Assembly: GCA_951406725.2 (NCBI GenBank)
Contig: OX597821.1
Location: forward strand, 20,832,001-20,896,000
Reading direction: 5' to 3'
Length of the DNA: 64,000 nt
Origin: Octopus vulgaris
Taxonomy: Eukaryota
Shown: one piece after another, positions 1-64,000 of the stretch
Numbering within the stretch: position 1 is the first letter of the stretch
Layout of the letters: each line of letters opens with the position of its first letter
Position numbers and translations under genes: made by a program
The notes under the pieces: generated by a model
Databases searched by the model: none
What the model saw: the letters and a program-made list of their open reading frames with translations, nothing else
What the model was told of the DNA's origin: nothing

Positions 1-61
1 ATGAATAAATACACACACATACACACACACACGCATATATATATATATATATATATATGCA

Positions 62-160
62 TATCGATGAATTAAGTACCAGTTGTATACGGGAGCCGAT
101 CTAATCGACTGGCCCCTCTCCCCCAAAATTTGGTGACTTGTGCCTAGGGTTGAAAAGAAA
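62..160 (+). mobile_element. 3' fragment of tRNA-derived SINE (family B)
   Basis: AATTAAGTACCAGTTG...GATCTAATCGACTGGCCCC...CTTGTGCCTAG matches the 3' half of the family-B copies at 57908-58307 and 287-492. Confidence 0.75.
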
Positions 161-286
161 ACAATATTCACGTTCAGTATTACTTCCAACAAAATTTTGT
201 TCACTCCCATCTTTAGCGCACCAAATCAAGGTCTACCAGCTCTATCATCAATAGTTTACAAACACCTAGTTACATCTTCAAAATAA

Positions 287-492
287 TCTGCCAGAATCGT
301 TTGAACTTCAGCCAAAATATTTAGCAGTATTTCGCTCGTCTTTACGTTCTGAGTTTAAATTCCACTGAGGTCGATTTTGCTTTTCATCCTTTCGGGGTTG
401 ATAAAATAAGTACCAGATGAGCACTGGCGTCGATGAAATCAACTCATCCCCTGCCACAAAATTGCTGGCCTTGTGCCAAAATATCAAACCAA
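287..492 (+). mobile_element. tRNA-derived SINE (family B), decayed
   Basis: TTTACGTTCTGAGTTTAAATTCCACTGAGGTCGATTTTGCTTTTCATCCTTTCGGGG...CCTTGTGCCAAAAT, homologous to 50396-50626. Confidence 0.8.
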
Positions 493-499
493 TAATTGC

Positions 500-1800
500 C
501 ATTATTAGAAACTACGAGTAGAAATTTTATCAGAAATACCACCATCAGTACTAAAGACAAACAATTTTAATAAGATATTACATTTCCATAAAATCTATCT
601 TCAACATTATAACCAACATTTATTCTACAACTGGGAACTACCCCCATTAATGCCATTACTATAGACAAAACTACTACTGTAACTAGAAAGTGCAGCGTCA
701 CAATCGTAATTAACACAGCTCCTAGAACTAGAACGGAAATCCACCCACATTAACACCGAAACTATGGTCAGTACGTCTTCTACAGCTAGAAACTACGACA
801 CCACTAACATTACTTCCTGTACTACCTATTGATGATAGAGCTGGTAGACCTTATTATGGTGCGCTAAAGAGGGTAGTGAACAAAATTTTGTTGGAAGTAA
901 TAGTTACTAATATTACGACTTTAACTTCAAATTGTAATATTTCCAACACTACAATCAATAATATAGTCAAGATTCTTATTACAACGAGAAAATATAGCAC
1001 CGGCGGCACCAGTACAACCAGCACTGCAAACCAAAAACCACAGCACCATGAAAATTTATCCCCAGAACTGTAGCTAACGCTATTCTTGCAATTAGAAAGT
1101 ACAGCACCACCAACACTATCTCCAGCACTATTTTTGTAATAGATATTACAGCTATTCCAGCACAACCACCAGGAATGTGACCAATGCTAGTCTTGCAGCT
1201 AGAATCTACAGAACCACTAGCATTACCGCCTGCGTCGTAGCCTATACTCTTCTTGTAATCACCGAAGATCTCGATGTTCTTAAAATTGTGAGGGCGGATG
1301 CTGTTAGTATTCATTGATCGTAAATTTCCTGAACGATAGTCCAACTAAATCAAAAATAATACAGTCGGAGACATACCACTACAGCACCTCAAATTTTACT
1401 CTCATAATGCCAAGTAATATTTCGACTATAATTAAGGATAGCATCTCCAATACCAGATGTGACAAGTATAATTGACAACACTAAAAATACTACAAGAAAC
1501 ACTATCACTCATACTCATCTCAGTACCATTTGCATCAACAACACACTTCGAACTAGAATTTCCAATATTATTAATTGGATCCCCATCATCAACACAAAAA
1601 ACCATGACCGCCACACGACGGCAATTAGAATCCTTATCCCTAAAACAATCACTATGGCTATCACTGATACCACATCTGAAAATAGAACCATTAACAATAA
1701 CATCACAATTTCTACGATCATATTTTCGCTGCCATCACCGTTAACACTAGAACTATGACCAAATTCACATCTGCCGAATAGAATCACCGACAACAATAAA
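500..1800 (+). repeat. degenerate ACN/AAY-rich repeat with recurring YTAGAA motif
   Basis: More than 12 TAGAA(A/C/T) motifs in an ACTAC/ACCAC-rich background; only short Thr-rich ORFs. Confidence 0.45.
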
Positions 1801-1909
1801 ACTTACCTAAATAAGTCATTTCTTATTGAATATAACAAGTCCGGGAATCTTTTGAAACCACATCGTATATAAGAGCATTTTTATTAGATAAAATGTATAT
1901 ATAGTTTCA

Positions 1910-2060
1910 AGGATGGCTATGTGATAATGAAGTTCACACACTAGCGATGTTGTGCGAGGTGCGGATGCGAGTGCAAGTACGTACCCAGCATCTTTGTCAG
2001 CCTGTCTGCTCCATATCCATGAGAGATTGGTTGATGGAAACTGTGTGGAAGTCTATCGAG
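1910..2060 (+). mobile_element. highly decayed SINE (family A head)
   Basis: GGATGGCTATGTGATAA...GATTGGTTGATGGAAACTGTGTGGAAG resembles the family-A 5' part. Confidence 0.4.
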
Positions 2061-2319
2061 TAGATGTCACTTAATTTAATTTTTGTAGAGCCGATAGAAA
2101 TTGGAAGGAAACAAAGGCTAACTGTTTGCGTATTTCGCCAAGGTTGCTGTATAGAAAAGAATTTGTCATGACGTGAGTAACTATCGGAAAATTATAATAC
2201 TTGTGGTTACGTATTTGAAGGTATAGCTATGAGAGTGTGTTAGTAAGAACAAGGGGATGACAGATTTGTGAAAACAGGATAACATACTTTCACAAACATT
2301 CAGTGAGTATATATGCATA

Positions 2320-2410
2320 CATAGACTGATGTGTGTGTGTATATATATGTATGTATGTATCTATCTGTCTATCTATATATATATATATAATATATAAATA
2401 TATATATAGA

Positions 2411-2453
<43 letters not shown>

Positions 2454-2600
2454 ATATATGCATGTATGTATGTATATATATATACATATATCTTTTTTTA
2501 TACATATATATATGTATGTATGTATATATATATATATGTGCACATATATATATATATATATATATATATCTATGCATGTGTGTATATGTATGTATGTAAG
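2320..2600. repeat. compound (TA)n/(TATG)n/(TCTA)n microsatellite
   Basis: Direct reading; representative of dozens of similar tracts in the window. Confidence 0.95.
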
Positions 2601-3429
2601 TTTTTTTATGTAAATGCATGTATTTATATGCGCCTGCTTTACATCGGTAACCTGACCATTCAATTTTGAAATTTTTATTATGGATATTTCACAAAACCAA
2701 GTTAGTCCTTTATGTTTAATTTGGAACCGTTGCATGTCTTAACCCATCAAATAGATACCTTGCAATACTTATCAGACTATATTCAATACCTTCTTGAAAT
2801 TCGTGTTATCTGGACTGTAGCAAGTATTTCCAATGTCAAAATACTATTGGTAGTCATTCAATATCATTGCTGGAAGACTTTCTCTTGCAATGCATTCTTG
2901 TACTCTAACTGATTTTTCTTTTTAGTCACGTGAGACTATGCAACAATGTGAAATTGGCTGTTCTTATGGAGATTAGTTATCTTATTCCAAGTGAATGTAT
3001 TTTCTCAAGGGTAATATTACAGATACAGTTTCATATTTCATAACAATGTTGTTTATGGGTCTGTACATTTTACGATTAAGATTATTTACACTCTTACTTT
3101 AAGTATATCATAACTTGTTTGTTATTTTACTTTACACGTACTTAGTTGATATTTTAATCTATTTGAAATATTTTCTCCGAGGGCTTTCGATTTCTTCGGG
3201 ATTCTTATGTGTCCAATTCTGTTTAGTTATATATCTTCATGTTTGTCCTGTTACACTTCTATTTTTTTTTTTTTTGCAAATATTTTCCTGGTCATATATC
3301 TCCCTAAAATTATTCCACTTGCTTACTGCAGACGCTTCTGCTTTCTATTCTAGAAAGTTCTAAGTGAAATCTTACTCGGCTGCAGTCGAACTACACATTT
3401 GTTTTGTAAGAACCGTTTTCCCTTTTCAC

Positions 3430-3484
3430 AAGGACAAATTATTCGCTGATGAGAGCGAAACAATTCGTTTCGTTAGTTGTCCTT
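3430..3484 (+). ncRNA. minimal hammerhead-like motif (imperfect)
   Basis: AAGGACAA..CG CTGATGA GAGC GAAA CAATTCG TTT CG..TTGTCCTT: canonical core boxes enclosed by an 8-bp outer stem; stem II is only 1 bp and there is an extra U at the cleavage site. Confidence 0.4.
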
Positions 3485-3699
3485 CGTTTAGATCATCTTA
3501 GTTGCTCTTTAGTTTTTTACCCTTTCCATGTGTTGTAATGTTGTATTACCCCCTCTCTCTCTCTCTTGCTTTTTCTCTCTCTCCACCAATCTCTCTGTCC
3601 CTCTTTGTCACACTTCCTCTTTTATCGCTCTCTGTCTATCATCTATCACACTCCTCTGTCTTTTACTCTTCTTTGTCCTTCCCGCCTACTGACTTATTA

Positions 3700-4050
3700 T
3701 AGATGGCGTTACCTTTCATTCTATTTTCTATATATTGCGTATATTGTTGTTAAATGCTCGAAATACGAGAGTAGTAAAACAGCCAAGAACTGATGAAGGG
3801 TCGTTCTTTATGTTGTTTGTAATGTTTTCCATTTGTGTCGTTCGTTGTTTGAAAAGATAGTTCATATTCCACGTACTCATCCTTTGTATTTTTGCTGTAC
3901 ACATTTCAAGACGTCCTGTGCGCACATATGCATATATATATATATATATACGTATAGATGCAAGTATGTACATATACGTATGTATATACATATATATTAC
4001 CTATATTATAATATGATTGACACGTGTCCTCTTCCAAGTAAGTTTATCTA
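3700..4050 (+). mobile_element. non-autonomous repeat, family P (diverged copy)
   Basis: CGAAA...CTGATGAAGGG...GTCCTGT..CATAT...TAGATGCAAGTATGTACATATA...TCCAAGTAAGTTT shared with 39933-41467, 44610-45860 and 57110-57640. Confidence 0.65.
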
Positions 4051-4060
4051 CACACAAAAA

Positions 4061-4152
<92 letters not shown>

Positions 4153-4154
<2 letters not shown>

Positions 4155-4745
4155 GGTTCAGGAAATATTTAGATTCAGTTGAATATGGTACTTAAGTTAA
4201 AAGCACCAGAATTTGGTATGGTATTATCCATATAATTCAAAACGGTATTATTATAATCAAAATAACCAACAAGGATATCCAAAGGTAATGCAATACGATC
4301 GTTTCATGCGACTCCATTTAATTAAACAATGCAAGTATTACATCAGTTTTAATAATGTAGAGCAATCTTCAGCTGCATATAAATATAGATTCTTTTTTAT
4401 ATTGATTCCATTTACCAACATCACAAAGAGGATAAGTAGGTAGACAGAAAAACAAGTTTCATCAACAACAACATGGTAGTAATTGAAACATATTTCCCTG
4501 TCTTCATGAAACGTGTTTCTCTTTCTACCTCCATACCCTCTTTGTGATGTTGGTAAATGGAATAAGTATAAAAATGAATCTTTTCAATCTTTTCAATTTA
4601 ACTAAATTCTATATTTATATGCAACTGAAGATTGCTCTACATATTAAAACTGATGTAATACTTCCATTGCTTAATTAAGTGGAGTCGCATGCAACGATCG
4701 TACTGCATTACCTTTGGATATCCTTGTTGCTTATTTTGATTATAT
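4153..4745 (-). mobile_element. fold-back non-autonomous PLE-like element in (TA)n
   Basis: Imperfect inverted arms ~4252-4462 and ~4505-4744; the left arm extends to (TA)n at 4153; both arms contain a hammerhead motif. Confidence 0.75.
4288..4378 (-). ncRNA. type I hammerhead ribozyme motif, canonical core, palindromic stem III
   Basis: Minus strand AUGCAG CUGAAGA UUGC..(long loop)..GCAU GAAA CGAUCG UA UUGCAU; 6-bp stem I with one G.U; the mirror copy 4619-4708 (+) has GAAA->GCAA. Confidence 0.7.
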
Positions 4746-4759
4746 ATGTATATATATAT

Positions 4760-5945
4760 AATTTTAAGCATTCCTCCAGGACATGTTTCTGCTCATGCAT
4801 TTTGAGTATTGAAAGTGAAGCAGATTCAGAATAGTTTCTGAGAATAGGCACTTTCAAGTCTTTTTCAAAATTGCAGCCGTTTGAATCAAAATGTTCAGAA
4901 ATTTCTATCGAACGTCTGTTATTGTGCCTGACTTCATATCTGTGCACATTAAATCTTTTCCTTGATTGTTCTGTTGTACAACCAACATAAATCAAGTTGT
5001 GATTCGTGCACTCTACCGCGTACATCAAATGGGAATCTCTACAAGTCCCACCCATAAAATTTCTGCTATGGTTCTTTATGGAATTCACTTGACTCATGTG
5101 GCACAGTGAACGGGGCTTACTTGCGGCTGTTTTTCAAGTTACGGTGTGCAGATACTACAATGTTAGTTTTCTTGCTGTCCGAAATAGGGGTCAATAGATC
5201 TCATATTTTTTTTGTCTAAATCCTATAATAGGCGGTTGAGGAAATATCTGTTTGAAACGAGCATATTTTACCGCAACATGCCGGTAAATGTCAGGCAACA
5301 TTGAGATGCCAGCGAAATTTCAGTGCCAATTAATCACTGTCACTTATTGTATTGTTGCTGAAGTTATGCGTGAAAATGTGACTTTCTTACCTAATGTTAG
5401 ATATTTCATTTGCTATTTCCTTTATTCGTGATTAACTATAACCGAGTTTGACAGAATGGTGTACAAAAGCATTTGCAGATTTCCAGTAATCCCTTATGTC
5501 AGTATAAATCCGTTTTATTCTGAGAAATTGGAATTTCGGATTTGACCAAATTATACGATGTGGATAATTGGAGTGGCGGTGGAGGTAAATGCTGGATAAT
5601 ATGGGCTTGCAAAATAACTCTTTCACTATTCTGCCTCCAGAAGACTTAAATTTCAAAAATTCCAAAACTTCAACGATAGTTTTTGAAAAGCTAGACGTAA
5701 ATTTTATGTTGGACATAAAACTATAGTTTTAGCATAACGGTCAAGATATACTGTGATCCTTCCCAGACAAAATAGTTGCCATCAATGAACCATAAGCAGA
5801 GTATTGGTTCATGACCATGTAGGGATTCGAGTGTCTTCAGTAACTGTGTGTCGAATTTCGTCATGAAGATATTAGCTAAATTAAATGCCATAAGGGTACC
5901 CATGGTATAATCCCACGACTGGTGGTAAAATTTTTATCCAAACGT
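4760..5945 (-). pseudogene. Penelope-like retroelement remnant (RT C-terminal half + GIY-YIG endonuclease), frameshifted
   Basis: ORF pieces MGTLMAFNLANIFM..LWFIDG (RT), IKFT..CKP..YLHRHSNYP..FLRIKRI (thumb), LMYAVEC..IYVGCT..RFNVHR..SEHF (GIY-YIG). Confidence 0.9.
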
Positions 5946-6004
5946 CATTGAAAACTACTGGGCTTCATTTCTGACAGAAGAAAACTAACACAATGAATTG
6001 TGGT

Positions 6005-6378
6005 GCAGTTAGAATTTTCTTCAGTTCGAATAGGCCATCCCACCCAAAGGGCCCTGAATACGGGTTGTTTAAGAATGTTGAAGGAAACAAATATGTTTCC
6101 AAAGGTGAATTACGCAAACCCCCAAATGTCCTCTCAATACATGACTATAATGCTCCTCCACTACTTCTGCTCGTCATCAGAGATGCACATATCGTCAGCC
6201 ACTAGGGACATGCTGCACTGGTTAAGGTCAAATAACTGACAAGCAAATTTGTCGTATTGAGCAGGATATTTGCTGTACTCCATCTTTTATACAAAGACAA
6301 AACAATGTACAAGATAACACTTCCAATCAGTTAAGATGAAAAGCCCTGAAATCACTGTCTGGTACAGCATCAGGGCAT
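6005..6378 (-). mobile_element. ~560-bp (AAT)n-associated non-coding interspersed element, 5' part
   Basis: Reverse complement of ~62604-62980. Confidence 0.85.
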
Positions 6379-6495
6379 TGTTGTTGTTCTTCTTCTTCTT
6401 CTTCTTGTTCTTCTTCTTCTTTTTCATCATCATTATCATCATCGTCATCGTCATCGTCATCGCCGTCGTCATCGTCGTCCTCGTCGTTGTCATCG

Positions 6496-6526
<31 letters not shown>

Positions 6527-6573
6527 ATGATCATCATTATTATCATCATTATTATTATTATTATTATTATTAT

Positions 6574-7043
6574 TGAGTGAGAGAGCAGTTCATGCCATCA
6601 AAGTGACACTGGGGTAAAATATACGAAGCCCAATATACCCATCATGACTACCCGTCTGATAAGGGTACACCAGGCACATGCATCACAACCATATGTGCGC
6701 GACATTGTGATCTGATATCAAGATAAACAGCACATGACCTTGCAGGTGGGGCCCAGTTAGAATTTTCTTCAGGTTGAGTAGCCCATCCCGCTCAAAAGGT
6801 CCCTGAATAAGGGTTGTTTAAGGATGTTGAAAGAACCACCCATGTTTCCAGAGGTGAACTATTCAAACCCCAAAGAATCCCTCTCAACACATAGCTATGA
6901 TGCTCCCCCACTACTTCTGCTCGTGATCAGAGATGCACATATCGTCAGCCACTAAGGGACATGCTCAACTGGTTAAGGTCAAACAACTGACAAGCAAATC
7001 TGTGGTATTGAGCAGAATATTTGCTGTAGCCCATCTTTTATAC

Positions 7044-7044
<1 letters not shown>
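6574..7044 (-). mobile_element. ~560-bp (AAT)n-associated element, 5'-truncated copy
   Basis: Near-identical reverse complement of ~62690-63160, flanked on both sides by (ATT)n. Confidence 0.9.
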
Positions 7045-7082
<38 letters not shown>

Positions 7083-7289
7083 ATTTTGTGTCAACTGTGG
7101 TGCGTTTTATACCTGGAGTTTCATGTCCAGATTTATTTTGCTTATCCGTCTAGCGTATAAATTCCCCTCTTTATGCTTATATAATATTTCTATCCATCCT
7201 CAAGTGTATTGTAAAGTACATTGCATACTGTCTTTAACGTTTCATTGTATTTTATGTCTTTCAGTCTTTGTGGCTATAAAGGAGGCAGT

Positions 7290-7371
<82 letters not shown>

Positions 7372-7680
7372 CTATTATCATCCTCTTCCACTTCCTCTTT
7401 AATTATCATCACCACTGCAACTACCACCATCATCATCATCGCATCACCACTACCACCACCATCATTATCATCTTCACCACTACCACGATTATTATCATCA
7501 TCATTACAACCAGCACCACCATCATCATCATCATCTTCACCATCATCATCGTCGTTGTCATCATCGTCATCATCATCATCATCATCATCACTATCATCAT
7601 CAACAACAACAACAACGCCGTTATCAGCTCCAGCAGCAACAGCAGCAACGGTTAGAAAACCAGCATCACCATCATATACA
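7290..7680. repeat. (ATC)n-derived trinucleotide tract
   Basis: Direct reading; source of the poly-S/I/D ORFs. Confidence 0.95.
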
Positions 7681-7685
7681 TAATG

Positions 7686-7722
<37 letters not shown>

Positions 7723-8154
7723 TCTCTCTTTACTGTTATTGTTATCATTATTATTATCATCATTATTAAAAATATTGCTTTTCTTGCTTTCCATAATATT
7801 TCACAAGCAAACTGAACCGTGAGATATTGCACTAAATTTACCACGAAATGTTATCATGTCATATAGCACTAGCTGGGTGATACAGTTTCTAGCCGCCATT
7901 TAACCAATAAACACGTCATCGATAATGACATTTCAACCCAGTCATGCATGTATCGATATTTAACCTCACTGTTGCACCTTTGTCACATTGAAGCATACAT
8001 ACAATTTTGTTGCAGCCCGCTATCGCTACTAAACTTCCCCTCTCTAGAACACATCATGCTTTCTTTCTCACGCTCTCCTGCAAATTATCTCTCAAGCTCT
8101 ATCTATATCTCTGCGTCTATCTCTTCGTCTATCTAAATTTGTAGCATTTTCTCT

Positions 8155-8199
<45 letters not shown>

Positions 8200-8339
8200 A
8201 TCTCTCTTTCTACCCCCTCTCTTTCTTTCTCTCACTTCTCTCTCTCTCTCTCAATTGAGCACTTATAAAAATTTAACTGCTTTTCATTCATACGGACATT
8301 ACATTGACGGGAATCAATAAAAATGCTTACCAGTCTGCC

Positions 8340-8635
<296 letters not shown>

Positions 8636-9257
8636 GTTAGCTAGCTGTCCACCCTCTTATTTATCTACGTACCAGTATTTCTATGTATGACCCTATCTCT
8701 ACCCTCTTATCAATCGATATAGCAGATTTTCACTTACTCTCTCCTCTCTCTCTCTCTCTTAAGCGCGCACATACAAACACACACAATGGCCCCTTCCATG
8801 TACACGGACCCGCAGCCCCCTCCGACATATTTCATAAATACATATAGAGTAGGCTAATGGATATGGCTTTGGACTCACAATCGGAAGCTTGTGGGTTTGA
8901 TTCTTGCACCGCACAACATTTCTGTCCTTTAAATAACAATCCCATTACACGCTTGTTCAATCTATTCGAGGCAGTCCCCTATCCTACGAGCCGTCACATC
9001 TTGGCTATCTTAATGAATTAAGTGTGAACGGTGAGCAAGCTGCTAACATGTCTAGGTACGTCGAGGCTATATATGTACATACAACTATGAGTGATTGATT
9101 GATACAAATTACCACATGATACAAGCTTCAGAAAAAGCAAATTGTTGCGATCCTGTGTACATATTCATACATACAAGCACGATTTTACACACAGTGGTGT
9201 ATTGATATATATATATATATATGTATGTGTATATATATATATATAAGTTTCTATATT

Positions 9258-9318
<61 letters not shown>

Positions 9319-9323
<5 letters not shown>

Positions 9324-9618
9324 CGTGACCGACCAGGCTATCAGTTGCTGTTACACATCGCTGGTCACAATGCGTTCGCATTGTTTTAGCCTTCGAATGA
9401 CGCCACCCCGCTGGCTAAGCGAGCAGGCCAACAGAAGAAAGAGTGAGAGAAAGAGTACAGCAGGGATCACCCCCCCCCCCCAACCACTGCCAGTGCCTCG
9501 TGGAGCTTTTAGGTGCTTTAGCTCAATAAACACACACAACGCCCAGTCTGGGAATCGAAACCGCAATACTACGACCGCGAGTCCGCTGCCCTAACCACTG
9601 GGCCATTGCGCCTCCACA
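9319..9618 (-). mobile_element. tRNA-derived SINE (family C)
   Basis: Minus strand GGCGCAATGGCCCAGTGGTTAGGG (A box)...GGTTTCGATTCCC (B box); homologous to 37164-37462 and 52135-52424. Confidence 0.9.
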
Positions 9619-9661
9619 AATAAATAAATAAATAAATAAATAAATAAATATATATATATTA

Positions 9662-9695
<34 letters not shown>

Positions 9696-9704
9696 ATGTG
9701 TATG

Positions 9705-9751
<47 letters not shown>

Positions 9752-9789
9752 TCGTACTTGAGTGTGTATAGGGTATTTGTTTAATATAT

Positions 9790-10370
9790 TTTATAGCAAT
9801 GGCTTTGATGGATATTGATCTAGGCATCTCCTTTTATTTGTACGTAATTAGTGAACGTTCTTAACGAGATTTACTGTTCCAGTAATCATTAATAGGCTTG
9901 TTTTGGGGGTAGGATATTATGTTTGTGATATGAGGTTGATTGCAAAAACAGAGAATCTAGTTGTCTATATTAATTATATTCGTCTGTATCTCCTTTTTGG
10001 AACTAGTTCTCTGCTATTAGTACTATTTGTTTAATCTGATGGTGTTCCTTGTAGGTTTAATCTGTGGATTCCCAGGCAGAGCTTATATTTTTAACGCTGT
10101 GGACATCACCTAATTGAATGGTTCTGCACAAGTTTCGAAACCATGTGCTATCCCTTTCGAGAGCTGATGATGTGAATGCATATATTTTATGCTAAAATGG
10201 GAAATTCTTTTATACAAGTTTCGTTATTTTGAGCTCTTCACCCTTGTAACGTAGAGAGCGTTTCTAGGTTCGTAGCTGGTAGAGATCACTTCGTTTGGTA
10301 GTGTTCACTTTTCTTGAAAGATAATGTAAATCGGCTTGAATTATACTTAGATATTGGTGTCTAGATTTGA
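9790..10370 (-). pseudogene. possible highly decayed Penelope-like RT fragment
   Basis: Minus strand CAGCTCTCGAAAGGGATAGCACATGGT (Q..GIAMG-like) followed by CCACAGATTAAACCTACA (PQIKFT-like); no open frame. Confidence 0.35.
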
Positions 10371-10408
10371 GAGATTCTGTGGAAAACACACACACACACA
10401 TATATATA

Positions 10409-10785
10409 CTCTTTTACTTGTTTCAGTTATTTGACTGCGGCCATGCTGGAGCACCACCTTTAGTCGGGCAAATCGACCCTGGACTTATTCTTTGTAAGCC
10501 CAGTACTTATTCTATCGGCCTCTTTTGCCGAACCGATAAGTGACGGCAACGTAAACACACCAGCATCGGTTGTCAAACAATGCTAGGGGGACAAACACAG
10601 ACACACATACACACACACATATATAGGCCTCTTTCAGTTTCCGTCTACCAAATCCACTCACAAGCGCATTGGTCGGCCCAAGGCTATAGTAGAAGACACT
10701 TACCCAAGGTGCCACGCAGTGGAACTGAACCCGGAACCATGTGGTTGGTAAGCAAGCTACTTACCACACAGCCACTCCTACGCCT
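10409..10785 (-). mobile_element. tRNA-derived SINE (family A)
   Basis: Minus strand GGCGTAGGAGTGGCTGTGTGGTAAG...GGTTCAGTTCC...CCTTGGGTAAGTG...CAGTCAAATAACTGAAACAAGTAAAAG. Confidence 0.9.
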
Positions 10786-12022
10786 TCATACCTAGACATA
10801 TATATACAATTCTTAAATAAAAAGGTTATTGACAGCGACTTTGAGGTTTCAGCCTGAATAATAAACTTGTGCCCTACAAAAGTATAGAGTAACCTTTTAG
10901 ATTAAGATAAAATTGGTTTTATTATAAGTGAACATAAAAAAAGTGAACATAGCAATATATATGTGCGGGTGTGTGCGTGCGTGTGTAAATATGTTCGATA
11001 ATGAATGATTACTACCAAAACAAACATAGGTATGCGAATGGATACACACATTGTATAAGTATATATAACTGTGTGTGTGTGCATGTGTGTGTGAATGTTT
11101 ATGTATGTGGTTGTGTGTAATATGTATATGTATGCAAGTATCTATTACTGACTTGCATATTATCACTCATACACACGCTTGCATATATATGTATCCATGT
11201 ACATTTATATTTATGTGATCTACTTCCTTCCATGTTGCCACATGTTATAGCATTTTTTCAGCTTTAGGGCAGCTAAACTATTCCCACATATATTTAGGAA
11301 AATGTCACATGCTTATACTTCTCCAATCGTTTGTGTGTTTGCAGGGAGATTTCCAGATAACCATCTGCTGCCATGAACGCATACATGTTACCGCTAGCGC
11401 ACATGCATCATTCTATTTAGATCTAAATAGTGGACGCAGTTCTAAACAACTGAACATTTTAATACTTGAGTGACAATTATTTGCACCAGCTTCTATTTCA
11501 TATATATTCATGATTGATACAGATGTGCGAGACTGTGGGCATCTAATCGTTTCGTATATCGTGATATCCCTTTATAAGCTACGTATTTCACGAGGTGTTT
11601 GCTATTTATGCAGGTAAAGCGAGAACGAAGCGGTTGTCACAAACACACACATATACACACCCGCACAGACTTACATATACACACACGTTCACATATTGAC
11701 TCAAACAAACATTCAATCACAACACATACAAACGCACCTATATACCCACAACAAACAGAGATATGCAGAGGCTCACGTGTCGACCAAATGTGACCCAAAT
11801 CATATCTAACAGGTCATTTTTAAGTCCAGACGTGTCGTATTATAGCTCAGTCAAATAGGGAATTATTGTTGATTTCGATCTATTGAAAATATATATTATT
11901 ATTTGTCCGGTGTTCCTTGAAGAAATTTGTCATATACCACTTGAAGGTTATGGATAACATTCTTCATTCTGCTTCAGTTTGATCTGGATAAATAATAAAT
12001 AAGCAGAGCGGATACATATATG

Positions 12023-12140
<118 letters not shown>

Positions 12141-12297
12141 AACTGAGAGACAGAGAGAAACAGAGAGAGAGAGAGAGAGGGGGGAGAGACATTTGGAAAG
12201 ATGCATATATATGCATTATACATATTACATATGTTTATGTATTGATGTAAATGTATTCATTTGCATATATATATATATATATATAAATGTACATATA

Positions 12298-12331
<34 letters not shown>

Positions 12332-12339
<8 letters not shown>

Positions 12340-12604
12340 ATGTTACATTACTCGGTAGTCAAGATAAAACTCTGAGTTTCAGATGCCGAAGTGGAAATCC
12401 ACAACACCATCTCTTCGGTTATCTGGCTATTTCCAGATAACCAGATAACCGAAGAGATGGTGTTGTGGATTTCCACTTCGGCATCTGAAACTCAGAGTTT
12501 TATCTTGACTACCGAGTAATGTAACATATTGTATAGATAAATTTCCTCTATTTACATAATATTGAGGTCTCTTTCTTTCTTTTGTTATCTTACCGTTTTA
12601 TCAA
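12332..12604 (+). mobile_element. fold-back non-autonomous element in (TA)n
   Basis: Perfect ~95-bp inverted arms 12332-12426 and 12441-12535; the right arm continues to (TA)n at 12605. Confidence 0.8.
12443..12505 (+). ncRNA. hammerhead-like motif with atypical core CCGAAGA / UGAAA
   Basis: AGAUAA CCGAAGA GAUG..GUGGA-UU-UCCAC..CAUC U GAAA CUC A GAG UU UUAUCU; stems I (6 bp), II and III all pair; mirror copy at 12362-12424 (-). Confidence 0.65.
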
Positions 12605-13385
12605 TATATATATATATATATATATACATATATACAAATACATACTCTAGATAATATCAATAAATTGTGAGCCATACGTAAATATACGAAGTGCAATCAG
12701 TAGCCATTAGGATATATTGTAAATCAATAGTACTTTAAATAATGTTACTTAGCAACTGATCTCTATTCAAGTCATTGCTGTTGCTGTAAGCTCGGAAATA
12801 TAAATACTATACATTAATCCAAGCGGGGTTTATGTACTTCGATATTATTTTATGATCTGCTGAGGTACACCTTCAACGTATGAATCACAGAATTATATTG
12901 GGCATATGTATGTATATATGTATGTATGTATATCCGTACGTATATTTACACTTGTGTGCGTGTGCATATCCGAGTGTGTGGTGTGCGCGTGTGTATTTAT
13001 ATACGTATGTCTATATAAAAGGCTCTACATGTGCTTCAATTGACGAGTACGTACGTGTGCGGTTTGTAAAAATATTTTGGAGGAATATATATATATATAC
13101 TGTCAGCCTGTCTTACGTATAGGGAATTAAAAGTACAAACATATTTGAGACTTTCTCTGGACAATATTCATTCATTCGTCGATTGTCATATCTTTTTCCA
13201 ACGAAGAACTAGTAATTTGAATGGTTGTCCCCAAGGCAAATCTCACAAATATTATTTAGCATACTCACGTATACTTACGAATATATACGGATATATGTAT
13301 ATATATATATGTATATATTTATATATATATGTATGTATGTATACGTATAATATGTATGTATGTATAAATGTATGTATGTGTGTAT

Positions 13386-13418
<33 letters not shown>

Positions 13419-13818
13419 ACCTGCTGCAGAAATTCTTTAGAAAGTACACTATTTGCTTTTTCGTACGTTGGTATTTCGCATTACTTTTACTGAAACCTCT
13501 GAAGGGCTGAGAGTATCTTGCATGTTTTCTAAAACCTTTTGCTCAGCCTTTATATACTGAGAGAGATAAAGTCAGAACGAGTGGCATTTATTGAATTCTG
13601 TCCTTTAGCTTGTCCTACAGACACATGCACACATACACAAACAGTTACACTCATACCTACACATGCAAAGAGTAATAGACATATAAGAGTAATACACATG
13701 TAACATATAAAAGCTCTAGAATATTTGGTGGGGGCGGAATATAACAACGTCGTGTACCATAAAGAAGTTAATTTCGGTGTTTTATATAAATACTTTCCTC
13801 CGTCGTACTTCCATTACG

Positions 13819-14685
13819 CAGAGTGTGATGGGTAAATTGTCGCCATTATATATTTTCAATTTTGCGCAAGCGCATTGTTTGTTTTGATTTCGTCGTCTAC
13901 ACAGTATAGTATATTACGTTGGGCACCGTCTGTGATAAAAACAACACAATGACGCAATTCATTCTGCCAGAAATTTGGAAACAACATGCTGTACTGCTAG
14001 GCATTCGCGCCGGAAGCTCCAATATGAACATTTCAGAATGTTTGGGTGTCAATCTGAGAGTTACCGAGAGTTATAAAAATCAATCGTACCGAGTGTTATA
14101 AAAATCAAACATCCAGTCAACATCATGTTTTGATTGATCACTATTTATGGCGACGCTACGCTTCCATTCATCTTTCCACACGGCCTCACACTTAACACGG
14201 AGCCTTACATCAAGTGCCTGGAGGAGGTAGTGATACCCTGAGTCATGAGGGTGGCTGCAGGAAACCCTTTGTCTCGCAACAGGACTCACAATGCCACACA
14301 AGCAGGAAAAGCCAGGCGTGGCCATCAGACAATTTCTGCGACTACATCACCCATAAGAGTTGGGCACCTAACTCCTTAGACTTCATCCCCCTTGATTATT
14401 ATGTAAGGGAAGCAGTTGAGCGAGAGACCAACAAAACTTGTAACACCAAAAATGAAATGAAGGTAGGGATTATGGCGACATTCACCAACTTAAACAAGGA
14501 AACCGTCCAGAAGAGTTGCAGGATATTCCGAAATCGTCTCGAGGACGTGTTTGAAGCCAAAGGCAATTTTATTGAATAAATTTACTTATTAGTATTTTAA
14601 GATAATTTTATGTAATTTTGGTAAACATATCTATTAAACTGAGATATCAATGTTATTTTCATTCTTGCGTAATTTAGACGACAGT
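13819..14685 (+). mobile_element. Tc1/mariner superfamily transposon, DD37D (maT)-like, internally deleted
   Basis: QQDSQCHTSRKSQAW..WAPNSLDFIPLDYYV (D-36-D in this copy, consistent with D37D minus one codon); N-terminal piece MTQFILPEIWKQHAVLLGIRAG. Confidence 0.8.
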
Positions 14686-15241
14686 GGCCAAGGTTATTTT
14701 GATTAAATGAAAGCTTACATTGTCGCAAAGAGTTACATCTTAACACAAGGAAGATTCGATCGGAATGTGTAGAGAGCACAGTATGACTGGAGAATATAGA
14801 TGTGGAGAGAAATTAAGAATATAAGAGAGAAAACAGAAAAGAATATAAAGAATAAAAACATAAGGGGATCGGAGGTTTAAGGAGTTTAATGTCATTTGAC
14901 TAGTAGTTTTCAATAGGATTACTTTGGCCGAGTTATAGAGATTTGCAAGGGGAGTGGTATATGAAAAAGTGGATAATGTCGAGAGAAGAGTGTGGGGAAA
15001 CATTTATGGTTAAGAGACATAGAGAAGTACTAGGTAATTATATGAACATATATTTTAGATTTTACTTCTGTTCTTCGCTGTATTGCGCCCCTGTAGGAGC
15101 AATGGCTTTTGTGTTTAGTCGACATACAATACTATATATTTATATCTGGTTTTTGAGAACCTCGGAATGTTTTGGTGAAAACAGATTTTCAAATGGTGGT
15201 TGGACAAACACAAACAGAAAGGCACAAACACATATATACAC

Positions 15242-15286
<45 letters not shown>

Positions 15287-15508
15287 CACAAAAATTCACA
15301 CATGAATACATATTCACATATACAAATACTGTTGACTTCTACCAAATTCGCTGACACGGTATTGGTTGGCTCGAGACTATATTATAAGGCACTTGCTTAA
15401 AATACTGTGTAGTGGAATTGAAGAAGAACCATGTGGTCACAAAGTGAGTGTGTAAAAACCTTTTAGCCACAGATGAATGTATATATGAATGTGTACGTGT
15501 GGATATAT

Positions 15509-15574
<66 letters not shown>

Positions 15575-15575
15575 C

Positions 15576-15642
<67 letters not shown>

Positions 15643-16084
15643 GGTAGGACGCTATCACCCATTGTTCTATAAGTATTAACAATTTAGATACATATATGCA
15701 TAATACAATTGTGTATAAATTATTTGTAAAGGAAAATCTCTGTTAAAAGTAGAGGTATTTACTGTATTTTAAAATATTTCTTCATGTTATGATTTGAAAT
15801 TTCTGAAAATAATCTAGTTTCTCTGCCGGATAAGCGAAAATATTTCTATAATTTAGTGATCGAAGATGATTTCACTGTAGATCAAAAGGAATAGTTTTCG
15901 CTTAAAGAAAGCAAGAAACTAATCTCTTTGTCTTTGGACGTCGCTCACTCACGAAGATTCATTTTCAAAGTAAAATATAAATCTGTTGGTTTTATTACAA
16001 AATATATTTAGGCAAGATCTTGTTTCACTTCCTGGCTGGAATTCTAATGGCTGTTTCATAAATATATTTATATATATATATATT

Positions 16085-16118
<34 letters not shown>

Positions 16119-16699
16119 TGTGTGTGTGTGTGCGTGTGAAGATGTTCTATAACCTATATAATTTTTGCCATCGAAAGTTTGTGTGATATATCATGGTGCT
16201 TCAACAGCCAGTACTATTTATATTTTCCATTGTATTACGAACGGTTAATAACTATGTAATTTTTTTTATTTTACTACAGTACATAAAAATATTGCCAAAT
16301 TCTGGATAGTGGAATAGCTGTTTGCACTACAATTCCATTCGAAACTTTTCCTGCATGTATGTGGTTTGGGAAAATATAGATCTAGTAACTATCAAATTAC
16401 ATCCGGCTATACCTTTGCTTACATTTATATTAAACTGGAACTTTTACATTATCTACTTGCGCTTTGTAATTTTGTCTTTTTGAGTTGCAATGCTTCTTCA
16501 TTATAAATCTTCTTTCGAAAACCATTACTTCTAAAGATATTCTGATAACGATTTCTAATATTACTGACTGGAGTGGCTTGATATATGGTATGTAACATAA
16601 GTGAATACATTTATCCTTCACAGTATCGGGAATCTGACCAGCCAAGGGTTTAAATATATGTTAATATATAAGAATATTGCCATCCCTTTAGAATGGAAT

Positions 16700-17235
16700 G
16701 TTAGTTAGTTAGTTAGTTAATTTTTTTGACTCAAAAAGCAAAAAGCAAGGCCATGTAGGAGTACATGGAGTACATGTACAGGGTGGTGTTAATGTAAAGA
16801 GTTCAGGCCACTTGAGGTCAAGGGAGACTTTGAACAAAGCGGTCGTCGGCATCTTCACCATCTCGTCTGGCAGCTTGTTCCACGGATCCGCAACCCGGAC
16901 GGAGAAAGCCCCTCTCCTTCGATTGAGATGAAATCGTCGCAGATAGAGCTTTTCGGAATGACCCCGTAGCCGACGCTCTGGAGCAAGAGTGAAGAACAGC
17001 TCTTTCGAGAGGTTACACTTTCCACTTATGATGTTGTGAGCGAGAATGAGATCACCACGGCGGCGGCGTTTTTCTAGAGAATAAAGGTCGAGCGTCTTCA
17101 GCCTTTCTTCATAAGACAAATTCATGAGACCATGAACCATGCGGGTAGCCAGCTTCTGGACTGTTTCGAGATGCTGTATGTCTTTGAGGAGATAAGGAGA
17201 AGAGGCTTGAATCCCGTACTCCAATATGGGTCTAG
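16700..17235 (-). mobile_element. 5'-truncated CR1/L2-group LINE (RT C-terminus) with (TAAC)n tail
   Basis: EYGIQASSPYLLKDIQHLETVQKLATRMV..LSYEERLKTLDLYSLEKRRRRGDLI..RGHSEKL..FSVRVADPWNKLP; tandem GTTA tail at 16700-16720. Confidence 0.9.
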
Positions 17236-17519
17236 TATGTACTAGTATCTAAAGCAGGGGTGATATCAGAAAAATACTTGTTTGGTTTAAAACTTAAGTT
17301 CATAAAATATTTGAATTATTCAATAATCTGGATTTTCTTTTCTGCATCAGTCAGTTCTTTCATTATTCATAGTTCTAAGTATAAACAGATTAATATCTCG
17401 AATATTCCGATCTTTATGTCCTTTAATTTCATGTGGCTTAACTGTAAAATATATAATCCAAATTATCTAGGGTACGTCCAGCAAATATTTTCAAATTCAC
17501 GAATACTAAAAGAATACTA

Positions 17520-18812
17520 CGTGGGGCGTTCAATAAGTAATGCCCCTGACCCACTTCCCATAGCAGTAGAGCAACGAAACTTGGCACAGTTATTAGTCTT
17601 TTTCTACATAGGAACCACCCAGAGTTACGCATTTCTCCCATCGTATCCTGCAGCTCTGAAGACCATTTTTGTAGAAGACCCCAGCTTGGTCCTCCAACCA
17701 CGACGTGACTTCAGAAATCAAGGCTGCATCATCTGGGAAACGCTTTCCTTTCAAAAACAACTTCATGGCTGGGAAGAGGTGAAAATCAGAGGATGCAAGG
17801 TCAGGAGAGTAGGGGGGATGGGGGATGAGTTCATAGCCGCACGCCTGTGCTTCTGATCTGGCGACACGCGAGTTGTGGACCGGAGCGTTGTCCTGCAGGA
17901 GGCGGATGCCTTTGCTGATCTTGTTCCGCCTCTTGATTTTGATAGCTTCTCTTAATTTCCTCAAAAGTGAAGCATAATAGACTCCTGTAATTGTGGCACC
18001 CTTTGCCAAGAAATCTGTCGTCACTACTCCGTCCTGGTCCCAGAAGACTGTGAGCATGACCTTGCCAGCGGAGGGCTGCACCCTTGCCTTCTTTGGAGGA
18101 GGTGAGTCACGGTGCTTCCACTGCATTGACTGGGCTTTGGTCTCTGGATCATAGTGATGGACCCAGGTTTCATCCTGTGTAATCAGTCTTTTGAAAAATT
18201 TTGACTCATCTTCTTGGCACATCTTCAAATTCATCCTCGCGCTATCGACGCATTCTTGCTTCTGGAAAGGTGTGAGCAGCCTGGGAATCCATCTGGCAGA
18301 CACCTTTTGCATATGCAAATGGTCATGAATGATAGTTTCCACAGACCCGGTACTAATATTGACCTCATGGGCTATTTGGCGAATAGTTATGCGTCGATCT
18401 TCCAAAATGGCAGCCTCAACTTGACGGGACAGATGCCTCGTCAATGGCAGAAGGGGGCGACCAGATCTGGGAGCTGTTTCCACAAAGTTCCGACCATGTT
18501 TGAATTCACGATGCCAGCGTCTTAGAAGGTCATATGATGGGGCATCATCACCATAAGTTACTTTTATTTCATCAAAATTCTCCCGTGGTGTGCGTCCTTT
18601 CAAATACAAAAACCGGATCACTGCTCGACACTCAACAGGCTCCGTTTCACACTTGACTCAGTTCAAACACCTGTAAATCAGAAACCACAATTAGTTCAGA
18701 GCTGTAATTTGCCACTTAATCTATAAAGATATAGGTAATTGCACATGCAATATTTCAGCTAGATCAAACAACAGCAAGTGGGTCAGAAGCATTACTTATT
18801 GAACGCCCGTCG
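17520..18812 (-). mobile_element. full-length mariner transposon (1293 bp) with TIRs and TA target duplication
   Basis: TA|CGTGGGGCGTTCAATAAGTAATGCCCCTGACCCACTT ... AAGTGGGTCAGAAGCATTACTTATTGAACGCCCGTCG|TA. Confidence 0.97.
17593..18645 (-). CDS. mariner DD34D transposase (irritans-like); frame open, expected ATG reads ACG
   Basis: WIPRLL, QDETWVHHYD, LQDNAPVH-(34)-YSPDLASSDFHLF; in-frame upstream ACG GAG CCT GTT GAG TGT CGA GCA GTG. Confidence 0.85.
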   Translation of the reverse strand, partial: TEPVECRAVIRFLYLKGRTPRENFDEIKVTYGDDAPSYDLLRRWHREFKHGRNFVETAPRSGRPLLPLTRHLSRQVEAAILEDRRITIRQIAHEVNISTGSVETIIHDHLHMQKVSARWIPRLLTPFQKQECVDSARMNLKMCQEDESKFFKRLITQDETWVHHYDPETKAQSMQWKHRDSPPPKKARVQPSAGKVMLTVFWDQDGVVTTDFLAKGATITGVYYASLLRKLREAIKIKRRNKISKGIRLLQDNAPVHNSRVARSEAQACGYELIPHPPYSPDLASSDFHLFPAMKLFLKGKRFPDDAALISEVTSWLEDQAGVFYKNGLQSCRIRWEKCVTLGGSYVEKD

Positions 18813-20569
18813 TAAAACGTCTGTCTTTAAGTGTAAATTACCATCAGATATCAGTATCATATTTCTTGTATGCAATATGGTATTAATCTGAGCGTCAGTG
18901 ATCTGTAAACCACTCGTGGCGAAATAATTTTTTTCTGGATTGACTCTTTAGCACTATCGTGTTTATAATGTACAATATCAGTTTGTGTTAATTTGCACTC
19001 TCATTTATATACGTTATTAATACAGAATATAACTCATTCGATGTTATTTCATAAAAGCAGAACTAAAAATGTTATGAAGTTCAATGTCATATACTCTAGA
19101 ATATACTTAATATTCAAGTCGGTCCATGTTATTTCAGGTTGGATATTAGAAGTGAAATGTAATTTACGTAATATTACAGATTTGAATCTGTAAATCACAA
19201 TATAATTTATGAAGATTTCGTTTGTGCCTGAATTCATAGAGATCAATATAAGCTTATTTTGTGTGTTATCTCTGCCATTTGATAATGTGTATTGTTTAAC
19301 TTTTGGTGTGGGATTTAATCTGATTAAAAAAATATATTTATGAACCGATGAAAATAACCAAATGTCTTAAAGCATTCATTTGTAATAGATACATGTTGCT
19401 AGAGAGAAGATTGTTCGTGAAATCATAGATACACCATTAATAAATAAGATGAATGATTTAGAAAAGAGAGGTAGGGAATTATTATAAGAATTAGTTATTA
19501 TGATAACGGTAGCTACCAACCTAAATACAGAGAGATATTAGATGTCAGCTTAAAATTAGACATTGGTAAATAACAGCCATCTTGAAACCAGTAAAAGTAT
19601 ACGGCAACACATGAATATAAATTTGAAATACACACTAGTCTAATACTATACGTTTGTTCCCTCTGATGAGCATTCCTTCTGAACAATTGCAAATTAATAC
19701 AAGCATGCCATAACAGATAATGGCTTCAGAGTGTAGGTATTTATTTACGGAAGAAATGAACACATACATATACATACGCATATATATCTGTATGTGTAGG
19801 TGTATATGTATGTTATTTATGTGTATATATATATATATATGGTGGGGTATGTATATCTATATGTATATATACATGTATGTGTGTGAGTCTTAGGCTGCAT
19901 AACTCTACGTCTCAAAAAATATCTCAATTTTCTTGAATATGTGCATTTTGTGACAGTTTGTCAGAATAAGTAATTTCTGCTGGTAAGTCTTGAATGTTCC
20001 GTCCTTTCTTCATCGCCAGTTTTGGTGGCAAAAACTCCGAGCAATTTCCGCATACAGAAATTCCTAGAAATTCTCCGATACTGGAATTTCATAAAAAAAA
20101 AAAAATGGATAGCAAACGTTATATATTTTACTCAGTCCTGATATCATCCTTTAAGGCGCATTAATAGGTAGTTGGCTGATAGAATATATGTTGCTCTTGT
20201 ACTTGTTGCTCTTTACATCACTGGGGGAGCATCCTTTGTGCTTACGTATTAGTATTTACAGTTTGTTCGTATACAACGAAAGAGGTGATTAAGTAAAAAT
20301 TTCCATACGAAGAAAGCAAAACGTTTAAAATTTCACTTCAATTTCTAATCGACAGAAAGAAACTACTACGATTGTGTTTACTCCTTATAGGTTTAACCAC
20401 TATATATAGTTTCTGATTTTCATCATGATTGTAATGCTGTGTTAAGAATGTAATTGGATTGATGCAGGGAATGGATTGATGCAGTGATTGAATAAAGATC
20501 AGAAAAATATATAATTTCACTATTTAAGAGATATTTTTGTATAGGAGCCGTCTCTGTTAAATTATTTTT

Positions 20570-22295
20570 CCATTGTCTTGTTTGCCCCTCTTAAAGGTTA
20601 CTATATCCAGCCTTCGGTGATCTAACACTTTGTCTGTCTGGAAATGAAAGTCCCAGAGGATTTTTGCCTTGCCTTTTTTGTCCATTACATTTTCCGGTGT
20701 ATGTTGGTACCAAGCACTCGTAACCTCATATCTATATTTACGGCATAGTAGCCAGTGGAGGTTTTGGGCTACTTTGTCGTGTCTACATTTGTACTCTTTC
20801 TGTGCAAGACTTCAAAAGGACTAACAATGTGAGTCACACTTTCGACCCTCTACCCACACATTCTGCAGAGGTTCGATGCAATTGTGTGGTATATATATAT
20901 ATATTTTCACTGAGTTGGTATTCAATGCCTGCTCCTGTGACGCGATGATTAGGCTTTCGGTATTCTTTTTTAGGGCACCCTTGTTGAGCCACCTCCATGA
21001 TGCTTCATGGTCTTTTGATTTGTTGATTTCTCGGTGGAACTAACCCTGTAATTCCATACGGAGTAAGGTTTCTTGTCTCTCGTTGACCGTTCATGTACGG
21101 AATTCATGAGCACACTCAAGTCCATTTTTGTTAACTCCTTCTGCCATGTTTCTTCTTTCAATGATGATGCAATCCCGTACGCTGACCCGTTCACGTCCAC
21201 CCATAACTCCCTTCATGGCGAGCCTGTGTACATTTGCCTTAGCGTGGAGGGCAACTACATTATCATTGACTTTCGAGTAGTGCTATTGAGTTGGTCAATT
21301 TCCACTTGTGTCTATCTAAGGATGGGTGCACTGTAGAGGACTACAGCAACAGCCCATATGTTGATAGTAGTCACAAGGTTCCTTGAGTTGAGCTCCGATT
21401 TCAAGAGAGGTTTGAGGCTCTTGAAATATGCAGAGGTGACCTTGTCTTTCATTACTCTGTGCAAGATATTGTCCAACTCCTGGATCCGAAGGGACTTGTA
21501 CCCAGCATCATCATTCGAGTCTACCATTCTCTCTCTGTTTGGCAATTCTATGCCCCTGCAATATACTGTTTTCCCTCGCTTCAAAGTAAGCACCGCACAT
21601 TTCGAGATACTGAATTCCATCCCTGTATCCTTGCTGCACATTTGCACAGTCTCAACCAGCCTCTTCATTTCAGGCTCTGATTTTGCAATCAGTTTTAAAT
21701 TATCCATGAAGAGAAGGTGGTTGAGGCGAGGTCCGTTCTTTCTCATCTCATAGTGCACGTTGATTTTACGTAGGACTACTGATTTGTTACCTCGACTAAG
21801 TGTTAGTTGTTACAGGAAAGATGCGTTTTCCAACTAGGTATGCTGTTCTTAATCAGTGCACACACGTTCTCAGCTATTCCACACCTGTCGGGTTTTTCCG
21901 AAATCCACGAATACAGTAACATGTCGTAAGTCATTTTGAAGTCTATCCTGGCCATGCAGGAAGTTTTTGGTACCGTTTACAGTTCTTCATTATAACCTTG
22001 TCTATCACAAAGTGGTCCGTGGTGCCCTTGGATCCTTTTTGGTAACCCTTTTGTTCTACTGACAGAAGATTGTTTTCCGCAAAGAACGTATATATTTTCC
22101 CTGTGAGAGTACCTGTCAATACTTTCCAGAGGAGGTTAAGACAAGCAATGGGTCGGTAATTGCCAGCTTCATTGCCCTTTGACCGATCTTTCATTAACAA
22201 TGTTGTTTTTCCCTCTACCATCCACTACCATCCATACTATACCGCTCTATAGGCAATTGTCTAATTGCAACGCAATATCTTGGCGCAATATCTTG
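20570..22295 (-). pseudogene. R4/Dong-type non-LTR retrotransposon remnant (RT, zinc knuckle, RLE)
   Basis: NYRPIACLNLLWK, EQKGYQKGSKGTTDHFVIDK, LNHLLFMDNLKL, LAQKEYKCRHDKVAQNLHW, ILWDFHFQTDKVLDHRRLDIV. Confidence 0.9.
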
Positions 22296-22309
22296 GGCAT
22301 ATCTTGGCG

Positions 22310-22755
22310 CGAGGTACCAAGTAGAAAAGAAAGGTTTCAAAACTATCATCAAAACTCTAAAACAACGTGTGCGGGTTAAAATATTAAAGGTGCAGCGCTA
22401 CACTAGCCGTATATCGCAGTTCCAGCAAAACCGGTTATTCTGAAACAGACAGATGCAGATGTTTGAAGGGCTTAGGAGGAAACAGAAGTTGATACATTCC
22501 TGAAGTAGAAGAAACCAGCCAATTTTGGAAGAACATCTAGGGGAAAGATGTTTTGCACAACCACAGAGCTGAGTGGATTCATTCCGTGAGATTCGAACTC
22601 CATCACCCGGAGGCAGCATGACACGCCCATGTGCGCATAACAACGAAAGATGTCATTGCACAGATATCGAAACTGCCAAACTGGAAAGCGACAGGACCAG
22701 ACGGAATTCAAAGCTGCTGGCTCAAGTGGTTTAGATACGCACGCAGTCCTCCACA
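22310..22755 (+). pseudogene. R4/Dong-type fragment (pre-RT region), inverted relative to its neighbour
   Basis: LKQRVRVKILKVQRYTSRISQFQQNRLF ... NWKATGPDGIQSCWLKWF. Confidence 0.8.
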
Positions 22756-22759
22756 CTTA

Positions 22760-23575
22760 AACGTACCCTTCCTCTATTTGCTGTCTTCATGTGTAGGAAT
22801 TTAATGTCTGCATGTGTATGATGAGCACCATGCATCGTTAGGAGCTTTCTTGACTTCATGTCTATCTCCTTTAGCTCCTCTTCTATCCATTTAGGATTCC
22901 AGCGCCATAACCAAGTACTGCGGTTGCGCGCGAGTTTATTACTGAAATTATTTTTCTGGCGTTCATGTCTTGGTATTTGATTCTATCTGCCTCAAGTATT
23001 CCCAGGTATATATAGCTGAATTGGGGTTTGAATGACCTTCATCATTTCAACACTTGGTAGCGATATGCCCTCTCTCCTGACAAGCCTTCCTCTTTTCATC
23101 CCCATAGTAGCACATTTTGTAAGTCCAAAATACATCTTAAAATCATTGGGGAAAATCCGCAGAGACTAGATTAGGGTGTCCAGTTCTGCCTCACTTTCTG
23201 CGAATATCTTCAGGTCGTCTATGAATAGCAAGTGGTTTAGTTTTCCCTTAACTCTTCCAATATCATACCACAACTTTGTTCTCTGTAGTGTTTCACTGAA
23301 GGGGATCGTTCCAAGCACGAATATCAGTGGGGACACACCGTTTCCCTGGAATATTCCTCTCTTGATTTTCACCTCTCCTAGTAATTACTCTCCTGCTGTC
23401 AATTCCGTTCTCCAACATTTCATGCTGTTTCGTATAGGGCTTCTCATATTCTCAGCTACTCCATAAATTTTCATTCTTCTTATAATCCAGGATTACTGTA
23501 TCATATCGTATGCTTTGCGATAATCATCCTAGCCCATGCTCAGGTTTTTATGTCTTCTCTTGTACTTCTTGATAA
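22760..23575 (-). pseudogene. second R4/Dong-type RT remnant
   Basis: DYRKAYDMI, IKRGIFQGNGVSPLIF, LNHLLFIDDLKIFAESE, TMHGAHH. Confidence 0.88.
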
Positions 23576-23672
23576 TTATTATTATTTCTGTTGTTGTGGT
23601 AGCTGTTGTTGTTGCTGTTGTTGTTGCTTGTTGTTATTGCAGCTGCTACTGTCTATCGTTTTCACTAGTTTT

Positions 23673-25869
23673 CTTCCACACATTCTCCACACATTCACAC
23701 ATTCTCCACATTCTCACATTCTCCACATTCTCACATTCTCCACACATTCTCACATTCTCCACATTCTCACATTCTCCACACATTCTCACATTCTCCACAT
23801 TCTCACATTCTCCACATTCTCACATTCTCCATACATTCTCACATTTTCCACACATTCTCACATTCTCCACACATTCTCACATTCTCCACATTCTCACATT
23901 CTCCACACATTCTCACATTCTCCACATTCTCACATTCTCCACACATTCTCACATTCTCCACATTCTCACATTCTCCACATATTCTCACATTCTCCACATT
24001 CTCACATTCTCCACACATTCTCACATTCTCCACATTCTCACATTCTCCACACATTCTTACATTCTCCACATTCTCACATTCTCCACACATTCTCACATTC
24101 TCCACATTCTCACATTCTCCACACATTCTCACATTCTCCACATTCTCACATTCTCCACACATTCTCACATTCTCCACATTCTCACATTCTCCACACATTC
24201 TCACATTCTCCACATTCTCACATTCTCCACACATTCTTACATTCTCCACATTCTCACATTCTCCACACATTCTCACATTCTCCACATTCTCATATTCTCC
24301 ACACATTCTCACATTCTCCACATTCTCACCTTCTCCACACATTCTCACATTCTCCACATTCTCACATTCTCTACACATTCTCACATTCTTCACATTCTCA
24401 CATTCTCCACACATTCTCACATTCTCCACATTCTCACATTCTCCACACATTTTCACATTCTCCACATTCTCACATTCTCCACACATTCTCACATTCTCCA
24501 CATTCTCACATTCTCCACACATTCTCACATTCTCCACATTCTCACATTCTCCACACATTCTCACATTCTCCACATTCTCACATTCTCCACACATTCTCAC
24601 ATTCTCCACATTCTCACATTCTCCACACATTCTTACATTCTCCACATTCTCACATTCTCCACACATTCTCACATTCTCCACATTCTCATATTCTCCACAC
24701 ATTCTCACATTCTCCACATTCTCACATTCTCCACACATTCTCACATTCTCCACATTCTTACATTCTCCACATTCTCACATTCTCCACACATTCTCACATT
24801 CTCCACATTCTCACATTCTCCACATTCTCACATTCTCCACACATTCTCACATTCTCCACATTCTCACATTCTCCACATATTCTCACATTCTCCACATTCT
24901 CACCTTCTCCACACATTCTCACATTCTCCACACATTCTCACATTCTCCACATTCTTACATTCTCCACATTCTCACATTCTCCACACATTCTCACATTCTC
25001 CACATTCTCACATTCTCCACACATTCTCACATTCTCCACACATTCTCACATTCTCCACATTCTCACATTCTCCACACATTCTCACATTCTCCACATTCTC
25101 ACATTCTCCACACATTCTCACATTCTCCACACATTATCACATTCTCCACACATTCTCACATTCTCCACATTCTCACATTATCCACACATTCTCACCTTCT
25201 CCACACATTCTCACATTCTCCACATTCTCACATTCTCTACACATTCTCACATTCTTCACATTCTCACATTCTCCACACATTCTCACATTCTCCACATTCT
25301 CACATTCTCCACACATTTTCACATTCTCCACATTCTCACATTCTCCACACATTCTCACATTCTCCACATTCTCACATTCTCCACACATTCTCACATTCTC
25401 CACATTCTCACATTCTCCACACATTCTCACATTCTCCACATTCTCACATTCTCCACACATTTTCACATTCTCCACATTCTCACATTCTCCACACATTCTC
25501 AAATTCTCCACATTCTCACATTCTCCACACATTCTCACATTCTCCACATTCTCACATTCTCCACACATTCTCACATTCTCCACATTCTTACATTCTCCAC
25601 ATTCTCACATTCTCCACACATTCTCACATTCTCCACATTCTCACATTCTCCACATTCTCACATTCTCCACACATTCTCACATTCTCCACATTCTCACATT
25701 CTCCACACATTCTCACATTCTCCACATTCTCACATTCTCCACACATTCTCACATTCTCCACATTCTCACATTCTCCACACATTCTCACATTCTCCACATT
25801 CTCACATTCTCCACACATTCTCACATTCTCCACATTCTCACATTTTCCACACATTCTCACATTCTCACA
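23673..25869. repeat. 2.2-kb minisatellite of 17- and 19-bp units (TTCTCACATTCTCCACA[CA]), mostly alternating as a 36-bp dimer
   Basis: Direct reading; no G on the + strand across the array. Confidence 0.98.
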
Positions 25870-26060
25870 GAAGACCCTTTCTATATTTGACGTCCTTTAA
25901 TATTTAGCAGCTCGTTTATCATTCCATTTTCATTATTCGATTTCACTATTTTTTAGCCTTTTAATGAGTCAATCTTTATTTTGGTCTTAAATGCTCAATG
26001 TGTGTTTATCTACATGCTTTTGATTACTCATTCCACATGTTTTCCTTCAAACCACTCATA

Positions 26061-26272
26061 CTCTTTTCTCTTCTACTTGTTTCAGTCATTTGACTGCGGC
26101 CATGCTGGAGCACCGCCTTTAGTGGAACAAATCGAACCCGGGATTTATTCTTTGTAAGCCCAGTACTTATTCTATCTTTTTCGTTTGCCGAACCGCTAAG
26201 TGACGGGGACGTAAACACACCAGCATCGGTTGTCAAGCAATGCTAGGGGGACAAACACAGACACACAAACAT

Positions 26273-26321
<49 letters not shown>

Positions 26322-26445
26322 TACGACAGGCTTCTTTCAGTACTTATTCTATCGGTCTCTTTTGCCGAACCGCTAAATGATGGGGACGTAAACACACCAG
26401 CATCGGTTGTCAAGCAATGCTCGGGGGACAAACACAGACACACAA

Positions 26446-26539
<94 letters not shown>

Positions 26540-26706
26540 GTAGGACAGGCTTCTTTCAGTTTCCCTCTACCAAATCCACTCACAAGGCATCGGTCGGCCC
26601 GGGGCTATAGCAGAAGACACATGCCCAAGATGCCACGCAGTGGGACTGAACCCGGAACCATGTGGTTGGTAAACAAGCTACTTACCACACAGCCACTCCT
26701 ACGCCT
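26061..26706 (-). mobile_element. tRNA-derived SINE (family A) with internal tandem duplication
   Basis: The segment CAGTACTTATTCTATC...GACAGGCTTCTTT occurs twice (~26161-26337 and ~26338-26557). Confidence 0.9.
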
Positions 26707-27495
26707 CATATGAAACAAAGACACAGTCATCACACAAACATACGCACCAACTAACGCACAAACCACAAAGGAAGACATACACAGACGCACACGTATATAC
26801 GAGGGGAAAAAAAGAGAGAAAGAGCATGTCAAAAACTCGGGAATGATCCATACTTTCAAATCTGTGTACATAGAATTCTTCAGTAGATCATAAAACATAT
26901 TGAAATACATAAATCCAACTTGGATTAACGTATAGGCTTACGATTTCTGACCTTATAGGAATGATTTAAATAAAGAATTGTTGCTACGTAACCGTATTTG
27001 AAGTAATATTGATTAACAATATAAAGTAACGACCACTGATTACATATTGTAAGTTGAAGCACAGTCTAAATTATTTTTACGTTATCGAGCATTGGTGTGT
27101 GTGTGTGCGTGTGTGCGTGTGCATATGAGTGTGTGCGAGAGTGAGTGTGAGTGTGTGTGTGTGTGCAATCAATTGCAGAGGCCTTTTTCTTGGTAAATAT
27201 TTATTCATGAAAGCATCGTGGTAGTTTCATTTGACAATACGTTTATTGTTCTATGCCTCATTAGTCTCCTTTCTAACTTTTTTACTCGCTATCGTTTAAT
27301 ATATTCTACATTTTCCATGTTTTAAATAATTGTTTTCTCACGCTTTTGAGTATGCAGTTTTAATTCTCCTTTCAGCTCTCTCGCTTTAAGTGTTTCAATG
27401 TAGGATGAGATTGCTTACTGGAAGATAGTTTTCTAGGATCAGTTATTGAATACATCAGAATCATGTTTGGTATATATATATATATATATACATAT

Positions 27496-28590
27496 ATCCG
27501 GTTTTTGTATTTGAAAGGACGCACACCACGGGAGACTTTTGATGAAATGAAAGTAACTTATGGTGATGATGCCCCATCATATGACCTTGTAAAACGCTGG
27601 CATCGTGAATTCAAACATGGTCGGAACTCTGTGGAAACAGCTCCCAGATCTGGTCGCCCCCTTCTGCCATTGATGAGGCATCTGTCCGTCAAGTTGAGGC
27701 TGCCATTTTGGAAGATCGACGCATAATTATTCGCTAAATAGCCCATGAGGTCAAGATTAGTACTGAGTCTGTGGAAACTATCATTCATGACCATTTGCAT
27801 ATGCAAAAGGTGTCTGCCAGATGGATTCCCAGGTTGCTCACGCCTTTCCAGAAGCAAGAACGCGTCGAGTCCTCGAGGGTGGATTTGGAGATGTGCCAAG
27901 AAGATGAGTCAAAAGTTTTCAAAAGACTGATTACACTGGATGAAACCTGGGTCCATCACGATAATGCAGAGACCAAAGCCCAGTCAATGCAGTTGAAGCA
28001 CCGTGACTCACCCCCTCCAAAGAAGGCAAGGGAGCAGCCCTCCGCTGGCAAGGTCATGCACACAGTCTTCTGGGACCAGGACGGAGTAGTGATGACAGAT
28101 TTCTTGGCAAAGGGTACCACAATTGCAGGAGCCTATTATGCTTCACTTTTGAGGAAATTAAGATAAGTTTTCAAAATCAAGAGGTGGGGCAAGATCAGCA
28201 AAGGCATCCGCCTCCTGCAGGACAACGCTCCGTCCACAACTCGCTTGTCGCCAGATCAGAAGCACAGGCGTATGGCTATGAACTCCTCCCCATTCCCCCT
28301 ACTTTCCTGACCTTGCATCCTCTGATTTTCACCTCTTCCCAATCATGAAGTTGTTTTTGAAAGGAAAGCGTTTCCCAGATGATGCAGCCTTGATTTCTGA
28401 AGTCACGTTGAGGTTGGAGGACCAAGCTGGGGTCTTCTACAAAAACGGTCTCCAGAGCCGCATCAAACGATGGGAGAAATGCGTAACTCTGGGTGGTTCC
28501 TATGTAGAAAAAGACTAATAACTGTGCCAAGTTTCGTTGCTCTACTGCTATGGGAAGTGGGTCAGGGCATTACTTATTGAACGCCCCTCA
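27496..28590 (+). mobile_element. 5'-truncated mariner, same family as 17520-18812, frameshifted
   Basis: Begins at ATCCGGTTTTTG (IRFL) next to (TA)n; 3' TIR ...TTATTGAACGCCCCTCA|TA; stops and frameshifts. Confidence 0.95.
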
Positions 28591-28591
28591 T

Positions 28592-28950
28592 ATATATATT
28601 AGAAGAAATGAGGTAATCAGAAGATCGGATGGTTCATATTTATAGATATTATTTATATATTACATTTTTTACATGTATATATCATATCATTCAGATTATT
28701 AGCGCTTTCTCCCATTCTAGTGGGGTTTTCAAATCAAATTAATTCCACAAAGGAATTAATTTGATTTGAAAACCCCACTAGAATAGGAGAAAGCGCTAAT
28801 AATCTGAATGATATGATCTGAATGATATGATATATATATGTAAAAAATGTAATATATAAATAAATATCTATAAATATGAACCATCCGATCTTCTGATTAC
28901 CTCATTTCTTCTAATATATAATACCTGTACATCATCTCCAAACCTTCCAC
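28592..28950 (+). mobile_element. fold-back non-autonomous element in (TA)n with UUGAAAA hammerhead-like motif
   Basis: ~155-bp inverted arms around the loop ACAAA (28747-28751); the right arm extends to 28950; motif TTGAAAA CCCC..(A/G)GGA GAAA GCGC TA at 28766-28798. Confidence 0.7.
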
Positions 28951-29237
28951 TATATATATATATATGTGTGTGTGTGTGTGAGAGAGAGATAGAGTGTGTG
29001 TTTGTTTGTGTGTATGTGTGTGTATGTATGTATATATATTCATATACATACCACAACCATATATATATATATATACATATTCATATATATTTACATATGT
29101 ATGATATATATATATTATATATGCATATATATATATATATAAATATACATATGCATATATATTTTCATATGTATATATATATATATATATATTATATATG
29201 CACACACACACATACACACACACATATATATATATAC

Positions 29238-29268
<31 letters not shown>

Positions 29269-29287
29269 CATACATACATACATAATA

Positions 29288-29375
29288 TACTTTATTTAAA
29301 GCATATTACTCTACCACTGGTATTTGAGTACTCTTTTTTCCACCTTGTTTCACATTTATGTGTTTACTCCGGTGT
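29288..29375 (+). mobile_element. 3' fragment of the element family at 37484-37756
   Basis: TAAAGCATATTACTCTACC..TGGTATTTGAGTACTC..CCACCTTGTTTCACATTTATG shared. Confidence 0.8.
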
Positions 29376-29379
29376 ATAC

Positions 29380-29436
<57 letters not shown>

Positions 29437-30114
29437 ATAATATTTATAAATATATGATGTATATAATGGATATATATATATTGTTAGATAGATGTATGTA
29501 TATATATATCGCTCTCTCTCTCTGCATATATATATATATGTGTATACACATACAGACAGGGGGGAGGCTGAGAGACAGAGAGAGATAACTACGACAAGCT
29601 TTAAAAAATAGTATACGTAACAAATTAATTTCAAATATGTATTGACAAGCAATCCGAAACACATAAAGTTTTCTTCTTTCCAAGATAACTCCTAGTGCAC
29701 ATCGTATAAAGTAACATTTGATAGATGGCAACCTTTTTAAAACCCACTGAGAAGAAAGAAATATTTTCTCTTTAAAACTAAATCATAAAAAAGAAACTTA
29801 ACTGTAACATAATCCAGTTTCCTTAATCATATAGAGATTTATGCGAGGAGATTTTTCAGGAGCCAGCACATAAATCATGCCACCGGCTTTAAACAACTTG
29901 TCAGGCAAAAGAAACAGCACAACATTATCGAAATACATATGGTGTTTAAAAATCATATGGTGTGTACAATTTAATATCAGATGTTATATACTGCCAAATG
30001 TTGCAAATATTACTGAAATACGAGAAAGTAAGTCATCCTTTACAAATCATCAGAAACCTGAACTACAATCACGAAAATAAAAACTACATAATAAATTTCA
30101 GTATTACTTTTGCG

Positions 30115-30735
30115 ATTAGAGCTGCGAGTTAGCAGAATCGTTAGCACGTCGGGGAAAATTCTGAGCTGCAATTCGTCTGTCAATACATATTGAGTTCACA
30201 TTCCACCGAAGTCGACTTTGCCTTTCATACTCTCGGACTCGATATAGTAAGTGCCACTCTAGCATTGTGGTGGATGCAATCGACTAAGCCCTACTCGGAA
30301 TTGGCTTGCCTTGTGCCAAAATTCGTAACCAATATTACTATTGAGATTAAGGTGGCGCTAGTCTTTACGTTCCGAGTTCAAAGTCCGCAGAGTTCGACGT
30401 TACCTTTCATCATTTCGGGCTAATAAAATAAGCACTATTTGAGCACTGGGGTCGATGTAATAAACTTACCACTCCTCGAAATTGCTCCCTTGTGCCAACA
30501 TTTGAGATCGATATTGCTATTGTGATTAATGCAGCGAGTTGTCAGAGATATTAGTATAACACTTGGCGGCATTTCATCTGTCTTTACGTTTTGAGTCGAA
30601 TATATACCATTGTTGACTTTGTCCTTTATCTTTCCGGGGTCGATAACATAAGGACCAGGTGAATTCTGGGGTCGATGTAATCGATTTATTCGATCCCTCG
30701 AAATTGCAAGCCTTGTGCAAAAATTTGAAAGAAAC
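30115..30735 (+). mobile_element. three head-to-tail decayed family-B SINEs
   Basis: Three iterations of TTTACGTT..GAGTT..GTCGACTTTG..GGGGTCGATGTAAT..CCTTGTGCCAAAA ending at ~30330, ~30505 and ~30730. Confidence 0.8.
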
Positions 30736-31869
30736 ATTACTTTTGAAATCGTTTAGATATAAACAACCTTAAAACGGAGAGTATATAAGTACCATGATGC
30801 ATGTGACGAAAACTGAATAGTGATATAATTAAGCTCAACATAATATGGATTTGCTCTAATTCCTCTACACATCTACTGCCATCGAAAGACTTCAGTGGAT
30901 ATGAGCAAATGGTTTCTAATTTGTAACTGAAAACAAAACGACAATCAATAAAGTTGTTAAGGATTAAAAGAAACGGGAAATTTTGAAATTACAAATATGA
31001 GCAGAACAAGAAACAGTATTAACAAAGGAAAAGAATGAAGGAATAATTTGAGGAAAATATGGATTGAAGTGAGCGTGGTCGCGTGTTGGAGGGGAAAGGA
31101 TGAAAAAGAAAAAAAAACTTTCTTGTTTACGATGACCGCGAGTTGGAGAGTGTGGCGGATGAGAAGTCAAAGAGAAAACACATGCACAAATACATATAAT
31201 TAATATGGCTGTTGTTATTGTTGTTGTTGTATTTGTTATTTCGCTTACACACAGGGATGCTAATAACTTGGAGCTAGAACTCAGTATACATATGTTTCAG
31301 AACCAAAAGTCAGTCGATTAGGGAGCAGTAACAAGGAATTAAATAAATGACTATGTAATAAGGAATTTTCATGTCTTCATTTCTTATTCGCTTATTACGC
31401 ACAGATACACATCCACACACAAGCACACACACATAGAGGAAGAAAGAGAGAAAGAGAGAGAGAGACAAAGGAAAAGAGAGGGGAAGACAGAGAGAAAAAG
31501 AGAATGTTAGAGGTAGAGAGGCGAAGAGAGAGAGAGAAAGAATGAGAGAGAAAGTATTTGTTTTAGTCCTTCTTAACTGAAGAACTTACTGAAGTGTCAA
31601 ATTCACATGATCAAATATTGGACTGTACACAACGGCAGTCACTAAGGTGGTTTGCCGAGACAGTCTAACTAGAACCTGCTACTATATGCCTATATATGTG
31701 TCTTTGTTATGTTAGTGTCGCTGTCTCCGATAGACCCATCGACATCTCTAGCGATATACTGCCGACATTTTGTAAGAATTCATTTTCACTGCAGTTCATA
31801 TTCAGAAAATAAAAGTCATTTCTTTTGTTAATATATAACAAATCTTTACTCGCGTACGCAAAAAAGACT

Positions 31870-31876
31870 GGCAGCG

Positions 31877-31936
<60 letters not shown>

Positions 31937-32173
31937 CTAGTAGTAGTGATGTTGGTGGAGTAAAGATGATGATGATGATGATGAGGTGGGGGGAAGAGAA
32001 AGGGGAGGCGGTAATGATGATGATGATGATGGTGGTGATGATGATGATGATGGTGATGATGACAGTGATGATGATGACTATGATGACGATGACGATGACG
32101 ACGACGATGATGATGATGATGGGGATAATGATGATGGTAAATGTGACTATGATGTTGTTGGTGATGTTGTTGT

Positions 32174-32208
<35 letters not shown>

Positions 32209-32430
32209 TTGATGGTGATGGTGAGGATGATAATGATGATCACAATGCTGCTGATGATGATGAGGAGGTGGAGGTGTGGTAGTTGGAGGAATTGCAGGAT
32301 GACGATGACAGTGAGGATGACCATGATCATTATGACATTGATGGCGATGACGAAGACGACGACGATGACGACGACGGCAACGATAATGATGATGATGATG
32401 ACGATGACGTGATGATAATGATGATGAGTA
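31870..32430. repeat. (AGC)/(AGT)/(GAT)n compound trinucleotide tract
   Basis: Direct reading. Confidence 0.95.
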
Positions 32431-33109
32431 TAACTGCGTAGCTGTTGACTACGAAAGGAATTATAATAGCGATGTTGAAGTTGACTCTTCTGAGGAAGTT
32501 AGTTTAAGAAATGTAGAAAGAATTAAGTGCTAATAATAATTGTAGCAACGATGACATCGACGAAGATGACGATGCATTTCACCAAGTAAAATAGCAGGTG
32601 AGAAATGCTGCAACACCTACGTGAAATGACGTCACAATTCATAAAAAATTTAAGCTGCTTCTGGTGCAGTTTATGCCATGTGGCACTCCTCCAGTGAGAT
32701 ATGTTTGAGTGTGTTTGTGTGTTTGTGTTTGTATGTGTGTGTGTGTTTGTGTGTGTGTTTTATGTTTGTGTGCATCTGTATTTGCTTTGTCGTACTTGTG
32801 TGTGTGTGCGGGTGTATAAATGTGCGTGCATCTGTATTTGGTCTGTTGTGTTTGTTTGTGTGCGTGTATGTGTGTGTGTGTATGCTGTTGGTGCATGTGG
32901 GGATACACCTTTCTGTTCGTTTCTTGGTTATCAGTAGTGTACATGTGTCTGTGTGCGTATATATATATGTATATATATGCATATATATATATATATATGT
33001 ATGTATGTATGTGTGTGTTTGTATACATGTGTGTATGTATGTATTCGATACACTGATAAATAGGCAAATAGAAGTATTATACAGACACATACATACAGGC
33101 AGACAGACA

Positions 33110-33264
<155 letters not shown>

Positions 33265-34064
33265 TGAGTGACTAAGAAGTTAGAAAGATTTTCCATTTAT
33301 TTATTAAACACGCGCAGCTCATTTCGCGCAGATACATACATATACACAGACACACCGGTGCCTTAAACCAGCCGAGAATATAAAATAAAGAAACAAATTA
33401 ATAAAAGGGACATAAAATTTCACGATTCTTTGAACAATAACATTTTACTCACGTAATCTGTCGCTACGATTTTCTATGCAGCTTTTAGCACGTCTGACTT
33501 ACCAAACTCAGCCTGTGTTTGTAACCTTGAAGACGTTTTCTAATGGGTTAATAAACTCGATGTAATAGGGGCTCAACGTGATATACTGTGTACGGATTAA
33601 GTAGAAATATTTGATTTATGTTTTGTGTAGTTCTAGGATCTTGTAGTTTTCTATTGCCTGCAGTCCATGCTTAAATGGGATTAGTGTGCCTCCGAGAATC
33701 TCCCGTATCTACTTCCTACGTTTTGTTGAATCCATTTTGCAATAGCTCAGTTGGTGTTCCCTAAATTCATTCTTCAATATGCATTAAAGAGCGAAACCAA
33801 AGGAACAAATATTTTCCCATAATCTGTAAAAGAAGTAATCAGTTTTAGAAACTGATAATTAATTTAGGTTGTCTCTGTCATAATTTTGCAGAAACTCGGA
33901 TCCTCACACCTGATGACGCCTATAATTGCAAGATAATTCAACGATCCCGGTGTATTTAGCAAATTGATTGATTGTTGACGAGATTAAATCTGTATGCGAT
34001 TTCATCTGATAATGTAATCAACCAGGAACTAAACATTTTTTGTGGGCAATATTTTGAATTATTA

Positions 34065-34160
34065 AGGCACGAGCTGGCAGAATCATTAGCGCGGTGGAGG
34101 AACTGCTTAGCGGCATTTCGTACGGCTTTACATTCTGAGTTCGAATTCTGCTGAGGTTGA
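34065..34160 (+). mobile_element. family-B SINE head fragment
   Basis: GGCACGAGCTGGCAGAATCATTAGC...TCTGAGTTCGAATTCTGCTGAGGT. Confidence 0.75.
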
Positions 34161-34229
34161 TCATGCAGCAGATCAAAATTATTATAAGAAATTTTAAAAT
34201 GCAGGAAAGCAAAAGGAAAGGGCTATTTA

Positions 34230-36100
34230 TGCAAACTTAAAAGTTCTACGTATTACCAAATTCCATAAAAGTTCAGAGGGCAATAAGTAAACAGGATATA
34301 AAATTAATAAGACTCACTGATCTTAAATTGAGACCAATAGATACAGGGCCACAATTTCCAACTCTAAGACTGAGTCGTTTTAGAGACCTTCTTCCCCAAC
34401 CAATATGCACATTAAAATACCCTGCTATATAGAAGAGGGCATAGATTTTCTCAAATTCGTCCCATCTATCGCCTCAGAAAGAACTTTCTTAACAAGGCTC
34501 AGTATTAGTAACCTTTATATTAAAATATCACACACACTGTCTGGAAGTAGTCAAGTACTGGGTCGAACAAGTGAAAACTGATTTCATCACAAAGCTATAC
34601 GTTTAATACAAGAAGAAAGGGCATGCAACTTCAATCGTAAAACATATTGGCAAATAAAGGGCACTGCAACTGCGACGAAATTTCCGCTTCTATATGCCGA
34701 TCAAGTGAAGGATTTCTTGAAAGAAACATTATGCAAGGAAGTAGAGAAAACGTTTTATCAAGATTTCAAAAGTATATTATAGAAAAGTGGAAACGCTTCC
34801 TTGATAACTATTTTATTTCAGGGGTAAATCAAATGATGTACTGCAATTATTCAATAACATTATCAACGCCCTTCATCAATATATTCCATTCATAACAGAA
34901 ACTAGCTTCTGTTCTTATACATTTACATGAAATTATGTAAATCCAAACTAACAACTGATATATGTTAAGATAGACACACAAAAATATTCTATCCTTTGAT
35001 CTTGCCAGCCCTCATACATCAAGCAGAACATTCCACATAATGTGACACAATATACTTTTGCATTGTGATTGACCAAAAATTACGATAATTTCGACTTAAT
35101 GAACTTAATGGCTTCCTATAGCTTCAAAATGCCCCCGAGAAATTAATAAACAAAGGGATTATATGAGCAGCGAACCCAGATATTGTACAACTAAGAAGGC
35201 CGAGGAAAACAGTCGAAAAAAATTCTATTCCGTTTCTCAACGAACATGATCCAGTTATGATCAACGTATTCAATGCAATAAAATCAAATCGACTAATTTT
35301 TCTGTTGCTAAGGAAACGTACAATTATGCGGAAACAACAAATTCAAGACCTTTCCACTTTATAAATGCTCAGGAGATTATACAAAATACCTGTAAGAAAT
35401 GGAAAAGCATTTTATGTAAAAAGAAAAAAAATATCAACAAAATTAAACATGTTCAAAGTATATTTATAAAAAGGTGAGGAATATTTATTAAAAGGTTACT
35501 TTTCCACATGAACCAAAGCGAGTAATCACTGCATTTTATTAATGATGATATTCATATTGCTACTCATATTACTGGAGAAATTAAGTCTTAAATAACACAC
35601 TTACAAACGCACACATTTAAAAGCCTTCCCAGTCATGTTGCGAAATATGTACCTTAAAACACCTTTTTCTTACGTCTTATTCTTCAATAAGCAGCCACAT
35701 AACAGATGATCAAATCCATGTCAGCTACTTAAAGACTAACAACAGGAATTTATTTGCAATTGATTAAATGTTTGATAAATTTTGACATGTCATCAAATCA
35801 ACCATCGAAGAGAACACCTTTTTATTTCTAAATCTTTTCATTCTTTTCAAACCAAGCTTTGTTTTAAAAATTTATCATACACTCAGGCATATGCACAGAT
35901 ACGCACACAATACACTCATTCACATATAGCTTTAAAATGACTAAGAACTATCTTGAGTAACCGCTCTCAAACATTCTTTTTCCAAAAACCCAAGTAAACA
36001 AATTGAACTACTGACCTATTTCAATTAACTGCAATCACAAATACGGGAACGATTTCCAATAGTCACGAGTCCCTGTTGGGCGCGAAAGTGCTTCCAATGT
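34230..36100 (+). pseudogene. decayed Penelope-like element (RT, GIY-YIG trace, 3' hammerhead trace)
   Basis: Broken frames give FYVLPxxHK, LRPI..GP..PTLRLSRF, IIEKWKRFLDNYF, TTDI, KQNIPHN; degenerate GTCACGA GTCC..GGGC GC GAAA GTGC TT at ~36060-36100. Confidence 0.7.
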
Positions 36101-37031
36101 AGTATTTATCAGATACTGACAACTTTCTTCTTTTCTTAATATAAAACTCCTGTACACCATTAGCAAAAAACATCTACACATATTGAATATATTTAGATAT
36201 ATTATACATACGCATATATATGTATATATGTGTGTGTGTATAAAAGTGTGTGTATATGGCGCTGTATTTCATCTTTGACATCAGCCCTTTTATGCGAGTC
36301 TGTCTTCAATAGAAACGATATTGTGTACACAAAACTGGTCAATCGCTTCAGCGTTTTAAATATTTTGAATAGATACTACTCTCTTGAATGAAAAATAAGT
36401 ACTGGCTAGAAAGCATTATTGTGTTTCTCAAAGGATCTCTATTCGCCTTGTTAATGAGAATTTCAATTGTCATAAAATAGTAGTTAGCTGTCGCGGTGGT
36501 AGTGATGATGGTAGTAGCAGCAGCAGTAGTATTTATATATATATATATATGATTTAGTAGTAAAGTATATATTAGTAGAAAATATATACATATAAATCAA
36601 GTAAAGTTAACCGCCTCATCAATACATGTTTTTACATATGTATGCGTGTGCGTGTACAATACATATTATATGTATGTATGTATATATATATAAGTAGTAT
36701 ATCTGTTACCCTTTATATATACACTTGATATATACACATACACAGACACCCACCCACACACACTCACTGACACACACAAACGCACACACACACACAAACA
36801 CACAGACACACACACGCACATATATATAAAGGTTATGATTAACATCCATGATTGAACTTCGTTCTAATGAAACTACTAGGCCTCCAGTGTGGGGATAGAG
36901 GCCGAGTTTACCAAATAGCGTCCAGTTTTTCAGCCGTGTTTTATTTTAGCAACGCTGGGAAGATGGGAGATAAAAAAGTAGACACACAGGCACAGAAGCA
37001 CATATATACACACACACACGCAGACACTAAT

Positions 37032-37095
<64 letters not shown>

Positions 37096-37163
37096 GCGTG
37101 TGGATGAATGTTTGTGTGTGTTTGTGAGCTAGTATGCCTTACAATATTTGATCAATTTGTTTC

Positions 37164-37462
37164 CAATGGCTCAGTAGTTAGGGCAGCGGACTCGCGGTCG
37201 TAGGATCGCGGTTTCGATTCCCAGACTGGGCGTTTTATGTGTTTATTGAGCGAAAACACCTAAAACTCCACGACGCTCCGGCAGGGGGGGGGGTGATCCC
37301 TGCTATACTCTTTCACCACTCTTTCTCTCATTCTTTCGTCTGTTGGCCTGCTCGCTTAGCCAGCGGGGTGTCGTCATTCGAAGGCTAAAACAATGCGAAC
37401 GCATTGTGACCAGCGATGTGTAGCAACATCTGATGGTCTGGTCGGTCACGTGATCACGTGAT
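37164..37462 (+). mobile_element. tRNA-derived SINE (family C)
   Basis: A and B boxes; ends GGTCACGTGATCACGTGAT before (TA)n. Confidence 0.9.
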
Positions 37463-37483
37463 ATATTTATATATATATATATG

Positions 37484-37753
37484 TTATTTAAAAGCAGCGG
37501 AAATTTAACTGAAGTGTCAAATTCACATGATCAAATATTGGATTGTACACAACTGCAGTCACTAAGGTGGTTTTCACAGATAGTCTAACACAGGTTAAGT
37601 CGAAATTGTTAAAAACTGTCCGACGACGGGAACGTGAAACTCCGAGTAACAGCTTTTGTTAAATTTCTGCTGCTTTTAAATAAAGCATATTACTCTACCT
37701 CTGGTATTTGAGTACTCTTTTTCCCACCTTGTTTCACATTTATGCGTTTACTC

Positions 37754-37756
<3 letters not shown>
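37484..37756 (+). mobile_element. non-autonomous element in (TA)n with short 5' inverted copy
   Basis: TTATTTAAAAGCAGCGGAAATTTAAC (37484-37509) is the inverse of GTTAAATTTCTGCTGCTTTTAAATAA (37658-37683). Confidence 0.75.
37611..37657 (+). ncRNA. hammerhead-like motif with atypical core CCGACGA / UGAAA
   Basis: AAAAACUGU CCGACGA CG-GGAA-CG U GAAA CUC C GAG UA ACAGCUUUU; stem I 4+4 bp, stem II closed by a GNRA loop. Confidence 0.65.
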
Positions 37757-37835
<79 letters not shown>

Positions 37836-38338
37836 GCATGTATGCAAAAATGTGTGTATCGATGTATGTAATTAAATTTCTTTTGACAACTACATATATC
37901 GTTATTTTACATAAAATATGTGTAAATGTTCTATCTTCAATCATAAAAGATTACCCTAGAGGAAAGAAAGTGATCGAAAAAGAAACAGAGCGAGTGGGAA
38001 GGAGAGAGTGGGAGTGGGAGAGAACGAGTAAATGACTTAGAGAGAGAGAGAGGTATACAGGACCAGAGAAAAACACAGCTAGAATGTGTGTAAATATAAA
38101 CGCATGTTTGAATGTGCTCGAATGCAGCTCTGGTTCTGCGCGTATTTGCATCGGAGAGGATGGATCAAAGTCAGCTGTGTGACCATATAAGGTAAACAAT
38201 GACGTCAGCGAATATAACTTGGATATTGCTGCGGCCATAAATGAGGTTTGTATCGCTTTTCTTCCGCGTATTGTATGCATTGTATGTTGTTGCATTGTAA
38301 TATTATTGGCTTAGAAGAATTATCTAAGAGAACCAAAG

Positions 38339-38394
<56 letters not shown>

Positions 38395-38451
38395 TTATAT
38401 ATACATATATCTATATTTATATATATATATATATTTATATATACACATATA

Positions 38452-38516
<65 letters not shown>

Positions 38517-38593
38517 ATTTACATAAACATATATATAAATATATATATATATATATGTATACATATTTATATATATACATACATATATCTAAT

Positions 38594-38625
<32 letters not shown>

Positions 38626-38633
38626 CACATATA

Positions 38634-38683
<50 letters not shown>

Positions 38684-39522
38684 AATATATATACATAAAC
38701 ATATATATAAATATATATATCTATATATACATATATATATATATGTAAATATATATATATGCTATATGTATATAGTGTATTTATGTTTCCTTCTATGCGT
38801 GTATAGGAAAATATATACATACATATATATATACATGTGGGTGCGTGTGCGTGTCCGTTTATGTGTGCGTGTTTGTATGTGTTTCTCTGAAATGCATATG
38901 AATACAAGTTATATATGTGTATATGTATGTGTATGTATTGTCTTTCTTGAAAGTCAGGGAGGGGGAGGGGCGTGAGCATTGGCCAAAGGGGGATAATAAT
39001 AAAAAGTGAAACAGAGTAACAAAAAAATGTAATGAAAACGCTACCTTCATCCACCTCTTTGATGTGGATTTTGGTAGCAACATTAAAATTCATCATTTAA
39101 CCTGTATTTTAGAAAACAAACATGAACCACAAGAACAGCTCCATGTTATATAATATCCTCTGCGTTTCTTTGATCTTCTATATTCTAGTTTAGTAAGGAT
39201 GGGCGGAACATCTAGAATTTTGGAACATTTTAAGTATGTTTTATAACTATTCATAAGGGATTTTGCCATGTTTCTGCAAGAGAAAGGGATTATAAATATT
39301 CATTGAGAAGTTGCTGTTTTGATTCCCCAGAATTGGTGGTGTTGCGATTATTTACTGGAAATGTTAGCTGCCCTGCAATTAATAGAAACCGCCAAAATAA
39401 CGCGTTTCAAGCGGAATGGCATTTCGGTAATTTGCAAGAGTCCATTGTGGCTATTCTGAAAGGACTTCTAAACAGATACATACATGCATACATACATATA
39501 CATACATACATAACCACACAAA

Positions 39523-39580
<58 letters not shown>

Positions 39581-39583
39581 GAT

Positions 39584-39650
<67 letters not shown>

Positions 39651-39877
39651 TAAACAGATATATATCTTCATATATTTATACATACGAACATATTTGTGCG
39701 TGTGTACAAATATGCTTATACATCAAAGTAAATTGCACTCAATACTTTATGCAGAATATATATTTGTGAGTAATTAAAACACGCCCGGCCATTAGTCAGA
39801 ATATCAAACAGAGTATTTCAAGGCCAAGCGGGCTACTTTTTATGGATATGTGATCGGTTATTGGTATGTTTGCGGGC

Positions 39878-39918
<41 letters not shown>

Positions 39919-39932
39919 TGTATATATATATA

Positions 39933-41461
39933 TTCCTCTTGCTCCTCCTCCCCCTTATTCCCGTCGTCCATCTGCGACGATACTTCCGTCGTAACTGCTA
40001 TCCTGTCTTTTCTCGCCCGCCTTCTAAGGCCACTGGTCGACATTCTTTCTCTCTCGTCGTCCACTATAATCCAGCGTTTGCATTACTTTTTTCGTCTGGC
40101 GTAAACAGCCCTTCTTATCTTGTTCTCCTTGTCCTGTCTCTCACTGTTATATATTTATTTTTCAACTGTTTATATGTAATTTTTTTTTTTTTTTACTGTT
40201 TATATGTTTGTACTGTCGTTACCGTCTTGCTTTTTTTACCATTTTTTACCCCTCTGCGAAAAGATCTCAGAATTTTAATTGATTTGCTTTTCGCAGGAAG
40301 GAAGTTTCTTCGAAGTATACGTCTCGCTTTTATCCTTCGAAACGTAGAGTAGATGAAACCTTAGCGACTGAAGAAGGGGATTTTTCGTTGTGCTTATTGT
40401 CCTGTATCTCTTTTTTTCTTTTTTGCTTGTCCTGTTCCTTGGTTTGTGTCTATGTTTTTCGTCTCTCTATGTGTTCGACGTCTTTTTGGTGTCCTGTACA
40501 CATATATGCGTGTATATGTACATGTAGAGGTAGGTACGTACATATATGTTTATATATATATGCATATGTTCTATTTTATTAACATATTATACGACTAAAC
40601 GCACGCACCCTATTAAGTAAGATTGTTCTGTTTATCAAGGTAGCCTTGATATTAACTCTCACGCGACTCTGCATCTTTCTTTCTTTCTCTCCCATTCCCT
40701 TTTTCGTCCTTTTTCCCTCACTTAACTTGTCTCTTCCTCTCTCTCTCATTCTTCATTCTCTCTCTCCCCCTCACCATTCTTCATGGTCTCCTCGCACCAT
40801 TCCCCCTCTTCTCTCTCTTCCTCTTGCTCCTCCTCCCCAATTCTCGTCGTCCATCTGCGACGATACTTCCGTCGTAACTGCTATCCTGTCTTTTCTCGCC
40901 CGCCTTCTAAGGCCACTGGTCGACATTCTTTCTCTCTCGTCGTCCACTATAATCCAGCGTTTGCATTACTTTTTTCGTCTGGCGTAAACAGCCCTTCTTA
41001 TCTTGTTCTCCTTGTCCTGTCTCTCACTGTTATATATTTATTTTTCAACTGTTTATATGTAATTTTTTTTTTTTTTTACTGTTTATATGTTTGTACTGTC
41101 GTTACCGTCTTGCTTTTTTTACCATTTTTTACCCCTCTGCGAAAAGATCTCAGAATTTTAATTGATTTGCTTTTCGCAGGAAGGAAGTTTCTTCGAAGTA
41201 TACGTCTCGCTTTTATCCTTCGAAACGTAGAGTAGATGAAACCTTAGCTACTGAAGAAGGGGATTTTTCGTTGTGCTTATTGTCCTGTATCTCTTTTTTT
41301 CTTTTTTGCTTGTCCTGTTCCTTGGTTTGTGTCTATGTTTTTCGTCTCTCTATGTGTTCGACGTCTTTTTGGTGTCCTGTACACATATATGCGTGTATAT
41401 GTACATGTAGAGGTAGGTACGTACATATATGTTTATATATATGCATATGTTCTATTTTATT

Positions 41462-41467
<6 letters not shown>
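39933..41467 (+). mobile_element. family P element, ~1.75 tandem copies of an 885-bp unit
   Basis: 39933-40586 is nearly identical to 40818-41467; flanked by (TA)n. Confidence 0.85.
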
Positions 41468-41529
<62 letters not shown>

Positions 41530-41584
41530 TATATACATATATATACATACATATATACATATATACAAGTATGTATATATATAC

Positions 41585-41628
<44 letters not shown>

Positions 41629-42131
41629 TTATATATATATACATATATATAAATATACAAGCATATATATATATACATATATATATTTACATATCTATCT
41701 ATCTATCTATCTATATATATTTATATATATATATATATATTTATATATGTATGTATGTATATATACATGTGTGTATGTATGTATATCTGTGTATGTATGT
41801 ATGCATGATGGGATACCGAAATGTAACTGGTTCTCTGTAGCACATGCTTGTTATACTTAGTGCTTACGCTGCTAGAAGCCACTTGACGAGACCCTCAGAA
41901 ATCACTTTGTCGAGCGGCGCCGTCAGCTGTAGTCGTACTACCTCGTTGGGCGTCTTTGTTTTTCCGTGCCTTTCCCCAGTTTGTCAATTTTTGCCATGGG
42001 AGAGGCGAAGAAAAAAAACGACAGAGGCATTAAACGTGTAAACATGTGAAACTAAAGGAATAAAATAACTGCCAAATTCCGGGTTATTCTCTGTACCCAC
42101 TTGTACACACACACACACACACACACACACG

Positions 42132-42168
<37 letters not shown>

Positions 42169-42426
42169 ACACACAGATATACATGTATGGTTATATGTAT
42201 ATAGATAGCTAAGTACATAGATAGATGGACAGTCACACGCACATGGACACACAGACAGACAGAGAGATATATACATACATACGTATATATATATATATAC
42301 ATTCATATATACTTACATTCATACATACATAGACAGAGATGTAAGGGCACGTGGGGCAATGGAATATGCCTCTACAATCTGCATGCGGATTGGTTACGTG
42401 CATATATATATATATATATATATATA

Positions 42427-42821
42427 TCTTTATATTTAAAAGTGAAGTTGTGTGTCTGTCTCCTACGATTTAGATTCCTAACTACTCCCACATTTTGCCG
42501 TGCAGTTTAACCAAAACCGGGTATCTTATAGTCGTGATTCATATCGAGCCCTTCTGTGTGTTAGCGCGCGTCTACGATGAGTCTACGATTTAAAAAAAAA
42601 TTACCATCATTTTTTTCCATTTTAATGCATTTTTTCGCTATCATATAAGGGAAGTAACTCTCTAAAAATGTCTACGATGAGTCAACGATCTTTAAAAAAA
42701 ATTACCATCATTTTTTTCCGTTTTTAATGCATTTTTTTGCTATTTTTTGGCTATAACTCTCTAAAAATGCTTATATGGTTATTTCCCTTACAAACCCGAG
42801 CAACGCCGGGCGATACTGCTA

Positions 42822-42822
<1 letters not shown>
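42427..42822 (+). mobile_element. non-autonomous Helitron
   Basis: A|TC 5' end (TCTTTATATTTAAAA), subterminal hairpin CCCG-AGCAACGC-CGGG, 3' CTAG|T; internal ~100-bp tandem duplication. Confidence 0.85.
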
Positions 42823-42858
<36 letters not shown>

Positions 42859-43479
42859 AATGTATACAATTATACGCATACACACATTATATGATCCACT
42901 TTGGTGGAGATCAACTCGCTAGTATCGCACTATACCTTATTGGCTTGTTTTTTGAACATGACTTGGCCTTAAACAGGTATTGATAAAATACGGCCAATCT
43001 CCCCGTCTACTTTTCAAAACCATTATAACAAATATGAAAAAGAAACCTTTTGTCCGAAATTTAGGCTTTTATTATAGCAAACTACAAATTTTCCATTTTC
43101 ATGATATTACCTGAGTTTCCTGCTGCGTTTCTTGCTCCCTACTGAATTAGCGTAACACCATCTTAAGCAATTATGCTCTCCATATTGTTGAAATCATTAA
43201 ACGTGTACCTTTTACTGTATCTTCTAGCTTTAGCTCATACTAGGATTTACCCGTCCCTTTTCATCCTATTCAGGCTCCTTATGTTTTTGTATAAATTTTA
43301 TCTGTATCATCAAACAGTGTTACTTTTTTTGCTGCTTATAAATTTACCTTCTTTGTACAACAGAGAGCAGATCCATTTGTATGGATGTTACTCGCGTAAA
43401 AAATCATTCCACATAATACCACGTGCTTAAATTTATGCGAGTATATATCCTCAGTTAATATATGTCTCATAAAAGAATA

Positions 43480-43482
43480 ATT

Positions 43483-43542
<60 letters not shown>

Positions 43543-43586
43543 TATAATAACAACAGCAATAATAATAATAATGATGATAATGATAC

Positions 43587-43648
<62 letters not shown>

Positions 43649-43650
43649 TT
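43480..43650. repeat. (AAT)n microsatellite
   Basis: Direct reading. Confidence 0.95.
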
Positions 43651-44066
43651 AATATATATATAAATTAGAAATGGAAATCAAAACAATAAATTCAACAATA
43701 GAATAAATTCAATTCAATTTACTTATTTTATACAAGTAAGTGAAACAACTCATAAATTACAGATGTTTCCACTTCATTAAGAAAACCAAGTTTTTCAAGA
43801 ATAATAAAATATCGTTTGAATATAATTAGGCTACATGAGATCGACATATCTTTTTTAATATTTCACGAAAAATAGCAACTGAAAATGTTTATACCTGCTA
43901 ACATTTAAATCTATTAGTATCCAGTTCTATGACCGATTTATTTATCACGTAGCTAGATTTTTAAATATTTATATATATATATATATATATATGCATATGT
44001 ATATGTATATATATTGAAAAAAGTCAAGGTAGAAAATGCTAAAATAATTTTATAAAAAAAACATTT

Positions 44067-44102
44067 CAGTGCTGGTTTCAGTCATTGAGACTTTTTCAAC
44101 TG
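44067..44102 (-). ncRNA. minimal hammerhead-like motif, U3-A8 core variant, cleavage site mutated
   Basis: Minus strand CAG UUGAAAA AGUC-UCAAU-GACU GAAA CCAG CA CUG; lies in a short element abutting (TA)n at ~44012. Confidence 0.55.
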
Positions 44103-44267
44103 TAAGTGTGGAAAACAATTAAATTTGGGAAACATTAAGAGAAAAGTTTTTTAAGAGAATATTTGCATAGTGTTTAAATACAAGTGGCAGTTTCCTTGTT
44201 TTTGCATATTTCTCTCTTTCTTGTATACTGTTGAGGGTTCGAGGTCGTTGTGAATTCTTGGTAGGGA

Positions 44268-44420
44268 AGAAGAAGAAGAAGAAGAAGAAGAAGAAGAAGA
44301 AGAAGAAGAAGAAGAAGAAGAAGAAGAAGAAGAAGAGGAGAAGAGGAAGAAGAAGAAGTAGAAGAAGAAGAAGAAGAAGAAGAAGAAGAAGAAGAAGAAG
44401 AGCAGCAACAACAACAACAA
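44268..44420. repeat. (GAA)n microsatellite
   Basis: Direct reading. Confidence 0.95.
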
Positions 44421-44609
44421 GAAAGAGAAGGGAGAATAATAAGGAATGTGGGTAGCATGATTGTAGTAAGGTTTTAAATGGTCAAGTGATTCGTTATGGA
44501 TATATATATATTATATTATATTATATATAAAACAACCAAAAGTGCTACACTCACACACACATATGTTAACCACTTATGCCCTCCATATTGTTGAAATCAT
44601 TATATATAT

Positions 44610-44697
44610 ATTGTCGTTGTTAAAAAAAGTCCGTTTCCTTGTTTTGATTTTGTTTTCGTTTCTCGTTGTGTTCTACGTTTTTTTGTGGTGTCCTGTA

Positions 44698-44745
<48 letters not shown>

Positions 44746-44951
44746 TGTATATATACATATAGATGTAAGTATGTACATATATGTATGTATATATGCATAT
44801 ATTTTATTTATTTATTATATGACCGAACGCACGCGTTGTTTCTCTTCTCCAAGTAAGTTTTTATTTGAATAATCATGACGCGCACTCTTACTCTTTACTT
44901 GACCTTTCCTCTATCTTCCTCTCTACTTGTCTCTCTCCTTATTGTCTCTCT

Positions 44952-44992
<41 letters not shown>

Positions 44993-45216
44993 TGTATATA
45001 TACATATAGATGTAAGTATGTACATATATGTATGTATATATGCATATATTTTATTTATTTATTATATGACCGAACGCACGCGTTGTTTCTCTTCTCCAAG
45101 TAAGTTTTTATTTGAATAATCATGACGCGCACTCTTACTCTTTACTTGACCTTTCCTCTATCTTCCTCTCTACTTGTCTCTCTCCTTATTTTTCACCCTT
45201 TCTGGTTTCTATTTCC

Positions 45217-45247
<31 letters not shown>

Positions 45248-45860
45248 CTCCTCCTCCTCCTCCTCTCTCTGGCCGTTGACCAGAGTGCTACTAAAACTTT
45301 CTTTCAGCTCCGTGCTTTCAACAAGCATACATCGAATTCCCTGTCTTTCGCAAGTCGATTTTTCACATGCGTTCTAACTAATTTTTACACCGTTTAGGCC
45401 TAAAAAAGCCCTTATTGTTGGTTTCCTGTCCTGTTATTCTTTATTTGTACTGTTTTTTCTACTGTTTTTTCTTCATTTGTATTGCTTTTACGTCCTGTAC
45501 TTGTCACTTGTTTTACCCCTCTGCAAAAGAATTTTATTTAATTTCTTTTGCAGGAAGAAGTGCTTCGGCCTGGCCGTGTTCTGCCCTTACCTTCGAAACA
45601 GGCATTGAGTCGAACCAGGGGCAGCTGATGAAGGGGAATTTTCCTTGTATTGTTTGTCCTGCACTCTGTTTTTTCGTTGTTAAAAAAAGTCCGTTTCCTT
45701 GTTTGATTTTATGTTTTCGCTTTTCGCTGTGTTCCACGTTTATTTGTGGTGTCCTGTACTCATATATATATTTATATATATGTATGTATATATACATATA
45801 GATGTAAGTATGTACATATATGTATATATATATGCATATATTTTATTTATTTATTATATT
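44610..45860 (+). mobile_element. family P element with terminal direct repeat and internal ~240-bp duplication
   Basis: ~44614-44820 repeats at ~45675-45860; ~44700-44943 repeats at ~44957-45190. Confidence 0.8.
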
Positions 45861-45862
45861 GT

Positions 45863-45918
<56 letters not shown>

Positions 45919-45920
<2 letters not shown>

Positions 45921-46510
45921 CAAATTTAAAATGTGGTTTATTAGAAATTAGAATGTAAAGAAAAAATGAATGGAGGTCACAAAAGTTACAGCTGATACTG
46001 ACTTGCACGTCATTTGCCTAAAATAAGAGTTAAAACAACTGAAAAACCACAAAACACAAAAGCACTAGACTTAATGCCTGACAAAGGGAGGTAAGTCCCC
46101 AGCGTAGATAGATCGCGATTTTATATTTTGTTGTAAATCGACTTAATCCCCATCAGTGACCTAGAGTTAAACTCAACTAGCTGTGTCAGATTTATAAGTA
46201 AAGCAGTTGAAAGCATATTCCGATTTTCAAAACGGAAAAAGTGTTAACAACAAATTAAAAATTATGGTTTATTAGCAATTAGACCCTAAAGGCAAAATCA
46301 ATTTAGGTCACTATTGTTTCAGCTCTTATTTTTAGCAAAAGAGGTGCTAGTCAGTACCCTCTGTCACATTTGATTCAGATGATCCACATCCAGATTCGAA
46401 ATCGCGATCCGACTATGTACGCTGGGGACTTTGTCAGTCATAAAGTTCAGTGCTTTTGTGTCTTTTGAGTAGTTTTAACTCATACTTTTAACAAAAAAGG
46501 TGCAAGTCAG
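45919..46510. mobile_element. rearranged PLE-like non-coding element with nested direct and inverted repeats
   Basis: Direct repeat 45919-45993 / 46249-46324; inverted repeat 45998-46120 / 46398-46510; decayed CAGATGA..GAAA TCGCGA TC at 46376-46410. Confidence 0.6.
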
Positions 46511-46582
46511 ACCGCCTCTCTCTCTATCTAACCTCTGTACACACACACACACACACATACACACACACATATATACACACAC

Positions 46583-46621
<39 letters not shown>

Positions 46622-46719
46622 CAATTAGTCAATTTAGGGTAGCAAAAAAATTCAATAGAAATTTATCGCTACCAACGGCCTAGTGGAAAAGAGAAAATAG
46701 TCAACGACTAAGTATATAA

Positions 46720-46905
46720 ATATAACAATTTAGGAATGACCCTAACAGGTCATTCGTCCACCAGAAAGAGCAGCCATAACTCACACCGCCAAGTAGTAGT
46801 AATTCAGAAATTAATTTCTGAATTACTACTACTTGGCGGTGTGAGTTATGGCTGCTCTTTCTGGTGGACGAATGACCTGTTAGGGTCATTCCTAAATTGT
46901 TATAT
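46720..46905. repeat. perfect 186-bp palindrome with no spacer
   Basis: 93-bp arms centred on AGAAATT|AATTTCT (46812/46813). Confidence 0.95.
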
Positions 46906-46947
46906 ATATATATATATATACGTGTGTGTGTATATATATATACATAT

Positions 46948-47355
46948 AGGCAAAGGAGTGGCTGTGTGGTAAGTAGCTTGCTAACCAACCACTTGGTTCC
47001 GGGTTCAGTTCCACTGCGTGGCATCTTGGGCAAGTGTCTTCTGCTATAGCCCCGAGCCGACGAATGCCTTGTGAGTGGATTTGGTAGACGGAAACTGAAA
47101 GAAGCTTGTCGTATATATGTATATATATATGTGTGTGTGTGTATATGTTTGTGTGTCTGTGTTTGTCCCCTAGCATTGTTTGACAACCGATGCTGGTGTG
47201 TTTACGTCCCCGTCACTTAGTGGTTCGGCAAAAGAGACCGATAGAATAAGTACTGAGCTTAAAAAGAATAAGTCCCGGGGTCGATTTGCTCGACTAAAGG
47301 CGGAGCTCCAGCATGGCCAAAGTCAAGTGACTGAAACGAGTAAAAGAGTAAAAGA

Positions 47356-47357
<2 letters not shown>
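46948..47357 (+). mobile_element. tRNA-derived SINE (family A), full length
   Basis: GGAGTGGCTGTGTGGTAAG...GGTTCAGTTCC...CTTGGGCAAGTG...GTAAAAGAGTAAAAGAG tail. Confidence 0.92.
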
Positions 47358-47403
<46 letters not shown>

Positions 47404-48454
47404 ACACACCGACATATGACATTACCAAATGCTCTGTGTAAGGTAGAACTCAACTCCGGGTGTTCTCTTATTATTCAGCAGCAGCTAAACGGATTATTGT
47501 AATTAATGTTACAGTTATATTCACCTGTTTAACAACAATACTCGTCGTGTCCCCTGTCAAGATACACAGTTTAATACAGCTTAGCTTTCCTCATTGAATT
47601 ATATCTACACTTAACAGATTAATGATACATATCTCATATTCACTTTTACATTCTAGTTTTCTTCTTGTTCTAAAATAAGGTACATCTCACAGTATTAGAC
47701 AACGCTTTGGAGGCGATTATTAATCCTACTAATTTATCATTATGTCATATATATATGTACTCTAATTCATGCAAGCAGGACAGGGTAAAATATATTCGAT
47801 GGGAATTATTTGCTTTTACTAGCTGACAAGACAACGCTTTAATGATTCAATTATATTCTTTATGCGTTATTTTTAGAACTCGCGTAATGAAGGGAGTAGA
47901 AGCCGTTTTCGTTATTACCCTATGGACATCCATAGTTTCTTTATATTTTAATATTTCTCATTTATTTCATTGTACTTGCTATTTTATTGCACAATTTTCA
48001 TCTCCAAATAGTTTCGTTACAATTATAACCTTGTCATAGGAGTATTAAATCCGATTATTCTTTTTTCTTTGCAAAAGCTCGTCCTTGTATACATGCTACT
48101 AAGCATTTACCAACCATGATAATGTGTCTTCGTGTATTCATGAAATTATTGGATATGATTAGGTATATGTAAACACGAAGAAACTATTGCAAAAGCGCTT
48201 TATTTAAATATTTATCTGACATGGTTACGGAGTTGTACCAAATCTATACTGAGATTGAATGTCAAATTTTAGCATAAAAATATATCAATATATTAAAGAA
48301 CAATCCGTATGATAAATGATATGTGATGCCATAAGGGATAAATAGAAGCAATCTATTGCAATCATAATTCTAAGATATATAACAATATTTCCAAAACCAG
48401 TCGATAGCAGCATGAATCAGATGAACACAAATACGTAATATTTACTTGATAAAA

Positions 48455-48630
48455 GGCGTCGTGCTGGCAGAATCGTAGGTACGCCGGGTAAAATAATTAG
48501 CGGCATTTTCTCTTTCATGAAGTTCTGTGTTCATCCACCACCGAGGTAGACTTTGCATTTCAACATTGGCAGTCGATTTGATGGCCTGTCCTAAAAATCT
48601 GCTGGCCTTGTGCCAAAATTTGAAACCAAT
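48455..48630 (+). mobile_element. decayed family-B SINE
   Basis: GGCGTCGTGCTGGCAGAATCGT...CCTTGTGCCAAAATTTGAAACC. Confidence 0.75.
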
Positions 48631-48993
48631 ATTTACTTGAAGAAAAAACTAGCAACTGCTCAAAAAGCTGAATCTAATAGTTGAACTATTTTTAAAATAT
48701 TATATAGAATCATTGAAAACTACAGAAATTTTAGAAGTCCTTGCCTCTAAAGATGGCTGACATATCTTCCAAGGTTAATTGAATGTAGCGTGTATCTGAT
48801 GCATTGTAGAATATTTCTGATGATATTGCACACTCCTACCCAATGCTAATAACGTCATTCTCTGCAACATCATTAACAGGAAAACCTGTGAAGGCAAAGA
48901 ATCAAGCTAATGATAACATTTCTATCTCTAACACACACAAACATAAAAGCACGCACAAGTGTACATATGCATATATACATACACATACATAAT

Positions 48994-49043
<50 letters not shown>

Positions 49044-49202
49044 TTTATGTATTTGTATATATTAACACAAACACACACATACACATATATATGTATATAT
49101 ACGTACATATGATTATGTTCATATATATATATTACACATTGTTTCATGTAGTAATATTGTTATTGATTTTATTGTTGTTTTCGTCGTCGTTATTGTTGCT
49201 AA

Positions 49203-49245
<43 letters not shown>

Positions 49246-49271
49246 GTTATTATTATTATTATTATTATTAC

Positions 49272-49304
<33 letters not shown>

Positions 49305-49939
49305 CATTATCATCATCATCATCATCATCACCATTATCATCACCATCATCATGATTATTATCTTTATTATTATTAATTTTTATTATTATTATTATTATGA
49401 TTATTATTATTTTGTTGTTGTTATCACCATCATCATCATCATCATTATTACAAAAGCATTATTCTTAGCGAAAGATTTTAATATATTATCTTCGTTAATT
49501 TATTTTTCTTGTTGTAAGTCTGAAGTGAATCATTTAGTTTTATTTTATTAATAGAGAAGTACAGTTATATTTATTCAGTGTCAGACAATCACGAATGATC
49601 ATGAATACAGAAGGGAATTGTATGCATGAATGTCGGTATATTTATAAGTACAGACATAAGTAAATATGGATCCTACACACGCATGTATGCTAAAATATTT
49701 CGAACACGCATAGGTGCGTATATACATTCATACACGCTCACACACACACGTCTGTATAAATGCAGTGTATAATTAATAGACTATACTTCTGCACGGAATA
49801 AGGTACGTAAACATATGTAATGGGATTTGTGTGCTTCACTGTATAAGTGAAAAATTTGGCGTCGCTGCTTCATTATTCACAAATATAGATTTAGCCATCT
49901 AGATTTAATTGCATGTAGCATATATATACAGGTCGCTAT

Positions 49940-50020
49940 CAGGTCGCTATATATACACAAGCACACACACTCACATACATACGCACACACACATATATGT
50001 AAACAATTTTATATAAATTA

Positions 50021-50089
<69 letters not shown>

Positions 50090-50349
50090 TATTTCCATTT
50101 AAATTGTGTATATCATACACACATACGCATACATATATGTATATACATGAAGAATAATACACATATATGTATGCGTATGTGTGTATGATATACACAATTT
50201 AAATGGAAATAATACATATATATATATATATTTATATATACATATATATATATACACACACACACACACATAATTTATATAAAATTGTTTACATATATGT
50301 GTGTGTGCGTATGTATGTGAGTGTGTGTGCTTGTGTATATATAGCGACC

Positions 50350-50351
<2 letters not shown>
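49940..50351. repeat. ~200-bp inverted duplication with 20-bp spacer
   Basis: Arms 49940-50140 and 50161-50351; the internal (TA)n lengths differ. Confidence 0.9.
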
Positions 50352-50395
<44 letters not shown>

Positions 50396-50397
<2 letters not shown>

Positions 50398-50626
50398 TTC
50401 TTTACTGCCCACAAAGGGGCTAAACATAGAGGGGACAAACAAGGACAGACGAAGGGATAGAGTCGATTATATCGCCCCCAGTGCGAAATTGGTACTTTAT
50501 TTATCGACCCCGAAAGGATGAAAGGCAAAGTTGACCTCGGCGGAATTTGAACTCAGAACGTAACGACAGACGAAATACCGCGAAGCATTTCGCCCGGCGC
50601 GCTAACGTGTCTGCCAGCTCGCCGCC
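50396..50626 (-). mobile_element. tRNA-derived SINE (family B), full length
   Basis: Minus strand GGCGGCGAGCTGGCAG...GAGTTCAAATTCC...GCCCCTTTGTGGGCAGTAAAGAAAT. Confidence 0.92.
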
Positions 50627-50657
50627 ATATATATATATATATGTTTGTGTATGTGTG

Positions 50658-50704
<47 letters not shown>

Positions 50705-50743
50705 ATATATATATGTATGTATATATATATACATACTTATGTG

Positions 50744-50787
<44 letters not shown>

Positions 50788-50907
50788 CATATATATATAC
50801 ATATACAATTAGTAATATAATAATAAGAGTAAATAATTTCTATCGGCCAAGCAACCTGTTGCCTGTCCCTTTTTCTTATATACATATACATATATCTATA
50901 TATATAT

Positions 50908-51115
50908 GAGTAGAAATGCTCTAATGCTGTAGTCAACGGACATAAATGCATGCATATACTCTAACAGGGACCTTTATCCTGTATACATTTACAGTTATGT
51001 ACGTTGACTACAGCATTAGAGTATTTTAGGTCTTATTTTGGCAATGTCTCTCTTTCTAACACATTAGTCACATTTATAATTCTGCTCTTTGGTGAAACAT
51101 TGCAAACTAACGTTT
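50908..51115 (+). mobile_element. short fold-back element with decayed CCG-type hammerhead-like motif
   Basis: ~33-bp inverted arms 50913-50945 and 50995-51026; GTTATGT (C/A)CGTTGA CTACAG...CTTTGG T GAAA CATTG CA AACTAAC. Confidence 0.45.
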
Positions 51116-51123
51116 ATATAAAA

Positions 51124-51891
51124 CTAGCTTAAGGTGACCCGCTCTACGCCCGGGTAACAGTGTGGTTGCTTATATTCAGTTGCTTACATTCAGTTTTTTA
51201 TCACCACATTCTCCCTCTTTGTTTCTCTCTCCTTTATCTCTCACTTTCCCACTCTCTTACTCCTCCTTTCTCTCGGACTCTCCTTCGCTTTCTCTTACTC
51301 TCTATCTTTCTCTATCTCTCTGTCTCCCATTTATAAACAACAGAAGATCTTGAGTAAGTTGAGAAAGAAAGTAGTTTGAAAGATCAATCATAAATATCAG
51401 GCAGTGACAACGGAAAGGTCTGCTTCAAGGCAGACAGCAAAGCACAAACATTTAAAAGGGACAGACGAACTTGCGAGCTGAATAAAAATTTTTAAAATAT
51501 TGGAAACCAAAAGGGATAGAATCTGAGGATAGTAGAGTTACCATGGCTGGCATTTCTTAACGACGGACAGCAACGTAGTGGCAGTTTAACGGATGGTGTA
51601 AAATTTTGAACTTGATATAAAAGAAAATTCCTAAACACCAAGTTTTTAAGTGATTCTGTCTCACGACAGTAGATTCAACTTCGCAAGCATTCAAAACTTC
51701 TTCATCATGGACAGCAACTCATTGACGATTTAAAGGCTGGCGCAAATTTTTTAGCTTGATCTAACAGATAATTCCTAAACACCCGCTCCTATAAATTGTA
51801 ATCCCCTTCCAGCCCCATTTAGACCCCGTTTCACATTTTGGTTAATATAACCCGATTTCATTCGTGTCTACTCGGGCCACATTTTATAAGA
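51124..51891 (-). mobile_element. non-autonomous Helitron
   Basis: Minus-strand 3' hairpin ACCCG-GGCGTAGAG-CGGGT then CTAG|T; candidate 5' end A|TCTTATAAAA at 51891 is less certain. Confidence 0.65.
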
Positions 51892-51961
51892 TGAGGAATT
51901 TTATCCTAGAGGTCACTCCTTTCATTTGAGGAAAAAAGAGTCGCCAATGGATAATGCACAC

Positions 51962-52005
<44 letters not shown>

Positions 52006-52030
52006 CGCATATAAGTACATATATACGCAT

Positions 52031-52073
<43 letters not shown>

Positions 52074-52134
52074 ACGCAATATATATACAAATTATATATA
52101 TATATATATATATATATACGTATATATATAAAAA

Positions 52135-52424
52135 TGTGGAGGCGCAATGGCCTAGTGGTTAGGGCAGCGGACTCGCGGTCGCAGGATCGTGGTTTCGATT
52201 CCCAGACCGGGCGTTGTGAGTGTTTATTGAGCGAAAACACCTAAAAGCTCCACGACGCTCCGGCAGGGGTGGTGATCCCTGCTGTACTCTTTCACCACTC
52301 TTTCTCTCACTCTCTCTTCTGTTGGCCTGCTCGCTTAGCCAGCGGGGTGGCGTCATTCGAAGGCATTGTGACCAGTGATATGTAACAACATCTGATGGTC
52401 TGGTCGGTCACGTGATCACGTGAT
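52135..52424 (+). mobile_element. tRNA-derived SINE (family C)
   Basis: TGGCCTAGTGG A box, GGTTTCGATTCC B box, tail GGTCACGTGATCACGTGAT(ATA). Confidence 0.92.
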
Positions 52425-53009
52425 ATATATATAAATACAGATATATACACTTTGTATATATGAATTATATATACATATTTATATATAGAACACATACACA
52501 AACATATATATATATAAATTAACCCAATAAATATCTGATTCATAATATTTGTTTACATGATTGTGTGGTAGTGGTGGCGATGCTAATTCTCTGTAGACAG
52601 ACGTAGAGAGAGAGTGTGAAAGCGCTGTCAAAGGCGGCGGGGGAAGATATAGGACGCTGTAAAACGACGTTATAGAGAGAAAGGGAAGAAAAGGGAAGTA
52701 GACGGTGTGAAACGACATTATAGAGAGAATGTGAAGGGAAGGGAGGAAAGAGAGAGAAACGGAGGAAGACAGATACATAAAAGAATGTGAGGAGACTTGT
52801 CAAAGTGTGCGTGTTTCACCCTAGTAACCACACTTAGGAATTTCTAACCTAGACAGGGATTTCTAACCTAGCTCACTCGCATCCACACCTCATTTTACAT
52901 GTCCCTGTAAATTTTAGAGTCAATCCGACGGGATCTAGTGGCCCTTAACCCATTCCAATGCCAAAACCAGACAAACATTTCAGAATTATAGATATTGATT
53001 TATGTGTAT

Positions 53010-53866
53010 CCTGTGTCATCCCATAAAAAATGCGGTTTTTTTCAATTACATGAACTTAAAGTCGGAGATGGACAGGGTAAACGAACTGCATCAACTTACT
53101 ATAAAAACAGGTGGTAATTCTGTCTTGTCTTTATTCTTAGTGCAAGTTTTGAAGGGTGCAGTTCGAATTTAAGAGTTATATTCTCAAAGCTATAATGGAA
53201 ATAGCAAAAAAGTATATTTAGCATATTTTGAGTTATGAGTTCAATAAAGGCCACAATGCAACGGACAGTGCGAGAAATATTAATGCAATATATGGGGATC
53301 ACACAATAAGCGTAAACCAGAGTGAACGATGGCTCCATAAATTCCAAGCAGGAAACTACAGCCTAGAAGACGAACACCGCACTGGAATATATCTTGAGCT
53401 CGACAAGTATGTCTTGCAAACCCTGGTAGAATAACATTCTATCATCACTGTTGAGGAACTAGCAAACAAGCTTGGCTTTGGTCATTCAACCATTCATCGA
53501 CACCTGCGTACCATCGGAAAAATCAGCAAATTGGGCCAATGGATTCCTCACAAAATTTCTGAGCCTAATCGCATGCAGTGAGTGAATATGTGCTATTCTT
53601 AGTTGTCACGTCTCACGAATGAACCCTTTTGGGACTGAATAGCGAATGGCGACAAGAAATGGGTTCTCTATAAAAACGTCAAACAATGAAGACAGTTGGT
53701 AGGAAAAGGAAAAATACCGGTACCCCAAGCTAATGACGGTGTTCACCCACATAAGGTGGTGTTGTCTGTGGGGTGGGATATGAAACGTTTAGTCCACTTT
53801 GAACTTTTAAACCCAAACCAAACAATAACAAAGGCGATCTACTGCGAACAGCTTGAGCGGCTTAAG
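53010..53866 (+). mobile_element. decayed mariner (second family), 3'-truncated
   Basis: YEFNKGHNATDSARNINAIYG..ERWLHKFQAGNYSLEDEHRTG, LGQWIPHK, GDKKWVLY, HPHKVVLSVGWD..YCEQLERL. Confidence 0.88.
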
Positions 53867-53952
53867 TTTTGTGGAAACGCGGGAAGCGACGCATTAGACG
53901 TTTATAAATTTCATCAGAGGATTATTGCTATTAGTATTATATTCATCATTTA

Positions 53953-54150
53953 AGGCGTCTAGTTGGCAGTATCGTTACCACACCGCGCAAAATGTTCTGT
54001 GGCATTTCGTCCGTCCTTATGTTCTGAGATCAAATGCCTTCGAGGTCAACTTTGTCTTTCATCCTTACGTGGGCGTTAAGTTGAGTACTGGGGCCAACGA
54101 ACTCGATTCATCGCCGTCCTGAATTTGTTGTCTTTGTCCTAAAAATTGAA
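53953..54150 (+). mobile_element. decayed family-B SINE
   Basis: GTTGGCAGTATCGTT...TTCTGAGATCAAAT...CGAGGTCAACTTTGTCTTTCATCC. Confidence 0.7.
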
Positions 54151-54324
54151 ATCATTATTATATTTATCCTAAATTATATCGGTACAGCAATATGCAAACC
54201 GAAAATACTGGTTGACTGGTCTGCATCATTAGTCTGTGACCGGCATATTGGGGTAGGAATCCTATTTGTAAAGTCAAAGCGTTTTCCGTAAATTATTATT
54301 TTAACATATACAGATACAGCTACA

Positions 54325-54753
54325 AGCGTGGGTGCGTGGTAAGTAGCTTGCTTACCAACCATAAGGTTCCGGCTTGAGTCCCACTGCGTGACAACTTGGG
54401 TACCTTCGTAGACGGAAACTGAAAGAAGCCTGTCGTATATATATGTGTGTGTGTGTGTGTGTGCGCGTGTGTGTGTGTGTGATGTGAGTGTGTATGTTGG
54501 TATGTCTGTGTTTGTCCCTCACCATCGCTTGACAACCAATGCTGGTGTGTTTACGTCCCCGTAGTCTAGCGTTTCGGCAAAATAGTACGACACAATAAGT
54601 TTTAGGCTTATACAGAATAGGTACTGGAATCGATTCGTTCGACTAAAGGCGGTGATCCAGCACGGCCGCAGTCAGATGACTGAGCAAATAAAAGAGTAAA
54701 AGAATATATGTATATATATATAGCGAGAGAAAGATGCGTACTCACACACACAC

Positions 54754-54811
<58 letters not shown>

Positions 54812-55232
54812 TTGTTAATATATAAATATATATATACAAATATATAATACATTATGTAGATATATACATATGTGTGTGCTTGTATATAATCTTATATTGT
54901 ATAGGAACAGGAGTGGCTGTGTAGTAAGTAGTTTGCTTACCAGCCACATGGATCCGGAATAAGTCCCAATGCGTGACACCTGGAGCAAAAGTTTTCTAAA
55001 ATAGCCTCCTCCGACCAAAGAATTGTGAGTAGATTTCGTAGACGGGAAAGCCCGTCACACACACGCACACATATATAGAGACACATACATTTTGTTTTTA
55101 CTTGTTTCAGTCATTTGACTGCGGCCATGCTGGAGCACCGCCTTTAGTCGAGCAAATCGACCCCGGGACTTATTCTTTGTAAGCCCAGTACTTATTCTAT
55201 CGGTTTCTTTTGTCGAACCACTAAGTGACGGT
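54325..55232. mobile_element. cluster of family-A SINE pieces: 54325-54704 (+), 54905-55055 (+), 55090-55232 (-)
   Basis: Homology to 46948-47357. Confidence 0.85.
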
Positions 55233-55274
55233 TCACAAATATATATGTATACATGCACACATACACACTTGCAA

Positions 55275-55422
55275 CCACCCACCCATCCATCCATCCATCC
55301 ATCCATCCATCCACCCATCCATCCATCCATCCATCCATCCATCCATCCATCCATCCACCCATCCATCCATCCATCCATCCATCCATCCATACATACATAC
55401 ATACATACATACATACATACAT
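55275..55422. repeat. (CCAT)n/(ACAT)n microsatellite
   Basis: Direct reading. Confidence 0.95.
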
Positions 55423-55685
55423 AGTTTATTGTTCCGTTAATAGCAGGACCGCCAATGTTGCCTATCTAAGATTGAAGGATTGCTTGGTGTCACAAGTCAT
55501 GATATGAAATCTACCAAACTGACTTTCCACAACGTGAAATCTTTGTGACCCTTATTTAGTTACGGTTTATATTAAATTATATATACATATATACATTCAT
55601 CCACACATGCGTTCATATATATATATATATATATATATATGAATGTATATATATATATATATATATATGTATGAATGCATGTATG

Positions 55686-55718
<33 letters not shown>

Positions 55719-55843
55719 ATGTATATATGTGTATGTATATATATATATGCATTGTGTATATATATATATATACATACATATTGATTGATTGATAGCTAGA
55801 TAAACAGACAGACAGACAGACAGACATATAAATAGATAGATAT

Positions 55844-55918
<75 letters not shown>

Positions 55919-56155
55919 CAATCCTACATATATATTTCCTCTAATTTGCCTGAGGATTCTGTTACCTGCCGGCGTTCACTTGGAAGTACCAAGAGACCGA
56001 TTCGACTAAAATATAAATAGAAATTTCCATTATATTATTAATTATTCATTTTCCTCCATAGTCAACACTAAACACGTAGTGTGTATGCATATATGTATGT
56101 ATGTAGGTATCTATCTATCTATGTATATCTGTATATGTATCTATCTATCTATCTA

Positions 56156-56202
<47 letters not shown>

Positions 56203-57038
56203 GTATATTTATATATATATATATATATATATATAAATATGTATATACGTATAAAAATTATTTGTCTACGCATGTGTATATGCATGTCTATATATGTATG
56301 CTGTATGTCTGTAACTATGTATATACATAGACATAGGCATTTGCTATATTTACTAATACACAAACCCACATACATGTCCTCAGCCGCTGACACATATACA
56401 TACATTCACACACGCGATCGCGCACATACACGCACGCATTACACACACATGTACCTATATAGACATGTATATATTTTTCTATTGCTCTCCTAGCATAGAA
56501 TAAAAGCAAGTGAAACGTGATTGTTGTTAATATTCCAGCGAAATATTCTATAGTCATTCATTATAATCTACAATACGAAGAGAATGGTTTCTCACTGTTC
56601 TATATTCGTGGATATATGAATAGAAACATCGCAACTAATTTCTTTTTGGACGTAAGGACAAAGATGTATGTTTAGGTTTGTTTGGGTGCGATGGTAAAGG
56701 TTTGCCTCTCTGTTTATCGACGCGTGACAAGAAATGTGCGTTGATAAACATTTAAGCAGCACCTCTATGTATATGTCTAAGTATAAGTAACTGTTGTAAG
56801 TGCAGGTACATGTGTGCGTACGTGTGAGCGTGTGTGTGCTTAGATGCGTATGCAGGTCTTAGTGTGTGTGTGTGTGCATTTGTGCATTTGTATGCAGGTG
56901 TGGCTTTGCATAAATTATACATGATAAAACATGCGGTGCATTGTCCCAAAACAAAATACATTGGTTTCTAAAAACGTATTCTACATATGGCTATGCCGAA
57001 CCAAATTCATCACGCACACACACACGCACACACACACA

Positions 57039-57079
<41 letters not shown>

Positions 57080-57109
57080 TCATATATATACATATATATA
57101 TGAGTGTAG

Positions 57110-57640
57110 ACGGCTTTCTCTGTCGCACTCAAAATAATTTTTCCTTCGTTCAGGCTTAACAGCCCTTAATGTTTGTGTTATTCTCCTTTTTATTCTCCTT
57201 CTCCTGTCTTTTATTGTTTTTATTTGTATTGTCATTACTGTCCTGTTTTACCACTTTTACCCCTCCCCAAAAAATCTAAACTTTTATTTAATTTGCTCTG
57301 CGGGAAGGACTGTTTCAATTAAGTCGTGTTTCACTTTTACCTTCGACACACAGAGTAGACGAAGCAGAGGCGACTGAAGAAGGGGAATGTCCCTTGTGTT
57401 GTATGTCTTGTACTCAGTTTTTTCGTTGTTTAAAAAAATGTCCGTTTCCTTGGTTTTGTTTTTATGTTTTCGTTTCTCATTGTGTTCGACGTTTTCTGGT
57501 GACCTGTACCCATATATGCATGTATATATACATATAGATGTAGGTACGTACATATATGTACGTATATAATTACATATGTTTTATTTATTATTTTGTTCTT
57601 ATATGATGGAACGCCACGCATCCATTTCCAAGTAAGTTTT
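57110..57640 (+). mobile_element. family P element
   Basis: TTTTACCCCTCC...GGGAAGG...CCTTCGACAC..GAGTAGA..GCGACTGAAGAAGGGG...TCCAAGTAAGTTTT. Confidence 0.8.
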
Positions 57641-57907
57641 ATATATATATGAAAAATAGAACTTGAAAATGCATTGAGAATAAAACATTTCTGTATCTAT
57701 ATACTTAAAATTTTAACAGGTTTCACGTTTTCCACTGATTTTCTACCAGAAAGATGTGGATTATATTTAATCGAAGATATTTCACTAACGGGAGGTTTCT
57801 CTGCTGTACTTTTCATATGCATACAGTCTTTTGTTTTTGTCTCAGAGGTAAAAGAAAGAGAGAGTGAGAGGTGAGAAACCATACTGAGTCATGGTAAAGA
57901 GAGATGA

Positions 57908-58307
57908 ATTCTTTCCTATTCTAGGCACAAGGCCCGAAATTTTAGTGGAGGGGGGGCAGTCGATTAGATCAAATCCAGTTCACAACTAGTACTTAATTTA
58001 TTGACCTCAAAATGATGAAAGGCAAAGTCGTCCTCGGCGGAATTTGAACTCAGAACGTAACGGCAGACGAAATACTTATTTCTTTACTACCCACAAGGGG
58101 CTAAACACAGAGAGGACAAACAAGGACAGACAAACGGATTAAGTCGATTATATCGACCCCAGTGCGTAATTGGTACTTATTTAATCGACCCCGGAAGGAT
58201 GAAAGGCAAAGTCGACCTCGGCGGAATTTGAACTCAGAACGTAACCGCAGACGAAATACCACTAAGCATTTCGCCCGGCGTGCTAACGTTTCTGCCAGCT
58301 CGCCACC
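57908..58307 (-). mobile_element. two adjacent family-B SINEs (57908-58075 partial, 58078-58307 full)
   Basis: Homology to 50396-50626; the two copies have different 3' tails. Confidence 0.9.
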
Positions 58308-59178
58308 TTTAAAAAAGAGATGAATTGAGAGATGTTGGAACAAATGTGATGATATAAAGTCGTCGTACATTATGGGTGATTAAATAGCCACAGAAGGTGT
58401 AGACAACCACCTCAACGGTAACATTACTTAAACTTAATAATTCGTGCTAATGACACCACAGTTAAAAAATAAACCGCCAAGGCTGGGTTTCCCTTCTCAT
58501 GGTATGTCAAATAACTGTCTTCAATCTCATCTTGTGTGTTGTAAGCGAAAGGTTTAGGTGTATTTGCATGATTTATGGATACATGTCTGTAACACAAAAT
58601 TCTAGTGCAGGCGCAACACAATCTTAATTTAAACTCGAGTGTAAATTTTAAACGAAATGCCTTGCACAATGAGAAAACATACCACACCAGCATTGCTAGG
58701 AATTGAAATGGTGCTCTTACGATTCCCTATTCAACAACGTAACTACCAGGTGACCCACCTTTGTTGCCTAGCGGTACCATTTCCCAGTAGCAACTTAAGT
58801 AAAGTGATCTGTTATAGAATCATCTGAACTGCTAGAAGTAGCATCCAAATTTCCCTCATGTTGTTTCGTAGTTTTTAAAACAAGAAAAATTATGTATTAT
58901 GTAAGTTAATTGTGCATTGCTCTATAAAGAAATGGTACACGACATTATTGTTCTTGTCTTTTATTAGAGTCCTTCTCGACCAGATGTCCCTGCTGTTAAA
59001 TAACAGCAGTAAGTGACATTATGTTTAAGACAGCCCTACTTTGATATAGTAGATATTTGCCCAGAAATAGAACACTCCCAACTGAGAATTAACGAAGAAG
59101 TATGTCTGCAAAGATAAAACTGACAACTTGCCTCAGTAAACACTCGGTATGTTTGTATGCATTACATACACCATTACT

Positions 59179-59465
59179 GGCATTCCGTCAGTTCCTGTTG
59201 ATCTCGCTCACCAAATTAACGTACAAGTGGCTGAGCACTCCAGAGACGCTCGAAGCCTTAACGTAGTTCTCAGGGAGAGTCACATAGATACAGAATGGGA
59301 CAATGCCTACCCTTTGAAATACAAGTGCTACTCTTTTTTGTCACGTGAGTTGACTGGAGCAACCTGAAATAAAGTGTCTTGCTCAAGAACACAACGAGTT
59401 ACCGGGATTTGAACGCCCGACCTTACGTTTGAGTCGAACACTCTAATCACTAAGCCACGCGCCTT
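59179..59465 (-). mobile_element. tRNA-derived SINE (family D)
   Basis: Minus strand GGCGCGTGGCTTAGTG..GTTCAAATCCCGG..GTTGTGTTCTTGAGCAAGACACTTT. Confidence 0.75.
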
Positions 59466-60319
59466 CACCTACATCATAAATAACTGCTGAAATAGATGCA
59501 GATTTTAAATAATACTAACCTTACCCGTTTTCGAGAACGTTTTTGTAAAATATACCCGCGCACTGTTTCACTATTACGTTTCATATATTTGAAACAGGAT
59601 ACGTCCATCTGATTACAGAGAGCTTTTTAACCCGTCTACACAGAAAACGAACAATGACATATAAAACGTGATATTTTTTATTGATTTAACAACGCAAGAA
59701 ACAAAAACGAATTCTTTTTGGAACTAAGCCAGTATGTTAGTGGATATTGAACGGTGGTCATTGTGTGGAAAATCATGGTCAACTGATCAAAGATTTTGAA
59801 ACACGTATCATCCAAGCGTAGCAGATTAGAAATTCACTTCAAAAATTATTCTTAAGTGCACTACTATAAAAATAGATGCAAATAGGAATCAAATGTATTC
59901 TGTACAATATTTAATCATTATTTGAAATGTAGCCAGTTTATTTAATGCATACATTTTGTGCGTATGTATGTGTATGTGTGTATGTACGTGTGTAGAGAGG
60001 GCATCCGGTGTGTTATGGAAGGCAACATAAAATAAAGAGTTGTCGGTAGGATTTTAACTCATTAATATAATTACTACTTAGTGATTATTTACACTATAAA
60101 GTAGTTTTCATTGTCAAATAAATTTGAAACGTTAATGATAATAATAAGAATAATCTAATCCTTTATACTCTAGGCACAAGGCCTGAAATTTTGCGGGAGA
60201 GAAACAGTCAGGAGGAGGGGAGGAGGAGGGAGAGGAGGATGACAATAATAATGACTGGTTAGCTTGAGAGGTTAAGTAGCTCTGATCGATGAAAAAAGGT
60301 GGTAGTAGTACCAATAATT

Positions 60320-60478
60320 ATTAGAGCCCTGGTGGAGCACTTGCGGAAAACAGCATTTCTTAGAGCCGCTCTTATACTCTGGATGGTGATCGAAAAATAA
60401 GGGGTGTAGCCTTAGTTCACTGGTAGTGAACAGATGGCACTGTAATACATCTCCAGTGTTAGAAGCTGTGCAAAGTCA
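60320..60478 (+). mobile_element. extreme 3' end of an R4/Dong-type LINE followed by (AAT)n
   Basis: EHLRKTAFLRAALILWMVIEK* resembles the LQKxALLGTAxILRxVL* C-terminus; short UTR then AAT tract. Confidence 0.55.
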
Positions 60479-60522
60479 ATGATGATGATAATGATAATAA
60501 TAATAATAAGAAGAAGAAGAAT

Positions 60523-60562
<40 letters not shown>

Positions 60563-60697
60563 TTAATAATAATAATAAAAATTTAAAAAAAAATTTTTTA
60601 AATAATAATAATAATGGTGGTGATGATGATGATGATGATGATGAAGACAATAGTAATAATAATAATAATAATAATAGTAACAACAACAAATAATGAT

Positions 60698-60848
60698 GAC
60701 CTTAACTAGTTGAGCATGTCCCTTAGTGGTTAACCATATGAGCTTCGCTGACCACGAGCAGAAAGAGTGGGGTAGCATCATGCCATGTGTCGAGGGCATA
60801 GTATATTTTACCCCAGTATGACTTTGATTGCATGTACTGCTCTCTCAT
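60698..60848 (+). mobile_element. short, internally deleted relative of the ~560-bp (AAT)n element
   Basis: GACCTTAACTAGTTGAGCATGTCCC..GCCATGTGT joined to GTATATTTTACCCCAGT..CTGCTCTCTCA. Confidence 0.75.
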
Positions 60849-60860
60849 GTAATGATGATG

Positions 60861-60903
<43 letters not shown>

Positions 60904-60942
60904 TAATAATAATAATGATAATAATAATAATAAAAAAAAAAA

Positions 60943-61014
<72 letters not shown>

Positions 61015-61017
<3 letters not shown>

Positions 61018-62030
61018 CTAAACCATTTGCTATTCATGGACTACGTGAAGCTATGCACAAATACTGAAGCAAAACTACACAGCCTAGTGCAGTCATGTGC
61101 TGACTTCCTACAAAGGCATTAAGGTGGAGTGTAGATTCTCAAACTCTGCTAAAATATGGTGATGAGACGGGGAAAGCCTGCCAGAACAGAAGTGATGAAG
61201 TGATGAAGATAAATCAAACTCAGTCCAGCTATAATTACCGGGGAATACTTGAAGCAATTAGAATCAAACACCATGACACGAAGGAAAAATACTAAAAGAG
61301 AGTACCTGCAGCGAGTGAGAAAAAAACTGGCTTCAAAGCCGAATGCAAGAAATATAATTTCGGCAATAAACTCGCGCGCGGTTGCAGGAGTTGCAGGAGT
61401 TCGTCGCTGAAATACTCAAGTAAACTGAGTAGGGGCTAAATGAAACGGAAGACAGTCAAGAAAGATTCTAACGATGCATGGAGTCCATCCTCCACGTGCA
61501 GATAATAATCGGCTATACATGGAGAGAGCAAAAGGAGGAAGGGGACTGATAAGTGTGGGAAAAATGCGTGCGTTTCGAATTCGAGAGTGTAATGAGACAC
61601 GTAGTCGAAAGTAAGGACACTTTGCTAGTAAAGTCAAGAACGAGGGAGTATTGAGAGCAAAGAAAAAAGGGAAAACAATGGAAGAAATTTAAAAAGGACA
61701 AGAAGAAGAATTACGTAATGAGGGACTACACAATTAATTCCATGTAATCACGACAGAAGTTGCAGGAAAAATAGATGGGTTTGGGTGATGAAAAAACCCC
61801 TAAAGAGACCGAGAGCCTATACTGGCAGTGCAGAACCAAGCTCTGGCCACAAATTGTAGAGTTAACCTTATGAATGAGCAAGTGTCCCTGCTCAGCCGAA
61901 TCTGGAATAGAGTGGATGAAACCATTCCTCATATCACGAACGAGTGCCCTAGACTTGCCCAAAACCACAAGATGTGGCAACACGACCAGGTAGCAAAAGT
62001 TCTATATTGGAAACTGCGTGCGAAAAGTGA
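61015..62030 (+). pseudogene. R4/Dong-type LINE remnant between (AAT)n tracts
   Basis: KLNHLLFMD, LTMHGVHPPRAD..RLYMERAKGGRGL, QNQALATN..ETIPHITNECPRLAQ..HDQVAKVLYW. Confidence 0.88.
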
Positions 62031-62603
<573 letters not shown>

Positions 62604-62604
<1 letters not shown>

Positions 62605-63159
62605 TGCCCTGATGCAGTACCAGGCAGTGGCTCTCATGGCTTCTGATCTTAACTGATTGGAAGTGTTATCATGTACATTGTTTTGTCTTGGTATAAAAGA
62701 TGGGCTACAGCAAATATTCTGCTCAATACCACAGATTTGCTTGTCAGTTGTTTGACCTTAACAAGTTGAGCATGTCCCTTACTGGCTGACGATATGTGCA
62801 TCTCTGATCACGAGCAGAAGTAGTGGGGGAGCATCATAGCCATGTGTTGAGAGGGATTCTTTGGGGTTTGAATAATTCACCTCTGGAAACATGGGTATTT
62901 CGTTCAACGTCCTTAAACAACCCTTATTCAGGGACCTTTTGAGCGGGATGGGTTACTCGAACTGAAGAAAATTCTAACTGGGCTCCACCTGCAAGGTCAT
63001 GTGCTGTTTATCTTGATATGAGATCGCCATGTCGCGCACATATGGTTGTGATGCATGTGCCTGGTGTACCCTTATCAGACGGGTAGTCATGATGGGTATA
63101 CTGGGCTTCGTATATTTTACCCCAGTGTCACTTTGATGGCATGCTCTGCTCGCTCACTC

Positions 63160-63160
<1 letters not shown>
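62604..63160 (+). mobile_element. complete ~560-bp (AAT)n-associated non-coding element
   Basis: ATGCCCTGATGCAGTACC...GCTCGCTCACTC with (AAT)n on both sides; three other copies in the window. Confidence 0.9.
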
Positions 63161-63218
<58 letters not shown>

Positions 63219-63284
63219 TTATTATTATTATTATTATTATTATTATAACAACAACAATAATAATAATAACGATGATAATGATAC

Positions 63285-63353
<69 letters not shown>

Positions 63354-63374
63354 CAACAACAACAATAATAACTA

Positions 63375-64000
63375 GAACAGAATTACATGAATAAGAAAAT
63401 ATCACTTAGTGGTCAAAGACACTCTACTTATACCGGATATGTTAAAAGAACAGATCAAAGCGAGTGGAATGAAAATCAAAAGATATGAGGAAAGATGCCT
63501 TCAGTTGAAACAAAAAGCGACTTTTTACAACAAACCAGAAGCTGTTCTGTGATACTCTGGATGGAGGAGATAAGGAACAGGCAACTTTATCTGATCTCAA
63601 ATAAGCAACTTTGTTTTGGAGCAAGATCTGGTCTGATGACGTTAAACACAATAGGGCACCCTGGCTCCATGAAGTGGAAGAAGAATTCCCGGGCACAGAG
63701 ATAAATTAGGATGTTACCATCACACTGAAAGATATTCAAGCCAGAGTTGGCAAGATGAAAACATGGAAGGCAGTTATCCCGCGTCTAGTTCAGGGACTTG
63801 GGATCAAGATATCCTTCTGCAAGGTCGTTCACATCAAGGAATTGTACCAGGATAGATGGTCAAAAGAAGAACTGCGATGATTCAGAAGAACCCAGCCAAG
63901 GGTACCCTGGCCAACAACTATCGCCCGTTTCCTTGCTTACCTGAGATGTGGGGGCTTCTAAATGGGATAATGTCAAAGACATCGTACAATCTTGAAAGTA
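63375..64000 (+). pseudogene. R4/Dong-type LINE remnant (pre-RT and RT start), runs off the window
   Basis: KIKRYEERC..NQKLF, KMKTWKA, ANNYRPFPCLP. Confidence 0.8.

What the first reader, a model, noticed from the sequence alone, without database searches (positions are those of the whole stretch)
12443..12505. Recurring atypical hammerhead core CCGANGA...U-GAAA-CUCNGAG-UH with covarying stems
Seen: 12443-12505 reads AGAUAA CCGAAGA GAUG..CAUC U GAAA CUC A GAG UU UUAUCU. An otherwise unrelated element at 37611-37657 reads ACUGU CCGACGA CG-GGAA-CG U GAAA CUC C GAG UA ACAG. Stems I and II differ entirely in sequence yet pair in both. Both share two departures from the consensus: C at position 4 and an extra U between stem II and G12. 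Both also have a near-palindromic stem III with a 1-nt loop. A decayed third case lies at 50994-51111. Established: Penelope-like elements carry minimal type I hammerheads whose palindromic stem III supports dimeric cleavage. Inference: the same double deviation in independent families looks like a conserved core variant rather than decay. I cannot tell whether it is already catalogued.
Basis: partly seen in the sequence, partly recalled or inferred. Interest (0 to 1): 0.85.

Follow-up and report, generated by a model that had tools for sequence, protein, structure and literature searches.

The report
Hammerhead variants in Penelope retrotransposons
These are hammerhead (self-cutting RNA) motifs at the ends of two related jumping-gene families with thousands of copies; their odd letters vary between subfamilies rather than forming one conserved new core, and any cutting is predicted to be weak and was not tested.

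Summary
The motifs at 12443-12505 and 37616-37652 are real (0 in 100 shuffles; 7,512 genome matches vs 1 control). Both are type I hammerheads at the 3' ends of Hydra-clade Penelope-like elements whose ORFs are 42% identical, so the families are relatives, not independent. The claimed shared double deviation does not hold. In family 2 the 'extra U' comes from a rare A deletion (14 vs 7,504 matches); normal copies have A opposite U, A, G or C. A U before GAAA and the ACUC-N-GAGU stem III are already tabulated for Hydra hammerheads. Position 4 switches between C and U (10,507 C, 8,802 U, 412 purine), in opposite directions in the two families; U4C is a known viroid variant. What survives: family 1 has a fixed extra pyrimidine before G12 (lacking in 1 vs 6,796), and its youngest, ORF-intact subfamily combines C4 with that U. 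I did not find this core in the tables I could read; Lünse 2017 was unavailable. The third case holds no hammerhead. The scan has reported a Hydra hammerhead in another genome. Verdict: minor new variant of a known kind; cleavage untested.

The parts
12443..12505 (+). Type I hammerhead, family 1, youngest subfamily: stem I 12443-12448/12500-12505; core with C4 at 12449-12455; stem II G10.1-C11.1, 4 bp plus apical hairpin; extra U at 12486; GAAA 12487-12490; palindromic stem III; predicted cut after U17, between 12499 and 12500
12362..12424 (-). Identical hammerhead copy in the inverted arm of the same insertion
12336..12604 (+). 5'-truncated, 5'-inverted stub of a Hydra-clade Penelope-like element (3' pseudo-LTR plus one-sided tail) between (TA)n tracts; 98-99% identical to the 3' end of a 2.58-kb ORF-bearing unit; no ORF here
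37616..37652 (+). Type I hammerhead, family 2, older C4/U subfamily; this copy lacks the A that follows A9 in the family; predicted cut after A17, between 37648 and 37649
37611..37756 (+). 3' stub of a second Hydra-clade Penelope-like family, ending in (TA)n
50980..51125 (+). 3' tail of a third repeat family, with a short 5' inversion; NOT a hammerhead. The family's canonical hammerhead lies upstream and is absent from this copy

Best explanation
The two motifs are type I hammerhead sequences in the 3' pseudo-LTRs of two related Hydra-clade Penelope-like retrotransposon families, and their odd letters are subfamily-level states of a likely weak ribozyme, predicted to cut as a dimer or with protein help, not one conserved new core. 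Shown: each family places the motif 3' of an RT + GIY-YIG ORF (about 190 nt behind the stop in family 1). In a family-1 tandem array the predicted cut sites recur every 2,579-2,585 nt, each 211 nt before the next ATG. Inferred: cleavage after U17 (or A17) would release unit-length, ORF-complete RNA from tandem or read-through transcripts, with two palindromic stem III halves pairing between two motifs. Inferred: activity is low, because cDNA that starts in the 3' tail has to pass through an uncut or re-ligated site. That would tolerate U4-C4 exchange, a mismatched 10.1-11.1 pair (family 2) and an extra pyrimidine before G12 (family 1). Family 1's extra base likely arose when one base was lost from the 5' strand of stem II. 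The window copies are truncated stubs; copy 1 would be buried in a 95-bp hairpin if both arms were transcribed.
For: ORFs beside the motif. Hydra signature motifs and (TA)n targets. Families 42% identical. Published Hydra hammerheads show the same layout; by my count 14 of 26 Hydra rows have U opposite U at 10.1/11.1 and 5 of 26 have the ACUC-N-GAGU stem III. Position 4 among ACUC-N-GAGU motifs: C 10,507, U 8,802, purine 412. Hand tally of the first 100 listed family-1 matches: C4+U 57, C4+C 7, U4+C 24, U4+U 9, other 3. First 100 family-2 matches: base before GAAA A 54, U 23, G 20, C 3; C4 44, U4 56. Low-divergence classes are C4/U in family 1 (p about 0.04 vs 0.24-0.29) but U4/A in family 2 (0.03 vs 0.19 for C4/U). 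A tree of 40 copies needs 4 changes of C4 and places the extra base earlier than the young C4 clade. Covariation in 17 family-1 copies: 92.7% of cells paired, 6 of 17 pairs with two-sided change, against 39-54% for slid controls. Stem III self-duplex -9.2 kcal/mol. All 30 copies picked by a core-free 3' pattern run on upstream through the cut site. U4C, 2-bp stems II and a U10.1-U11.1 mismatch are known natural features. An Anolis PLE hammerhead cut only with protein added and was not needed for insertion in vitro.
Against: No cleavage or expression data were obtained. No Rfam hammerhead model matches. Folding predicts that the extra U pairs with A9 (p=0.87) in the youngest family-1 form, which would compete with the active A9-G12 contact; C at that place gives p=0.00. 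The monomer MFE does not form stem I, whose pair probabilities are 0.16-0.58. Two-sided changes in the basal stem II come from a single copy; the 17 rows are related and include both arms of one insertion. Most samples were selected by core-containing patterns, so core invariance is partly built in; the core-free sample has only 18 of 30 copies passing a register filter.
Confidence: 0.8

Rival explanations
1. One reading: C4 plus an extra U before G12 is one coupled, conserved core variant reached by independent families, one change compensating the other.
For: C4 together with U before GAAA occurs in 7,512 matches. It is the state of the youngest family-1 subfamily, of an older family-2 subfamily and of a third small family.
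Against: In family 2 that U faces an A in 100 of 100 listed copies and is replaced by A, G or C in 77 of 100. The A-less form has 14 matches; in 7 of the 13 other copies the inverted sister arm keeps the A and in none does it lack it. C4 occurs with canonical G-C and A-U junctions, and the extra base occurs with U4. The families are homologous.
Confidence: 0.07
2. The motif is a hammerhead by descent but is catalytically dead in the youngest family-1 subfamily; it persists by drift or as a structural or protein-binding signal because cleavage is dispensable for transposition.
For: Predicted A9-U pairing (p=0.87) on top of U4C, which lowers activity in vitro. PLE hammerhead cleavage was not required for insertion in vitro. 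Naiad elements thrive without canonical hammerheads. 30 of 30 copies span the cut site.
Against: Position 4 stays a pyrimidine in 19,309 of 19,721 matches. In the core-free sample, shared changes fall on positions 4 and 7, stem II and loop 3, and only scattered ones on the other core positions (small sample). U4C still supports viroid infectivity.
Confidence: 0.25
3. Chance matches or neutral decay (for example CpG deamination) with no real motif.
For: CpG decay probably explains some U4 and extra-U copies in old subfamilies (inference). Copy 2's deletion is real decay.
Against: 0 hits in 100 shuffles; thousands of matches against 0-3 controls; fixed position behind a PLE ORF; covariation; older U4 copies keep many other CpGs.
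Confidence: 0.02

Closest known systems
Hammerheads of Hydra-clade Penelope-like elements (Craig et al. 2021, PMC8557442, File S2; e.g. Hydra-2_aJap, Hydra-2_aMil, Penelope-3_HM, Hydra-1_oBim)
   Same: Type I, 3' of the ORF, short stems I and II, 4-bp/1-nt palindromic stem III (ACUC-N-GAGU in 5 of 26 rows), U before GAAA facing an unpaired base (14 of 26 rows U-U). Family 2 has nearly the layout of Hydra-2_aJap. Family 1's ORF resembles Hydra-1_Obim by eye.
   Different: All 34 rows of that table have U4. None of the 26 Hydra rows has an extra base on the 3' side of stem II only, as family 1 does. The Hydra-1_oBim hammerhead has another stem III, so it is a different family.
Minimal PLE hammerheads (Cervera and de la Peña 2014, PMC4209133)
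   Same: In pseudo-LTRs, palindromic stem III, low activity seen only in dimeric, trimeric or helix-III-extended constructs, often in opposite-strand pairs.
   Different: Their consensus has the extra base between 9 and 10.1 and a G10.1-C11.1 pair. None of 56 aligned motifs has C4, though their descriptor carried the catalytic boxes.
Natural core variants: viroid U4C, U10.1-U11.1, 2-bp stem II (Perreault et al. 2011, PMC3088659); CYGANGA search descriptors (PMC13481778)
   Same: C4 and a weak or mismatched stem II are already accepted natural states.
   Different: Perreault et al. treat core variants as rare; here C4 is about half of some 19,700 matches and marks young subfamilies.
In vitro selected hammerheads with a bulged nucleotide in stem II (Thomson et al. 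1996)
   Same: Recalled: an extra A, C or U before GAA was tolerated at lower efficiency and read as a stem II bulge, which is family 1's arrangement. Only the title was seen, in a reference list.
   Different: Artificial, U4 background; the paper was not held, so the detail is unverified.

Membership tests
Type I hammerhead ribozyme | Three-stem junction closed by stem I, with C3, G5, A6, G8, A9, G12, A13, A14, A15.1-U16.1 and H17 | tested here: met
Type I hammerhead ribozyme | U at position 4 (strict consensus) | tested here: not met
   C4 in both window motifs; U4 in 8,802 and C4 in 10,507 genome matches; C4 is a known natural variant
Type I hammerhead ribozyme | G12 directly after the closing pair of stem II | tested here: not met
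   Family 1 has one extra base (1 match without it vs 6,796 with it). Family 2 fits if A opposite N is read as pair 10.1-11.1
Type I hammerhead ribozyme | Stems supported by covariation | tested here: met
   6 of 17 pairs with two-sided change, best in outer stem I and the apical hairpin; related rows, and basal stem II rests on one copy
Type I hammerhead ribozyme | Match to an Rfam hammerhead model | tested here: not met
   No hammerhead family at E<=10 for either copy
Type I hammerhead ribozyme | Site-specific self-cleavage after position 17 | not testable with these tools
   No raw RNA reads were offered
PLE dimeric hammerhead | Short palindromic stem III able to pair between two copies | tested here: met
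   Self-duplex -9.2 (family 1) and -7.4 to -7.8 kcal/mol (family 2); tandem units exist
Hydra-clade Penelope-like element | [quoted passage not shown] | tested here: met
   717-aa open frame, 2.58-kb unit; the Pfam GIY-YIG match is weak, E=0.015, below cut-off
Hydra-clade Penelope-like element | RWK and DKT motifs; CxCX5C linker; CxxC and CxH near the C-terminus | tested here: met
   All read in the family-1 ORF against the definition. The family-2 ORF seen is N-terminally incomplete and one linker Cys is Phe; it is assigned by 42% identity
Hydra-clade Penelope-like element | Insertion into (TA)n; 5' truncation and inversion; tail at one end | tested here: met
   (TA)4 within 130 nt 3' in 36 of 42 and 64 of 67 distinct contexts vs 0.19 background; fold-back with one-sided tail in the window
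Hydra-clade Penelope-like element | Placement in an RT phylogeny with reference PLE clades | not tested
   Reference proteins were only compared by eye
Non-LTR retrozyme | Short non-coding tandem units, each with a hammerhead | tested here: not met
   No such tandem array at either motif; the tandem unit seen carries the full ORF; definition

The most novel reading that the evidence does not exclude
The youngest Hydra element subfamily of this genome (thousands of near-identical copies, intact ORFs, tandem arrays) runs on a natural hammerhead that has both C4 and a base inserted before G12 and still cleaves, with the inserted U acting as a brake by pairing with A9. Its subfamily ladder (canonical junction, then U4+C, C4+C, C4+U) is a natural mutational series that tunes cleavage and makes the open question of what PLE hammerheads do directly testable.
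Probability: 0.25. Interest if true: 0.55.

Novelty: new variant of a known kind. Interest (0 to 1): 0.3.

Why it matters
Hammerheads in Hydra-clade Penelope-like elements are catalogued, so the locus itself is ordinary. Two modest points remain. First, searches that fix CUGANGA and a direct stem II-GAAA junction would miss about half of this genome's ACUC-N-GAGU motifs and nearly all of family 1, so such hammerheads are probably undercounted. Second, the role of PLE hammerheads is unsettled. A lineage that kept amplifying while position 4 and the stem II junction changed stepwise offers ready-made natural variants to test whether cleavage is tuned down or dispensable.

Tried and rejected
Rfam: the whole-window scan listed only miRNA-type and other chance matches among its best 150 of 349 rows; the local scans found no hammerhead. 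Third case: rejected after aligning 19 relatives. Idea that the A-less family-2 form is a small mobilised subfamily: rejected, since 7 of 13 sister arms keep the A, none lacks it, 6 showed no sister match, and flanking diagnostic bases differ. Reading the extra U as a G10.1-U11.1 pair with a bulged C: energetically disfavoured (-2.8 vs -8.7 kcal/mol), although alignment to outgroup copies suggests that this base is the former 11.1. Expression: no RNA holder listed. Contigs of four runs were laid; three span the motif in one piece with no letter change listed inside it, but contigs show neither ends nor strand. tblastn of both PLE proteins found no ORF remnant in the window. Literature: searches for CCGANGA/CCGAUGA/CYGANGA, U4C (17), extra nucleotide with G12 (69), octopus (70), Hydra clade (86) and HGAA (87) showed no report of the family-1 core. 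Lünse et al. 2017, Thomson et al. 1996, Ambrós and Flores 1998 and Hammann et al. 2012 were not held; Lünse 2017 could already list it. Rows dropped: none from the hand tallies (first 100 listed per search, all on contig 1). 3 shifted-register rows were left out of the 17-row covariation alignment. 12 of 30 rows failed the register filter, mostly truncated inside the motif; 2 of the 18 kept look partly truncated. The divergence classes include a few duplicate loci.

Full report
Observation. The first motif is exactly where and as described, 12443-12505 (+). It sits in a fold-back with 95-bp perfect arms (12332-12426 and 12441-12535), so an identical copy lies on the - strand at 12362-12424. 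The second motif is at 37616-37652. A strict descriptor found these 3 hits, and none in 100 local dinucleotide shuffles. In the own genome (2.8 Gb) the pattern has 7,512 matches against 1 control. Rfam has no hammerhead match to either copy at E<=10.

The third case fails. No core lies at 50994-51111. The stretch aligns to 19 relatives as the 3' tail of another repeat. In several relatives a canonical hammerhead (mostly U4, no extra base, a longer palindromic stem III) lies some tens of bases upstream; the window copy is truncated before it.

What carries the motifs. Loci with two family-1 motifs hold an RT ORF with a C-terminal GIY-YIG-like domain ending about 190 nt before the motif. One array has four motifs spaced 2,585, 2,579 and 2,580 nt apart and two open 717-codon frames; each predicted cut lies 211 nt before the next ATG. 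The protein has RWK, DKT, CxCX5C, CxxC and CxH, the features given for the Hydra clade (section read), and by eye it resembles Hydra-1_Obim. Family 2 has its own ORF, 42% identical over 501 aa. Both families end in (TA)n (36 of 42 and 64 of 67 distinct contexts, background 0.19). The window copies are ORF-less stubs; copy 1 is 98-99% identical to the 3' end of the full unit. The host is probably an octopod (inference from the likeness to Hydra-1_Obim).

The 'extra U' in family 2. The family pattern has 7,504 matches, and all 100 listed have an A between A9 and the 2-bp stem. The A-less form seen in the window has 14 matches with a slightly narrower pattern. Of the 13 other such copies, 7 have an inverted sister arm that keeps the A and none has one lacking it, which points to repeated deletion in a short repeat. 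In normal copies the base before GAAA is A 54, U 23, G 20, C 3 (my tally), so it is a loose 10.1-11.1 opposition. That layout is published: in File S2 of PMC8557442, 14 of 26 Hydra rows have U opposite U there and 5 have the same stem III (my count). A U10.1-U11.1 mismatch and 2-bp stems II are described in PMC3088659 (section read).

The extra base in family 1 is real. There are 6,796 matches with it and 1 without. In the first 100 rows the states are C4+U 57, C4+C 7, U4+C 24, U4+U 9, other 3 (my tally). Homologous outgroup copies have a canonical junction, several with C4. A tree of 40 short sequences (90 columns, position 4 included, many weak branches, midpoint root) runs from these through U4+C to C4+C and C4+U, and needs 4 changes of the C4 label. 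The extra base most likely arose by loss of one base from the 5' strand of stem II (inference).

Position 4. Among motifs with the ACUC-N-GAGU stem III there are 10,507 C, 8,802 U and 412 purine. The least diverged class is C4 in family 1 but U4 in family 2 (small classes, a few duplicate loci). C4 is thus a recurrent lineage state that is not tied to the base before G12. U4C is known from a viroid, where it lowers activity in vitro yet permits infectivity (passage in PMC3088659), and CYGANGA is used in a search descriptor (passages in PMC13481778).

Structure. In 17 family-1 copies, 92.7% of cells pair and 6 of 17 pairs change on both sides; slid controls pair in 39-54% of cells. Support is best in outer stem I and the apical hairpin; the rows are related. 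A 1-nt loop cannot close, so the monomer has a 3-bp stem III with a 3-nt loop, while two copies form a self-duplex of -9.2 kcal/mol. In the youngest form the extra U is predicted to pair with A9 (p=0.87), which C cannot do. A transcript through both arms of the window locus folds into one long hairpin (-176 kcal/mol). A sample chosen without the core (30 loci) showed shared changes at positions 4 and 7, stem II and loop 3, and only scattered changes elsewhere in the core among the 18 rows that passed a register filter, which itself includes G8 and A9. All 30 continue upstream through the cut site.

Mechanism. Shown: position, architecture, copy numbers and subfamily states. Inferred: slow cleavage after position 17, through the stem III dimer or with the ORF protein, which would free unit-length RNA from tandem transcripts; and low activity is tolerated or favoured because cDNA must cross the site. 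This follows PMC4209133 (parts 1-2 of 4 and supplement parts 1-2 of 3 read: no activity as a monomer, low as dimer or trimer) and PMC11167929 (passages: cleavage needed added protein and was not needed for insertion in vitro). I put 0.8 on this account, 0.25 on the youngest family-1 motif being catalytically dead (this overlaps the first on identity) and 0.07 on a coupled variant.

Novelty. Hydra-clade hammerheads are known, and this scan has reported one from another genome (e1-7769371, seen after my reading was formed; I checked the table it cites, not its locus). None of 34 rows in File S2 or 56 motifs in the 2014 alignment has C4, and no Hydra row has a 3'-only extra base; those searches started from the canonical core. 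Six paper searches found no report of this core. Lünse et al. 2017, a large catalogue of PLE variants, could not be read, nor could Thomson et al. 1996, whose selected stem II bulge I recall as matching family 1 (title only seen). Other papers seen: PMC6765202, PMC6155905, PMC11014351 and PMC12531169 as passages, and bioRxiv 10.64898/2026.07.22.740005 part 1 of 5 (its supplements are closed). Verdict: a minor new variant of a known kind, interest 0.3.

Noticed in passing
window 17593-18657 (-): 354-codon open frame resembling a mariner-type DDD transposase (label recalled from its motifs); an inverted second copy of parts of it lies at 27686-28567.
   Followed up: no
window 28690-28810 and 46714-46900: Further fold-back palindromes beside (TA)n, possibly 5'-inverted stubs of other Penelope-like families; no hammerhead core found there.
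   Followed up: partly
window 23679-25866: 36-bp minisatellite of about 61 copies, 95% matches.
   Followed up: no
window 26161-26500 and 44708-45190: Two-copy tandem repeats of 177 and 247 nt.
   Followed up: no
L119, L124, L125, about 1380-1450: The family behind the 'third case' carries a canonical type I hammerhead with a 10-nt palindrome in loop 3; one relative (L122) has C4.
   Followed up: partly
G000:C1:286716-286756 and many others: A very abundant further hammerhead family with the typical PLE extra base after A9 and mostly U4; a looser pattern gave 32,775 matches vs 1,146 controls genome-wide.
   Followed up: no
L002, L008, L172: A further small C4 family with a short, poorly paired stem II; no ORF found in the fetched flanks.
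   Followed up: partly
L102:386-8180: Head-to-tail array of four family-1 motifs with two open 717-codon frames, a sign of recent activity.
   Followed up: yes
L204-L233: At least 12 of 30 intermediate-age family-1 copies are truncated or inverted inside the hammerhead itself, none at the predicted cut site.
   Followed up: partly

Follow-up and report, generated by a model that had tools for sequence, protein, structure and literature searches.

The window, a stretch of 64,000 nucleotides of Octopus vulgaris DNA, carries at 37611-37657 a 47-nt motif whose elements follow one another as in a type I hammerhead, with three stems around a core and the open ends in stem I. Read from the letters, its parts, all on the forward strand, are the following:

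37611-37657: type I hammerhead motif with C at core position 4, lacking one A of the A9/A10.1 pair
37611-37619: 5' strand of stem I
37620-37626: first core box, CCGACGA (U4C); an additional A follows 37625 in the family
37627-37634: stem II remnant CG-GGAA-CG with its GGAA tetraloop
37635: U at position 11.1, whose partner is the A absent from this copy
37636-37639: second core box, GAAA
37639-37647: palindromic stem III, centre base 37643
37640-37646: CUC-C-GAG of stem III
37647-37648: U-A preceding the predicted cut
37648-37649: predicted cleavage site, after GUA
37649-37657: 3' strand of stem I

The letters that the first-pass annotation had given for this motif were borne out, as was its count of 8 of 9 paired positions in stem I, the exception being an A.C mismatch at the fifth. 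Its predicted cut between 37648 and 37649 is correctly placed by hammerhead numbering, in agreement with the hammerheads written out in File S2 of PMC8557442. When the motif was compared with the core CUGANGA, GAAA and UH, both this copy and its family departed at position 4, which is C, and all other core bases were present. The G10.1-C11.1 pair is also absent, the majority form of the family having A-U at this place and the copy C-G plus an unpaired U.

We found three matches to the pattern CCGANGA..TGAAA in the window against 0.50 expected, and a type I descriptor (CYGANGA, stem II, GAAA, UH and 4 Watson-Crick pairs in stem I) found 3 matches over the two strands, whereas 100 block shuffles averaged 0.01. 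All three descriptor matches have the CCGA core; the other two are the arms of an inverted pair at 12325-12542. This excess makes a chance likeness to a hammerhead in AT-rich repeat DNA exceedingly improbable, and such a likeness is also at odds with the homologues and with the anatomy of a Penelope-like element (PLE) described below, and with stems I and III, which are near identical to those of the Hydra-2_aMil hammerhead published in PMC8557442. In favor of chance, no Rfam match in the window reached the gathering score, and there was no hammerhead among the 17 weak matches in 37450-37800. However, the 12 Rfam matches in 7 loci with canonical homologues did not include a hammerhead either, so the failed match of 37611-37657 carries little weight. 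Similarly, the isolated 47-mer prefers another fold in ViennaRNA (MFE -6.1, z +0.73), the probability of the hammerhead fold being 7e-6, but since a canonical homologue (L014) also scores low as a monomer (6e-5), monomer folding is weak evidence that cannot separate active from inactive forms. The hammerhead structure has an energy of -0.3 kcal/mol in the 37611-37657 copy versus -2.0 in the majority form, and the base loss in this copy gives rise to a competing CUGUC/GACGG hairpin. Stem III had been described as CUC-C-GAG, and these letters stand, although a fold with a one-base loop is impossible: as a monomer the stem has 3 bp and a triloop, and in a dimer 4+4 bp flank a central mismatch (-7.8 kcal/mol for the self-duplex). 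The palindromic stem III would need a dimer.

A truncated insertion between (TA)n runs

The motif belongs to an insertion that has the following parts; a further fragment of the same family and the neighboring SINE copies are included.

37164-37482: tRNA-like SINE, with other copies at 9299-9733 and 52145-52444
37461-37478: left (TA)n flank, the tail of the SINE at 37164-37482
37479-37509, reverse strand: inverted, tail-less 31-nt copy of 37659-37691 (30/33 identical), at the 5' end of the insertion
37508-37589, forward strand: 82-nt segment common to 31588-31669 (92.7%), at two-copy depth
37658-37757, forward strand: 3' end of the family, body to ~37690 and then a tail of ~65 nt, marked by the depth peak and loose ends
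37710-37715, forward strand: GAGTAC motif in the tail, +61 from the cut site
from 37758: right (TA)n flank
29291-29370, forward strand: heavily 5'-truncated fragment of the 37611-37657 family, tail only, without a hammerhead

The insertion is truncated at its 5' end, where it bears an inverted copy, and has a tail at one of its ends but not the other; these are hallmarks of PLEs as described in the text of PMC8557442, and, as looked for in a PLE, its hammerhead with a palindromic stem III lies in a terminal repeat. Insertion into (TA)n, as looked for in the Hydra clade, was found as well; at the 3' end, where that clade would have a canonical CUGA hammerhead, the same architecture is present with C4. 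The other copy of the family in the window, taken as 29275-29370, has a tiny inverted arm and also lies inside (TA)n.

The 82-nt segment at 37508-37589 and its counterpart at 31588-31669 are on the same strand, 6 kb apart. There is a TTAAC microhomology at the left joint of the segment, ~20 bases separate it from the hammerhead, and it is likely to be host DNA captured during insertion. That one copy lies within the insertion suggests that the template was switched to host DNA close by while the PLE integrated: reverse transcription would have begun at the 3' tail, stopped just 5' of the hammerhead, jumped to the nearby host DNA (31588-31669) and added the short inverted copy.

No RT/GIY-YIG ORF linked to the family was seen in the window, where the copy is truncated; the upstream part was not recovered. 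Pfam searches of 126 window ORFs returned only mariner transposase and LINE RT fragments, and ARAGORN found no tRNA. A Hydra profile run on the window gave weak matches, the best of them (iE 0.0024) at 4891-5076 in a different GIY-YIG remnant. This remnant, at 4860-5620 on the reverse strand, is a decayed GIY-YIG PLE ORF (E 0.005) with no hammerhead detected, and is followed by an inverted repeat of ~170 nt around 4270-4730. A weak likeness to the C-terminus of the Hydra endonuclease (iE 0.12) at 29907-29996 has no link to a 3' end. Overall, the window consists of AT-rich DNA with many microsatellites and with remains of mariner and LINE elements, including mariner/Tc1 transposase copies at 17523-18618 (whose 354-aa open frame matches Pfam Transposase_1 with E 2.5e-24), 27496-28587 and 53222-54119. 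Two overlapping open frames of ~785 aa at 23536-25907, with a GC skew of -0.96, probably represent a low-complexity tandem repeat.

Majority form and damaged copy

We aligned contigs of four public runs from three organisms (coded A, B and D; 4 of the 21 runs listed) to 37480-37757 at 80% likeness, and obtained 4835, 8509, 1872 and 499 matching contigs per run. The contigs show no RNA ends, and neither run X13, which is presumed to be RNA, nor two insect metatranscriptome runs (share 0.08) count here as evidence for expression or habitat. In one run (X1), depth rose from 42 at 37590-37609 to 2.1 million at 37700-37709, contig depth not being equal to copy number. The 37611-37657 motif is thus part of a very abundant, 5'-truncated repeat family. 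Among the joints listed, 7 of 10 switch strand, linking 37626-37633 with 37663-37687, and loose ends run into (TA)n at 37690 and at 37753-37754.

An extra A behind 37625 accounted for 95.2, 95.6, 98.0 and 97.3% of the depth of the respective runs and was seen in 24, 27, 16 and 10 contigs. The majority form therefore reads CCGACGA, then a 3-bp stem II (ACG-GGAA-CGU) in which the U, at position 11.1, is paired, then GAAA. The 2-bp stem II capped by GGAA that had been described holds for the 37611-37657 copy and fails for the family, and the unpaired U before GAAA, which had been taken for a feature of the core, is the product of a one-base loss. At position 37621, no listed change, C to T included, reached 4% in any of the four runs, and the loose-end consensus was CCGACGA in all of them (65, 70, 32 and 10 contigs), indicating that C4 is the family state rather than a private mutation, in line with the first-pass annotation. 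The sole listed substitution within 37612-37652 falls at 37643 (C/T/A), the centre of the stem III palindrome. Variable sites numbered 1 of 41 inside the motif versus 10 of 71 downstream, a contrast that falls short of significance (Fisher p 0.053) and is skewed by the lower coverage of the 5' end.

The 37611-37657 copy itself was found without differences in two runs, so the base loss is genomic and not an assembly error. It departs from the majority also at 37662 and 37723. Far from being the cleanest construct, as had been proposed, this damaged copy, which lost a base and gained a competing hairpin, is the least suitable one for testing the core, and a negative assay result with it would say nothing on the family.

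CCGANGA with a bulged U before GAAA could instead be a real alternative core, with the form lacking the A as a viable subfamily. This form contributes 2-5% of family depth (by a crude ratio, some 116 single-copy equivalents in X1 and 175 in X2), the exact copy recurs in two runs, and a second family, at 12449, has A9 directly before a G-C pair and a U before GAAA. However, the A is present in 95-98% of the 37611-37657 family, the copy is off the majority at two further positions, and the loss creates the competing hairpin and leaves C10.1-G11.1, an inversion that Tuschl and Eckstein are said to have found in 1993 to abolish activity. We consider an alternative core improbable.

Relatives among Hydra-clade elements

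The closest systems that we found are the Hydra-2_aMil, Hydra-1_aJap and Hydra-2_aJap hammerheads of Hydra-clade PLEs listed in PMC8557442. The Hydra-2_aMil hammerhead, as written in File S2 of Craig et al. (2021; PMC8557442), has stem I (CUGU/ACAG), stem III and the cut site as in 37611-37657. With the Hydra-clade hammerheads of that file the family has in common the type I arrangement, a short stem I, a stem III of the form ACUC-N-GAGU and a GUA site, and with the elements a stem II tetraloop, a position near the 3' end, insertion into (TA)n and a similar tail motif (PMC8557442). It differs in having C4 and not U4, which is present (CUGA) in 26 of the 26 published Hydra rows of File S2, and in stem II, which has 3 bp opened by A-U versus 4 bp opened by G-C or U.U in the Hydra clade. 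A U before GAAA occurs in 14 of these 26 rows, the second box being written tgaa. Hydra-1_oBim, the octopus family published in the same source, has a different hammerhead and is not the 37611-37657 family.

The family also resembles the minimal PLE hammerheads reported by Cervera and De la Pena (2014; PMC4209133), which have a palindromic, unstable stem III, a predicted need for a dimer, thousands of dispersed truncated copies, and low activity in vitro, which would likewise be expected here. In contrast to our family, the 56 representatives in Fig. S3 of that paper start with CUGA or UUGA and none with CCGA; a core variant reported in its text is U3-A8. Hammerheads in Hydra PLEs, a U before GAAA, a short stem II and U4C as such are already known. 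As a fixed state of an animal retroelement family, U4C was not found described in our comparison, outside of which lay Lunse et al. 2017, Ambros and Flores 1998, figures and preprint supplements; the first of these reportedly deals with minimal PLE hammerheads.

Next, we scanned metagenomes with position 4 left open, using a pattern derived from the 37611-37657 copy, and obtained at least 135 matches in at least 120 loci (~200 stretches in all). Among the 135 matches listed, 121 have a 4-bp stem I, the 3' strand of which was not part of the pattern. All 121 have U4, and at position 10.1-11.1 they have G-C (108), U.U (10) or G.U (3); in the middle of stem III the homologues listed have G, A or C. 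The 14 listed matches without a 4-bp stem I were dropped; five of these have C4 and one has G4, none with hammerhead stems. Nine loci from a viral scan had no stem I in their flanks on inspection and were treated as chance, and a scan of prokaryote genomes gave 0 matches.

A Hydra-type ORF was present in 17 of the 120 loci listed, and by a reading of coordinates 13 of these loci have the hammerhead on the 3' side of the ORF, 2 have it on the 5' side and 2 on the other strand. Four full ORFs beside homologous hammerheads (714-724 aa) carry RWK/RWR, DKT, YRDD and CxCX5C, and Pfam found no family in them; the Hydra diagnostics RWK/RWR, DKT, CxCX5C, CxxC and CxH are all present in ORFs beside homologous hammerheads. 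Among 2520 Hydra-like proteins from a homologue search, no cephalopod is named among the 120 listed. A GAG(C/T)(A/C)C motif, which was not in the search pattern, follows the cut by 60-71 nt in 38 of the 105 loci listed and stands at +61 in the 37611-37657 copy (chance, 0.016 per 30-nt slot). In its GAG(C/T)AC form the motif is conserved and near-palindromic, has a CTCT block before it and lies within the optional tail of Hydra-type elements in many loci (L010-L129); it may be a signal for the start of reverse transcription or for recognition by the endonuclease.

In 23 distinct homologues, stem II pair 19-28 is changed on both sides in 10, and no changes occur in stems I and III, in part because of how the set was built. 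The covariation score of the structure itself (0.107) was exceeded by that of a control with partners slid by +2 columns (0.121). A model built from the metagenome homologues (R1) matches 37611-37657 at 35 bits; this match is partly circular because the metagenome pattern was derived from that copy.

Taken together, we favor the reading, at a probability of about 0.7, that 37611-37657 is a 5'-truncated, one-base-deleted hammerhead at the 3' end of a high-copy family, likely a Hydra-clade PLE, of which the majority C4 form would cleave weakly as a dimer and this copy is likely crippled. We infer the Hydra-clade membership, since no ORF of the 37611-37657 family was seen. The feature is real and its class known; the copy is damaged, and the family has a modest core variant.

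C4 hammerheads and the prospect of cleavage

By analogy with known PLE hammerheads, two hammerheads of a tandem element would likely pair via the palindromic stem III, cut after GUA and trim the precursor RNA; the solitary 37611-37657 copy would have no partner in cis. Minimal PLE hammerheads are inactive as monomers and weakly active as dimers according to PMC4209133 and the review text of PMC6765202. C at core position 4, where U is almost universal among hammerheads, would likely weaken cutting. In a viroid, the U4C variant of Ambros and Flores (1998), as cited in PMC3088659, has CCGA in place of the CUGA uridine turn, as here, and was weakened in vitro, with infectivity kept. The viroid U4C is a rare variant, presumably with tertiary contacts, whereas in our family C4 is the majority state and no tertiary contact is evident. 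The primer table of PMC3088659 also labels an Aedes type I construct cCgauga, and Aedes entries appear in that paper's figure of inactive RNAs, their identity with this construct being uncertain. In our judgement, cleavage of the majority form as a dimer is an even bet, and cleavage of the solitary, deleted copy is unlikely.

The same element may alternatively carry a vestigial hammerhead, a master copy having drifted to U4C, lost useful cleavage and kept spreading, the ribozyme being dispensable, with the motif retained only as a piece of the 3' end recognized by the RT. Consistent with this, a PLE protein inserted no less well in vitro when the hammerhead carried catalytic mutations, as described in PMC11167929, Naiads proliferate without canonical hammerheads as described in PMC8557442, and activity was low after single changes of the CUGA turn in the deep mutational scan of PMC9901934. 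Moreover, copies of a young family carry the sequence of their master without selection, and the conservation contrast of the motif stands at the p of 0.053 given above. On the other hand, the majority form keeps the other core bases and three stems intact, its variable site is confined to the free centre of stem III, U4C activity was enough for infectivity of the viroid (PMC3088659, citing Ambros and Flores 1998), and C4 is found again in the second family of the window and behind a GIY-YIG ORF in a further locus (L060). We regard a vestigial hammerhead as a tenable reading of less than even likelihood, and prefer weak cleavage as a dimer.

The second family is represented in the window by one insertion:

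12325-12542: inverted pair of the second, PLE-like family, with core CCGAAGA, a long stem II, the stem III type of the first family and a similar tail

The pair is near-perfect (106 nt, 97%), has a GUU site and GAGGTC at +64 in its tail, and, being one insertion, counts as one observation. Both arms lack base 10.1, so that A9 faces the U before GAAA. It is an oddity that both hammerhead insertions of the window lack this base.

In L060, a CCGA type I hammerhead at ~2825-2865 on the reverse strand, with a 6-bp stem I, a 4-bp stem II and a GUA site, lies ~250 nt behind a GIY-YIG PLE ORF (L060:3107-4216) and is present as a single copy. This PLE copy is joined via a short (TA) run to a Hydra element. 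The motif was found by regex, and its gap exceeds the first gap of a looser CCGA pattern, which gave 0 matches over 129 loci, the L060 motif being outside its gap range. C4 therefore recurs in the 12325-12542 family and in the L060 PLE copy, with one observation each. We tentatively raise the idea, doubtful as it is, that a C4 hammerhead still able to cleave as a dimer has been adopted by several host PLE families and, in another animal, by at least one PLE copy. If so, a tuned-down natural CCGA core would exist in thousands of copies unseen by CUGA-based searches, some PLE families called hammerhead-less would be misclassified, and a second geometry, with the U bulged and base 10.1 missing, may be viable as well.

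Although the 37611-37657 copy itself is retroelement debris, its family offers a natural test of whether PLE hammerheads must cleave. A very high copy number together with a weakened core would mean either that a low level of cleavage suffices or that none is needed; both outcomes matter for how PLEs transpose and for how much change the uridine turn tolerates. Whole families escape searches that require CUGANGA. As a minor observation, a minimal canonical hammerhead of another PLE family occurs near position 70 of locus L045, close to a Hydra motif on the same contig.
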